Shown one piece after another: positions 1 to 47,808 of a stretch of 47,808 nt of DNA. Source of the DNA: a virus. Its lineage: Duplodnaviria; Caudoviricetes. The notes below the pieces were generated by a model. The model worked only from the letters and a program-made list of their open reading frames with translations. It was not told the DNA's origin and searched no databases. Every line of letters begins with the position of its first letter. Within the stretch, counting starts at the first letter, position 1. The position numbers were made by a program, and so were the translations under genes. Location of the stretch: IMG/VR virus record IMGVR_UViG_3300017913_002479, positions 1 through 47,808 of that record; one strand, written 5' to 3'.

Positions 1-1
1 C

Positions 2-151
2 AATGGCAAACACTACAGTGATGTGTATTTGGATGGAAACTACAGCACAACACTGACACTTGAACAAAGTGCCAACACAGACAAAAGCTATGCGCTTACT
101 CAATTCTGCAACAACAGTGCAGGTTGCACAATATCAGTGACCCAAAACTAA
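2..151 (+). CDS. C-terminal fragment of a curlin-like/beta-repeat secreted protein (partial)
   Basis: Open frame NGKHYSDVYLDGNYSTTLTLEQSANTDKSYALTQFCNNSAGCTISVTQN*. The x-Q repeat pattern and terminal C-x5-C...V-T-Q resemble phage curlin-associated proteins as I recall them. Confidence 0.45.
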   Translation, partial: NGKHYSDVYLDGNYSTTLTLEQSANTDKSYALTQFCNNSAGCTISVTQN

Positions 152-159
152 ATAGCAGT

Positions 160-300
160 ATGGGCGAGAGTATAATAGCATTTTTTATAGCAGGATTTTT
201 CACAGCATTTGGCTGGTGGGCAGCAGAAAAAGTGACTACAAAAATTGACACTCATATAGAGGAGCAGCATAATGGATCTGATTTGGGCACTAGCGATTAG
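160..300 (+). CDS. Small membrane protein (46 aa, not in ORF track)
   Basis: MGESIIAFFIAGFFTAFGWWAAEKVTTK...; one hydrophobic helix; ATG lies 5 nt after TAAATA (149-154). Confidence 0.6.
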   Translation: MGESIIAFFIAGFFTAFGWWAAEKVTTKIDTHIEEQHNGSDLGTSD

Positions 301-619
301 CACACACCTTGGAATGGAAGGTGATTACAACGAAGTGCATCCCCATGTGAGATTTGTAGAAGACAGTGTTATTGCTGGAGCATACTACAACAGCATGGAG
401 CGTATCAGTGTATATGCAGGCTCTAGAGTGGAAGCAGGTGCAGCAGGTTTAGAGTTTGCGTTGGTTACTGGCTACGATGAAGTAGCACCTATTTCTCCGT
501 ATATCAGAGGCACATATGATTTGGGCAATGTGAGAGCATTTGCATCACCTACAGCCGAAGTTTGGAATGGCGAAACCAATATAGGCGTAGTTTTCGGCAT
601 AGAATATCAGATTAAATAA
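272..619 (+). CDS. Small outer-membrane beta-barrel, PagP-like
   Basis: Alternating beta-strand pattern; motifs S-T-H, YNE-x-HP, GAYYNS, LVTGY; C-terminal GIEYQIK; SD GAGGAG. Confidence 0.5.
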   Translation: MDLIWALAISTHLGMEGDYNEVHPHVRFVEDSVIAGAYYNSMERISVYAGSRVEAGAAGLEFALVTGYDEVAPISPYIRGTYDLGNVRAFASPTAEVWNGETNIGVVFGIEYQIK

Positions 620-644
620 AATATAAAATCTCGGAGGGCGTAAA

Positions 645-2555
645 ATGAGATTATTTACGGGGGCTAGTCTGCTGGCCGTAATGTTGTCAACGACAACATT
701 AGCAGACACATCAAGTATGAGTACATCTACAACAGGCATGGGCGTACTGGAAAACGATTATGTAAAAGCAGGTATCAACGGTGATAAAGGCACATTTGGT
801 TCAGGTGGTAATACATCACCAGGTTTGTTGTTTGACAGTACTGGCTCAGGAACATTTAATACCAGTTATGATTATCTAACACCAGGAACACCGTTTGACG
901 GATTCAGTGTAAAAGTCGATGGTACAAACTACACAAACAACAATTCAGGTGCATCAGGTATTACAGGTGACGGCAACGGACTTACAGACGGTGACGGAAC
1001 ACTAAGTTGGACAGGTGGTGTAACCAGCGTGTTTGATCTAACCAACACATATTCGTTGGGCGCAGATGCACCATATATTGATATCAGCACAGAAATCACA
1101 ATGGGCACAGCAGCAGACGATGTGTATTTTGGACGCTTTATTGACCCAGATGCAAGAGCAGCAGCAGGTGACAGCAGCAGCACAGACAACGTGCTAGGTT
1201 ATGGTGCTATTCCAGATTCAAATGTTGCTTTCTCGGAAGCATTGAGTTCGCGCTATGCATTAGGGTTGTATTCAACAGATTCAAATGTTGATGCAGGCAT
1301 TACACGTTGGACAACAGATGCGGATAGTTATACTGAAAATGCAGTAGACGGTGATGGCAGTAATACAAACACAGGTGACAACACCATTGGTTTGAGCTGG
1401 CATTGGAACACAGTTAGTTCAGGCGATATCCTAACAGCCAGCTATGCATACATCTTTGGACCGAGTGCATTTGATGCAGCAGAAGATGCTGTAACAGGCG
1501 GCGCAGGTGGTGGTGCTGATATTCTCACAGGAGACTTGGAAGATGTTGGTAGTGCTACAGACGCAGCAGAAGGCACATCTACACCAGTTATCACAACTGA
1601 AACCGTGGTAGATACAAGTCTGCCAGTGCTTACACAAAGTCAAACCACACACGATTCAAGTGTAGCAGCAGGCGTGCAAACAATTGACAGAGAAACTACT
1701 ACAATTGTTACAACACCAATGGTTACAAACACATACACTGACGGTGTGCTTACCTCAAGTGCAGCAGCAGACAGCGTAGCAGTAACAACCGTTACAGACC
1801 CAGGTTCATTTACAGGACGAGCAGATCAAGCAGATCAAATGATTGCACTAAATGTTCATAAAAATTTAGGCATTGCCGACGGTGTATCAGGTGGCAGAAT
1901 TTCACACGATATGGGCAACGGTTACAGTGCAGAATCAACTGCGTATGGACTAGGACACACACTAGGCACTGACAACGGAATGCTTGTAAGTGGTGGCATC
2001 AACTTTGCTGATACAACAGTAACAGGTGAAGGTAGCAGTGGTACAATGAGCACAACTGTTATCCAAGGTAGAGTTGGCAAAGCATTGGACAACAGAGATG
2101 CAACTGTTAGTGTTGGTGCTCATATGGCAAACAGCGATATTACGTACAGCAGAACTATTGGTGACTTTGGTGCAGCAGGTGAAACAACTGCAAGAGACCT
2201 AGGTGCAACTGTAACAGTTGAAAAGTCAACAGGTGCAGTTCGTCCATTTGCAGGTTATACCATTGGTAATCGCAATACAGATGCATGGACAGAAACTGGA
2301 GATGTACAAGCTGCTCTTGATCATGCAGAAGCAGATGAATCATATCGTTATGCTACAATTGGTATGAATATTGATACAGGACTACTCACAGCAAGTTTCG
2401 CAAAAGACTTTGATGATGCAGAAACAATGCGCATCGGTGTTGGCATCAATAAAAACATCAACGAGCGTGTAAGCATTGGCGCAAGTGCAAACAGAGTTAC
2501 CGCAGGTGACAACACAAGCACATATATGAGTGCAGGTATTAAAATTCAATTCTAA
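645..2555 (+). CDS. Autotransporter-like outer-membrane protein
   Basis: Sec signal peptide, G/T/S/D-rich passenger, Thr-rich linker, about 240-aa C-terminal amphipathic beta strands ending in the beta-signal SAGIKIQF. Confidence 0.7.
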   Translation: MRLFTGASLLAVMLSTTTLADTSSMSTSTTGMGVLENDYVKAGINGDKGTFGSGGNTSPGLLFDSTGSGTFNTSYDYLTPGTPFDGFSVKVDGTNYTNNNSGASGITGDGNGLTDGDGTLSWTGGVTSVFDLTNTYSLGADAPYIDISTEITMGTAADDVYFGRFIDPDARAAAGDSSSTDNVLGYGAIPDSNVAFSEALSSRYALGLYSTDSNVDAGITRWTTDADSYTENAVDGDGSNTNTGDNTIGLSWHWNTVSSGDILTASYAYIFGPSAFDAAEDAVTGGAGGGADILTGDLEDVGSATDAAEGTSTPVITTETVVDTSLPVLTQSQTTHDSSVAAGVQTIDRETTTIVTTPMVTNTYTDGVLTSSAAADSVAVTTVTDPGSFTGRADQADQMIALNVHKNLGIADGVSGGRISHDMGNGYSAESTAYGLGHTLGTDNGMLVSGGINFADTTVTGEGSSGTMSTTVIQGRVGKALDNRDATVSVGAHMANSDITYSRTIGDFGAAGETTARDLGATVTVEKSTGAVRPFAGYTIGNRNTDAWTETGDVQAALDHAEADESYRYATIGMNIDTGLLTASFAKDFDDAETMRIGVGINKNINERVSIGASANRVTAGDNTSTYMSAGIKIQF

Positions 2556-2579
2556 TAATTGAGCAACCTAAAACAGTAG

Positions 2580-2613
2580 CAAACGCATCCAATTTGGGTG
2601 CGTTTGTCGTTTT
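2580..2613 (+). terminator. Intrinsic terminator
   Basis: CAAACGCATCCA/TGGGTGCGTTTG stem followed by TCGTTTT, just after the autotransporter gene. Confidence 0.7.
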
Positions 2614-2648
2614 AACTAAATATTATTTGAGAAGAGAGGGCATATAAT

Positions 2649-3047
2649 ATGAGAACTTTGATCATTATTGCGGCCGCAGTCTGGGCAACTGCTAGTGCCG
2701 CTGATTACAACTCTGCAGCCAAAGACTGTTTGAGTAAACTAAACTATTCACCAGAAAATTTTGACAACTTCGACTGGAGTAAAGCCAGTGCATGTGCGGG
2801 CAAATACAGAGATGCAATGCAGGCAGCAAAGTATGCAGAACTGCGTGATTTCTTAGACGCAAACCCACGTTACAGAGTACCAGGGCAGAGCCTAAATCGC
2901 TGCTGGGGCAAGCCACGTGAAATGCCATTTGAAAGTGCAGGCATTGAGACCAACGGCAACAGTATGCGAGCCTGGGTAAATTACAAAGATACAATGCCAG
3001 CAGGCTGCTATGAAAACGCACCTTGGGACAACAGAGACCTAAAATGA
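2649..3047 (+). CDS. Secreted Cys-containing protein, paralog of 37880-38230
   Basis: Signal peptide (ASA-A); four Cys; NPRYRVPGQSLNRCW motif shared with 37880-38230. Confidence 0.8.
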   Translation: MRTLIIIAAAVWATASAADYNSAAKDCLSKLNYSPENFDNFDWSKASACAGKYRDAMQAAKYAELRDFLDANPRYRVPGQSLNRCWGKPREMPFESAGIETNGNSMRAWVNYKDTMPAGCYENAPWDNRDLK

Positions 3048-3202
3048 AGTGGTTGGTATTGTGCACACTGCTAACCGCAGTAGGATTGTCATTGGTTGTT
3101 TATTCCCATGAAAGTAGTAACTACTGGGAAGAAGTAGGCCCACGTTTTGACCGACTGTACAATCCAAATAAATATCAGGAGCCAACAAATGAAGGGAACT
3201 GA
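3044..3202 (+). CDS. Small membrane/secreted protein (52 aa, not in ORF track)
   Basis: MKWLVLCTLLTAVGLSLVVYSHE...; ATGA overlap with the upstream stop; fills the gap before the cyclase. Confidence 0.6.
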   Translation: MKWLVLCTLLTAVGLSLVVYSHESSNYWEEVGPRFDRLYNPNKYQEPTNEGN

Positions 3203-3204
3203 GC

Positions 3205-5253
3205 ATGTTCAAAAAGATTCTCCTGTCACCACTGTGGAGCGTAGTGGTTTTAGGCGCACTAGCTTACGTGATGTGGCTGTCGCCAAACTTCCTCCAGACT
3301 ATCCAGTTACGCTACTTCGACCAACTGATAGTGAATCAGGAGACAGTAGAGAATAATATCTACACAGTAAACATCGACGAAGCAGCCATTGATGAATACG
3401 GACAATGGCCATTTCCTAGAGGTGACTATGCTGACATAATTCAAGATTTGTACAACAGAGGTGCAGGCTTGGTTGTGTGGAATGTGCTTATGAGTGAGCC
3501 AGACCGCAGTGGCGAAGACGAACAACTAGCATTGACAATGCAACAATTACCCGTTATTGTAACAATGCTGGGTGCAGAGGAGAATAAAAATGAAGCAATC
3601 AATCCTGGTGCTACTATTGTCAATAGTGACTATATTGACACTATGCCTAGTGTGGCAGGCATCATCGCTAACGTTCCTAACATAGAATACAGCGCAGTTG
3701 GCTCAGGTATAACAAATAGTTGGGCAGAAATAGATGGTGTCACTAGACGCATACCACTGGTTGTTGAATCAGGTGGTACACTATATCCAAATGTTACAAT
3801 GGAAGTGTTGCGTGTACTAGCAGGTGATCCTTCGTTCCAAATCAAACTATCACCAGCAGGTGTAGATAAACTTCGTATACCACAGTTTGGTATTATACAA
3901 ACAAGCACAAGTGGCGAAGTATGGATAGACTGGAGTCAAGGATATCGTTCACACAGTGTAACTGATTTACCAGATGATTTTGGTGGTGGTATAGTGTTTG
4001 TAGGACCTACAGCAGCAGGCGTAACACAGCCATTAGGAACAGCAGCAGGATCTGTGTTCCCACATGAAATACAAGCAGTAATGCTTGGAACTGTATTCAA
4101 CGAATCAAACATAAGCAGACATCCTGACGCAGAACAATGGGCCGAACTGGCAGCATTCGTTGCAGCAGGTGTGTTGTTGATTGTGCTTGCTAGATGGACC
4201 TATGTAGGTATAGCAGTATTTGTTTTATCAGTAGGCGGCTTTGTTGGCGGTAGCATATATGTATTCAATACACACAATATTCTAGTAGATGGCGCTACAA
4301 TTAGTGCCTTCTTATTACTTGTTGGTCTAAAACGCTATGTACTCAAGTTCTTAGATGAATTTTTACAAAAACAAGAAATCAAAAGACAGTTTGCAGGATA
4401 TGCATCACCGACTGTTGTTAGATTGTTACAGGAAAATCCAGACCTAATCAAAAAAGGCACAAAACGAGAAGTAAGCATAGTGTTTTCAGACCTACGTGGA
4501 TTTACACCACTGGGCGAAAGTTTTGGTGATGATGTACAAGGATTGACACGTATTATGAATGGCTACATGGATGCCATTACAGAACCTGTGCTGGATGCAG
4601 ATGGAATGATTATCAAATACATTGGCGATGCTAGTATGCACATACACAATGCACCAATTGACGATGAACGTCATGCGCACACAGCAGTACAAACCGGATT
4701 AGATATGCTCAGAGCAGTGGAGAAATTCAATGAACAAGTCATCATCCCAGAAGGAAGACCGCCAGTCGGAATGGGCGCTGGTATCAACACAGGCCTTGGA
4801 TATCTTGGCGAAATGGGCAGCACAAAAAGACACTCATATGACGTTTTGGGAGACGCTGTTTCCACCGCAGCCAGAGTCGAATCAAAATGCAAAGAATACG
4901 GATGTCTCCTGCTCATCGGAGAAGCAACTTATGCTGCAACCAAAGACGACTTCTTCTACCTCAAAGTAGATGACTTACAAGTAAAAGGTAAAAGTGTAGG
5001 ACTTGCAATATACACAGTGTTAGATGATGTAGGTCCAGCTTGGACAGGCGCACAACGTAAACATGCACAAATGCACGAAGATTATCGTGCACAACGTTTT
5101 GATGATGCTATAGAAAAATGTCGTATGCTGCATGATCATTTTGATCACAAGATGGAAAAGTATTACGACATGTGGATAGAACGTTGTGAATATATGAAAA
5201 CACAGGATCTACCCAAAGACTGGAACGGTGTGTTTATTGCTTCTTCGAAGTAG
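3205..5253 (+). CDS. CHASE2-domain class III adenylate cyclase
   Basis: N-terminal TM; CHASE2 motifs (GQWPFPR, DGVTRRIP); 3 TM helices; cyclase motifs FSDLRGFT, KYIGDA, GINTG, YDVLGDAVSTAARVES, VKGK. Confidence 0.92.
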   Translation: MFKKILLSPLWSVVVLGALAYVMWLSPNFLQTIQLRYFDQLIVNQETVENNIYTVNIDEAAIDEYGQWPFPRGDYADIIQDLYNRGAGLVVWNVLMSEPDRSGEDEQLALTMQQLPVIVTMLGAEENKNEAINPGATIVNSDYIDTMPSVAGIIANVPNIEYSAVGSGITNSWAEIDGVTRRIPLVVESGGTLYPNVTMEVLRVLAGDPSFQIKLSPAGVDKLRIPQFGIIQTSTSGEVWIDWSQGYRSHSVTDLPDDFGGGIVFVGPTAAGVTQPLGTAAGSVFPHEIQAVMLGTVFNESNISRHPDAEQWAELAAFVAAGVLLIVLARWTYVGIAVFVLSVGGFVGGSIYVFNTHNILVDGATISAFLLLVGLKRYVLKFLDEFLQKQEIKRQFAGYASPTVVRLLQENPDLIKKGTKREVSIVFSDLRGFTPLGESFGDDVQGLTRIMNGYMDAITEPVLDADGMIIKYIGDASMHIHNAPIDDERHAHTAVQTGLDMLRAVEKFNEQVIIPEGRPPVGMGAGINTGLGYLGEMGSTKRHSYDVLGDAVSTAARVESKCKEYGCLLLIGEATYAATKDDFFYLKVDDLQVKGKSVGLAIYTVLDDVGPAWTGAQRKHAQMHEDYRAQRFDDAIEKCRMLHDHFDHKMEKYYDMWIERCEYMKTQDLPKDWNGVFIASSK

Positions 5254-5557
5254 TGCGCTTTTTGATATCTTCAATATCGTCCAAGTCGATATCTAATTTT
5301 TTACCAGTCATTTTTTCGTACTCGTCTTTGAATTCAAGTACCATATTCAATTTCTGTGTCAATCTTATCATGTCATTGTCTAGCATGCGTATACGATCAA
5401 TCAATCCAATCAGTGTTCGATTGGCATCACTGAGCACAGGTTTTACTTCTTTGGTTGCCCATATCCACACATAGTAAACAAAATAACCCAGGCCCAATGC
5501 TGCAATGATTGGAAACCCATATTGATTTATTGCTGTTACCAGTTCGCTTGTGGGCAT
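5234..5557 (-). CDS. Membrane protein with coiled coil (GFPI motif), paralog of 5963-6241
   Basis: YGFPIIAALGLGYFV TM helix followed by a heptad-like IRMLDND segment. Confidence 0.75.
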   Translation of the reverse strand: MPTSELVTAINQYGFPIIAALGLGYFVYYVWIWATKEVKPVLSDANRTLIGLIDRIRMLDNDMIRLTQKLNMVLEFKDEYEKMTGKKLDIDLDDIEDIKKRTTSKKQ

Positions 5558-5755
5558 TTACTCACCAAACATTGCTATCAGTTCTGGACCAAAACTGCCT
5601 GCTGCCCATCCTAGTGCAACTATTGCAATGACACCCATTGCTAGCCATTTCATTTTGAAGTCGTCTACATCCATGCGCAGTGCAACCAATTCGTTGCCCA
5701 GTACACGCACACTGACTTCCAGTTTGCCTTTATCGTCTGATTCAGCCATCTTCAT
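5558..5755 (-). CDS. Small membrane protein
   Basis: 65 aa with C-terminal TM helix; abuts its neighbours. Confidence 0.65.
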   Translation of the reverse strand: MKMAESDDKGKLEVSVRVLGNELVALRMDVDDFKMKWLAMGVIAIVALGWAAGSFGPELIAMFGE

Positions 5756-5963
5756 CTTTCTCCCACAACAAGTCTTTTGTGTTGCCTATTTTTATCAACC
5801 AACCGTCTTCGTTGACTTCGAATATGTCACCAGGACTGTACAATGGGTCATTTTTGCCGCCCCATGTTCCATCTTTGTTACGACCCATGACTTCTCCGGG
5901 CCAGTCACCTTCTACTCTAAATTTTTCATATCCACTGTGTACTGTGTAATCTAACCAAAACAT
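5742..5963 (-). CDS. Hypothetical protein
   Basis: 73 aa, translationally coupled within the minus-strand operon. Confidence 0.6.
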   Translation of the reverse strand: MFWLDYTVHSGYEKFRVEGDWPGEVMGRNKDGTWGGKNDPLYSPGDIFEVNEDGWLIKIGNTKDLLWEKDEDG

Positions 5964-6241
5964 CAGTCTCTCCTTGCATCTTCTTTGCCCTCATTGGCAG
6001 CAAGTCTGTCGATATTTGGTTTTACACCCAGTGCGTAACTCATCAGTGTATCAATTTTTACAAGATCATTGTTCATTGTTTGTAAACGATTATCTAAACC
6101 TGTGATGATTCCTTTGAGACCCATCACACTGCCTGCTACGCCTTGTAAGATAAATTTCAATGTAAGAAAAACAAAATAACCTGCACCTATTGCACCTGCT
6201 ATTGGAAAACCTACATCGCCTACTAGTTTGAGAAAATCCAT
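5963..6241 (-). CDS. Membrane protein with coiled coil (GFPI motif)
   Basis: VGFPIAGAIGAGYFV TM helix plus GLDNRL segment; TAAATA late motif upstream. Confidence 0.75.
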   Translation of the reverse strand: MDFLKLVGDVGFPIAGAIGAGYFVFLTLKFILQGVAGSVMGLKGIITGLDNRLQTMNNDLVKIDTLMSYALGVKPNIDRLAANEGKEDARRD

Positions 6242-6285
6242 AGACTTACCCTTTCTACTCCACTAATATTTAGTTTATCTGACGA

Positions 6286-6771
6286 TCATTTATTTTCCAT
6301 TAGCTTTACGGCTGCATCGTAATCTTCTTTGCTAACAATACCTTCTCGCAACAGTTTTTCTCTGTTGGCCATGTGCTTCATTTGAATTTCTTCTTTTGAA
6401 CCACCAAAGTATGCAACTGCATGACCTTCTTCGACTAGGATATCAGTTACACGTTCTTTTTTGCCTTCGTAACGTTCCACATAAAAGTCTCCCAAGATAC
6501 GTCCAAACTTGCCTTTCATATCTTCGCCTTTTTTGTCTTCTGTGGTAATAAGTTTGCCGCCATCTTCCATTAGTTCTTTGAGTCTTGCTTTTGCGGCTTC
6601 TCCAAAGAGGTCTTCTACTTTGTCTCTAGTTCTGCTCTCTGGCGTGTCAATTCCCATAATGCGTACACGCTCGTCACTGAGCCATACTCCAAATCCTAAA
6701 TTAATATCTACATCAACGGTATCGCCGTCGACTATCTTTACGACCTTTACGTCATATTCATTTTGTTGCAT
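6286..6771 (-). CDS. Thermonuclease (SNase) family nuclease
   Basis: VDGDT, RVRIMGIDTPE, KFGRILG, LVEEGHA motifs. Start moved to MQQNE, preceded by GAGAGGGC. Confidence 0.9.
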   Translation of the reverse strand: MQQNEYDVKVVKIVDGDTVDVDINLGFGVWLSDERVRIMGIDTPESRTRDKVEDLFGEAAKARLKELMEDGGKLITTEDKKGEDMKGKFGRILGDFYVERYEGKKERVTDILVEEGHAVAYFGGSKEEIQMKHMANREKLLREGIVSKEDYDAAVKLMENK

Positions 6772-6795
6772 TAGTTTGCCCTCTCGTCTCACAGG

Positions 6796-6807
6796 TATTT
6801 ATAAATA
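6796..6807. promoter_or_regulatory. Bidirectional T4-type late promoter
   Basis: Palindrome TATTTATAAATA gives TATAAATA on both strands between the divergent SNase and CHAP genes. Confidence 0.7.
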
Positions 6808-6812
6808 TCTGC

Positions 6813-7331
6813 ATGAGAATATTGGCAATGTGCAGTGCAGTACTATTAGGTGCCTGTGGGACTACTAGTACAACAGACAGTGTTGTAACAGCACAACCTT
6901 ATTTGGGTTTACAAGAAAGACAAAATAGAAGTGAACTAAAAGAGTTTACAGGCGTTGATCCTGTGCGCATCGAATGGTGTGCGGCTTTTGTAAATGCTGT
7001 ACTTGAAGTAGACAGCATACCGGGATCAGAAAGTGTCAGCAACAATCCGTTGATGGCACGATCGTTTTTACACTGGGGCACACGTGTTGATAGACACGAT
7101 GTACGGCGTGGAGATGTAGTGGTATTTCCTAGAGGTAATCAAGGCTGGCAAGGTCACGTTGGTTTCTATGTAGAAACACAAACACACAATGGAAAAGATT
7201 ACTGGGTGATATTGGGTGGCAATCAGGACAATCAAGTAAGATACGATCTTTACAATCCTGCTAGAGCCATTGGTGTTAGAAGATACAAAACGCTTTTGGC
7301 GAACACGGAAGGACTCGAACCCTCGACCTAG
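6813..7331 (+). CDS. TIGR02594-type CHAP/NlpC-P60 peptidoglycan amidase, lipoprotein
   Basis: WCAAFVN (catalytic Cys), ARSFLHWG, GDVVVF, QGHVGFY (His), LGGNQ; lipobox LLGAC. Confidence 0.85.
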   Translation: MRILAMCSAVLLGACGTTSTTDSVVTAQPYLGLQERQNRSELKEFTGVDPVRIEWCAAFVNAVLEVDSIPGSESVSNNPLMARSFLHWGTRVDRHDVRRGDVVVFPRGNQGWQGHVGFYVETQTHNGKDYWVILGGNQDNQVRYDLYNPARAIGVRRYKTLLANTEGLEPST

Positions 7332-7373
7332 TGATTAGAAGTCACTTGCTCTATCCAGCTGAGCTACGTGTCC
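7297..7373 (-). tRNA. tRNA-Arg(TCT)
   Basis: Cloverleaf GGACACG...CGTGTTC-GCCA; anticodon arm AGTGA-CT-TCT-AA-TCACT; encoded CCA. Confidence 0.95.
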
Positions 7374-7386
7374 AGCAAAAGCGTTT

Positions 7387-7462
7387 TGGTGCGCCCGGTA
7401 GGATTCGAACCTACGACCGACCCGTTATGAGCGGGGAGCTCTAACCGCTGAGCTACAGGCGC
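7387..7462 (-). tRNA. tRNA with CAT anticodon, probably Ile2 (lysidine), possibly Met
   Basis: GCGCCTG...CGGGCGC-ACCA; loop CTCATAA; paired 1:72 excludes initiator; the body resembles Ile2 tRNAs. Confidence 0.85.
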
Positions 7463-7698
7463 TATTTTTTATAAATGTATTCTGTGCGGTATGTACCTTC
7501 TGGTTTTTGCATACTGCTCAACATTTCTTGAAACATTTCTGGCGACATCTGTATTACTTGAAAACTCTGCTGCTTTTCTACCCACTGACGCAAATATATC
7601 ATATCATCATACATGAATATACTGACATCTTCACACTTTGCTTCATCTTCGAGCAAAGTAATCAGTATTTCATCTAGGTCCATTTCTACTGTAAACAT
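7462..7698 (-). CDS. Hypothetical protein inside the tRNA cluster
   Basis: 78-aa ORF; its TAG stop overlaps the first base of the tRNA; TAAGTA lies 5 nt upstream of the ATG. Confidence 0.7.
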   Translation of the reverse strand: MFTVEMDLDEILITLLEDEAKCEDVSIFMYDDMIYLRQWVEKQQSFQVIQMSPEMFQEMLSSMQKPEGTYRTEYIYKK

Positions 7699-7712
7699 AG
7701 TAATACTTATGT

Positions 7713-7901
7713 TTACAAATTTTGGCCTTCTCTAAATATACAAATTGCTTGATGGTCTGGTGGGAAAAAGCCTGCTTCGCCGCCTACTTTATGACTCAGT
7801 GCTTCACGTGCATCAAAGCAATCAAACATTGAGTTGTATGTTTCTAATCTCGAGAACTCTAGTTGGTCCCCAATGAAGACCAAATATACTAGTGTCCACA
7901 T
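7713..7901 (-). CDS. Small hypothetical protein (C...C motif)
   Basis: Start moved to MWTLVY (AAGGAAAG upstream) to avoid overlap with tRNA-Trp. Confidence 0.65.
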   Translation of the reverse strand: MWTLVYLVFIGDQLEFSRLETYNSMFDCFDAREALSHKVGGEAGFFPPDHQAICIFREGQNL

Positions 7902-7916
7902 CGAACTTTCCTTGCT

Positions 7917-7992
7917 TGGCACAGGCGCTAGGACTCGAACCCAGGACCCTCGGTTTTGGAGACCGATGCTCTACCAACTGAGCTACACCTGC
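7917..7992 (-). tRNA. tRNA-Trp(CCA)
   Basis: Anticodon arm TCGGT-CT-CCA-AA-ACCGA; TTCGA T-loop; 3' GCCA. Confidence 0.95.
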
Positions 7993-7995
7993 CTA

Positions 7996-8080
7996 TGGTG
8001 CGAGTAGAGGGACTTGAACCCCCACGCCTTGCGGCACTAGAACCTAAATCTAGCGTGTCTACCAATTTCACCATACTCGC
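7996..8080 (-). tRNA. tRNA-Leu(TAG)
   Basis: Anticodon arm CTAGA-TT-TAG-GT-TCTAG; long variable arm; 3' ACCA. Confidence 0.95.
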
Positions 8081-8084
8081 TTTA

Positions 8085-8160
<76 letters not shown>

Positions 8161-8173
8161 GTGATAATATTTA

Positions 8174-8263
8174 TGGCGGACAGTGTGGGATTCGAACCCA
8201 CGAGACGCTTTCACGTCTACTCCCTTAGCAGGGGAGCGCCTTCGACCACTCGGCCAACTGTCC
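8174..8263 (-). tRNA. tRNA-Ser(GCT)
   Basis: Anticodon arm CTCCC-CT-GCT-AA-GGGAG; long variable arm; 3' GCCA. Confidence 0.95.
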
Positions 8264-8276
8264 TTGTTGTTCTTAT

Positions 8277-8305
8277 ACTATAATAGGATCAGGACCGTAT
8301 GTCAA
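8277..8305 (-). promoter_or_regulatory. Sigma70-type promoter for the tRNA cluster
   Basis: TTGACA-N17-TATAGT, 13 nt upstream of tRNA-Ser. Confidence 0.8.
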
Positions 8306-8306
8306 C

Positions 8307-8720
8307 CTATAGTTCGCCTTTTTTTCGCATTTCTGCACGAATTTTTGTTGCACTAATATCATGTATGTCTCTGCCTAAATCGTGTTGTGTGAACGTGTAT
8401 CCAACACCGCGACCATATGCAATGTCCACAATATTGGGTACTAGTAAAATTTCGTATTCATGATGCAGTGTATAGCCTTCATCGCTGAGACCTTCAGCAA
8501 TGTTTTGTTTCACTGTTTCAAAGTCAAAAGGATTATCATCCTGTACTGCTGTACGACCTGCGCCAGCATCTTCGCCGATAATGCCTCCGACATCACGCAC
8601 CATAATACAAACCTGCCCGTGTTCTTCTAATGCACGTTTGAATAATGCTGTGTGTCCTGCATGCCAAGGCTGCCAACGGCCTAGCATTTGTGCTGTAGGT
8701 TTTTTCCAATCAAAGGCCAT
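8307..8720 (-). CDS. HxGH (cytidylyltransferase/NMNAT-like) nucleotidyltransferase
   Basis: GRWQPWHAGH, DNPF, ISATKIR motifs; start moved to MAFDW, overlapping the kinase stop. Confidence 0.85.
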   Translation of the reverse strand: MAFDWKKPTAQMLGRWQPWHAGHTALFKRALEEHGQVCIMVRDVGGIIGEDAGAGRTAVQDDNPFDFETVKQNIAEGLSDEGYTLHHEYEILLVPNIVDIAYGRGVGYTFTQHDLGRDIHDISATKIRAEMRKKGEL

Positions 8721-9135
8721 TTTTTTCCATCCATCTTTGTAACACTGGTAGCAACACTTCATGTGTGTCTTCGAACCATTCTTTTACATGGTAGTGTACA
8801 ATATCAGGCGTTTCAAACATACGATTGGTATCTTCGTATCTGCCTTCTTCAATTGTATCCATCCATACTATAAAGTCTGGATCAAACTGTTCTCTTAGTT
8901 CATTTGTAGGACATACAAAATCAGTAACTGCGACTTTGCCTGCTCGAACTACACCATCGCTCAAATGACGCATGCGCTGTGCCTGTCTTGTGCGTCCTTC
9001 TGGTGTAAAGTCCCAATCGTTGTAATGCTCTCTAACTTCGTCAGCATTGATGTGTACACCGCCAATCAGTTGTGCCAATGGCCGTGCCAATGTAGTTTTT
9101 CCGCTACCCGGTAATCCGAAGATTAGTATTTTCAT
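8710..9135 (-). CDS. cysC: Adenylylsulfate (APS) kinase-like P-loop kinase
   Basis: GLPGSGKTT, NADEVR, DFTPEGR, DFVCP, FETP motifs. Confidence 0.75.
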   Translation of the reverse strand: MKILIFGLPGSGKTTLARPLAQLIGGVHINADEVREHYNDWDFTPEGRTRQAQRMRHLSDGVVRAGKVAVTDFVCPTNELREQFDPDFIVWMDTIEEGRYEDTNRMFETPDIVHYHVKEWFEDTHEVLLPVLQRWMEKNGL

Positions 9136-9431
9136 CAGTCAATCTCTGGAAATAATTCCGCAATATACGTCTTTAGATCTTCCACACAGCTATTCTTATA
9201 GTTGTCAGCCACTAGTTCATACGGCTGTTCAGTACCGTGTTGACGCAGTGTTTCTTTTGCTAAAAGGAAGAGTTGACGTTTGTTTAGTGTCCTGATCTTT
9301 GTTGCAGGACTATCATTGTATAGTATATCTGGATGTGCCAATGCGTAGTATGTAATACTGTTGGTATCTACTGCTACTTCTACTTTTGCCATAATTCGCC
9401 GTTTGCCATCATCGCATAATGCGCTTCTCAT
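9135..9431 (-). CDS. Hypothetical protein
   Basis: 98 aa; GAGG SD; coupled to the kinase gene. Confidence 0.7.
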   Translation of the reverse strand: MRSALCDDGKRRIMAKVEVAVDTNSITYYALAHPDILYNDSPATKIRTLNKRQLFLLAKETLRQHGTEQPYELVADNYKNSCVEDLKTYIAELFPEID

Positions 9432-9492
9432 TGTGTTTTACCTCTGCCATAATTGTTTGCCTATGTTGTTCTTTTCTAACATCATACTTTAT

Positions 9493-9521
9493 ACATTACT
9501 ACAAGTAAGATGCTTTGTCAA
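9493..9521 (-). promoter_or_regulatory. Sigma70-type promoter
   Basis: TTGACA-N17-TAATGT with an A-rich upstream tract. Confidence 0.5.
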
Positions 9522-9570
9522 GAACTTTTGCCAAGATTTTTTGCCAAAATGTCTTAGTATATGTACTTAT

Positions 9571-11316
9571 CTAAAGTTGACTGATTTTACTTTGAAAATC
9601 TGCAAAATCAGTTGCATCAGCAGCAATCTCTTTGAGTTTTGCTTTGCTAATAAAATTGTCTGCTTCTTCAGGATCACTGCTGGTTGTAGAAGCTGTGTTG
9701 CCACTGCTGGTGCTTCTGTCTGTGTCAGTCAATAACTCACCTGGAAAGTTTGTTGCTGTAGGCGAACGACCTGTACTTGTGGTTTCGCTTTCTTGTTCTA
9801 CAACTGTTTTGTATCCAATGATGTTGTCACAGTAGTCGTATATTGGAACCTGTGTTTGTGTACCCACTTGACTATCATTGTTGTTTATCTGTTTCAATAT
9901 ATTCAAAAGATCATCATTGAGCAACAATTCAAACACATTGTCATAAACTGTACCATCTTGTGCAATCACAGGATACCCTGCCAACTGATCGTAACTGGTA
10001 CGAATACCATTTGCAATTCTTGCATTGCCACCAACACCCGAACTGAAAGGATTGTGTCCTACGCCCAATGCTGTGTTACAAGTATCTTCGCTAAACTGAC
10101 TACCGCCTAAACTATAACCATCGCCTACCGCAGCATTGATTTCAGTTTCTCTTTTCATCAAGTTGGTAAAGTCTGTAGCAATGTTGTTCAACGAGCTTGC
10201 AAATGCATTCAATGTGCCTGACGCCAAGCTGCCACTAGCCAGGTCATTGAAGTTTTCGCTGATTTGTCCTAGTACACCGCCATTGAACACTGTGGTATTG
10301 AATCCATTGGTACCAACACAAGCACACACATTTTCTGGTGCAATACTGCCCAGATTGTTGATCAATTCTTCGCCTGTGCCCAAATAACTTTCCATAACAT
10401 TTTCCAACATGTTTGGAATCGCTTTTGGTTGAATTGGATTGCCACAGAAGTTGATCATGTTGGCAACTGTTGCTGCTTCGCCAATCACTGTGTTCAATCT
10501 GTGCAGAACATTTTCAATGTTTGTGTGATCAATGAACTCTTCCATTCTTGATTCAATGTTTTGTAATGCTGTTCTTAGATTACCAGTAACTGCATCCAAC
10601 TTGAGCAATTCTTGAATGTTTATATACAAACACATCTGTATATTGGGCAGTTTGAGTCCTTTGCCAGCCATTACAGCACACAGTATTTCTCGCACTGTGT
10701 AGCTCATTTCTGCACGTACGATACTGCGTCCGCTGTCTGTTTCTTGCGATACAACTTCACTTCTTACATGATGTCGTGTATCCAAATAGTCATTGAAAGC
10801 CGACATGCTGCTGAAGTCGGTGAAAGTCACTCCGCCGCCTGCAACATATGCTGCTCCGCTGTCTGTTTGTTCTACATAGCCACCGTCATAGTCTTCATCA
10901 TAAAAACTGCTGCGGTCTGGCCCAAAATGCTCTGAAATAACACCAATAAGACCAGTGCTGCTAAGATTGTTTTTTGCTGTATCGTTTTGTGTACCACCGT
11001 TGATTTTTACAGCAACATCGTCTCCAATTACTGTAGCATCTGGCAACAGTGCACGTATTTGTGCAGCACTTTCTGTTGTAGGCACATCGCCTGAAAACAA
11101 TCCTCGTACAATACGAGCATCAGCTGCCACTGCTGCATTGACCACAGCCGTGCTTTGCACACTGTGTGTTTCACTGTTAGGCGGCACTACAACAATTTCA
11201 GTGTAGCCTCTGCTTTTCAAATCATTGATTATGGTGGTGACATTTGCGTTTAGACGATCAGCGTTTCTTTCTGCGTCATTTGTACCAATGCTGAGAATTG
11301 CACTTGTTATAGCCAT
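9571..11316 (-). CDS. Putative virion/baseplate-associated protein with degenerate SGNH-like N-terminus
   Basis: 581 aa directly downstream of PAAR; N-terminal SIGTND; Cys-containing helical core. Confidence 0.6.
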   Translation of the reverse strand: MAITSAILSIGTNDAERNADRLNANVTTIINDLKSRGYTEIVVVPPNSETHSVQSTAVVNAAVAADARIVRGLFSGDVPTTESAAQIRALLPDATVIGDDVAVKINGGTQNDTAKNNLSSTGLIGVISEHFGPDRSSFYDEDYDGGYVEQTDSGAAYVAGGGVTFTDFSSMSAFNDYLDTRHHVRSEVVSQETDSGRSIVRAEMSYTVREILCAVMAGKGLKLPNIQMCLYINIQELLKLDAVTGNLRTALQNIESRMEEFIDHTNIENVLHRLNTVIGEAATVANMINFCGNPIQPKAIPNMLENVMESYLGTGEELINNLGSIAPENVCACVGTNGFNTTVFNGGVLGQISENFNDLASGSLASGTLNAFASSLNNIATDFTNLMKRETEINAAVGDGYSLGGSQFSEDTCNTALGVGHNPFSSGVGGNARIANGIRTSYDQLAGYPVIAQDGTVYDNVFELLLNDDLLNILKQINNNDSQVGTQTQVPIYDYCDNIIGYKTVVEQESETTSTGRSPTATNFPGELLTDTDRSTSSGNTASTTSSDPEEADNFISKAKLKEIAADATDFADFQSKISQL

Positions 11317-11317
11317 A

Positions 11318-11611
11318 TCAGTCTCCTATGTACACACTTCTAGCAGATCCAGTTGTGTCAGGATTGCAGTGTGTTGGAGGATTTGGCCAACCACACAAGT
11401 TGTCTGGTTTGGCACTGTCTTGTACTCTAGCTGCGGGTCTTCCATTTATAAACACTGTGCTGGTGCTGGCATTTATACCACCACCGCCATGACTGTTTGT
11501 GTCGTCATCTCTTGCTGCACGTTCATTTTCAATCCATACATTTGAACTTCCGGTGGCTGTTCTTGCACCGCAAGTTCTACTGTCGTTTTGTCGATGAGCT
11601 AGTCGTGACAT
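11318..11611 (-). CDS. PAAR spike-tip protein (T4 gp5.4-like)
   Basis: GSSNVWIENERAAR, STVFINGRPAARVQD, SVYIGD repeats with His/Cys ligands. Confidence 0.9.
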   Translation of the reverse strand: MSRLAHRQNDSRTCGARTATGSSNVWIENERAARDDDTNSHGGGGINASTSTVFINGRPAARVQDSAKPDNLCGWPNPPTHCNPDTTGSARSVYIGD

Positions 11612-11639
11612 CTGCGTCCTTTGTGATCTTACAAGCTAT

Positions 11640-11963
11640 TTAGCTTAGTTTTAGATCACCAGGAGCAGTTTGAATACCTGTTGTATTTTGAATATATGCA
11701 TCAGCCAAACCTTTTTGTGGTCGGCTCATAGCAACAATTTGACCCGAATACACTGTTACAGGTTCTGGGTCATGTACATCAATGCTCATCAACCAAGGAA
11801 TAAGCATTGCACCGCCGTTTTGCGGATTTAGTGTGAGCACACTCGGCTTCACTAGTTTGAGTTTGTCAGTATCCTGATGTTCAAATCGTGCAACTAGTTC
11901 TTCGCCTGTGCTCAACTTTACTGTGACAATATCACCCTTTTTTGTCGGTTTGTTTAGTAACAT
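11640..11963 (-). CDS. Conserved T4-like phage hypothetical protein (small beta-barrel)
   Basis: IVTVKLSTGEELVA...PW...AYIQNTTGI pattern, often found beside glutaredoxin. Confidence 0.65.
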   Translation of the reverse strand: MLLNKPTKKGDIVTVKLSTGEELVARFEHQDTDKLKLVKPSVLTLNPQNGGAMLIPWLMSIDVHDPEPVTVYSGQIVAMSRPQKGLADAYIQNTTGIQTAPGDLKLS

Positions 11964-12214
11964 TATAGTGTGTGTCCTGTTCCTGTGTAACCTGTATCTT
12001 CGATGTATTTTATAAATGCTTCGTAGCCGCCGACCTTTTGTCCGCCGACTACAATCTGTGGAAATGTTCGTGCTTCTGGAAACTCTGTGAGAACCGCTTC
12101 TCTATCAAAGTCTCGGCCCATTTCCAAGTATTCATACTGATAGCCACGTTGTTCGCATAATGCTTTGGCTTTTGTGCATGACGGACATGCTGGCTTTCCC
12201 CAAATGTGTATCAT
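11963..12214 (-). CDS. nrdC: Glutaredoxin
   Basis: CPSC active site, TFPQI and VGGY motifs; next to nrdB. Confidence 0.9.
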   Translation of the reverse strand: MIHIWGKPACPSCTKAKALCEQRGYQYEYLEMGRDFDREAVLTEFPEARTFPQIVVGGQKVGGYEAFIKYIEDTGYTGTGHTL

Positions 12215-13350
12215 AAACTAAATCCTTTGAATGTGTCTTCTGAAACGTCTCTATCAACGCCTCCAATTACATAACTGGTAATTTCAGTTTCTTGTGGTGC
12301 AACCTGTACATCAGCACCGCTGATCCATTTTGCAGTCCATGGCAGTGGGTTTGCTTGTGGTACGCTGTAAGGAGACTTGAGCCCTACTGCTGTCATGCGT
12401 TTTGTTGCAATCCACTCTACATAATCGCTCAACAGTTGCTCATTGAGTCCGATCATGCTACCTCCGGCAAACAAGTACTTTGCCCATGCCTTTTCTTGAT
12501 CCACTGCATCTGTAAACAGTTTGATACACTGTTCTTCAGTTTCTTTTGCAATTTTTGCATAGTCTGGATCATCTTTAGGCAACAGTTTTAGCAGTGATTG
12601 TGTACTGCCCAAGTGTACATTTTCATCACGTGCAATCAGTTTGATAATTTTAGCATTGCCTTCCATCTTTTTCAATTCAGCAAATGCCCAACTGCATGCA
12701 AACGATACATAGAAACGCACACCTTCAAGAATGTTCACGCTCATCAATGTAAGCCACAACAGTTTTTTCAACTCGTATAAGTTTACGGTTACATTACGTG
12801 CTTCACGGTTGCTGGTGATTTGGTGTGTGCCTTCGCCCAGTAGATTGTACCATTGACTCAATTCAATCAGCTTATCATAGTATTCACTGATGTCATCTCC
12901 GCACTCCATGATTTCTTCAATGTCCATCATTTCGTCAAAGATTTTGCTTGGGTTGCTGTATACATTACGGATAATATGTGTGTAGCTGCGACTGTGAATT
13001 GTTTCTGAGAATGTCCATGTAACAATCCAGTTTTCCAGTTCTGGCAAACTCACAATAGGACCAAATGCTTCTACAGGTGCACGACCTTGTACACTGTCCA
13101 ACAGAATCTGTCGTTTGAGGTTACTGGTGAAAATATGCTTTTCGTGTGCAGTAAGTGATTTGAAGTCTGCTGCATCTTTGAGTACATCAACTTCTTCTGG
13201 GCGCCAAAAGAAGCCCAGTTGCTTGTCAGTTAGTTTGTCAAATTGTTTGTACTTTAGTGTGTCATAACGTTGTATATCAACGCCGCCATGTGGATCTAAA
13301 AAAGCCAATGCTTTTGTATGATCTCTGTCTTTTATTTCAAATACGCTCAT
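12211..13350 (-). CDS. nrdB: Ribonucleotide reductase class Ia beta subunit
   Basis: FFWRPEE, LDSVQ, ETIHSRSY, LEGVRFYVSF, RDENVH, APQETE motifs. Confidence 0.97.
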   Translation of the reverse strand: MSVFEIKDRDHTKALAFLDPHGGVDIQRYDTLKYKQFDKLTDKQLGFFWRPEEVDVLKDAADFKSLTAHEKHIFTSNLKRQILLDSVQGRAPVEAFGPIVSLPELENWIVTWTFSETIHSRSYTHIIRNVYSNPSKIFDEMMDIEEIMECGDDISEYYDKLIELSQWYNLLGEGTHQITSNREARNVTVNLYELKKLLWLTLMSVNILEGVRFYVSFACSWAFAELKKMEGNAKIIKLIARDENVHLGSTQSLLKLLPKDDPDYAKIAKETEEQCIKLFTDAVDQEKAWAKYLFAGGSMIGLNEQLLSDYVEWIATKRMTAVGLKSPYSVPQANPLPWTAKWISGADVQVAPQETEITSYVIGGVDRDVSEDTFKGFSL

Positions 13351-13403
13351 TTCTGTCTCTCTGTTTTTTGTGGGTTCAGTATTTACGCAGACGTATACTG
13401 ACT

Positions 13404-13432
13404 AATATACAGTGTTATTGATTTTGTGTCAA
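13404..13432 (-). promoter_or_regulatory. Sigma70-type promoter for nrdB
   Basis: TTGACA-N17-TATATT; a TAAATA late motif also lies in the leader. Confidence 0.7.
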
Positions 13433-13441
13433 GTTTATTCT

Positions 13442-13873
13442 TCATGGTTCTAAACTTTCAAATTGATTTATAATGCTGTAGGCATGCTGTTGTTGTAACA
13501 GATCAGCATGCTCATGATCTATAGTATCGTTTTTGACTCTAACATTTATGAATGTTGTGCTGTGTGCTGCTCGAAACAGTTGTATCAACCATGGCATATG
13601 TGTGGTTAGCAAACTGGGCGCAGTTCTATGATTTACCACATACACCAACTTTTCATGCGGCATTGCTGCAAACTGTAACAATCGATCCCACATGCTGTGA
13701 CTTTCGTTCTCTGTGCACAGTTCGTAACCAAACACAATTCTCGATTCGAGGTTGAGTTCAGTTACTGGATTTTCTACATGACATACATTCCACAGCGTGT
13801 CGCTGTAAAACAAACAACGATCAGGTTCGTGATTTACAATAAATTCAACACGGTTGTATATCTTAGATTGCAC
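13442..13873 (-). CDS. Hypothetical protein between nrdA and nrdB
   Basis: 143-aa ORF overlapping the nrdA stop; no homing-endonuclease motif recognised. Confidence 0.6.
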   Translation of the reverse strand: MQSKIYNRVEFIVNHEPDRCLFYSDTLWNVCHVENPVTELNLESRIVFGYELCTENESHSMWDRLLQFAAMPHEKLVYVVNHRTAPSLLTTHMPWLIQLFRAAHSTTFINVRVKNDTIDHEHADLLQQQHAYSIINQFESLEP

Positions 13874-16163
13874 AACTATCGCACATTTCGTCTGACTCTG
13901 GTAGATCTTCTAGAGGCTGTTCAGCTGTACCAGCACTCAGTGCATCAACATCAATTTCTCCTGCACCATCATATGTGTTGAAATAATACAACTGCTTACC
14001 GCCGTATTTGTAAAACATTAGAAGATGTTGGATCATTGTGCTCATTGGAATCTTTTCATCTGCATAGTGCACAGGATTGTAGCTGGTGTTTACACTAATA
14101 CCTTGATCGATATACTTTTGCAACACTGCCATGATCTTTAGATAACCCTCTGGTGACTTTTGATCCCACAATAGGTCATACTTGTTGCGCAAATGATGGA
14201 ATCCAGGTACAACCTGTTTTAGTACGCCATGTTTTGATTGTTTGATACTTACAAAACTGCGTGGTGGTTCAATGCCGTTTGTAGCATTTGAAATCTGTGC
14301 ACTGGTTTCAGCTGGCATCAATGCCATCAGTGTGCTGTTGCGAATACCTGTGTCACGCAATTGTGCTCGCAAACCGTCCCAATCCATGCGCTCTTGATGA
14401 GCTACCAATTCGTCGAGATCTCGTTTGTATGTTTGGTTTGGTGTAATACCATGTCCGTACTTGGTTTCCATGTTACCAGAAATAGCACCTTGTTCTACTG
14501 CTAGATCTGCACTGGCTTTGATTAGATAGTAACTCCATGCCTCTGCATATTCATCTACAAGTTCCAAGTTGGGATTTTGATAGTTGGTGTCGTTTTTGGC
14601 TAACCAGTATGCAAAATTGATAATGCCAACTCCTAGAGGACGGCGTTTCATTGTAGAATTTTCTGCGGCTTTGACTGGATAACCTTGGTACGTAAGCAGG
14701 GCATCTAATCCTCTTACAGCAAGCTCACAAGGCTTTTCAAAGTCTGCAGGTGTCTTGATATTACCCCAGTTGATTGCGCTCAGTGTACACAGTGCAATTT
14801 CGCCGTCTGGATCATTGAAATCATTCAGTGGCTTTGTTGGTAGATTGATTTCGCAACACAGGTTACTTTGACGCACTGGTGCAACATCTGACATAAACGA
14901 TCCATGTTCGTTTGCATTGTCCACATTCATTAGATAAACACGACCTGTGTTTTTGCGTTCCTCTACAAAATTACTGAACAGTTCGAGTGCACTCACAGTC
15001 TTTTTGCGTATTGCAGGATCTGCTTCTGCTGCTTCGTACAGTTCACGGAACCGATCTTGATCTGCAAAGAATGCATCATACAGTCCAGGTACGTCACTTG
15101 GTGAAAACAGTGTGATATTACCCGACGTGATTAGTCTTTCGTACATCAACTTGTTGAATTGTACACCATAGTCCATGTGGCGCACACGATTGTCTTCTGT
15201 GCCCTTGTTGTTTTTGAGCACTAGTAGGTCTTCTACTTCCAAATGCCAAATTGGATAGTACAGTGTTGCTGCACCGTTGCGTACACCGCCTTGGCTGCAA
15301 CTGCGTGTAGCACTTTGGAACATCTTAAAGAAAGGCACTACACCAGTGTGATAAGCATCGCCCTTTCTAATAGGTGAACCCAGTGCACGAATGCTACCAG
15401 CGCCAATACCAATACCGGCCTTTTGACTCACATACTTGACGATGCTGCTAGTAGTAGCATTAATACTATCCAAACTGTCACCAGTTTCGATGAGGACACA
15501 ACTGGAGAATTGCCTCTGTGGAGTGCGTACCCCAGCCATAACAGGAGTAGGCAAACTAATATCGAACTTGCTAATTGCATTGTAATAATCCTTTACCCAG
15601 CGCATTCTTGTTTCGGTGGGATAGTTAGAGAATAGTGTCATTGCAATCAACATGTTTGCAACTTGTGGTGTTTCATAAATCATACCTGTGACACGATTCT
15701 GTACTAGATACTTACCACGATACTGCTCCATTGCAGCATAGGTTAGATTGTCATCACGCTCGTGATGAATGTGAGTTTGTACGTAGTTCCATTCTTCGTC
15801 TGTGTATTTTTCCAGTACCTCAGCATCGTAGAATCCAGCTTCAACATTGCGCTCAACCAATTGCTTCACAGGCCATGGTTCAAAATCGCCGTACACCATC
15901 TTGCGCAAATGATAATTGATCAGCCTACCAGCAACATACTGATAGTTTGGAGTATCTTCACTGATCAGATCTGCTGCTGCTTTGATAAGAGTTTCTTGAA
16001 TTTCTGTACTGGTAATGCCATCGTAAAATTGTAATTGACTGCGAATTTCAACTTCACTAGGACTAACACCAGCAATCTCGTTACATGCAAAAAATACAAC
16101 TTTGTGTAGCTTTTCAATATCGAGCGGTTCCGTAGAACCATTACGCTTGGTTACTTTAATCAT
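13863..16163 (-). CDS. nrdA: Ribonucleotide reductase class Ia alpha subunit with ATP cone
   Basis: VTKRNG ATP cone, QFSSC, SQGGVRNGA, SNLCCEI, MPAETSAQ, KQLYY, C-terminal CDSC. Confidence 0.97.
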   Translation of the reverse strand: MIKVTKRNGSTEPLDIEKLHKVVFFACNEIAGVSPSEVEIRSQLQFYDGITSTEIQETLIKAAADLISEDTPNYQYVAGRLINYHLRKMVYGDFEPWPVKQLVERNVEAGFYDAEVLEKYTDEEWNYVQTHIHHERDDNLTYAAMEQYRGKYLVQNRVTGMIYETPQVANMLIAMTLFSNYPTETRMRWVKDYYNAISKFDISLPTPVMAGVRTPQRQFSSCVLIETGDSLDSINATTSSIVKYVSQKAGIGIGAGSIRALGSPIRKGDAYHTGVVPFFKMFQSATRSCSQGGVRNGAATLYYPIWHLEVEDLLVLKNNKGTEDNRVRHMDYGVQFNKLMYERLITSGNITLFSPSDVPGLYDAFFADQDRFRELYEAAEADPAIRKKTVSALELFSNFVEERKNTGRVYLMNVDNANEHGSFMSDVAPVRQSNLCCEINLPTKPLNDFNDPDGEIALCTLSAINWGNIKTPADFEKPCELAVRGLDALLTYQGYPVKAAENSTMKRRPLGVGIINFAYWLAKNDTNYQNPNLELVDEYAEAWSYYLIKASADLAVEQGAISGNMETKYGHGITPNQTYKRDLDELVAHQERMDWDGLRAQLRDTGIRNSTLMALMPAETSAQISNATNGIEPPRSFVSIKQSKHGVLKQVVPGFHHLRNKYDLLWDQKSPEGYLKIMAVLQKYIDQGISVNTSYNPVHYADEKIPMSTMIQHLLMFYKYGGKQLYYFNTYDGAGEIDVDALSAGTAEQPLEDLPESDEMCDSCAI

Positions 16164-16220
16164 AAATCGTGTCCTTGTTGTTGGGTATAATATAAGTTAT
16201 CATCGATTTATCATCTTATA

Positions 16221-16652
16221 CTACGTACATAACTCGTTTGTATACCATTTTTTTTCTTCAACAAACTCTACTGTGCTTGCTGGTACTGGTTTGTTATATT
16301 CCAAGTTCAACACTTGTCCGTTGCAAATACAAATCAAATTTTGACTGTTTGCAGTATTACCAATGGCAATCGCACAAGGATGTCCTATGTAGTGCAAAGT
16401 GTATGCATAAAGCAGTGCTTTGCTGAATTCGCAATATTCATTGCTGTTTATAATTTCCCATATGGTTCCCCACTGGTTATGATCATATGGATCAATGGAG
16501 ATACTGCTCAACGGCAGCTTACTATAATAATTTATTACGGCATCGACAGCTTGTTCTACAGATAGTCCAGTGTTCTCTAAGCGAAATTTTCGCCAGGACG
16601 CTAGCCTATCACTACGACTGTCAAGCCAGTCTAGGCAAGGTTTTGTTTCCAA
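16221..16652 (-). CDS. Conserved hypothetical phage protein
   Basis: 143 aa; DPYD-x3-W-x2-IWE and YCEFSKAL motifs; lies in an operon. Confidence 0.65.
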   Translation of the reverse strand: METKPCLDWLDSRSDRLASWRKFRLENTGLSVEQAVDAVINYYSKLPLSSISIDPYDHNQWGTIWEIINSNEYCEFSKALLYAYTLHYIGHPCAIAIGNTANSQNLICICNGQVLNLEYNKPVPASTVEFVEEKKWYTNELCT

Positions 16653-17335
16653 AGTCTAATACTATAACTGAATTGTGCTGCTGAGTTATCGTTGTCAGTG
16701 TACTTGAGCATGAAGATATTTGTGCTGTTGTCATAGCTGCCAGCAAAGTCAACATCTACATTGTTCACACCACCAAAGTCATCCTGTAGATAATAATCAT
16801 CCACTGTGCTTCTAGTGTCAATGTTGATCTTCATAGTGCCAACACGGAAGCCAGGATCACCTGCTGCGTTTTGAACATTGCTGATACTGTAATCGATAAT
16901 TGCGCTGTTGTAAGTGGTAGCATTCCAACTGATACCAGTTTCTGCATCGCTGCTGCCAGCGGTGAGATTCAATGTATCAAATGATGCTGCTTCTTGTATA
17001 AGACCAATTTCACTGTTGTGATAAACACGCACAGTGTCACTGGCTGTAGGAGCTGTGGTAAAAGTAATAGTAGTACCTGAGATACTGAAACTACTGCTAC
17101 TGTATTCTGTAACAGCACCGTTGTTGGTTTTGGTTACACGATACTGACCCTTTTTGGTTACATCAATACCAACAGTGTAGCTGGTGCTACCATCGCCTGT
17201 GAATGAAATTGGATCGTTGCCAATAAACAGACGCTTGTCGTCTTTTGCGTAACCTAGTTCGCCTGGGTCTAGTATAGGAAGATCAGCAAAGTCTCCCTGT
17301 CTAATTAGTAATTTTGCTATTTGTGTAGTTGCCAT
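16631..17335 (-). CDS. Tail/virion protein with Mtd/hyaluronidase-type N-terminal domain
   Basis: RQG...LP-L--GELGYA-D--RLFIG N-terminus; beta-rich remainder; late motif upstream. Confidence 0.7.
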   Translation of the reverse strand: MATTQIAKLLIRQGDFADLPILDPGELGYAKDDKRLFIGNDPISFTGDGSTSYTVGIDVTKKGQYRVTKTNNGAVTEYSSSSFSISGTTITFTTAPTASDTVRVYHNSEIGLIQEAASFDTLNLTAGSSDAETGISWNATTYNSAIIDYSISNVQNAAGDPGFRVGTMKINIDTRSTVDDYYLQDDFGGVNNVDVDFAGSYDNSTNIFMLKYTDNDNSAAQFSYSIRLWKQNLA

Positions 17336-17357
17336 ATTACCACTCCTGATGTATTAT

Positions 17358-18032
17358 TTATGACGTCATTCTATGGTATTGCATGATTCGGTGTCCCCAT
17401 TGCTCTGCCCAATGGTCAAACTGTTCACCTTCTATTACAAATTCTTGATACTGAAAATCTCTGCTGCACATCATGATCACAATCTTGCGGATGTCAGTTT
17501 CAAACATATAATTGTGTGCTAAACTGTATGCTGCGCCTTGCAATTTGTAGTTGTCAATCCATTCTTCTTTTTTGGGTTTGTTGGTTTGCTTGAAGTCCAT
17601 AATAGCCGGCACACCATTATGAACTCCAACAAGGTCTGTTGTCCCTGCGTACAAATCAGGATAGTATAGATGCACTTCGCTACCCCAAACTTCGTCTACT
17701 TTGCTAAGTCCTTTTTCTATCACAACGTCTGCCATCTTTCGTCCTTGTACATGAACAAGATTGCTCTTGTGTGGCAGAGGTTCTCCTTTGGTATAGTTTT
17801 CTAAGAAGCCATGCATGCTTGTGCCGACACCCGCAGCTTCTCGTGTAATCTGCTTGGCTTTTTCTTCTCCAACACGCTTGCGCCAAGCAATCAAGTGCGT
17901 TTTGTCAGAGGTTGCATCTAAGATTGTAGTAACGCTGGGCATTCGAGAACCGTCCGGCGCTTCATACAATCGTTTCTTACCATCAATTCTATTCAAGTCT
18001 TGATAGTCGTACGGCTTTGTAAGTTTCAACAT
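17358..18032 (-). CDS. PD-(D/E)XK exonuclease (Cas4/RecB-like)
   Basis: PSVTTIL, GTSMH, E-x8-AGTTD, DFK, Q---Y motifs. Confidence 0.88.
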   Translation of the reverse strand: MLKLTKPYDYQDLNRIDGKKRLYEAPDGSRMPSVTTILDATSDKTHLIAWRKRVGEEKAKQITREAAGVGTSMHGFLENYTKGEPLPHKSNLVHVQGRKMADVVIEKGLSKVDEVWGSEVHLYYPDLYAGTTDLVGVHNGVPAIMDFKQTNKPKKEEWIDNYKLQGAAYSLAHNYMFETDIRKIVIMMCSRDFQYQEFVIEGEQFDHWAEQWGHRIMQYHRMTS

Positions 18033-18038
18033 GTATTG

Positions 18039-18067
18039 ATTATAAGAGAAAATGTGCTAGTTGTCTA
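18039..18067 (-). promoter_or_regulatory. Sigma70-type promoter; exonuclease mRNA probably leaderless
   Basis: TAGACA-N17-TATAAT, then 6 nt to the ATG. Confidence 0.7.
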
Positions 18068-18688
18068 CCAACTAATTACCCATTTGAAGCTTTTTCCTGT
18101 GCTGGCATTTTCTTGGCGTTCAATGTGAAAGCCTAGGCCTTGGAAATGTTTGATCACTTGATTCATTTGATCAGTTTTTGCACGGTCTGTTGCAGTGCCT
18201 TTCCATACATTGTAGTATGTAACACTGGTAGGGTTTGATGCACTGTATGTTTGTGCTGTAAAGCCCAAGTCGGTGTTTGCTGTGCCTGCACCTACTGCTA
18301 CATCCCATGCTGTGCTGGCTGTATGAGTATAGGTAATTACCAAGTTACCGCTTGAGTTTTTACTGGCTTTGACGCCGGTGATTTCAGCATCATTGATGTC
18401 AGCAATTATAGCATTTAGACTTGTACCACTGGTACCCAATGTAACTGTACTGCCTGCAATAATGAAAGTATTACCACTGGTAATTGTAGGGTTGGCAACT
18501 GTACCAGTGATGGTTGTAGCTGGTGTAGCTTCTGTCATATCTGTACCATCTGCAACTGTTGTGCTGTACGCACCTGCGTCTGCATCGCTGATAATTTCCT
18601 TGGTCAAGTTGTACACTTCGTCAAGTATAATGGAATCAGCTCTTGCGTCAATTTTTGCTTGTGTTGCATTTATAGTATAGATTGTCAT
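18065..18688 (-). CDS. Putative structural protein
   Basis: Thr/Gly-rich; IIADINDA-I-GV-AS motif typical of tail/sheath insertion domains. Confidence 0.6.
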   Translation of the reverse strand: MTIYTINATQAKIDARADSIILDEVYNLTKEIISDADAGAYSTTVADGTDMTEATPATTITGTVANPTITSGNTFIIAGSTVTLGTSGTSLNAIIADINDAEITGVKASKNSSGNLVITYTHTASTAWDVAVGAGTANTDLGFTAQTYSASNPTSVTYYNVWKGTATDRAKTDQMNQVIKHFQGLGFHIERQENASTGKSFKWVISW

Positions 18689-19011
18689 GCGAGCTCATCC
18701 TTTGCTTGTTTGGTTGCCATCTTGTTTACACGGTCTTTGCTTTTTTCTAAATCGTCTCCAGGTTCAGCTGCTGAACGATTGGTTACCACGCTAATTGTAT
18801 CACGATCAGCACTTTTTACAATTGGTATATTTTGTAAAAGTTGCTGTAGCTGGGCACGATTGATAGTGTATCCGCTGCGTCTAAGATCTTTTAGTATTTG
18901 CACAGTACCTACATTTGTAAGGCCTTCGGCAGCAATCGCAGTCAGTAGACTGATGACTGTGTCACGAAGTTCATCTACGTTATCTTCGCATATGATCTGT
19001 GCAATGTACAC
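18685..19011 (-). CDS. Hypothetical virion-associated protein
   Basis: 108 aa, GTG start; N-terminal IICE resembles a prohead-protease site. Confidence 0.65.
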   Translation of the reverse strand: MYIAQIICEDNVDELRDTVISLLTAIAAEGLTNVGTVQILKDLRRSGYTINRAQLQQLLQNIPIVKSADRDTISVVTNRSAAEPGDDLEKSKDRVNKMATKQAKDELA

Positions 19012-19013
19012 GG

Positions 19014-19805
19014 TTATGCTCCGATGCTGGCTTTGATACGCTCTAGATCAGCACGTGAAATTTTACCATTTGCGGTGCTTTCTTGTACGCTTTTTAGAGC
19101 TGCCATGATTTGATCGTCGATGCTTTCTTTCATTTCACGACCTGCTTCTTCATCGTCGCCTGCTACTGCATCAGCACCACCAAAGTCGTCGCCAACTGGC
19201 TCCATTTCACCATCGTCGTCGGTGTCAATTTCCATATCGCCGAATCCGTCATCTGCGCCCATGTCTGCATCCATATCTGCACCCATGTCATTTGCAGGAG
19301 CATCGCCTTGCAGTACCATCACTGCATTGTCATATGCTTCCTTTGCACCTTTGACACCATCAAGCAATCCAGCCAGTGCTGATTCAGCAGCCTGTTCAAA
19401 TGCTTGTGCTTGCTCAATGCCAAACTGTTCTTTCATTGCAGTAACAATTGGCATCATATCCTGTACTTGGAATTTGGCAATATCTTCTGCCATGTCCTGT
19501 AGCTTGTCGCCAATCTCTTGTGCTGCTAGAATAACTTCAGCACCTTCAACTGCTTCACTGCCAACGTTTTCGTTTAGCATTTCTGCTAGACGTAGTGTGG
19601 CCGCTTCACGAATGAAAACATAAAGATCACGTGTTGGACCTTTTGCTTCACGAAGTTTTGTTTCTACTTTTGTTTTTAGTCCTTGTACGTCTGACTCAGT
19701 CATTTCGTCCCAACGACCTACCCAGTCAAAACGACTTTCTAAAATCTTTTTCACTTGGGCAAAATCATATTTTTTGTTCATATCTGAAATTTGCATGGTA
19801 ACCAT
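19014..19805 (-). CDS. Acidic helical head-associated protein
   Basis: 263 aa; D/M/G-rich linker; L-x-E sites; late motif ATAAATA upstream. The true start may be MQISD. Confidence 0.7.
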   Translation of the reverse strand: MVTMQISDMNKKYDFAQVKKILESRFDWVGRWDEMTESDVQGLKTKVETKLREAKGPTRDLYVFIREAATLRLAEMLNENVGSEAVEGAEVILAAQEIGDKLQDMAEDIAKFQVQDMMPIVTAMKEQFGIEQAQAFEQAAESALAGLLDGVKGAKEAYDNAVMVLQGDAPANDMGADMDADMGADDGFGDMEIDTDDDGEMEPVGDDFGGADAVAGDDEEAGREMKESIDDQIMAALKSVQESTANGKISRADLERIKASIGA

Positions 19806-19835
19806 CCTCTGTGTTTATTAGGTTATATGTATTTA

Positions 19836-20273
19836 TTATCTGTTACGGATTATTTCGTGTTTGATCTGTTCCAACTTGGCTTCGCTGTGTGTTGCTTTGG
19901 CCCAGTGAACAGCTTTGTCTGTCTGCACAGCTCTACGTTTGTGCACAATAGTTTCGTATAGTTTGCTGCCGTATACATTGTCACGTTCAATTGCACGGTC
20001 TACACGACGATGATCGTTGTCGATCAATCCTTCTACGATCTGTTTGCAGGTAGCTGCCAGTGCAACATTTTCATACAGTCGGCGTCCTTTGTAAGACACA
20101 GTGTAAAATGTTTTACGAGTACCGGCAAATTCCAACAATTGCTTGGTTACTGTAAAGTCTCCGATGATTACACCACTATCACTGCGTTCTGTCAGCATGC
20201 TGGTGACCACACGTCTATCTAAATTTTCAATGATATGGCGAGATTTGTTTTCAATCTCGTTGATTGCAACCAT
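19836..20273 (-). CDS. Hypothetical protein
   Basis: 145 aa in a coupled operon. Confidence 0.7.
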   Translation of the reverse strand: MVAINEIENKSRHIIENLDRRVVTSMLTERSDSGVIIGDFTVTKQLLEFAGTRKTFYTVSYKGRRLYENVALAATCKQIVEGLIDNDHRRVDRAIERDNVYGSKLYETIVHKRRAVQTDKAVHWAKATHSEAKLEQIKHEIIRNR

Positions 20274-20485
20274 TAGTAATTTCCTTTACACATCCTATAA
20301 TATGCAGTTTTTTCTTTTACTGCTTTTTCAAGTATACCTCTACTTACCAACTGTTGAGCAATGTAACTTTCACGCTCAGTTAGATCTCGTTTACAAACTG
20401 ATTCACGCATGCAACGTTCTAGAAATTTATATTCTCTGTTGCTCAATGGTTGTGCAATACCGTTTGGTGCTGTGAACATTCTCAT
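20273..20485 (-). CDS. Small protein, possible winged helix
   Basis: LTERESYIAQQLVSRGIL pattern. Confidence 0.6.
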   Translation of the reverse strand: MRMFTAPNGIAQPLSNREYKFLERCMRESVCKRDLTERESYIAQQLVSRGILEKAVKEKTAYYRMCKGNY

Positions 20486-20970
20486 TTGCGACCTGCCAAT
20501 TTCTTCAGCATTTCGATATCTCTGCGATTTTGATCTGCCTTTTGTGCATTTACCGAGGAAAGGTTTCGATTTTGCTGTACAGTTTGTGTGTTTTGTGCTT
20601 GTTGGTTTGGAGGAGTACGTGCAGCAGTTGGTTGCAATTGTGTTGTTTGTTTTACTGCTGGTGATGTGATTTTAGGCATACTGCGTTTTGCAGCATTTTG
20701 TGCTGCTGCGTTTGCCTGTCTATCTTGACTGGTTGGTCTTATACCATACCCTTCTTCTAAATCTATATCTGTTTTGTTTTTCAATATGCGCATTGCATAT
20801 GCTTTGTCGCCATTTTCTACAGCGTCACTGAGTTTGAGTGTATCTGAAATACTCATAGCACGTGCAATCTTACGTGCTTCTGCTACACTGATATCAACAT
20901 CAAATTCTACTTCCAAATAGTTTTTGATTGCAACATGTGTTGCTTTACCATAATCGTCAAGTGTTCTCAT
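20482..20970 (-). CDS. Putative head protein with C-terminal LKKLAG motif
   Basis: 162 aa; Q-rich linker; ends MLKKLAGRK. Confidence 0.7.
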   Translation of the reverse strand: MRTLDDYGKATHVAIKNYLEVEFDVDISVAEARKIARAMSISDTLKLSDAVENGDKAYAMRILKNKTDIDLEEGYGIRPTSQDRQANAAAQNAAKRSMPKITSPAVKQTTQLQPTAARTPPNQQAQNTQTVQQNRNLSSVNAQKADQNRRDIEMLKKLAGRK

Positions 20971-21251
20971 CGATTCATCCTCTGCACTGCTTTGCTTGCT
21001 GGGTTGAAACGTTTTGTGCGCTGTGCTTTACGTGCCATGCGGCTGCCCATTTTAGCCTTTGTCTTTTTTAGAGTGAAACGTTTTTTCAAATCAACAGGAG
21101 CCATACACTGACTTGGGTTGCTAACAACACGGCCTTTGCGTTTACCAATGGTGCAACGATACTTGCGGGTAATACTTTTGCCGCTGCGAGCCCATACTAG
21201 CTTGCTTTCAACTACGTCAGAATTGTCTTGTGTCATTTCATCTAAGTTCAT
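20967..21251 (-). CDS. Small basic virion protein
   Basis: Acidic propeptide ending VVE, then a K/R-rich RCT-G-RKGRVV---QC segment; TATAAATA 5 nt upstream. Confidence 0.7.
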   Translation of the reverse strand: MNLDEMTQDNSDVVESKLVWARSGKSITRKYRCTIGKRKGRVVSNPSQCMAPVDLKKRFTLKKTKAKMGSRMARKAQRTKRFNPASKAVQRMNR

Positions 21252-21256
21252 AAAAC

Positions 21257-21264
21257 TATTTATA
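21257..21264 (-). promoter_or_regulatory. T4-type late promoter
   Basis: Exact TATAAATA, 5 nt before the ATG at 21251. Confidence 0.75.
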
Positions 21265-21272
21265 CGGAAAGA

Positions 21273-21539
21273 TTATAAGTTGGCTATAATTACAACAATA
21301 GTGCTCAATAGCCCTGCAATAACTGTGCCTGCACTGCCAATTATTACTTTTGTATTAGTGTTTGCACTGCGCTCAATTTTTAAAGCAAGATCGTTCATGG
21401 CCGTGTTCATCGTGTCTGTTTGTTGATGTACACGATCCATTTGCGACTGAAGGTTGGTCATCTTCTCCTCGAGAACCTGGTACCTTGCTGCGCACAGATC
21501 AACATGTGCTTCTAAATTTTCACGCTCTAACTGAGACAT
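21273..21539 (-). CDS. Coiled-coil protein with C-terminal TM helix (holin/XhlA-like topology)
   Basis: LEAHVDLCAARY, heptad repeats, hydrophobic C-terminus. Confidence 0.65.
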   Translation of the reverse strand: MSQLERENLEAHVDLCAARYQVLEEKMTNLQSQMDRVHQQTDTMNTAMNDLALKIERSANTNTKVIIGSAGTVIAGLLSTIVVIIANL

Positions 21540-21619
21540 TCTTCGCTACTCTTGCTTTCGTCTAATGACGCTATCAATGTTGCCTAAATGTTTTTTGCCT
21601 GGTTTTTGTGCCTATGTAG

Positions 21620-22537
21620 TTATTTAGCACAAATACGAGATTTCCATTGGTAAAAACGTTCTATTGCATCGTTCATACTTTCGCTAAATGGACGTTCATT
21701 TAGTATGTCTTGTCTAAATTGAACAATGTAATCATATGGATCGTCAATTACATCCAACTCTGGCCATCGAGATCTATTCACACATTTCATGTAATGTCTG
21801 ATAACAGGGTCAGGAATTGCATCTACTCGATCAGCATGGATATATTTTTCAGGTGCAGCACAGCTAAACAATCCACGTGGTCTTGTGTTTTTCATTTCAT
21901 ATACTCGTATCCAATCGTGTATAATATCTGACAGTCCTGTATGATATAAGTCCAATTGTTTCATCAATTCAAGAACACGCACTGTGTTGAATATGTGTGT
22001 ATTTTTTATTGTAAGGTGACCGTCATTGTGCAGGTTTGTAGCTTTGTGTGCCACAATGCTTAGACTTTTTTTGTACCATTGCAGCGCATTGTGATGTCGT
22101 TTGACAATATCGTCAAGATCATCATCACAGAACCACCAACGATCCAACATGAATTGTATATTGAACTCAGTGCCGGCTTCTACTCTCACAACCACAGTAT
22201 CCGGATCTGTGTAGATCTCAGGTTCGATACTGTGGAAAAACCATACACTAGGTCTATTGCTGCCCAATTTGATAGCACGCCAAGCGTCGGCAGTGAGATT
22301 GGTGCGATGTTGCCGATACCAATTCTGTGCCATTGGGTGTGCTGTAGCACTTACACTGGTGTGGCACAAACTGGTCCAACAGTATCTCACATATTGATCG
22401 TCTGCTGTTTCGCTTACAATCTCATGGCTTCTGTTTTGATCACTGTCCCATTGTATTGCACGACTGAAATTTAGTAGTCTTACAAGAAAGTTGCCACTGA
22501 GCCCAGCATCCGCTAAAACAATTACAAATTTATTCAT
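21620..22537 (-). CDS. Hypothetical protein, possible sulfotransferase-like fold
   Basis: N-terminal beta strand plus AGLSGNFLVRLL, similar to the start of 35543-36118. Confidence 0.45.
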   Translation of the reverse strand: MNKFVIVLADAGLSGNFLVRLLNFSRAIQWDSDQNRSHEIVSETADDQYVRYCWTSLCHTSVSATAHPMAQNWYRQHRTNLTADAWRAIKLGSNRPSVWFFHSIEPEIYTDPDTVVVRVEAGTEFNIQFMLDRWWFCDDDLDDIVKRHHNALQWYKKSLSIVAHKATNLHNDGHLTIKNTHIFNTVRVLELMKQLDLYHTGLSDIIHDWIRVYEMKNTRPRGLFSCAAPEKYIHADRVDAIPDPVIRHYMKCVNRSRWPELDVIDDPYDYIVQFRQDILNERPFSESMNDAIERFYQWKSRICAK

Positions 22538-22904
22538 TTACAAATACCGTATTGTTGTCAAATTCAATGCTGTGCTGTGCGTGTGTTTCGCCTACACTGT
22601 CATGCACAGGTATACCGTCAAGATCATGTTGTAGTTGTTCTTGTGTTACATTGTGTTCTGTTTCAAAAGAAAATGTCCACACATGATGCTCGCCGCTGTG
22701 ATGACCAGCAAACACATTGTCCACTGTCATTGTTTGTTGCTGCACTTGAGGATTGAACAACTGGCTACGCAAACTGCATGCCTGTACAAAAGTATTGTAG
22801 TTTTGGTATCTATAATAGTCTTTGTTGTTTTTGTCTCTGCAACGTTGGTTGCTCATTGATATCAGAGTGTGTATTTTGAATTGATTATATTCTGATTGAT
22901 CCAT
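22530..22904 (-). CDS. Hypothetical protein
   Basis: 124 aa; QN-NTF-Q--SLR-Q and W-F-F motifs. Confidence 0.65.
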   Translation of the reverse strand: MDQSEYNQFKIHTLISMSNQRCRDKNNKDYYRYQNYNTFVQACSLRSQLFNPQVQQQTMTVDNVFAGHHSGEHHVWTFSFETEHNVTQEQLQHDLDGIPVHDSVGETHAQHSIEFDNNTVFVNE

Positions 22905-22907
22905 ACA

Positions 22908-23552
22908 TTATCCGCTTACTGCCCGCTTACCCAAATAGTAACCAGCTGCGGCTGCACCTGCATACTTTGCTGCTTTTGGTATCCCACCACGTTTTGTGCT
23001 TGGTGCTATGCCATAACCTGCACTGTTCAACAACTTGAGTGTGCTGTACAGTTGTCCATAGCGTCCGTTTGCACGATAAAATCTGTCCAGTTTTCTCAAC
23101 ACTGTAGCACGAGCATTGTTGTTTAGATCTGGCCATGCCTGTACACTGCGTCTAATACTTTTCAGTTCACTGTTTTTACCTGCTAATTCAGTTTCCATTT
23201 TCAGCATCAAGCCACGTGCTTCGCTATCGCTGAGTTTGCCTGATGCAATACCGTTGAGATATCGCTTGTATGCTGCATCACTGAAACGTGGATTATCAGC
23301 TTTGGCAAAATGCAGTGCATTGTAAAGGTCTGTGCTCATGATTCTACGCTTGTCAAAGTTTCTGTAACGCATTGTGTCACGTGCATGATCTTGTGCGTAT
23401 TCTCGATACTGCGGATCATTGAACAGTATGTACAGTGTATTTAGATCTGCAAAAGCAAACTCTGCTTTTTGCACATCAGTCATTGCGTCACTGCGACTTT
23501 TTGTTCTAAACTGACTTGCTTCTGATATTTCATGTAAAAATTCTAATTTCAT
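22908..23552 (-). CDS. Putative head-packaged protein
   Basis: N-terminus MKLEFLHEISE resembles a processed propeptide; Ala/Gly-rich C-terminal helix. Confidence 0.7.
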   Translation of the reverse strand: MKLEFLHEISEASQFRTKSRSDAMTDVQKAEFAFADLNTLYILFNDPQYREYAQDHARDTMRYRNFDKRRIMSTDLYNALHFAKADNPRFSDAAYKRYLNGIASGKLSDSEARGLMLKMETELAGKNSELKSIRRSVQAWPDLNNNARATVLRKLDRFYRANGRYGQLYSTLKLLNSAGYGIAPSTKRGGIPKAAKYAGAAAAGYYLGKRAVSG

Positions 23553-25570
23553 TATCTTTCCTTAGCCATGTTTGCTGCTGTGAATCCACTGCGCTTTACC
23601 AACTTCATGTCTTTACCAACAACATATCCCTCGCCGCCACGCTTGCCGTCTGTGTATGCTTCAATGTCAGCAGGCTGTTCGTCCATGTGTGAGATAATTT
23701 TATCTTTTACTGCACTGATCTGATTAAAGATGTGCCACATGTTGTTGAACACTTGCTGATTACCTTTGATGTATTCTGTTACACGTTGTTTTTTGACGTC
23801 TGATATTCTTGCACTCTGTAACCATGCACCAAAGTTTTTACCAGGTGTGTCGCCTGTTTTTACAGTGCTATTTACGTGTGCATACAGCAGGTCTTGGAAG
23901 TCTGACATTTTCAATTCTGCTGGTGGATTTATAAATTGGTCAATGTTGCCTGCACGATTCAACTTGGCTTGAATGGTTTGCAGTTCTTTTTGATACTGCC
24001 CAGCTGCATCCGGTACTTGTGGATTTACAGGAGGCATGATAAGCAGACTGCCAGTTTTGAATCCTTGAATGTCCGGTGCAGTTTTTGCACCTGATTCGTC
24101 GATATGAACATGTACCACTACGCCAACTGAACTGGCGGCAATCTTTTTACCAATGTCGCTGTTGGTGTCAACTGAATATGTTGTTGTGTTGGGTGTAAAC
24201 ACAAATCTACCTTTTTCAACACCTGGTGTTGAATAGTACATGAGGTCGCCTAGCAAATATCCTCTAAAGTCTTCAGGTGTTGCACTCTCAATGGTGTTCC
24301 AGATGCCTCGCATACGAGCTGCAAAGTCTTTGCGATCCTGTACTTTTTCTGGTGTAGGGTCTTTCATTTTACGACCCAAGAACATTTTTTCCAACGCTTG
24401 TGGTTCAGTTACTCTGCCATTGTATCCTTTGGCACTAAATCCGCTTTTGTCAGTGAGCACAAACTCGCCTGCTTGATTTCTACCAAATACAATTGCAGGT
24501 GAACCATCCCATTTGATAGTTGTGTTGCTGCTGTTGTTTTTCAGTGTGGCCAATGTTTCAATTGCACGTTTGCCGCCTGCACTACCGTGGAAAAGCAATA
24601 GATCCTCAATGTGATTGATTTCTCTGCCTTTTTGTTTTTCGTTTAGTGCAGAACTTTCACCAAGTTCTGTGGGCATGCCCAACTGTTGTATAGCTGGATT
24701 GTCTTTGAATGCACTGATAGCTTGATTTACCACGTCTGGTTTGTGATTCTTTTTCAGTGCTGCCAACAGTGTTTCAAAACTGTATAGGTCATCACCACTG
24801 TTGAGGCCCAGCTGTTTTGCAATTTCATCTACATCTTTGTAAGGACCTTTTAGAATAGTGTTGCTGTTTTTCTTTGTGTAACCTGTTCCTGCTTTATTTG
24901 GAACTGGTGTACGTTTTACACGAATCAATCCGTCAGTGGGCGACCACATCCAACGCTGTTGTTCTAGTGGTCTTCCATCGTCTGTACGCTGTTCTGAATT
25001 CTTTACATTCAATGCACCAGCAATGCTGGCAATCATAATGTTACGATGTGTGCCTTTGTACTTGCTGTGCTTTCCGTCTTTGCTCATGCCTTTTTCATGT
25101 GGTGCATGATAGTATGTTTTCATCCATTCAGGATTTCCAGGCATAAAATCTACCTGTACTTTGCCTGTACGTGCACGACCGTCTGCTTGTTTGCTGTTGT
25201 CGTATCCAACAATATCAACTGTGGTCATAAACACGCTGCTTTTTTTGACATCTTTGATGCTGGGTGCTGCTGCCAACCGATCAGCAAACTTTGCCAGCTC
25301 TTCCGGACTGTCAATTTTGATTGCAATATCAATATCACCAGAAAATTCTTTCTTACCCACTGATCCCAGTGTGTTGTTGCGCAACGGCATGCCCAGTTCT
25401 TTTTCGAGTTTGCGCAGTGTCGGTTCAATTTCGCTGTGGTGAATAGCACCTACACCAGCCTGTGCACCACCTTCTTTCAGGTTGTGCAATGCCTTGCCCA
25501 GTATACGCTTTTTTCTAGGTCCTCTCCAGCTGCGCTTTTTTGATCCGCCAATGATATCTTTAATTTGCAT
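23552..25570 (-). CDS. Fusion of Pol-beta-family nucleotidyltransferase and ATP-dependent (RNA) ligase-like domain
   Basis: GSVGKKEFSGDIDIA plus VQVDFM (NTase triad); KWDG, GDLMY, EGYVV, KLV (ligase motifs I, III, IV, V). Confidence 0.75.
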   Translation of the reverse strand: MQIKDIIGGSKKRSWRGPRKKRILGKALHNLKEGGAQAGVGAIHHSEIEPTLRKLEKELGMPLRNNTLGSVGKKEFSGDIDIAIKIDSPEELAKFADRLAAAPSIKDVKKSSVFMTTVDIVGYDNSKQADGRARTGKVQVDFMPGNPEWMKTYYHAPHEKGMSKDGKHSKYKGTHRNIMIASIAGALNVKNSEQRTDDGRPLEQQRWMWSPTDGLIRVKRTPVPNKAGTGYTKKNSNTILKGPYKDVDEIAKQLGLNSGDDLYSFETLLAALKKNHKPDVVNQAISAFKDNPAIQQLGMPTELGESSALNEKQKGREINHIEDLLLFHGSAGGKRAIETLATLKNNSSNTTIKWDGSPAIVFGRNQAGEFVLTDKSGFSAKGYNGRVTEPQALEKMFLGRKMKDPTPEKVQDRKDFAARMRGIWNTIESATPEDFRGYLLGDLMYYSTPGVEKGRFVFTPNTTTYSVDTNSDIGKKIAASSVGVVVHVHIDESGAKTAPDIQGFKTGSLLIMPPVNPQVPDAAGQYQKELQTIQAKLNRAGNIDQFINPPAELKMSDFQDLLYAHVNSTVKTGDTPGKNFGAWLQSARISDVKKQRVTEYIKGNQQVFNNMWHIFNQISAVKDKIISHMDEQPADIEAYTDGKRGGEGYVVGKDMKLVKRSGFTAANMAKER

Positions 25571-25811
25571 TTTTTCTAATCTTTTTTATACCACGTTCAA
25601 AAATAGTCTTGTCTCTATTTTTCAAGCTGAGCATAAAACGTTTGCGCAAATCTGCACTTTGTTCGTCATCAAAGTTCTTTTCAATAAATTCCAACAACTG
25701 TATAGCACCGCTCAACACATTTTCGCTGCGATGTTGTACAACTTGGTCCTTGCTTGTACGAGGAGCAATTGCATTAATTTCTTCTAATATACTGCGTGTT
25801 TTCTTTTTCAT
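25560..25811 (-). CDS. Conserved small phage protein
   Basis: 83 aa; TRSILEEI N-terminus; GGAGG SD and late motif upstream. Confidence 0.75.
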   Translation of the reverse strand: MKKKTRSILEEINAIAPRTSKDQVVQHRSENVLSGAIQLLEFIEKNFDDEQSADLRKRFMLSLKNRDKTIFERGIKKIRKNAN

Positions 25812-25838
25812 GGCTCAGCCTCCAGTATAGTATTTATC

Positions 25839-27224
25839 CTAGTCCTGTTTTTTGAGAATACTGCGTAATCTATCAGTGTTGATAGCTGCACTTTGCTGCC
25901 CTACAGGTTCTTCTACACGTGCTTTGCCTACCAGTGTGCTGCTGCTTTTCAATTTGTTGTAAATGTCACTGGCTTGTGCTTCTTCGCCTTGCTGATCTTC
26001 GTCCAAGTCTGTGATACGCAGTGTTTCCATGTCGTATCCAAGATCCAATTTTGTACCAACACCTGAACTACTACGTGTTTTCATAAATTGAATCTGTACA
26101 CGCCCACGCTCACGCATTGCTCTGCTGCTGAAAATACCAATCAAGTTGTCTGCTGTGTTGATCTTACTGATACCGCCTGCAATATGACTGTGATCAAACT
26201 CCACTTCATCAACTGCTGCACGGTTCAACTGCGATGCTGTTACAAACAACATGTTCAATTCAATTGCCAAGTTGCGCAATTCTTCTGATACAAATTTATC
26301 TTTGATAAACTGATCACTTGGATTTACTTTTACTGTAACTGGCATCATCAAATCCAAATAGTCTACGAACAGTGCATCTACTTTGATGCCTTTTTGAATT
26401 TGCAATTCTTTTACATATGCACGGATGTCGTTTACTGTACTGCCATTGGGCATTTGTATGATTTGCAACACGCCTGCTTTCTTTGCTGCCATGCGCACTT
26501 TCAGTTCTACATCTTCTGCATTGCGCATTACATCACGTGTGCTCATGTCAGTGAGCATTGCATCCAATCGCATGCTGCACAATTCTTCACTGAGTTCCAA
26601 ACTGATGTACACAACATTCTTACCTGCCTGTGCCCAGTTTAGTGCCATGTTCTGCATGAACAAACTTTTACCAGAACCCGAGCCGCCTGCAAAAATATTC
26701 AGTTCACCTGGATTGAATCCACCATACAATATCTTGTCCAAGCTCTCCCAGCCTGTACTGTTTTGTCCTCTGTTGTTTTTGATAGTTTCAATACGTTCAA
26801 GCGGGTCGTCCCAGTAGTTCAAGCCAAAGTCTTTGGCAAGTCCAATTCCTACTGCATCTTTGATCAGCTGTTCTACTTTGCCATAATCGCTTTTCTCCAA
26901 CAGATCAGTGCTGGCCAGAATTGCTTTTTCCAATCCTTTGTGCCTTGCAAACTTTTCAAAGTCATCTAGAAACCATTCTTTGTGATTGTCTGTGATAGTG
27001 TCTTTGATCTCTTGCAAGTCCATGTTGGTTACTGCATACACCTGCTCTGCTGTGGGCATTTCGCTGTAGTCACGAGCATGACTTTGTATAAACTCCACTG
27101 TGCTGCGCAATGGACGATCAAAATGATCAGCATCCATGATATTGTTTACTCTGGTGAACAGCTCATGATCTGTCATCATAAACTCTAAATAGAGTTTTTG
27201 TAATTCTTGACTGTATTCGCTCAT
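25839..27224 (-). CDS. Replicative DnaB-like helicase (T4 gp41-like)
   Basis: Walker A GGSGSGKS, ISLELSE, VDYLDLM, TASQLNR, KTR motifs. Confidence 0.93.
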   Translation of the reverse strand: MSEYSQELQKLYLEFMMTDHELFTRVNNIMDADHFDRPLRSTVEFIQSHARDYSEMPTAEQVYAVTNMDLQEIKDTITDNHKEWFLDDFEKFARHKGLEKAILASTDLLEKSDYGKVEQLIKDAVGIGLAKDFGLNYWDDPLERIETIKNNRGQNSTGWESLDKILYGGFNPGELNIFAGGSGSGKSLFMQNMALNWAQAGKNVVYISLELSEELCSMRLDAMLTDMSTRDVMRNAEDVELKVRMAAKKAGVLQIIQMPNGSTVNDIRAYVKELQIQKGIKVDALFVDYLDLMMPVTVKVNPSDQFIKDKFVSEELRNLAIELNMLFVTASQLNRAAVDEVEFDHSHIAGGISKINTADNLIGIFSSRAMRERGRVQIQFMKTRSSSGVGTKLDLGYDMETLRITDLDEDQQGEEAQASDIYNKLKSSSTLVGKARVEEPVGQQSAAINTDRLRSILKKQD

Positions 27225-27856
27225 ACAACCCTCTCGTATTTTTCTAATATGTGTGCATAGTCATTTATGTTCGGTGACCATACACCAATAAATGTTGATT
27301 CTGGTTCGTCGCTATCACTGTATTTTGCCATGTCGTATACCCAAAAGCCATGTTGTGCAGCCACTTGATAATTTGCAATATGCTGTTCACGACTCACAGC
27401 AAACCACTCATCGATTCCATTGCCGTCCAGTGTTTCGCTAAAGTAAAAACCGTTTACTGCGGGCTGCCAACGAAGAAATGTCTCCATACTGGTTTCGATA
27501 GTAGCATCAACATCACCATCGTCAATTATAATATCCCATGGACCAGGAAATCTCTCCACTGTGTCTGCACTGTTGCTGTTCCAGCCCCAATGCAAATCCA
27601 AGTCGTATGCAAATGTTTGTTCACACTTGCGACGAAACTTTTCTCTGCTGTGTTCTTTTACCACAGTGAGTTCAGGATAATCCAATACGTCAAATCCAGT
27701 TACAGTCATACCCATGTCTTGCCATTGCCAATGACTGGTGCCTCCAGTGCATCCCCATTCCAACAAGGTTTGAGGGTTGCTGGCATGAATAAGATCCATG
27801 TACAACGGCAAAAATCCTCTGCGCTGTCTACGCCATTTTACACGATGTTGAGTCAT
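27221..27856 (-). CDS. Class I SAM-dependent methyltransferase-like protein
   Basis: LLEWGCTGGTS, VTGFD, WDIIIDDG motifs. Confidence 0.65.
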   Translation of the reverse strand: MTQHRVKWRRQRRGFLPLYMDLIHASNPQTLLEWGCTGGTSHWQWQDMGMTVTGFDVLDYPELTVVKEHSREKFRRKCEQTFAYDLDLHWGWNSNSADTVERFPGPWDIIIDDGDVDATIETSMETFLRWQPAVNGFYFSETLDGNGIDEWFAVSREQHIANYQVAAQHGFWVYDMAKYSDSDEPESTFIGVWSPNINDYAHILEKYERVV

Positions 27857-28857
27857 TGATCATCCTTACAATATTGTTTTGCCAGCACTTGTATTTTCAG
27901 CGGATTGCTTTCCACACTGTCCAATATGCTGCGCACAGTGAATAGTCTTCCGTATTTCTCCAGTGCATCTACTGCATCTTTGCAGCCTTCCCACGGCGGA
28001 AATGCCACACTCCATCCTCTGCTTACAGCAGTATCTACCATTTTTTGTCCTGCACTGTCTGCATCTGGCAGCACAACCACTGTGCGATCCAAGTTGTCAA
28101 TGATGTTTGCTTGGGTTGTACTGCATGCATTGCTGCCAATGGCAACACCGCCAGTGACCAGCGCATCAAATGGACCTTCTGTGACAATCACCGTGCTGTG
28201 CTGTTTCTGTGCATCCAAGTTGAACACAAAGTCCTTGGGTTGTTGATTGTAATACTTGGGCGTTTCTTTGTTTGGTGTTTTGCCTATCCAACGTGCAGTA
28301 AACCCAACTGTGCGTCCTTTGTATGTAAACGGCAATATGATGCGATTTTTGTAATGTCCGCTGTTGCTGTAGTGCCAGTCTGCCAATGATTCCAGTCTAC
28401 GAGACACAATATACTGTAATGCTAGCTCTGTTTTTTCGTCTATAGATACTAAGTGTAGTATACTTTTTGCATTAGGCGGTAGTGCTAAGTCTGGCCAATC
28501 AATATTTACAGCTTGTGTGCGTTCTACTGTGCGCCGATGTAAATTTTGCAATTCTTCTTCACGTAACAGTTCCAAGTTCACACGTTGTATATCAGCTTCG
28601 TCAACACCAAATGTGATCAACAGTTGTCGCAGTCTACCAGCAATGTTGCGCCCAGGACTCCAACCTGTTTTGAATCCACAATTGAAACAGTTGTACTGAA
28701 ACTTTTCTTCTTCAAAGTAAAAGCCTCCTCTGCCACGTGTGTCGGCGTTTTCGCCATTCTGAACACACATTGGACAGTTGCCACTGGTCCAACCGCTGGG
28801 CTGTGCTTTCCAGTTCATAGGAACACACTGCTTTACAAAGTTCAGAATAACACTCAT
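27853..28857 (-). CDS. DNA primase (T4 gp61-like)
   Basis: Zn finger CPMC...CFNC, RIILPF, TOPRIM VTEGPFDA and PDAD, KD. Confidence 0.92.
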   Translation of the reverse strand: MSVILNFVKQCVPMNWKAQPSGWTSGNCPMCVQNGENADTRGRGGFYFEEEKFQYNCFNCGFKTGWSPGRNIAGRLRQLLITFGVDEADIQRVNLELLREEELQNLHRRTVERTQAVNIDWPDLALPPNAKSILHLVSIDEKTELALQYIVSRRLESLADWHYSNSGHYKNRIILPFTYKGRTVGFTARWIGKTPNKETPKYYNQQPKDFVFNLDAQKQHSTVIVTEGPFDALVTGGVAIGSNACSTTQANIIDNLDRTVVVLPDADSAGQKMVDTAVSRGWSVAFPPWEGCKDAVDALEKYGRLFTVRSILDSVESNPLKIQVLAKQYCKDDQ

Positions 28858-28863
28858 ATGTGT

Positions 28864-28892
28864 ATACTATACTGTTTTATTCAGCTTGTCAA
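28864..28892 (-). promoter_or_regulatory. Sigma70-type promoter; primase mRNA probably leaderless
   Basis: TTGACA-N17-TAGTAT, then 6 nt to the ATG. Confidence 0.65.
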
Positions 28893-28894
28893 CT

Positions 28895-29752
28895 CTATTG
28901 TCTAAGGGTGATTTTATCAATTGTACCGGTGTTTTCTTCATCTGCGATATAGTAAAAACGCAACCACCATAGGTTGTGTGTGAAGTTCACAGCACGTGGG
29001 TTACTTGCGCCTGCTCTACTGCCATCGTCGCTACGGAAAATCTCTGTATTGTGAATAGCACTGGTTTCAATTTGGAACCAATCTGTTGTTGTGTTTGGTT
29101 CTGGCTCTACTGTGCCTTGTACATACACCTTGCCCAAAAAGTTGGTATGGTATATGGCAATGGTATGCAATCCAGTTGAATGGTTGATATCCGGATGTCT
29201 GTTGCCCTTGTATCCGCTGCTGTACTGCGGGTCGGTATCTCCGTCTCCTCCGCTGAAATCGCTTGCAAGTGCCACTTGAATCGGTCCAAGATCTGGTAGT
29301 CCTGATTCTTTGATTTCCACAGTCCAATTGCCCGGAAAGTTTAGTTGTGGATGCAACAATAGTTCTTCTTGATCGCTGGTTACCATTGTTACAACCCAGT
29401 CATACAAGCCATTGTCCAAGTTGGCAATGTCTGAACCTGGAATATGGAATGTCACTGTGCTGTCTGCATAACTGTCAACTACTGCTTCTTTGCTAACAAC
29501 AACACTCATTCCTCTGCGTTGAATAAGTTTACCACGTATAGTAACATCGTGTATGTTTGCAAGTCTACGGTTTTCATCATTGATAACTAGTTGTATATGA
29601 TTATCAACGTTTTTGAAAAGCACAAATGGCTGGAATGTTACAGGACTGTTAGCAGTGGTACTACGATCATAGTAACGCTGATATTGCGTTCTGCTGCGAT
29701 CTTTGGTTAGTACAGCCTCGCCTGTGTTTGTATAAGTAAATGCGGATCTCAT
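28895..29752 (-). CDS. Putative structural (baseplate/tail Ig-like) protein
   Basis: Beta-rich; HTIAIY---F-G-V-VQGT and WLRF motifs; TAAATA 5 nt upstream. Confidence 0.6.
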   Translation of the reverse strand: MRSAFTYTNTGEAVLTKDRSRTQYQRYYDRSTTANSPVTFQPFVLFKNVDNHIQLVINDENRRLANIHDVTIRGKLIQRRGMSVVVSKEAVVDSYADSTVTFHIPGSDIANLDNGLYDWVVTMVTSDQEELLLHPQLNFPGNWTVEIKESGLPDLGPIQVALASDFSGGDGDTDPQYSSGYKGNRHPDINHSTGLHTIAIYHTNFLGKVYVQGTVEPEPNTTTDWFQIETSAIHNTEIFRSDDGSRAGASNPRAVNFTHNLWWLRFYYIADEENTGTIDKITLRQ

Positions 29753-29780
29753 ATTATTATTTATCTAACGAAAACAAAGA

Positions 29781-30158
29781 ATGACAATATCATCACGATA
29801 CAAAAATTTACTAGAACGCTTTCCGTTTCTTACTTTGGTAAAATACGGCACTGAAGAATACGTGGGTATTGTTGCCAACGCCGACGGACCTGTATTCAAC
29901 ATATACTGTTGGGACTTGGTCAAAACAGATCGTGCTAAAATAGATTTTTTACGCATGGGAGAAGAGTGGTGGTTTGAAAGCAATCGCAGTGTTCCTATCA
30001 ATCTGTTGCTGATAGGAAGATGGAATTACACATATGCATTGCGAAGTCTCAACAGCAAAAACGTACAAGTACTACACGGAGATGTGGTCAGCTTTGGTAA
30101 TCTAATACAGAAACGCAAAAAGCGCAAAAATATTCAGTTGATCAAAAAAGTAGATTAG
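29781..30158 (+). CDS. Conserved hypothetical phage protein
   Basis: FPFLT...EYVGIV...GEEWWFESNRSVPINL; basic C-terminus; lone plus-strand gene filling a gap. Confidence 0.75.
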   Translation: MTISSRYKNLLERFPFLTLVKYGTEEYVGIVANADGPVFNIYCWDLVKTDRAKIDFLRMGEEWWFESNRSVPINLLLIGRWNYTYALRSLNSKNVQVLHGDVVSFGNLIQKRKKRKNIQLIKKVD

Positions 30159-30733
30159 ACTGATTCGCACAGCAGATTCATGTGCACAACCACGGCCATT
30201 GCATATCCAATCGCATGACTGTGTTTGAAATAATATCCGCCGTCCGACGGCTTACTCCACACGTTTTCGTTTATTGTTTGCCACGTTTCGTTGACAAGAT
30301 GCCGTTTTGCAGGCCGTATTATCGCCAACACGGCGGCTAACTGTTCGACTGATTGCGGACGCAACTTTCGCAATATGTCTCCATGTCCGTTGACGTGAAA
30401 CAGCAAGTCGGTAAAGTCGTCGTGCTCCAATAGTTCCCATTGTGGTTCCTTTTCCATTAGTTCTAGTAAATGTTGTTCGTCCCGCACATCTTTGTAAAGG
30501 CTTACATTCAAACAGTCTATTTTGAAGTAGCCCATTTCTTCTGCCTGTTTGTGATCGATAGTGCTCAAACCAGTCAGCGGATCACTGGGCATGTCGTGAA
30601 AGTACACACCAGTGTTGTGCTTTCTAGTGCGGCCTTTGTCTTTGATACATGCCGGCACATGTTCAAGTAGATTCAAGATATCTTGCCTATCAGCAAAGTC
30701 AATGTCTACGTCTGTTGCTTTATTGATTGTCAT
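30155..30733 (-). CDS. Minimal DNA polymerase III alpha (DnaE)-like catalytic domain
   Basis: DVDIDFADR, KHNTGVY, GYFKIDCL, LAIIRP, YYFKHSHAIGYA match the DnaE palm/fingers motifs. Confidence 0.85.
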   Translation of the reverse strand: MTINKATDVDIDFADRQDILNLLEHVPACIKDKGRTRKHNTGVYFHDMPSDPLTGLSTIDHKQAEEMGYFKIDCLNVSLYKDVRDEQHLLELMEKEPQWELLEHDDFTDLLFHVNGHGDILRKLRPQSVEQLAAVLAIIRPAKRHLVNETWQTINENVWSKPSDGGYYFKHSHAIGYAMAVVVHMNLLCESV

Positions 30734-30974
30734 CTTTGCCCAATAGTTTTTCTGAATGTGTTTCTAGAAGTTGTTCTTTGAAATCTACCACTGATTCGGT
30801 TTTGATCATTGTTATGATTGTGTTGGTAAGATCTACTTCTCTACGCAGATATCCAATTTTGCGCTGTAGTTCTTCTAACTCTTTCATATAGAAATCCAGC
30901 TCTTTTTCTTTGCGTAGCTTTTGCTCCAGTATGTCTGTGAGCACAATCAATTTATGTTCATTGTTTTGGTTCAT
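30720..30974 (-). CDS. Coiled-coil hypothetical protein
   Basis: 84 aa with heptad pattern; overlaps its neighbours. Confidence 0.7.
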   Translation of the reverse strand: MNQNNEHKLIVLTDILEQKLRKEKELDFYMKELEELQRKIGYLRREVDLTNTIITMIKTESVVDFKEQLLETHSEKLLGKDDNQ

Positions 30975-31072
30975 GCTGCATCAATGGCTGCTTGTACAAG
31001 TTTTTGCGGTAGGCTGCACAACCAAATGTATGGCACCCAAAATAGTAAGTTATAAATCACGATTTCTGTCAT
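30971..31072 (-). CDS. Small membrane peptide (33 aa, not in ORF track)
   Basis: MTEIVIYNLLFWVPYIWLCSLPQKLVQAAIDAA*; fills a gap with an ATGA overlap. Confidence 0.5.
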   Translation of the reverse strand: MTEIVIYNLLFWVPYIWLCSLPQKLVQAAIDAA

Positions 31073-31223
31073 TGTGTACTTTCTCCCAATACTGTTCTGT
31101 ATCTAACTGTGGCATGTTCTTTTGTTTTGCTTCTCGTGCTAATCTGCGTTTACGTGCTTGACGTATACCCCACCAGAAGTACAGTCTCCAAAACAACTTT
31201 GTTCCTTGTAGCCATTCAATCAT
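31050..31223 (-). CDS. Small hypothetical protein
   Basis: Start moved to MIEWLQ (57 aa), overlapping the upstream stop. Confidence 0.5.
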   Translation of the reverse strand: MIEWLQGTKLFWRLYFWWGIRQARKRRLAREAKQKNMPQLDTEQYWEKVHNDRNRDL

Positions 31224-31515
31224 ACGCTTCATAATCGCCATTCCCGTGTGGAAAACGATATGCATCAACAACACTGTCCCAACGGAAACTGCGCCATGCA
31301 CCTTTATCTAAATCCCACACCACTTGTACTTGTTCATTTATAGCACGTACTTTCTTCTGTGTCAACGGATCTGTTTTTTCAGCTTTGGGTGTATAGTATT
31401 CGTCCAGTGTGCAGCGCATTTTGCGCACTGTACCGTCACGTTTGGTAAACTCGATGTGCAACTCGCTGTCCGGTAGATGTTTTTGAATCCATTGTTTTGT
31501 GCTTTCTTCAATCAT
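31216..31515 (-). CDS. WYL_2/SH3-like beta-barrel protein
   Basis: FTKRDGTVRKMRCTL...VWDLDKGAWRSFR. Confidence 0.8.
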   Translation of the reverse strand: MIEESTKQWIQKHLPDSELHIEFTKRDGTVRKMRCTLDEYYTPKAEKTDPLTQKKVRAINEQVQVVWDLDKGAWRSFRWDSVVDAYRFPHGNGDYEAYD

Positions 31516-31646
31516 TTTATACCCTTTTGATATTTGTACATTTTCACATAGTATTGAAAAGTTCTCGGATAGTTCACAGGATTTGGCAGCCAGCCAAAGT
31601 GCTCCAGCATGTCTTCATAGAGCTTTACAGCTTGTTCTTCATTCAT
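31512..31646 (-). CDS. Small conserved T4-like phage protein (44 aa, not in ORF track)
   Basis: MNEEQAVKLYEDMLEHFGWLPNPVNYPRTFQYYVKMYKYQKGIK*; ATGA overlaps at both ends. Confidence 0.7.
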   Translation of the reverse strand: MNEEQAVKLYEDMLEHFGWLPNPVNYPRTFQYYVKMYKYQKGIK

Positions 31647-32317
31647 ATCCCTGCGCTCCGCCAAATTTGTTCTGCCCATTGTACACTGTCACGTTCTTTG
31701 TTTGTACGGTCAATCCAGTGTGCAGGATCGATGTATTCTGCAATCAATTGCAATTGTTCATCGTTCATTCTGTCCAGTACACGTTGAAATGCATCGCAGG
31801 TGTACACAATCCACGGACTCAGTTTGCCAGTTCTAAACATGTGCACCACACGTCCGCCACCCACACGATCAAAAAAGTCTGTCCATTCGCATTGATTGTC
31901 GTCTGCCCATCGCTGCAAATTCATTACACTGCGTTCAATACCACGTTCAACACTTTCAGTTTTTGTGTATACTTTGATCCATTTTTCCAGTGTTGTGTCT
32001 TTGTACCATTGATTCAACTTGGTACCTTGCTTGATTAGATATTCAGTGTACTTGTCTGCAGGCTGTACATTGTTTGCTACTAAGAACGTGCCATAGGTAA
32101 CAAAGTCTCCGTAGTATTGACTGTGTATAAAGTCTTTGATGCCTTTTTCTTTGCTGCTGTTTACAGCCAAACGATAAAACAGTTGGAATGCTCTAAATCC
32201 AAACTGTACATCTTTTTCATCTTTGCGCAACCATCGACGCTTCTTCTCGCACATATGAGCTTCCAGTGTGCGCTCACGCTTGAACGCTTTCTGACAGTAC
32301 TCACAACGATGTGTCAT
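31643..32317 (-). CDS. Zinc-finger protein, replication-associated
   Basis: Start moved to MTHRCEYC; C-x2-C-x12-H-x-C finger; GKLSPW motif. Confidence 0.7.
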   Translation of the reverse strand: MTHRCEYCQKAFKRERTLEAHMCEKKRRWLRKDEKDVQFGFRAFQLFYRLAVNSSKEKGIKDFIHSQYYGDFVTYGTFLVANNVQPADKYTEYLIKQGTKLNQWYKDTTLEKWIKVYTKTESVERGIERSVMNLQRWADDNQCEWTDFFDRVGGGRVVHMFRTGKLSPWIVYTCDAFQRVLDRMNDEQLQLIAEYIDPAHWIDRTNKERDSVQWAEQIWRSAGI

Positions 32318-32784
32318 TTGAGCAGGGCTTTGATTTCCTTCTTGTCCATCCCATACTGCTCGAAGAATTGCGTCCACTGTTCTGTCGTGTTCTGAGCTAT
32401 CCATAAGTTTATTTCGTCATCGTTTAGGTGTGTGTAGTTTTCTGCAAGCCATTTGAACAGCTTGCTGGTTTTACCACCGCTGTGTGGCTTTATCCACGCA
32501 TGTTGTCTACGTGTTTTGCCAGCAGTATGTCCCACAATTTGCAGTAGCTTGATCTGCAATTCAGGATGGTGTCTAATAATATTATAGTGTCTGTTACTGA
32601 ATTCATTTACGTATTCCAAGTAATGCTCTTGCAAACTCACATCACTGCTCTGCAATGCACTCATCCATCGCTGTAGCACAAACACACTGACTTTTTTTAG
32701 TTCGTCGTCGTTGAGACTTGGATACCATTTTGTATCTCTTGTGTCCAACACACGCATTTCATTTTGTATACTCAAATCTGCCAT
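32314..32784 (-). CDS. Putative clamp-loader small subunit (T4 gp62-like)
   Basis: F-L-RWMS...NE--N...LQ--LL...WIK pattern and size resemble gp62. Confidence 0.5.
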   Translation of the reverse strand: MADLSIQNEMRVLDTRDTKWYPSLNDDELKKVSVFVLQRWMSALQSSDVSLQEHYLEYVNEFSNRHYNIIRHHPELQIKLLQIVGHTAGKTRRQHAWIKPHSGGKTSKLFKWLAENYTHLNDDEINLWIAQNTTEQWTQFFEQYGMDKKEIKALLK

Positions 32785-33566
32785 AGTTTATTCGGTTTAT
32801 CAAAGTCTTGTATGATTTGTCCGCCTCTTATGTGTGGTAGTCCACTGGATATTGTTGCGCCGCTGTATTTTAGATAACTGTACCACAGTTCATGTGATGT
32901 GTCTCTTTTCGGTAGTCTGCTATTTACAACATGTTCCAGTATCTGTTCAGGTTTGGTTGGATCTATCAGCATCGGAGAGGGACGACATACAAATATAGCA
33001 TCTTGCATCCAATGCGGTCTATCTGGTGACATTGTCAACACATCAGCATGTCCAACAAATGCATCAAAGTCTCCTGTGCGATTTATCCATTGATCCAGTG
33101 TTTTTTTGAACTGTTCAATTTTAGCTTCAACATCGTTTACAGTGTTGTCCCATCTCCATCGTACTACACAATCGTAGCGTTTGACACGAGGAGCTATCAA
33201 TGGCAGTGTTTCTGCCCAACTCCAAACCTGCGCATACGCACCAATGCTGCGCTGTCTACAAAACTCCATAAATCCTGTTTCGTTGTCAAAGTAACGCACA
33301 AAGTCGGGATTGTTCATCCACGTTTGTCGAAACGGCACTCTGTCAAATATATTGTGTTTTACAAAGCGTTCCCATATGTCGTTTTGATCTGTTTGTACAA
33401 ATTGTTCGTAACGATCAACATCCACAGGCGGTTCGCAGTCATTCCATGTGTGTCCGTACAGATCGTATGTGCCAAACAATTCGTCAAGACCTTTGTAAAA
33501 AAAGTCCAAGTTCTTTTGAACGTTGTAGCTTCTTGTCTGTCCACTTACACTAACTGCAACACGCAT
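32772..33566 (-). CDS. Putative glycosyltransferase-like protein
   Basis: MRVAVSVSGQTR, YGHTW, YDCVVRWRWD, D--F motifs. Confidence 0.6.
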   Translation of the reverse strand: MRVAVSVSGQTRSYNVQKNLDFFYKGLDELFGTYDLYGHTWNDCEPPVDVDRYEQFVQTDQNDIWERFVKHNIFDRVPFRQTWMNNPDFVRYFDNETGFMEFCRQRSIGAYAQVWSWAETLPLIAPRVKRYDCVVRWRWDNTVNDVEAKIEQFKKTLDQWINRTGDFDAFVGHADVLTMSPDRPHWMQDAIFVCRPSPMLIDPTKPEQILEHVVNSRLPKRDTSHELWYSYLKYSGATISSGLPHIRGGQIIQDFDKPNKLWQI

Positions 33567-33570
33567 ATTA

Positions 33571-34071
33571 CTAAATCAGTTTGTTGATGTCAAGTACTTC
33601 AGGAACTTTGTTTGCATCTTTTACAAAGTATGCACAACGAGGCTTTTCGCCATCTTCGATGGGCACTGCTAATATATGCCCGTATTTGAGTTTTGGAAAA
33701 TACCATTTCATATCTTGGAATACTCCAGTAAGCTCAACGTCCAAATAGTCTACCATATAACCACTGATGGGATTCATTGTAAATGCAGTAAAGCCTCTAT
33801 CATTGATGCTGGTAAGCGGCATGATTTCTGGATCGCCCATGTTGGCATCAGCAATGATCATGCTCCAGTCTACTGGCATCATCAATTTGTTTCCACCAAT
33901 GGTCAATGTAATAGCTGGTGAGTTGAAGCTTTCTAAAAACACCAGTGGTACAAAGATGTAGTCTGCGTTTGCAGGATTAGTATAGTCTAGCACACAGTAT
34001 CTAAAGTCATCAATTTGTTCAGGTATATGATCCAAATCATAGCTTTGGTTTTCGATTGTTAGGATCTTCAT
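33571..34071 (-). CDS. Conserved hypothetical protein downstream of uvsW
   Basis: 166 aa; PLVFLESFNSP, INDRGF, WYFPK motifs. Confidence 0.75.
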   Translation of the reverse strand: MKILTIENQSYDLDHIPEQIDDFRYCVLDYTNPANADYIFVPLVFLESFNSPAITLTIGGNKLMMPVDWSMIIADANMGDPEIMPLTSINDRGFTAFTMNPISGYMVDYLDVELTGVFQDMKWYFPKLKYGHILAVPIEDGEKPRCAYFVKDANKVPEVLDINKLI

Positions 34072-35519
34072 TGGTAGTCCACTTTCTGCACATTGAATGG
34101 ATAATGTGCTTCTCTATAAAATTTCTTACGTTGAGTAAGATGTCGTTTGCTAAATTTACAACTGCTGGTAATATCGTAAATCTGTACATGATCTTTGTCT
34201 TTGGCTTTTCTGATGCCACGTCCGATACTTTGAATTACACGAACAAATGACTTACCAGGTTCAACAAGTACCAAATTGAAAATGCGAGGAATGTTGATAC
34301 CAACGGCGGCAACACCATACGTAGCAATTGTGATACTGTTATCGCTGTCGTTGATTTCGTCGTATGTGTCTTTTCTGTCTGCACTTTTCATTGCTCCACG
34401 TACAAAGGTTGCGTCTGGCAACAGTTCTTCTAACATCTCTCCGCTTTTGATACGATCTACCAAAACCAATGTGTTGCCGTTACGGCTGAGATCTTCAATC
34501 AGCCCAGCCATGTATTCAATGCGTTTTTTGTTTGTGGTTAGGAAAGTTAATTCGCTTTGATAGTTGCCAAAGTCTGCGGTGTCTTGCATCTGCACAATGT
34601 TCACATGACACTGAGCCAGTACACCTTCATCTTGTAATTCTTTTGCAGCCAATCTGTTTGTAACATCGCCCAAGCTAGCACGTATACCAAACAGTTCGTG
34701 TTCGTCTTTTGGCACTGTACCTGTTAGTCCCCAACGCAATGGTACATTGGCAAATGCTCCTGTGAGTAGTTTCTTTAGCACATCTGCTTTTGCTTGGTGT
34801 ACTTCGTCTACAATAACACAAACAACACCCTGTAGGAATTCAGTAAGACTAACATCACTCAATCCATCACGGAAACGTTTTTCCATAGTATTCAAACTTT
34901 GCCATGTGCAAATGGTATGTGTTTTGTCCATTTCCTTTTTGTCGCCAAAGTATACGCCTACATCCAATCCCATGTTTTCATAATCAACTGCGGTTTGGCG
35001 CACTAGATCTTTGTTGGGCACAATCACAACACTGCGTCCATAGGCTTGTACTTTTGCACTCAATGCAGCCGTGATCAATGTCTTGCCAGCACCAGTTGCA
35101 ATCTCTTGTAAACAATGCGGTGTGTCCAAGAACCTGTTGATAATTTCCACTTGATAATCACGCAACACAATAGGTTGTCCTTCGACAGGATGACCCTCTG
35201 GCCATACTGTGTCGCTGAATGTTTGTTCAGTTACTTCTTCAATTTCAAAGTTCCAACGCTGTCTACGATCATCAACTTCAACATCGTATCCTTCTTGTAT
35301 AACAATAGGCAGCACTTCATCAAGCAGGTTGATATATGTGCTACCGCCCATACTGAAATACTGCACAGTGCCATCCCAGCGTCCTAGTTTATATGCCGGA
35401 ACGTGTCTTGCATATGGCAAGAAGAACTTGAGTTTGTCAATGCACTTTTTTCTAGTGCGAGTGTCAAGCCCTTCTACTTTGCAGTTTACTTCGTCTTTGA
35501 GTACAATATTACATTTCAT
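34068..35519 (-). CDS. uvsW: SF2 DNA helicase UvsW
   Basis: WDG, LRDYQ, ATGAGKT, DEVH, GLTGT, QSIGRGIR motifs; start moved to MKCNIV. Confidence 0.93.
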   Translation of the reverse strand: MKCNIVLKDEVNCKVEGLDTRTRKKCIDKLKFFLPYARHVPAYKLGRWDGTVQYFSMGGSTYINLLDEVLPIVIQEGYDVEVDDRRQRWNFEIEEVTEQTFSDTVWPEGHPVEGQPIVLRDYQVEIINRFLDTPHCLQEIATGAGKTLITAALSAKVQAYGRSVVIVPNKDLVRQTAVDYENMGLDVGVYFGDKKEMDKTHTICTWQSLNTMEKRFRDGLSDVSLTEFLQGVVCVIVDEVHQAKADVLKKLLTGAFANVPLRWGLTGTVPKDEHELFGIRASLGDVTNRLAAKELQDEGVLAQCHVNIVQMQDTADFGNYQSELTFLTTNKKRIEYMAGLIEDLSRNGNTLVLVDRIKSGEMLEELLPDATFVRGAMKSADRKDTYDEINDSDNSITIATYGVAAVGINIPRIFNLVLVEPGKSFVRVIQSIGRGIRKAKDKDHVQIYDITSSCKFSKRHLTQRKKFYREAHYPFNVQKVDYQ

Positions 35520-35525
35520 AAGTTT

Positions 35526-35554
35526 AGTATACACATTCTTGTTTAGTTTGTCAA
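35526..35554 (-). promoter_or_regulatory. Sigma70-type promoter; uvsW mRNA probably leaderless
   Basis: TTGACA-N17-TATACT, then 6 nt to the ATG. Confidence 0.8.
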
Positions 35555-36118
35555 ATTGTTCATGTGTCGCCATGCAGAAAATAAACTGTACATGGTATCC
35601 ACATCACAGTTGGTATCCAGTTGTTGATCAATCCATGTAGCTGTGTGTTGCGCAGTTTGATAATCATGAAACAGTTGATAAGGATCTACCAACAGATATC
35701 GTTGCCCAGCTAGATGATAACGCAAGTGTTTGGATTCTAGTGTAGTACCCGATGCAGGACGCTCTGGTACTTTTTGCAATGCCAGTTCGTTTTGCCACTG
35801 GTTGCTTTCTTCTGTAGTAGGCCACAGCACCAAGAATACTGTGTCTTTCCATGTGTGTATATGTTCGCGACTTAGACGCAGTGTATCAGTGTTGAGATCT
35901 TCTAGCCAATTTGCATGAAATCTACACAGATTCACTGCACCTGGTTTTGTATCAAACTCACCAGTTGCATCAAACAATTTGATTGCAGGATTGGTAAGAC
36001 ACCATTTGTTACCCGGTGTTATCATAATCTTTTGTGTCACAAAACCTTGCTGCTGTCCTAATACCCACGTTAGGAACTCGCCGCCAGCACCACATCTATA
36101 CAGTATAACTAAGTTCAT
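35543..36118 (-). CDS. Hypothetical protein, possible sulfotransferase-like fold
   Basis: MNLVILYRCGAGGEFLTWVL start; CRFH motif. Confidence 0.5.
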   Translation of the reverse strand: MNLVILYRCGAGGEFLTWVLGQQQGFVTQKIMITPGNKWCLTNPAIKLFDATGEFDTKPGAVNLCRFHANWLEDLNTDTLRLSREHIHTWKDTVFLVLWPTTEESNQWQNELALQKVPERPASGTTLESKHLRYHLAGQRYLLVDPYQLFHDYQTAQHTATWIDQQLDTNCDVDTMYSLFSAWRHMNNLTN

Positions 36119-36130
36119 TTTACCTCGTAT

Positions 36131-36164
36131 AAAAAAAGGGAGTAGCTGTTACACTACTCCCTTT
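36131..36164 (-). terminator. Intrinsic terminator after the ATPase gene
   Basis: AAAGGGAGTAG-N8-CTACTCCCTTT stem running into a U7 tract. Confidence 0.9.
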
Positions 36165-36208
36165 ACGGTCCATTGGAGTGAGAGAGGGCGTAAGTTGGAC
36201 CGTTATCT
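36131..36208 (-). ncRNA. Candidate 3'-UTR-derived anti-Shine-Dalgarno small RNA
   Basis: 8-bp stem ACGGUCCA/UGGACCGU enclosing loop ACUUACGCCCUCUCUCACUCCAA, then the terminator; the loop is complementary to several gene leaders. Confidence 0.55.
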
Positions 36209-37030
36209 CTAGCGTACCCGTTTCATACACGTTACTTCTACATAACGTTTCCAGTTCTCTGGATTGTGTTTCATCAGGTCCGCAATCTTTGTTACCATGC
36301 GCAAGCTCACTTCACGCAAGCCTTCTTTGTTGGTGTCCATGTAACGCATCAATGCGCTCACTTGGCGCTTGTCGAATCCGTATGAATCAAGCATACCATC
36401 ATCTACCAACTGCTTACAGCGTAAGAACTTTTCACGCATGCTGTCAATTGTCAAATCCATATAGTGACAACGTGACATAATTGCATCCAAGTGGTCTTTG
36501 ATCTTACCACGTGCTGCTTCAAACTTTAGGTTAGTGATAAAAATAACACTACCTTTGAATTCAAAACGATCTGGAATACCTTCGCGGCGTAGTAGCGCAC
36601 TGTCTGTGTTCCAGTTCAAATAACGTTTGGCACTCGAATCAAGTGCTGCCTTCAGCAAGTTCAAGCTGGTCTCATCGTGTAACACTGTGTCACAGTCGTC
36701 CATAACCAACACAGAACCTTTGTCTGAGTTTTCGTACAATACCTTGTACAAACCAATTGCACTTGACGCACCTTTTACAACAGTGTAGCGGTCGCCTTTG
36801 TTGGCCAGTTTATCTAGCATACGGTTTTCGTTGAGCACTTGCTCGACACCGTATGATTTGCCAACACCCGGAGGGCCAGTAACAACCATACCACGCACAA
36901 CACCGTCAACACTGGCTTGTGTCATGTCGTTCAGAATATCAAAACGCTCACGCATACGTTTGATAACTTGTGCGTCTGTTTCTTGCTTTACAACTGTTTC
37001 TTTTACTGCTTTTTTAGTAGTACGTGCCAT
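36209..37030 (-). CDS. P-loop/AAA-type ATPase
   Basis: Walker A GPPGVGKS, Walker B VLVMDDCD, FITN, SR motifs. Confidence 0.85.
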   Translation of the reverse strand: MARTTKKAVKETVVKQETDAQVIKRMRERFDILNDMTQASVDGVVRGMVVTGPPGVGKSYGVEQVLNENRMLDKLANKGDRYTVVKGASSAIGLYKVLYENSDKGSVLVMDDCDTVLHDETSLNLLKAALDSSAKRYLNWNTDSALLRREGIPDRFEFKGSVIFITNLKFEAARGKIKDHLDAIMSRCHYMDLTIDSMREKFLRCKQLVDDGMLDSYGFDKRQVSALMRYMDTNKEGLREVSLRMVTKIADLMKHNPENWKRYVEVTCMKRVR

Positions 37031-37065
37031 ATGTTTCTCACTCCATTGTCTTTTAGTACACTAAT

Positions 37066-37093
37066 ATAATAACACAAGTACAACCTGTGTCAA
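37066..37093 (-). promoter_or_regulatory. Sigma70-type early promoter for the ATPase gene
   Basis: TTGACA-N16-TATTAT with a TGn extension. Confidence 0.55.
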
Positions 37094-37785
37094 CCTTTTA
37101 TTTCATCAATCTTTACATAATTTACCATTGTTTCGTCAGCATTGCTGTAACGGCTGGTTTCGTGTTGCTTGACTTTTGCTGTGATTTTTACCGTTTTGCC
37201 TTCCAATACACCAGTAAGGTCTGGATCCTTGTTCCAGAAGAACTTGATAATGTGTGCATCATTGTAAATGCTGGTTACCACATAGCTGCCAAAGTTGCGC
37301 AAATACTTCATGTCAATGATTTCAACAACCATGCTCATACGTTGACCAATGCTGCCTTGAAATTTGCTGGTCTTTTTGTAACGACCCATTTGCTCATTGA
37401 ACGCTTCACGTTTCTGATCAATTGCATAGCTCTGCGGAAGGCTGGCTGCAACACTAACACCAAAGCGATCCACTGCGGTGTTCATAATAAAATCACTGAC
37501 ACGTTCTTCAAAGCTGTTTAGCTCGCCGCTCAACTTTTTCAGTGCCATGCTGGTTTGGAAATGTTCGCTGATTTCACGTGCTTTTTCAGCATGCGAATCG
37601 TTGACTTCAATGTCTTGAAACTCTGGCAAACCATCAAGCATGCCAGTGATAACAGTTTTGTTATCGTAAATCATTTTGGTTTTTTCGTTGTCATAGTATC
37701 CGTTGCCGCTGGCAACAAAGCCTTGCAGTTCGTTTACTGCAACTGCGTAAGACATTACTTTTTCAAAATCGTATGATTGTTTCAT
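37090..37785 (-). CDS. Putative OB-fold nucleic-acid-binding protein
   Basis: C-terminal G-IGQR...FG...AKVKQH...ETMVNYV pattern. Confidence 0.6.
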   Translation of the reverse strand: MKQSYDFEKVMSYAVAVNELQGFVASGNGYYDNEKTKMIYDNKTVITGMLDGLPEFQDIEVNDSHAEKAREISEHFQTSMALKKLSGELNSFEERVSDFIMNTAVDRFGVSVAASLPQSYAIDQKREAFNEQMGRYKKTSKFQGSIGQRMSMVVEIIDMKYLRNFGSYVVTSIYNDAHIIKFFWNKDPDLTGVLEGKTVKITAKVKQHETSRYSNADETMVNYVKIDEIKG

Positions 37786-37819
37786 TGTGTCTGCCCTCTT
37801 CTATCAACGCTATACATAT

Positions 37820-37848
37820 AATATAATGCGTCTTGGTTCAAAGGTCAA
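37820..37848 (-). promoter_or_regulatory. Sigma70-type early promoter with UP-like A tracts
   Basis: TTGACC-N17-TATATT; A/T tracts at about 37860-37880. Confidence 0.75.
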
Positions 37849-37879
37849 CCTCATTGTGGCATTTTTTTGAAAAAACTTT

Positions 37880-38230
37880 TCAAAAGTAACACTCTACTAT
37901 CCGGTCTTTATAGTAAGCCATTGTAGAACCATCAGCTTTGGTTTCAAGTCTTGCTAGTGCACGTTCTTTTGGTTTGTTGAAACACCGGTTTAGACTCTGA
38001 CCAGGATAACGATAGCGTGGATTTTGCTTTACAAACTCCCAGATGCGATCTTCTTCAGCAAAACGTATTTTGTTTTTCTCTGTTACAATACATGCAGCAA
38101 TATCGCTCCATGTACTTGTTTTATTCAAACCCATGTAGTTGTGTTTGGCTTGACATGCTTTTACGATACTATTGTCTGGTTCTGCCCATGCAGGTACAGC
38201 CAACAGTGCAAATACTAAAAAATACTTCAT
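37880..38230 (-). CDS. Secreted Cys-containing protein, paralog of 2649-3047
   Basis: Signal peptide AWA-E; NPRYRYPGQSLNRCF motif. Confidence 0.8.
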   Translation of the reverse strand: MKYFLVFALLAVPAWAEPDNSIVKACQAKHNYMGLNKTSTWSDIAACIVTEKNKIRFAEEDRIWEFVKQNPRYRYPGQSLNRCFNKPKERALARLETKADGSTMAYYKDRIVECYF

Positions 38231-38694
38231 AAGGATACATCTTCCAATCCGGCTGCACGGATCTTTGTAATGTTGTTTAGCTGAAACTGTTTTGCATCCA
38301 GTGCTTTGATAAGCCCAAGATATTTGTTGCGCACCAGTGCAAACTCGTTTACCAAATGCTGCATATCAATCACGTCATCGTCGCCATCGGCAAACTTTTC
38401 AGCATCTCTGCTGCTTAGGCTGCGATTGTAATTTTCCATGTAAGTTCTAAACTTTTTGCTGCGCAATTTGCGAAGTTCAATATTCAGATACTCCAGTATT
38501 GCTTCAACTTCTTGAAGTTGATTGAAACGTATTTCAACAATACCGGGTATCTCTCTGCTGTTGCGTTCCAAATTACCTTTGAGGCTACACTCGACTCTTG
38601 CTTGTTCAAGTTCGCTGTTGTAGTGTAGTATACAATCTGGTAATTTGCTTAGGTTACGATATACAGTATCAAACCAATTATTCGTCCCATTCAT
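38227..38694 (-). CDS. uvsY: Recombination mediator UvsY
   Basis: Helical 155-aa protein downstream of uvsX; AEKF-DGD and K-FQL-NI motifs. Confidence 0.7.
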   Translation of the reverse strand: MNGTNNWFDTVYRNLSKLPDCILHYNSELEQARVECSLKGNLERNSREIPGIVEIRFNQLQEVEAILEYLNIELRKLRSKKFRTYMENYNRSLSSRDAEKFADGDDDVIDMQHLVNEFALVRNKYLGLIKALDAKQFQLNNITKIRAAGLEDVSL

Positions 38695-38947
38695 CGGCTA
38701 GCCAGTCTTCTTCATCATCTTCGGTTTCTTCAAATTCTGCTACTAAGTTCAATGCACGGTCAAGTGTATTATCCTGACCGTACAAGTTTTCATAAATGTT
38801 TTCAATATCAAAACTTTCAGAGACCAGCACATCAATAAAGTCTGTGGCTGCCTGGGATCTATCTTTACTTGGAATATTGTTTTTCAAACTACTCCAAATT
38901 TCAAGTAGGAGATTACTCTCCTGTTCCGTCAATCTCATCGATAACAT
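38678..38947 (-). CDS. Acidic hypothetical protein
   Basis: 89 aa between uvsX and uvsY; acidic tail. Confidence 0.65.
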   Translation of the reverse strand: MLSMRLTEQESNLLLEIWSSLKNNIPSKDRSQAATDFIDVLVSESFDIENIYENLYGQDNTLDRALNLVAEFEETEDDEEDWLADEWDE

Positions 38948-40016
38948 CCTCTGCGTCTTCGGCGATATTTACCTCGGACATGTCTTTTTGATTCCACTCT
39001 TGGATAATCACATCCAAGCAACCGTCGTCGTTGCGTTCCCAACCCTTGCGGAATTTGGTTACAACTTCTCCAGTAACATTACTGGTGAATTCTAATCGGT
39101 TACCTGTTTTCTTTAGTATGCCTTTTGCTTCGCAGAGATCTACAAGTCCGCTGTATGGATTCATACCAGTTTCGTATGGAATCTTTACTTGTACACTTTC
39201 AAAAGGTTTTGCATAGCGTGTTTTCATTACTTTACATGCTGCACGAATACCTTTTACTTCGCTGATCTTGTTACCGTCTTCATCTTCTTTTAGTTTCAGT
39301 TTACGCATTGCAACAACAATACTTGACGCATAGATAAAGCCTTGACCGCCTGAAATTTTATCATCTGGATCAAACATATCCTGTGATGCATATGTATGGT
39401 TAGTTGCTACTAGTCCAACATTGTAATCACCAAACATGTTCACACAGTTACGAACCAGTGCTGTTAGTGCTTTAGGCTTACGACCCAGGTCGCCTTTCAT
39501 ATCACCTTTGGTAAACTGATCAACATCAGTGGGTGTTAGCATCATGCCAAGACTGTCAATTACAAACAACACTTTAGGACGATCTTCTTCGTCTTTGTCT
39601 GCATAACTGGCTTTGTAGTCTTTCATAAACTCACTGATTACCTTTGCAACATCGTCAATCATTGCAACATTCAATTTCATCAGTGCCTCGTCACTGGTAT
39701 CAACATCCAGTGCTTTTAGCCATGCTTCGTCTAGTGCATTTTCACTGTCAATCAGTACAACAAAAATACCTTGCTTTTGTGCTTCACGCACAACATTGCC
39801 ACTACAAATAAAACTTTTACCTGCACCTGATTCTCCTGCAAACACACTAACTTTACCCAGTGGAATGCCTTTGTGAAAATCACCGCTGATCAAATAGTTC
39901 AGAGTATAGTTACCTGTTGAAATCCATGTGTCTGGATCACGAAAACCGCTGCTGAGCCCAGGTACGCTCTTTGTAATACTTTTGCGGAATTTACTTACAT
40001 CAAATGGTTTTGCCAT
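38913..40016 (-). CDS. uvsX: RecA-like recombinase UvsX
   Basis: ISTG, GESGAGKS, IDSENA, VIDSLG, TNHTY, SGG, KTR motifs; start at MAKPF with AGGAG SD. Confidence 0.95.
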   Translation of the reverse strand: MAKPFDVSKFRKSITKSVPGLSSGFRDPDTWISTGNYTLNYLISGDFHKGIPLGKVSVFAGESGAGKSFICSGNVVREAQKQGIFVVLIDSENALDEAWLKALDVDTSDEALMKLNVAMIDDVAKVISEFMKDYKASYADKDEEDRPKVLFVIDSLGMMLTPTDVDQFTKGDMKGDLGRKPKALTALVRNCVNMFGDYNVGLVATNHTYASQDMFDPDDKISGGQGFIYASSIVVAMRKLKLKEDEDGNKISEVKGIRAACKVMKTRYAKPFESVQVKIPYETGMNPYSGLVDLCEAKGILKKTGNRLEFTSNVTGEVVTKFRKGWERNDDGCLDVIIQEWNQKDMSEVNIAEDAEDVIDEIDGTGE

Positions 40017-40033
40017 GTGCATCTCCTCAAGTC

Positions 40034-40060
40034 AAAAGGGGGCAAACTCATGCTGCCCCC
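40034..40060 (-). terminator. Intrinsic terminator after the SSB gene
   Basis: GGGGGCA-N9-TGCCCCC followed by TTTT on the minus strand. Confidence 0.8.
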
Positions 40061-40070
40061 CTGTGTGCGT

Positions 40071-41102
40071 TTAGCCTTCTTTGCGAGCACGAATTGCTGC
40101 TAGAATATCCTGTGCACTTGCTTTAGGTTCTTCACTTGCTGCTGGAGCAGGTGCTGCTGGTGCTGCTGGAGCAGGAGCAGGATCTTGCCAACCTGTGTCA
40201 TTTACAGTTTCGGCTACAGGAGCCGCAGCTGGAGCAGCCGCAGGCTGCGGTGCAGGACTAGGAGCTACACTCGGTGATGCTGCTGATGCACTGCCAGCTG
40301 GTGCACTTACACCCGGAGGACGATAAAACTGTCCAAACTCTTCTGGATCGTACAGTTGCCCGTCAACACTTGCTTCAAACATGCGACGAATTGCATCAAG
40401 TCCTTCTGCCGAAGGTTTAGCAGGCATGAAATCGTTCAAGTTGAACAGTCCATGCGTATCAATCGCAGCACGTTCATTCTCGTCCAAGCTGCGCTCACGG
40501 CGTGCCCAGTTACTTGTGCTATAGTCAGCGTATTGACCTTTTGTTGTTTTGTGAATTTTGAAATCAGTTCCTTCTTCCATATCAGTAGGAAGTGCAGGAA
40601 AGTCCGGATCCATCAATGCTTGCTTGATGATGTTGAAAATTTGTGGACCCATGATAAAGCGACGAATCGGATTATCAGGTGTTGTGTCTTCTTGTAGTTC
40701 GCTGTTTACTACAAAACCTTGGAAAATATAGCTGCGCTTTTTCCAGTACTTACGACCCATATCCTCTAGTGAAGGATCTTTGAACCAAGGACGTACTTCA
40801 GCCAGTACAGGACATGAACCAGTTGGTTCCCACATTTCCATGCACGGAACGTTTACTGTGACACGACGACTGTCTGCTTGTCCTTTGATACCAGGAAAGT
40901 CCAGACGAATCATTTGACGCTCTTTCCAAAAGAAATCGTTCGTCGTATCGCCGTCGTTTAGGAATCGTACTGTTGCTGATTTGTTTTCTTCTAGGTTCCA
41001 AAACGGAAAGATTCCGTTGTCACCACCACCTGAGCTGCTGCTCGAACTGCTGTTATTTTCCTGTGCCAGTAGTTTTGCACGAATTTCTGCCAATGAAGCC
41101 AT
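40071..41102 (-). CDS. Single-stranded DNA-binding protein (T4 gp32-like)
   Basis: ATVRFL, C...CPV, DF-I-K...YADYS-S-W motifs; Pro/Ala tail; start MASLAE with AGGAG SD. Confidence 0.88.
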   Translation of the reverse strand: MASLAEIRAKLLAQENNSSSSSSSGGGDNGIFPFWNLEENKSATVRFLNDGDTTNDFFWKERQMIRLDFPGIKGQADSRRVTVNVPCMEMWEPTGSCPVLAEVRPWFKDPSLEDMGRKYWKKRSYIFQGFVVNSELQEDTTPDNPIRRFIMGPQIFNIIKQALMDPDFPALPTDMEEGTDFKIHKTTKGQYADYSTSNWARRERSLDENERAAIDTHGLFNLNDFMPAKPSAEGLDAIRRMFEASVDGQLYDPEEFGQFYRPPGVSAPAGSASAASPSVAPSPAPQPAAAPAAAPVAETVNDTGWQDPAPAPAAPAAPAPAASEEPKASAQDILAAIRARKEG

Positions 41103-41158
41103 AATGTTTCTCCTATGTATATGCCTATGTTTTGCCAATTTGCTTGACTATAAGTGTT

Positions 41159-41188
41159 AGTATACAGCCAAACAACGATATTTGTCAA
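41159..41188 (-). promoter_or_regulatory. Sigma70-type promoter for the SSB gene
   Basis: TTGACA-N18-TATACT. Confidence 0.7.
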
Positions 41189-41195
41189 GTGAAAT

Positions 41196-42521
41196 TTAGA
41201 ACTTTGGTTCGAAAATTTCAAATGATTCTTCAAGTGATTCATATGCTTGATCTGCTACGCTTGAACTTGCTACTGCTTGTTCTTTTTTCATTGTAGCAGA
41301 TTTGTACAAGAAGTCAATCACTTTTTCAACCCCAAGTAAAAATTTAGGGCTCATAATATGAACATTGTCAGCTAATCTTGCTAGGTGATTGCTGACAGTG
41401 TCATCCATTGTGCGCTGTGCTAGATAACTAGCCATTGCACCCAATTTTGCTGTTTTACCTTGTGGACCTGCGTATTTGTTTTGACTTTCTGCTTCTGGAT
41501 TTGCAGGGTCATCTACTTCTACGCCGCGGAACGCAATGTTCTTGTTTTTGTTGATGTACTGTACCAATTGTACAACATCATCTTGCGCTTCTTTTGCTGC
41601 ACGATTTTCAGCGACTAGACGTGTAACAATGCCCAATGCATCGTTTAGTCCTTCGTCAAAATTCTTAGCAGTAAAACGTTCACGCATCTTATTTACTTTT
41701 GTAGGACTTGCAGTGAAGCTTTTTGCTTTGTATTCGCATGAACACTCTTTGTAGTATGCTTCAGTTTGTAGACGCTTGATGTGTTCACGTATACGTGTCT
41801 TTGCTTCTTTTACCAATTCAACTTCTTCTTCGTTGCCTTCTTGCAGTTTGTTGCCGTTGACCCAACGTTCAAACTTCATAAGGTCGCCAAGTTCTTTGCT
41901 TTGTTCAATGATGTGCTGTCCAAAATCATCGTATGGATTGCCGCCTTCTTTTACATGACGTAGCATTGCACGTGCGCCAGCTAGGTGATTATATGGATAT
42001 TGGAAGCGTTCACCTGCGCTGTTCTCTAAGTAAATGGCTTGAATGTTTCTACTTCTACTACCGCGAACTTCTTCGTCGACTGCTTTTTTGTGCTTGATGA
42101 TAATTTTGCTGTCCTTCAGCTCTTGGTAACTGGTTTTAGTTTTGCCATATGGCTTGCTAAAACTTTCGTTTGTTTCTTGTTTCATAGCTACGCTTCCTTG
42201 ATATGCAAAGTCTTTTGGTTCAATCTGTTTGCTGAATCGTTTTAGTGTAAACTCAATGAGATTTTTGTGTGCAATGTTTTTGAGACCTTTGAAAATGTGT
42301 TCGAATTGTTTTGGCGAAACTTCACCGCCAAACATCACTTTCAGTTCTTCACGACTTTCACTGTCATCCAAGTGAATCATTATCTTACTGTCTTTCAAGT
42401 AAAAGCGTCTAGCATCGTTTGTATCCAACGTGCTTTCGCCAGTGGTTGTAAAAAGGACGACATGCTCGCCCAGTCCTTTTACGTAATCAAAAATCTTTTC
42501 TGCAATGTTTGAACTGTCCAT
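41196..42521 (-). CDS. Conserved late (putative head-associated) protein
   Basis: 441 aa; RSRNI-AIY-EN--GERF-YP--HL-GARAM-RHV--GG-PYD motif; TATAAATA 5 nt upstream. Confidence 0.75.
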   Translation of the reverse strand: MDSSNIAEKIFDYVKGLGEHVVLFTTTGESTLDTNDARRFYLKDSKIMIHLDDSESREELKVMFGGEVSPKQFEHIFKGLKNIAHKNLIEFTLKRFSKQIEPKDFAYQGSVAMKQETNESFSKPYGKTKTSYQELKDSKIIIKHKKAVDEEVRGSRSRNIQAIYLENSAGERFQYPYNHLAGARAMLRHVKEGGNPYDDFGQHIIEQSKELGDLMKFERWVNGNKLQEGNEEEVELVKEAKTRIREHIKRLQTEAYYKECSCEYKAKSFTASPTKVNKMRERFTAKNFDEGLNDALGIVTRLVAENRAAKEAQDDVVQLVQYINKNKNIAFRGVEVDDPANPEAESQNKYAGPQGKTAKLGAMASYLAQRTMDDTVSNHLARLADNVHIMSPKFLLGVEKVIDFLYKSATMKKEQAVASSSVADQAYESLEESFEIFEPKF

Positions 42522-42526
42522 AATAC

Positions 42527-42534
42527 TATTTATA
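42527..42534 (-). promoter_or_regulatory. T4-type late promoter overlapping the terminase stop codon
   Basis: Exact TATAAATA, 5 nt before the ATG at 42521. Confidence 0.75.
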
Positions 42535-44083
42535 TAAAACCTATCGGCATTGGCATTCTTACTTCGTCATCACTGCCGTCTGATTCATTCATCATACTGA
42601 ATGCATTCTCGTCATATCTTACAACGTTTTGAATCATGCGTGTACACAGCATTGTTGCCATTACAAGATCGTCTGTTTCGCCTTCTTTGGCTGCATAGCT
42701 GTTGCCACGTGCTACAAATGTTTTGACTTCGCGTATCAAGTTCTTGCTGCGTATTTTCATCTTGTCAGATTCTACCCACTGCTTGAACTTTGCACAGGCT
42801 GCAATTTTTGTTTTGTGTGTGGTGTTGAATCCTTTTCTAAATCGTCTAGCATTGCCAGAACGTTTTGGCTCGCTGAGGAATGTGCCAGCAAAATTGTCTT
42901 CGCCCATTTCATTGATGGCTACCAATGCTGCTTCGCCTAGTGTGTTGTTTTCCACACTCCAATATATTTCACTGTCTGGCACTTCGTCTAATGCTTGTAT
43001 AATACTGTGCATGATTCTTATTTGTGCTTGTATAGGTGTTTTGTTGTGTTGCCATTCTGCTACTTGTTCTAGTTTGGGCAAACTGTACACCTGTATAGCT
43101 GCATTGTCGCCACCAGTGCCCAAGCTAGGATCAAGCCCTACAATGAATGTACTGCCACGCTGTGGTTTGGTGTACCAACGCACTTGTCCAATGCGTTCCA
43201 ATGGATCTACACCTTCCAAGTCTGGCAGTTTCAGACTGTTGATCAATGTTTCATCAAACGCAATAAATTCACATTCGTGTTCACGTCTAAAACGTTCTTC
43301 ACCAATTTTGTTGCGTTCGCTGTCTGCCCACTGTTGATCTCTATCAGGATGATCGCTCCAGTGTACACGGAAACTTCTAAATCCGTTTTTGCCTACATCT
43401 GTTTCATTGCCATATTCGTCCAGTCGCTTTTCAGCATCTTTCCAAATACGTGCAAACTGATCGTCGTCTTGGTTCGGCGTACTGGTAATAAAACATTTAC
43501 CACCTGTACTCAATGTTGGTGATAGTGAAGTCCAGAACTCTTGTGCAACTCTAGGCGGCACAAATGCAAATTCGTCCAAGTACACCAATGTAAGTGACAA
43601 ACCACGTCCTGTGTTTTCTGTAGTTGCTTGTGCAATAATACGTGATCCGTTGTCAAATTCCAACGATCCTTTGTTGTACGCTGTTACACCTGCACGTATA
43701 TGATCTGGGCACATTTCATACATGTATCTGATACGCTGCATGATTTCCTGTGCACCTGAGTACTTGTGTGCAGCAATAAGAATAGTACTGTCTGGTTGAA
43801 ACATTGCATACCAAAGCAAGTATGCAGCCGCACAAGTCGACTTGCCTGTTTGTCGCGGCAACAAGCTGATACTGTATCTGTAGTTATTGTAGGTATCCAA
43901 TAAGTCATGTTGATACTCATACAAAGCAAACTTCATACGTCCTTTGGTAGGATGCTGAATATAACAAAAGTTCAATGCAAAGTATTTTGGGTCAGCCATA
44001 CACTGAGCCAATTCCATCATTTGGTCTCTTGTAAAGGATTGATCCTGGTGCGGACGTTTTATGAGTCCTGTATCTACTGTCAT
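42530..44083 (-). CDS. terL: Terminase large subunit (T4 gp17-like)
   Basis: RQTGKS Walker A, LVYLDEFAF Walker B, ITSTP, GLDPSLGTGGD and DDLV nuclease motifs. Confidence 0.96.
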   Translation of the reverse strand: MTVDTGLIKRPHQDQSFTRDQMMELAQCMADPKYFALNFCYIQHPTKGRMKFALYEYQHDLLDTYNNYRYSISLLPRQTGKSTCAAAYLLWYAMFQPDSTILIAAHKYSGAQEIMQRIRYMYEMCPDHIRAGVTAYNKGSLEFDNGSRIIAQATTENTGRGLSLTLVYLDEFAFVPPRVAQEFWTSLSPTLSTGGKCFITSTPNQDDDQFARIWKDAEKRLDEYGNETDVGKNGFRSFRVHWSDHPDRDQQWADSERNKIGEERFRREHECEFIAFDETLINSLKLPDLEGVDPLERIGQVRWYTKPQRGSTFIVGLDPSLGTGGDNAAIQVYSLPKLEQVAEWQHNKTPIQAQIRIMHSIIQALDEVPDSEIYWSVENNTLGEAALVAINEMGEDNFAGTFLSEPKRSGNARRFRKGFNTTHKTKIAACAKFKQWVESDKMKIRSKNLIREVKTFVARGNSYAAKEGETDDLVMATMLCTRMIQNVVRYDENAFSMMNESDGSDDEVRMPMPIGFI

Positions 44084-44084
44084 A

Positions 44085-45146
44085 TTATGCGTTCTTTGGA
44101 TTGAATTGGAACAACATTTCCTGCGGTTTATCAGTTGTAATAATTGCAGGGTTCTTTTTGTACATGGTGATGTTTCTAAGATCGTTACCTGACGTAATAG
44201 TTGCTACTGAGTTGTTTGCAAAACTGATGCTGCACAATACACTCCAGTCGCCGCCCATATCGCTGTTCTTGTACCAGTTGAAATTGCTTTCAATGTATGC
44301 ACGACGAACTTCATCTGGACTTGCACCACGTGCAAATGTATCAACAACAGGTGCTGCTTCATTGCCAAATATTGTACCAAATACTTTCTGACCAATTGCT
44401 TTGCGTGTATTTGGATCTGGGTTTACTTGATCAACAAGTTTTACAAAGGTTTCTACATTCATGCTGGCTTGACGTTCTAAGAATTGATTCACTGTGGGTG
44501 CAAGCACTTCAAAACTTTGCAGTATGTCTACCATTGTTTGTCTACTTGGCAGTCTGCCAGTTTCGCCAAAACGTCCACCACCGCTGCCAAGTTTTTCACC
44601 TACGGCAGCTTTTACTTCAACAGCAACATTACCAATGGTAACATCACCTTTGCCTTCAATTGATATTTTTTGACTTAGAATAGCAAGAGCATGTTCTGCT
44701 GGACCTTTCATTTTTTGTCCAACACCGTAAATTTTCAAATGATCAAACATTGCTTTGTTTACAGGATCATTGTTACACAGTTCATCAATTGTGTACTGAC
44801 CAGGTGTAAGCAAAACCTTAGGATTGATCACAGTGTCTTTTTCCAAGTTGCTCACAAAACGAACTTTGTCTTTGTAGCTGATAGGTGCTTCGCTGATCTT
44901 GCCAGCAATCTTCATAATTTCTTGATCACTGTATTCGCCACGCAACACCGACGGAAGTACTGATTGGAATCTGTCTACTACATTGCTTTTGTTGAGAATT
45001 GTGTAAACACGATCCAACAGCTCGGCATTCTGCTTTTGTATTTTTTCATCGCCGGCCGCAGTGTCTATGCTGTTGATCGTCTTGAGGATCTCAGCTTTCA
45101 ACTGATCTACATTGTCATACTCGAATAAAAATTGTCTTGCTCTCAT
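44085..45146 (-). CDS. Putative head-packaged PD-(D/E)XK nuclease-fold protein
   Basis: GPAEHAL...GKGDV-IG---VEVKA; propeptide MRARQFLFE; TAAATA 5 nt upstream. Confidence 0.6.
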   Translation of the reverse strand: MRARQFLFEYDNVDQLKAEILKTINSIDTAAGDEKIQKQNAELLDRVYTILNKSNVVDRFQSVLPSVLRGEYSDQEIMKIAGKISEAPISYKDKVRFVSNLEKDTVINPKVLLTPGQYTIDELCNNDPVNKAMFDHLKIYGVGQKMKGPAEHALAILSQKISIEGKGDVTIGNVAVEVKAAVGEKLGSGGGRFGETGRLPSRQTMVDILQSFEVLAPTVNQFLERQASMNVETFVKLVDQVNPDPNTRKAIGQKVFGTIFGNEAAPVVDTFARGASPDEVRRAYIESNFNWYKNSDMGGDWSVLCSISFANNSVATITSGNDLRNITMYKKNPAIITTDKPQEMLFQFNPKNA

Positions 45147-45166
45147 AGTATTATTTACCAAGTCAG

Positions 45167-45193
45167 AAAAAAAGGCTGCAACTTGTGCAGCCT
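45167..45193 (-). terminator. Intrinsic terminator
   Basis: AGGCTGCA-N5-TGCAGCCT followed by a U tract. Confidence 0.85.
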
Positions 45194-45204
45194 AGTATAA
45201 ATGA

Positions 45205-45888
45205 TTAGATGCCTGCTAGCCTACGTAGTGCTGCTAGGTCTTCATTACTAACGGAATCATTTAGTTCGTGAGCAGTTGCTTTGCTCATCTTGGTCTTGTA
45301 TTTTTTACCGTTGAATTCGAACTCATCTTTGTGTGCTCTTGCTGCCGCTGCGGCTGCTTGATTGAATGCGTTTTCTTCAACGTCTGCTTCGTTCATGTCA
45401 TGATGTCTACGGAAGTCTGCTACAAATTCTTCAATTTGATCAACGTCTAAGAAACGAACAAGTTCGTCTAATACTAGTTGATGTGATCCAACTTCGTCGA
45501 TCAAGTCATATAGTGGTGACGCTGCATCGCCTACTGCTTCGTCCATTTTAGATTCCTCTACTTCGTCGCAACGTGACATGATTTCACGTGCTACTCTTTC
45601 ACGTACATCAGTATCTTCTGCTTCGTCATGCGGAGTATCGTCTGCTAGCATGGTTAGCATTTGCATTGCTGCATCAACTGCTTTTCTGCTGTCCATTTTA
45701 CCATCTTTGACCAAGTCACATGCAGCAACAACAATTTCTTCTACTTCTTCGTTGCCACCGTCAGTGAACATGCCATAGTCCATATTGCTAGCATATTTGC
45801 CAGCTGCTGGATTGTAGTCTGGTGCGCCCATGCTTGCTTCTTCAATATCTTCTGCCAAATACTGTTTGATTCTCTCCGCTAAACTCAT
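45205..45888 (-). CDS. Acidic internal-head/scaffold-like protein
   Basis: Very acidic; several (I/V/M)-x-E sites; ends LRRLAGI. Confidence 0.7.
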   Translation of the reverse strand: MSLAERIKQYLAEDIEEASMGAPDYNPAAGKYASNMDYGMFTDGGNEEVEEIVVAACDLVKDGKMDSRKAVDAAMQMLTMLADDTPHDEAEDTDVRERVAREIMSRCDEVEESKMDEAVGDAASPLYDLIDEVGSHQLVLDELVRFLDVDQIEEFVADFRRHHDMNEADVEENAFNQAAAAAARAHKDEFEFNGKKYKTKMSKATAHELNDSVSNEDLAALRRLAGI

Positions 45889-45889
45889 C

Positions 45890-46516
45890 TTAGATACCTG
45901 CTAGTTTTTTCAGTGCAATAATATCTTCTGATACCGTCTGCGATGTTGTTTGTTCGCCAATGCCGGCTAGTTTTCTCAGTGCTGCAATATCTGGATCCAT
46001 GCTTTCATCAGCCTTTTCTTTTTCTTCTTTGTCTTTGGCTGCTTTCTTCATGTCTTCTTCTTTGTCACCGTCGCCGTCAATGTCAGCAAAATCTGGTTTT
46101 GCTTTTTCTTCAACTGCTTCAACTTCTTCAAGTTCTTCTGCTTCGTCGACTTCAATTTCTTCTGCTACTGATTCATAGTACTCGTCTGCCATTTCCTTGC
46201 CATGTTTTTTAGCAAATTCTTCTTTTGACATTGTTTCTGAGTCATCGATTACTGAGTCTTTCACACGTCCTTCTTCGAGCTCTTCTTCACCTTCTGCCAA
46301 GTAATCTTTGAAACTTTTCATCATACTATCAACTGTGTGATCTTCAGTTACAGTAACTGGCATTGGGTCAGCGTTCAAATAACGGCGTAGACTTTGATCT
46401 ACGTCAGCTTCTGGTACGTCGATTTCTTCTGGTTCTGGGTGATTTGTATGTGCAGGTGTATTGGCCCATTCAGTGATTGGCAAGCCAGCTAGTTTCTGCA
46501 GGTCGTTGATGTTCAT
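45890..46516 (-). CDS. Acidic internal-head/scaffold-like protein
   Basis: Three L-x-KLAG motifs; DIDGDGDKEE Ca-loop-like segment. Confidence 0.7.
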   Translation of the reverse strand: MNINDLQKLAGLPITEWANTPAHTNHPEPEEIDVPEADVDQSLRRYLNADPMPVTVTEDHTVDSMMKSFKDYLAEGEEELEEGRVKDSVIDDSETMSKEEFAKKHGKEMADEYYESVAEEIEVDEAEELEEVEAVEEKAKPDFADIDGDGDKEEDMKKAAKDKEEKEKADESMDPDIAALRKLAGIGEQTTSQTVSEDIIALKKLAGI

Positions 46517-47046
46517 GCCTTTTCTCCTTCGTAGCCAACACCTTCTGGTTGCTGCTCTCTACGTAATTTCATCATTTCCTTGACGAAGTTGTCCTTGAAG
46601 TCTTCGCCATAATAGTCGTTGTGATTGACTGTTTCTTTTGCATCTGCTTCATATGTTTCTTCATCAAGCAGTGCTTTTGTTTCTTGTTCTTTTGCTGCCT
46701 CTTCGGCTAGCTCACGTGCCATTGCTGGCTCGTTGTGTGCTCTTACTTTCACTTGGTTTTCACCGGCATTCCAAATTTTACAAACTTCTGTCATCAATGC
46801 AAATTGGCTTGCTGGAACGTTACTGGTAATGTCTACAATCGTCACTTCCGCACCACGTGTGCCTGGGAAGTCAATTGGAGCACTCTGTAGTATTGTTTTC
46901 TTAGGAGTATTGACTTCTGCGACATCGTACTTCTTTAGATGCTCTTCAAGTGCATCCATCATATTGTCTGTTACTTCAACTGTGGTCTTGATTCTGTACT
47001 TGTAATCTTTTTTAGACTCAGTGAGATATGCTTTCAAATAATTCAT
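46513..47046 (-). CDS. Conserved late protein
   Basis: YLTES-K-Y-YRIK, P-DFP motifs; late motif upstream. Confidence 0.7.
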   Translation of the reverse strand: MNYLKAYLTESKKDYKYRIKTTVEVTDNMMDALEEHLKKYDVAEVNTPKKTILQSAPIDFPGTRGAEVTIVDITSNVPASQFALMTEVCKIWNAGENQVKVRAHNEPAMARELAEEAAKEQETKALLDEETYEADAKETVNHNDYYGEDFKDNFVKEMMKLRREQQPEGVGYEGEKA

Positions 47047-47064
47047 GTCTTTTCTCCACTGTAG

Positions 47065-47580
47065 TTATTTATCGTTTTTTAGGCTATCTGCAATACTTTT
47101 GAGACTTTCCAACATACTGTTTCTGCTGTCTACAATCTCTTCACTGTCGTGGTGTATTACTGCACCGCCTTTTTCGCTGGCTGCAAATTTACGCTCGTCC
47201 AAATCCAATTTGCTTTTGCGCATTTGCAATTCAATCATCTTCAGCTTCTTGTCCATCTTTGCTGTTTTGGCTGTAATAGCGTTGGTCATCATCTTGCTGG
47301 CTGTATCAAATATCATTGCAGCATGACGGTCTTCTACGTTGTTGCCCAATGACACTAGATCGTCAAACGTGCTCATTGCTTTTTGTGCATATTCGTCCAT
47401 GTCTTTGTCCAGCGAGTCTAGTCCAGTTACCTGCGGCAGTGCTGCATCAATTTTGTCTGCTGCACCAATTGCATCCATGATGTCAGTTGTGGTAAATTCT
47501 GTTGTAACTTCTTCGCCTGTGTCTGGTTCTGTATAACTCATTGGGGGCAAGTTGAATTCATCTTCTAATTTCTTGGTCAT
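47065..47580 (-). CDS. Putative terminase small subunit
   Basis: Helical 171-aa protein between the gp4-like gene and terL; helix pattern resembles gp16-like proteins. Confidence 0.4.
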   Translation of the reverse strand: MTKKLEDEFNLPPMSYTEPDTGEEVTTEFTTTDIMDAIGAADKIDAALPQVTGLDSLDKDMDEYAQKAMSTFDDLVSLGNNVEDRHAAMIFDTASKMMTNAITAKTAKMDKKLKMIELQMRKSKLDLDERKFAASEKGGAVIHHDSEEIVDSRNSMLESLKSIADSLKNDK

Positions 47581-47807
47581 CGTTTTTTCCGTTTGCTGCC
47601 TTTTGGCTTGTTGAAAATTTCGTTCTCTGTAATAACTCTAAAGCCTAGCCCTTGTGATCGTGCCCACTGGCTGGCCATGCGCCATTTTGCTTCATTGACA
47701 ACTGCATGCATCTTGTCGTGTTTGCTGCGAGCATTTCCCATGATTTGACTGTTGGGTTTTACTTCAACTACTTCTGCATGACGCTTGCCATTTTTATCTT
47801 CGTATAC
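47577..47807 (-). CDS. Head-completion nuclease (T4 gp4/TnsA-like), C-terminal part
   Basis: Manual translation: VEVKP--Q...NEAKW--A--W----GLGFRVITE; runs off the window end. Confidence 0.85.
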   Translation of the reverse strand, partial: VYEDKNGKRHAEVVEVKPNSQIMGNARSKHDKMHAVVNEAKWRMASQWARSQGLGFRVITENEIFNKPKGSKRKKR

Positions 47808-47808
47808 C

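Follow-up and report, generated by a model that had tools for sequence, protein, structure and literature searches.

The window analysed here, i.e. the whole stretch of DNA (47,808 nucleotides), is a virus record of 47.8 kb that carries T4-like replication, recombination and packaging genes together with six tRNAs. For relatives of 58.8 kb and 133 kb, CheckV estimated 16% and 37% of the genome, respectively, which implies genomes near 350 kb; the window and its relatives constitute a group of uncultured giant marine phages (jumbo phages). The minus strand of the window encodes an AAA+ ATPase of the phrog_1250 family (Table 1), homologs of which were found in 1,307 phage records, T4-like nrdC.10 and PA5oct among them. 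In the accessible part of the source, nrdC.10 is named as an AAA-motif ORF of unknown role (PMC1524935). The predicted fold of the ATPase (pLDDT 86) is nearest to MoxR-type NorQ/CbbQ proteins (TM about 0.5), and a functional assignment from the fold search was rejected, the matches being to generic AAA+ proteins only. The near-consensus sigma-70-type promoter just upstream of the gene suggests early expression, and this promoter-like site and a terminator-like hairpin bracket the ATPase gene. The window also contains an envelope island, which encodes a protein with CHASE2 and adenylate/guanylate cyclase domains (3205-5253), and tRNA genes for Arg, Met, Trp, Leu, Thr and Ser lie beside this island (7297-8263).

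Between the ATPase stop codon and the terminator-like hairpin lies the element under study, a stem that presents an open loop. The earlier note had described two arms, a loop and a strong terminator after the ATPase stop and had listed six leaders matching the loop; all of these features are present, and all six matches were recovered where it had placed them (five exact, one gapped 18-of-22). Folding of the region returned the loop hairpin and a 12-bp terminator with a U7 tract (z -2.82; 0/200 shuffles). An Rfam scan of the window yielded 6 tRNAs only and no match to the element, and the scan of 17 related loci gave one sub-threshold Bacilli-1 match about 2 kb from the element and nothing else.

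Table 1. Coordinates of the element, the ATPase gene, candidate target leaders and small-phage complements
Feature	Position	Strand	Basis or remark
Sigma-70-type promoter, TTGACA-16-TATTAT, 11/12	37066..37093	-	consensus match only; in front of the ATPase
ATPase ribosome-binding site; 10-nt complement to the 3' half of the loop	37036..37045	-	exact match
AAA+ ATPase, phrog_1250, T4 nrdC.10 homolog	36209..37030	-	profile/homology matches and predicted fold
5' arm of loop-presenting stem	36196..36203	-	folding and sequence
Open C/U-rich loop, 23 nt, two anti-RBS seeds	36173..36195	-	folding and sequence
3' arm of stem	36165..36172	-	folding and sequence
Intrinsic-terminator-like hairpin, 12 bp, with U7 tract	36131..36164	-	folding and sequence
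TAAATA (613-618) and 10-nt loop complement (634-643), before 636-aa gene	613..643	+	candidate trans target
TAAATA (2617-2622) and 9-nt loop complement (2633-2641), before 132-aa gene	2617..2641	+	candidate trans target
TAAATA (6267-6272) and gapped 18-of-22 complement (6244-6262), before phrog_18771 membrane gene	6244..6272	-	candidate trans target
TATAAATA (6796-6803) and 8-nt complement (6778-6785), before SNase gene	6778..6803	-	candidate trans target
7-nt complement, DnaB-like helicase leader	27229..27235	-	weak, unconserved; absent from the earlier note
7-nt complement, leader of upstream phrog_2319 ('OB-fold') gene	37793..37799	-	weak; unconserved across orthologs
27-nt complement of clade-B loop, small phages	L323:10284-10380 (G019); L325:17580-17670 (G020); L158:355-440		

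A conserved hairpin and its match to the ATPase leader

Relatives were gathered by ATPase protein search and by loop-pattern search, the 'B' pattern being the loop of clade B, the sister clade to that of the window. This pattern gave 58 distinct matches, 51 of which lie less than 400 nt after the ATPase; the other seven comprise the same hairpin on a cut contig (1), complements in small phages (3) and chance-like matches (3). A putative host copy of the sister loop, a single GTDB match, was rejected as a phage-like contig with the same ATPase layout. In an ATPase tree of 55 tips, the window clade and clade B form one branch (support 0.955), and the element was found in 18/18 tips of this branch, 6 of which had been fetched by loop pattern.

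Among 54 distinct variants, 49 form their own stem of at least 8 bp (median 11 bp), using 27 different 5' arms, and when arms were exchanged between lineages, a stem of at least 8 bp resulted in only 4.8% of 2290 pairs. The loop core is unpaired in these 54 variants (median 0.85) and identical in 36/49 clade-B variants, and conservation extends to the loop's middle and its 5' half, for which the ATPase leader offers no partner. The hairpin is thus a real conserved structure: as the earlier note had proposed to look for, it recurs downstream of ATPase orthologs, with a stem that varies freely and a loop that is open and nearly fixed. Most clade-B elements (e.g. L088, L099 and L009) also have a TAAGTA motif a few bases past the U tract, which is absent in the window. 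Since stem pairs are mostly Watson-Crick (546/578) and the opposite strand could also form the stem in 40/54 variants, the functional molecule might be the opposite strand or the DNA itself, acting as a purine-rich decoy for a leader-binding protein or as a DNA hairpin. We regard this as highly improbable: the 32 G-U pairs favour the ATPase-sense strand (mean stem 10.7 versus 9.2), and both promoter and U tract point to the same strand.

Pairing between the loop and the window's own ATPase leader was predicted at -17.8 kcal/mol, compared to -11.1 ± 1.9 kcal/mol for dinucleotide-shuffled loops, none of which did as well (0/200), so that this match withstood the comparison that the earlier note had set for it. 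When the leader of each ATPase was compared with the 130-nt tail of the same gene, a perfect complement of at least 8 nt was found in 9/42 lineages at 80% identity, these lineages being partly dependent, with one common word in the A+B branch. Other clusterings gave 24/71 lineages at 90% and 5/27 at 70% identity, and 8/40 lineages matched when those fetched by pattern were left out. As controls, such matches occurred in 1.1% of distant cross pairs, in 1/552 control genes from the same loci and, at 80% identity, in 0/10,000 permutations. The matches fall into five different leader words, each mirrored by its own tail (GAGTGAGA, TGTGGGAG, GGAGCGAA, GGAGCCAAC and GGGGATGACTAA), and the loop/leader covariation that the earlier note had predicted is thereby borne out for the ribosome-binding site of the ATPase itself. 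The placement of the anti-leader word differs between lineages: some present it in a long loop, others in the loop of the terminator, and elsewhere it is a bare stretch that follows the stop codon. The word occurs twice in one sub-clade, which has a second hairpin, and in L119/L125. No match of at least 7 nt was found in 31/42 lineages, T4, CC31 and PA5oct among them, and in L128 the loop is kept without matching the called leader. Following the PA5oct homolog (L055:3296-3330), the 5' arm of a hairpin repeats part of the gene's leader and the 3' arm equals an 8-nt leader complement, which could be chance. Taken together, these sequence comparisons provide strong evidence for predicted self-targeting of the ATPase leader.

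The same data bear on whether the element amounts to anything at all: the region could be just an ordinary terminator with a C/U-rich spacer whose matches to purine-rich leaders are due to chance. C/U-rich shuffles also bind purine-rich leaders well, and we nevertheless find this explanation scarcely tenable; for the structure and the own-leader match it is already contradicted by the covarying stem, the fixed loop and own-leader matching in five words.

RNA contigs of a relative (about 97%) from one seawater sample run from the ATPase into the loop and end inside it; they show no separate short piece of the kind (~75 nt) that the earlier note had envisaged, and contigs as such cannot show RNA ends. 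One contig (X4) contains the leader, the gene and 31 nt past the stop codon, contigs not being single transcripts; X1-X4 all come from one metatranscriptome sample, and X5 only touches a conserved part. No sigma-70-like site was found on the minus strand inside the ATPase gene, and the loop could act from the full ATPase mRNA. In a fold of the whole predicted mRNA, the leader-loop pairing probability was 0.985, under a nested model without ribosomes that cannot hold the stem and the leader pairing at once. Elsewhere in the window, positions 39908-40174 showed high summed contig depth in RNA libraries, which coincides with conserved, low-complexity coding sequence and loose ends and is probably cross-mapping.

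Candidate trans targets in the envelope island

Outside the element, four of the five matches of at least 8 nt in the window lie within 25 nt of a start codon, and leaders defined in this way make up 1.9% of both strands; of the seven-base matches, only 2/25 are in leaders. The best five other leaders of the window reached -19.7 kcal/mol, compared to -14.6 ± 1.3 kcal/mol for dinucleotide-shuffled loops (1/200), and perfect 8-mers were present in 3/63 leaders with 0.45 expected (6/500 shuffles). For the relatives, genes were called on 17 further contigs (33-133 kb) with a usable loop, these records representing 9-37% of their genomes, so that the counts cover a minority of the leaders. Against shuffles, genome-wide leader energy reached 10/200 or better in 2/13 other records, one of the 13 (G007) having been scored with a mis-picked loop, and perfect 8- or 9-mers in leaders reached 25/500 in 0/17 other records.

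Out of sample, the 13 ortholog leaders of four island genes gave -184.3 versus -157.6 ± 8.3 kcal/mol (1/300; z about -3.2), with a mean z of -0.2 and an extreme of -2.9 for 43 other gene families in the same test. Only 3/13 island orthologs stand out singly, and two island families switch words with their clade's loop. Of the earlier note's inference that the RNA silences or times the envelope island, the pairing held in these ortholog leaders, and the genome-wide counts outside the window mostly did no better than shuffles. All four island targets of the window are preceded by a TAAATA late-promoter-like motif. In 1377 leaders of large phages this motif peaks at 25-34 nt before the start codon, and it resembles ATAAATA, the predicted late promoter in CBB/GAP32 according to the accessible part of the source (PMC5259590). 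An enrichment of late promoters among top binders, seen in comparison to the loops of other clades (21.8% versus 8.6%), was discarded as mostly base composition; late-promoter leaders among top binders numbered 30 versus 24.4 ± 2.7, with a maximum of 31 in 80 shuffles, in a test that excludes the near-copies G012, G013, G015 and G018.

Two further candidates were rejected as general targets, namely the DnaB-like helicase (orthologs, 16/300) and the 'OB-fold' gene, which the earlier note had included among the loop's targets and for which orthologs scored 84/300 and an 8-nt match was present in one sub-clade. The names that had been given to the targets fared unevenly: SNase was confirmed by Pfam, and 'autotransporter', 'secreted protein' and 'OB-fold' had no Pfam match, the 'OB-fold' gene having only a match to a PHROG of unknown function. 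In two records of relatives, G016 and G017, the best loop partners were leaders of a small membrane protein family, with -28 kcal/mol for the G016:C1 gene at 4155 (minus), where both seeds are used, and -22 kcal/mol for the G017:C1 gene at 39922 (plus). Overall, these predictions lend moderate support to trans pairing with envelope-island genes, and a small trans regulon among late envelope genes appears likely.

An icaR-like fold-back that acts only in cis, the loop pairing with the leader of its own mRNA alone and all other matches being by-products of purine-rich ribosome-binding sites, would be consistent with the own-leader match as the strongest and most repeated signal, with the predicted cis pairing of 0.985 and with genome-wide trans tests that are mostly flat. 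It would leave unaccounted for the conservation of the 5' half and middle of the loop, which lack a partner in the ATPase leader, the out-of-sample scores of the island orthologs and a full-length loop complement in another phage family, and we therefore consider it unlikely.

Small phages carrying the complement of the sister-clade loop

Three contigs carry the B-pattern match on the coding strand of an unrelated small phage. The complement comprises 26 loop bases plus one extra base, extends into the 3' arm and covers the ribosome-binding site of a 16-residue basic, lysine-rich ORF shortly before the terminase. With the loop alone, its predicted pairing amounts to about -48 to -53 kcal/mol, and it is the only near-full-length target found for the loop. 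One of the small phages, G019, is complete (28,380 bp, terminal repeats) and encodes its own terminase, portal, scaffold, capsid and tail genes, so that we found no borrowing of a helper's capsid or tail. No polymerase, primase, helicase or integrase was recognised among the 22 G019 ORFs scanned, a set that excludes the tape measure and some small ORFs, and reliance on host replication is common among small phages. The G019/G020 family is satellite-like and may depend on a helper. In both G019 and G020, the two plus-strand operons each have TAAATA 23-32 nt ahead of the first gene, a placement like that in the large phages.

Among close relatives of these phages (terminase at least 76% identical), we distinguished seven upstream regions: three contain the full complement, two an exact 18-nt half, one a split version (L327) and one nothing significant (L333). 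A match of L333 to the L091 sub-clade was withdrawn, 11-nt matches occurring in unrelated controls too, and in 11 distant small-phage relatives the complement reached at most 11 nt. The 18-nt block is exact in 5/7 distinct versions while its flanks change and genes are gained and lost around it, which suggests that the small phage gains from the pairing. A scan for this block returned 10 matches, 7 in the small-phage family and 3 near-identical, unrelated ones. Dataset numbers in public contig names that are common to small phages and sister-clade jumbo phages were found for 3/16 close versus 1/16 distant relatives. The small-phage sequence, a near-perfect mirror image of the sister loop, may act as a decoy for it. 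For the window's own loop, a decoy was found neither among 9 loop matches, nor in 13 matches (9 elements, 4 unrelated coding stretches), nor in 25 metagenome matches (8 elements, 17 unrelated).

Three observations on the small phages stand apart from the complement. G020, an 18-kb fragment, has its own phrog_1250 nrdC.10-like ATPase in an early-type operon (L325:13881-14726), about 27% identical to that of the window; it was sought in 5 related records with no match. Early-type genes on the minus strand (L323:7645-9614 and L325:13305-17104) use a private leader word of the GGAGAC or GGAGGC type, in 5 and 7 leaders, respectively, which resembles the leader of the OB-fold-type gene in L009/L080. 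A gene-free stretch of about 110 nt with a terminator-like hairpin at its end (L325:17225-17355 and L323:9700-9800, minus) separates the early and late operons and has a sigma-70-like promoter in G020; read by eye, it is a possible small RNA.

The small-phage site raises two further explanations. The loop could be a weapon against a small parasitic phage, silencing the basic-peptide/terminase stretch of the late operon, with self-regulation being secondary. That the sole near-full-length target lies over a small-phage ribosome-binding site would agree with this, as would the split L327 version and the lack of any in L333, and the conserved loop middle would be accounted for. An exact 18-nt block in 5/7 versions amid changing flanks is unlike escape, no such partner was found for the window's loop, and self-matching arose with other words in other lineages, which together make a weapon quite improbable. 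Alternatively, the RNA could act as a private anti-Shine-Dalgarno, guiding and stimulating the translation of phage messages that bear its tag, with the small phages copying this tag. Early as well as late genes, and a second phage too, do carry tags at their ribosome-binding sites, and IsrK, a phage RNA that activates a short ORF coupled to the next gene, offers a precedent in the available part of the source (PMC12197685). We give this proposal very little credence, as the pairing covers the Shine-Dalgarno core itself and reaches a 27-bp duplex in small phages, the two seeds pair in different registers relative to the start codon, and a conserved second domain is lacking while stems vary freely.

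Proposed mechanism and relation to known systems

On balance, we think it probable that the element is an antisense loop that blocks ribosome-binding sites, restricts expression of its own ATPase and likely postpones that of a few late envelope genes in trans. On the completed transcript, the loop would fold back on its own leader or meet the leader of another copy, which would result in negative feedback or in a short burst of translation per transcript. Early build-up of this RNA, either intact or processed to a 3' piece, would create a threshold that delays translation from the short late-promoter leaders of the membrane pair, the SNase and the secreted and outer-membrane-type proteins. A bolder version, which we hold tentatively and judge possible rather than probable, is that the 3'-end RNA serves as a clock: it would switch the early ATPase off and keep late envelope and lysis genes in check, and the 28-kb phage would depend on a helper and use its mirror sequence as a sponge or sensor that resets this clock. 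If so, this would be RNA counter-regulation between two phages, in the direction opposite to SviR.

The blocking antisense loop that we favour would mean that the dosage of a conserved nrdC.10-family gene of unknown function is tightly controlled, and it points to an RNA threshold in the switch from early to late expression; its natural compensatory variants in five sequence words make it directly testable with reporters. Should the complement in the small phages turn out to be a decoy or sensor, it would represent a sponge aimed at another phage's RNA, and such complementarity could serve to match uncultured satellites to helpers. To our knowledge, few regulatory RNAs of lytic-type phages have defined targets. 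The element described here is real and conserved, a phage regulatory RNA element that apparently has not been described before and whose mechanism is of a known kind. What is new is a small-phage family whose late operon contains 18-27 nt complementary to the sister-clade loop. A literature search that reached few subscription papers found no description of the element, and the loop had no match in 6 supplementary files of PMC10690425, among whose unnamed candidates the element may be.

The comparison with known systems draws on the accessible parts of the sources cited. In the icaR mRNA of Staphylococcus aureus, initiation is blocked when a motif in the 3' UTR pairs with the Shine-Dalgarno region of that mRNA (PMC3868564); here, too, the 3' UTR contains, at the level of sequence, a motif complementary to the gene's own Shine-Dalgarno region. 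In contrast to icaR, the motif here is 8-12 nt long and gene-specific, belongs to a lytic-type jumbo phage, mostly sits in a long loop on a covarying stem and is accompanied by a second seed and candidate trans targets. As in 3'-UTR-derived sRNAs, the predicted terminator is shared with an mRNA. In phages P1 and P7, loops of the c4 antisense RNA pair around the ribosome-binding site of the phage's own mRNA (PMC12197685); common to both cases are phage RNA loops complementary to the ribosome-binding site of an own mRNA and differences between relatives that would set specificity, whereas the element here has no Rfam match, presents one loop of 23-33 nt at the 3' end of a gene and is tied to an ATPase instead of immunity or antirepressor control.

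With regard to shape, the closest parallel is offered by the Cuckoo/CcsR RNAs of Alphaproteobacteria, in which 2-4 hairpins each carry CCUCCUCCC (PMC4615179) and which share with the element variable stems and conserved, C/U-rich, anti-Shine-Dalgarno-like loops. The element differs from these RNAs in that a single long loop is the rule (one sub-clade has two hairpins), CCUCCUCCC is absent and the loop follows private leader words. With regard to the small phages, AgvB mimics targets and soaks up an sRNA, AgvB and AsxR being prophage anti-sRNAs that act on host sRNAs (PMC12197685), and SviR of the PLE satellite mediates RNA-RNA cross-talk between satellite and helper phage (10.1101/2022.04.08.487710). 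Compared to AgvB/AsxR and SviR, the direction would be reversed here, with the large phage providing the regulator and the late message of the small phage the complement. Collectively, the element would work like icaR and c4 and is shaped like cuckoo RNAs, and by the tests run it is a member of none of these families.
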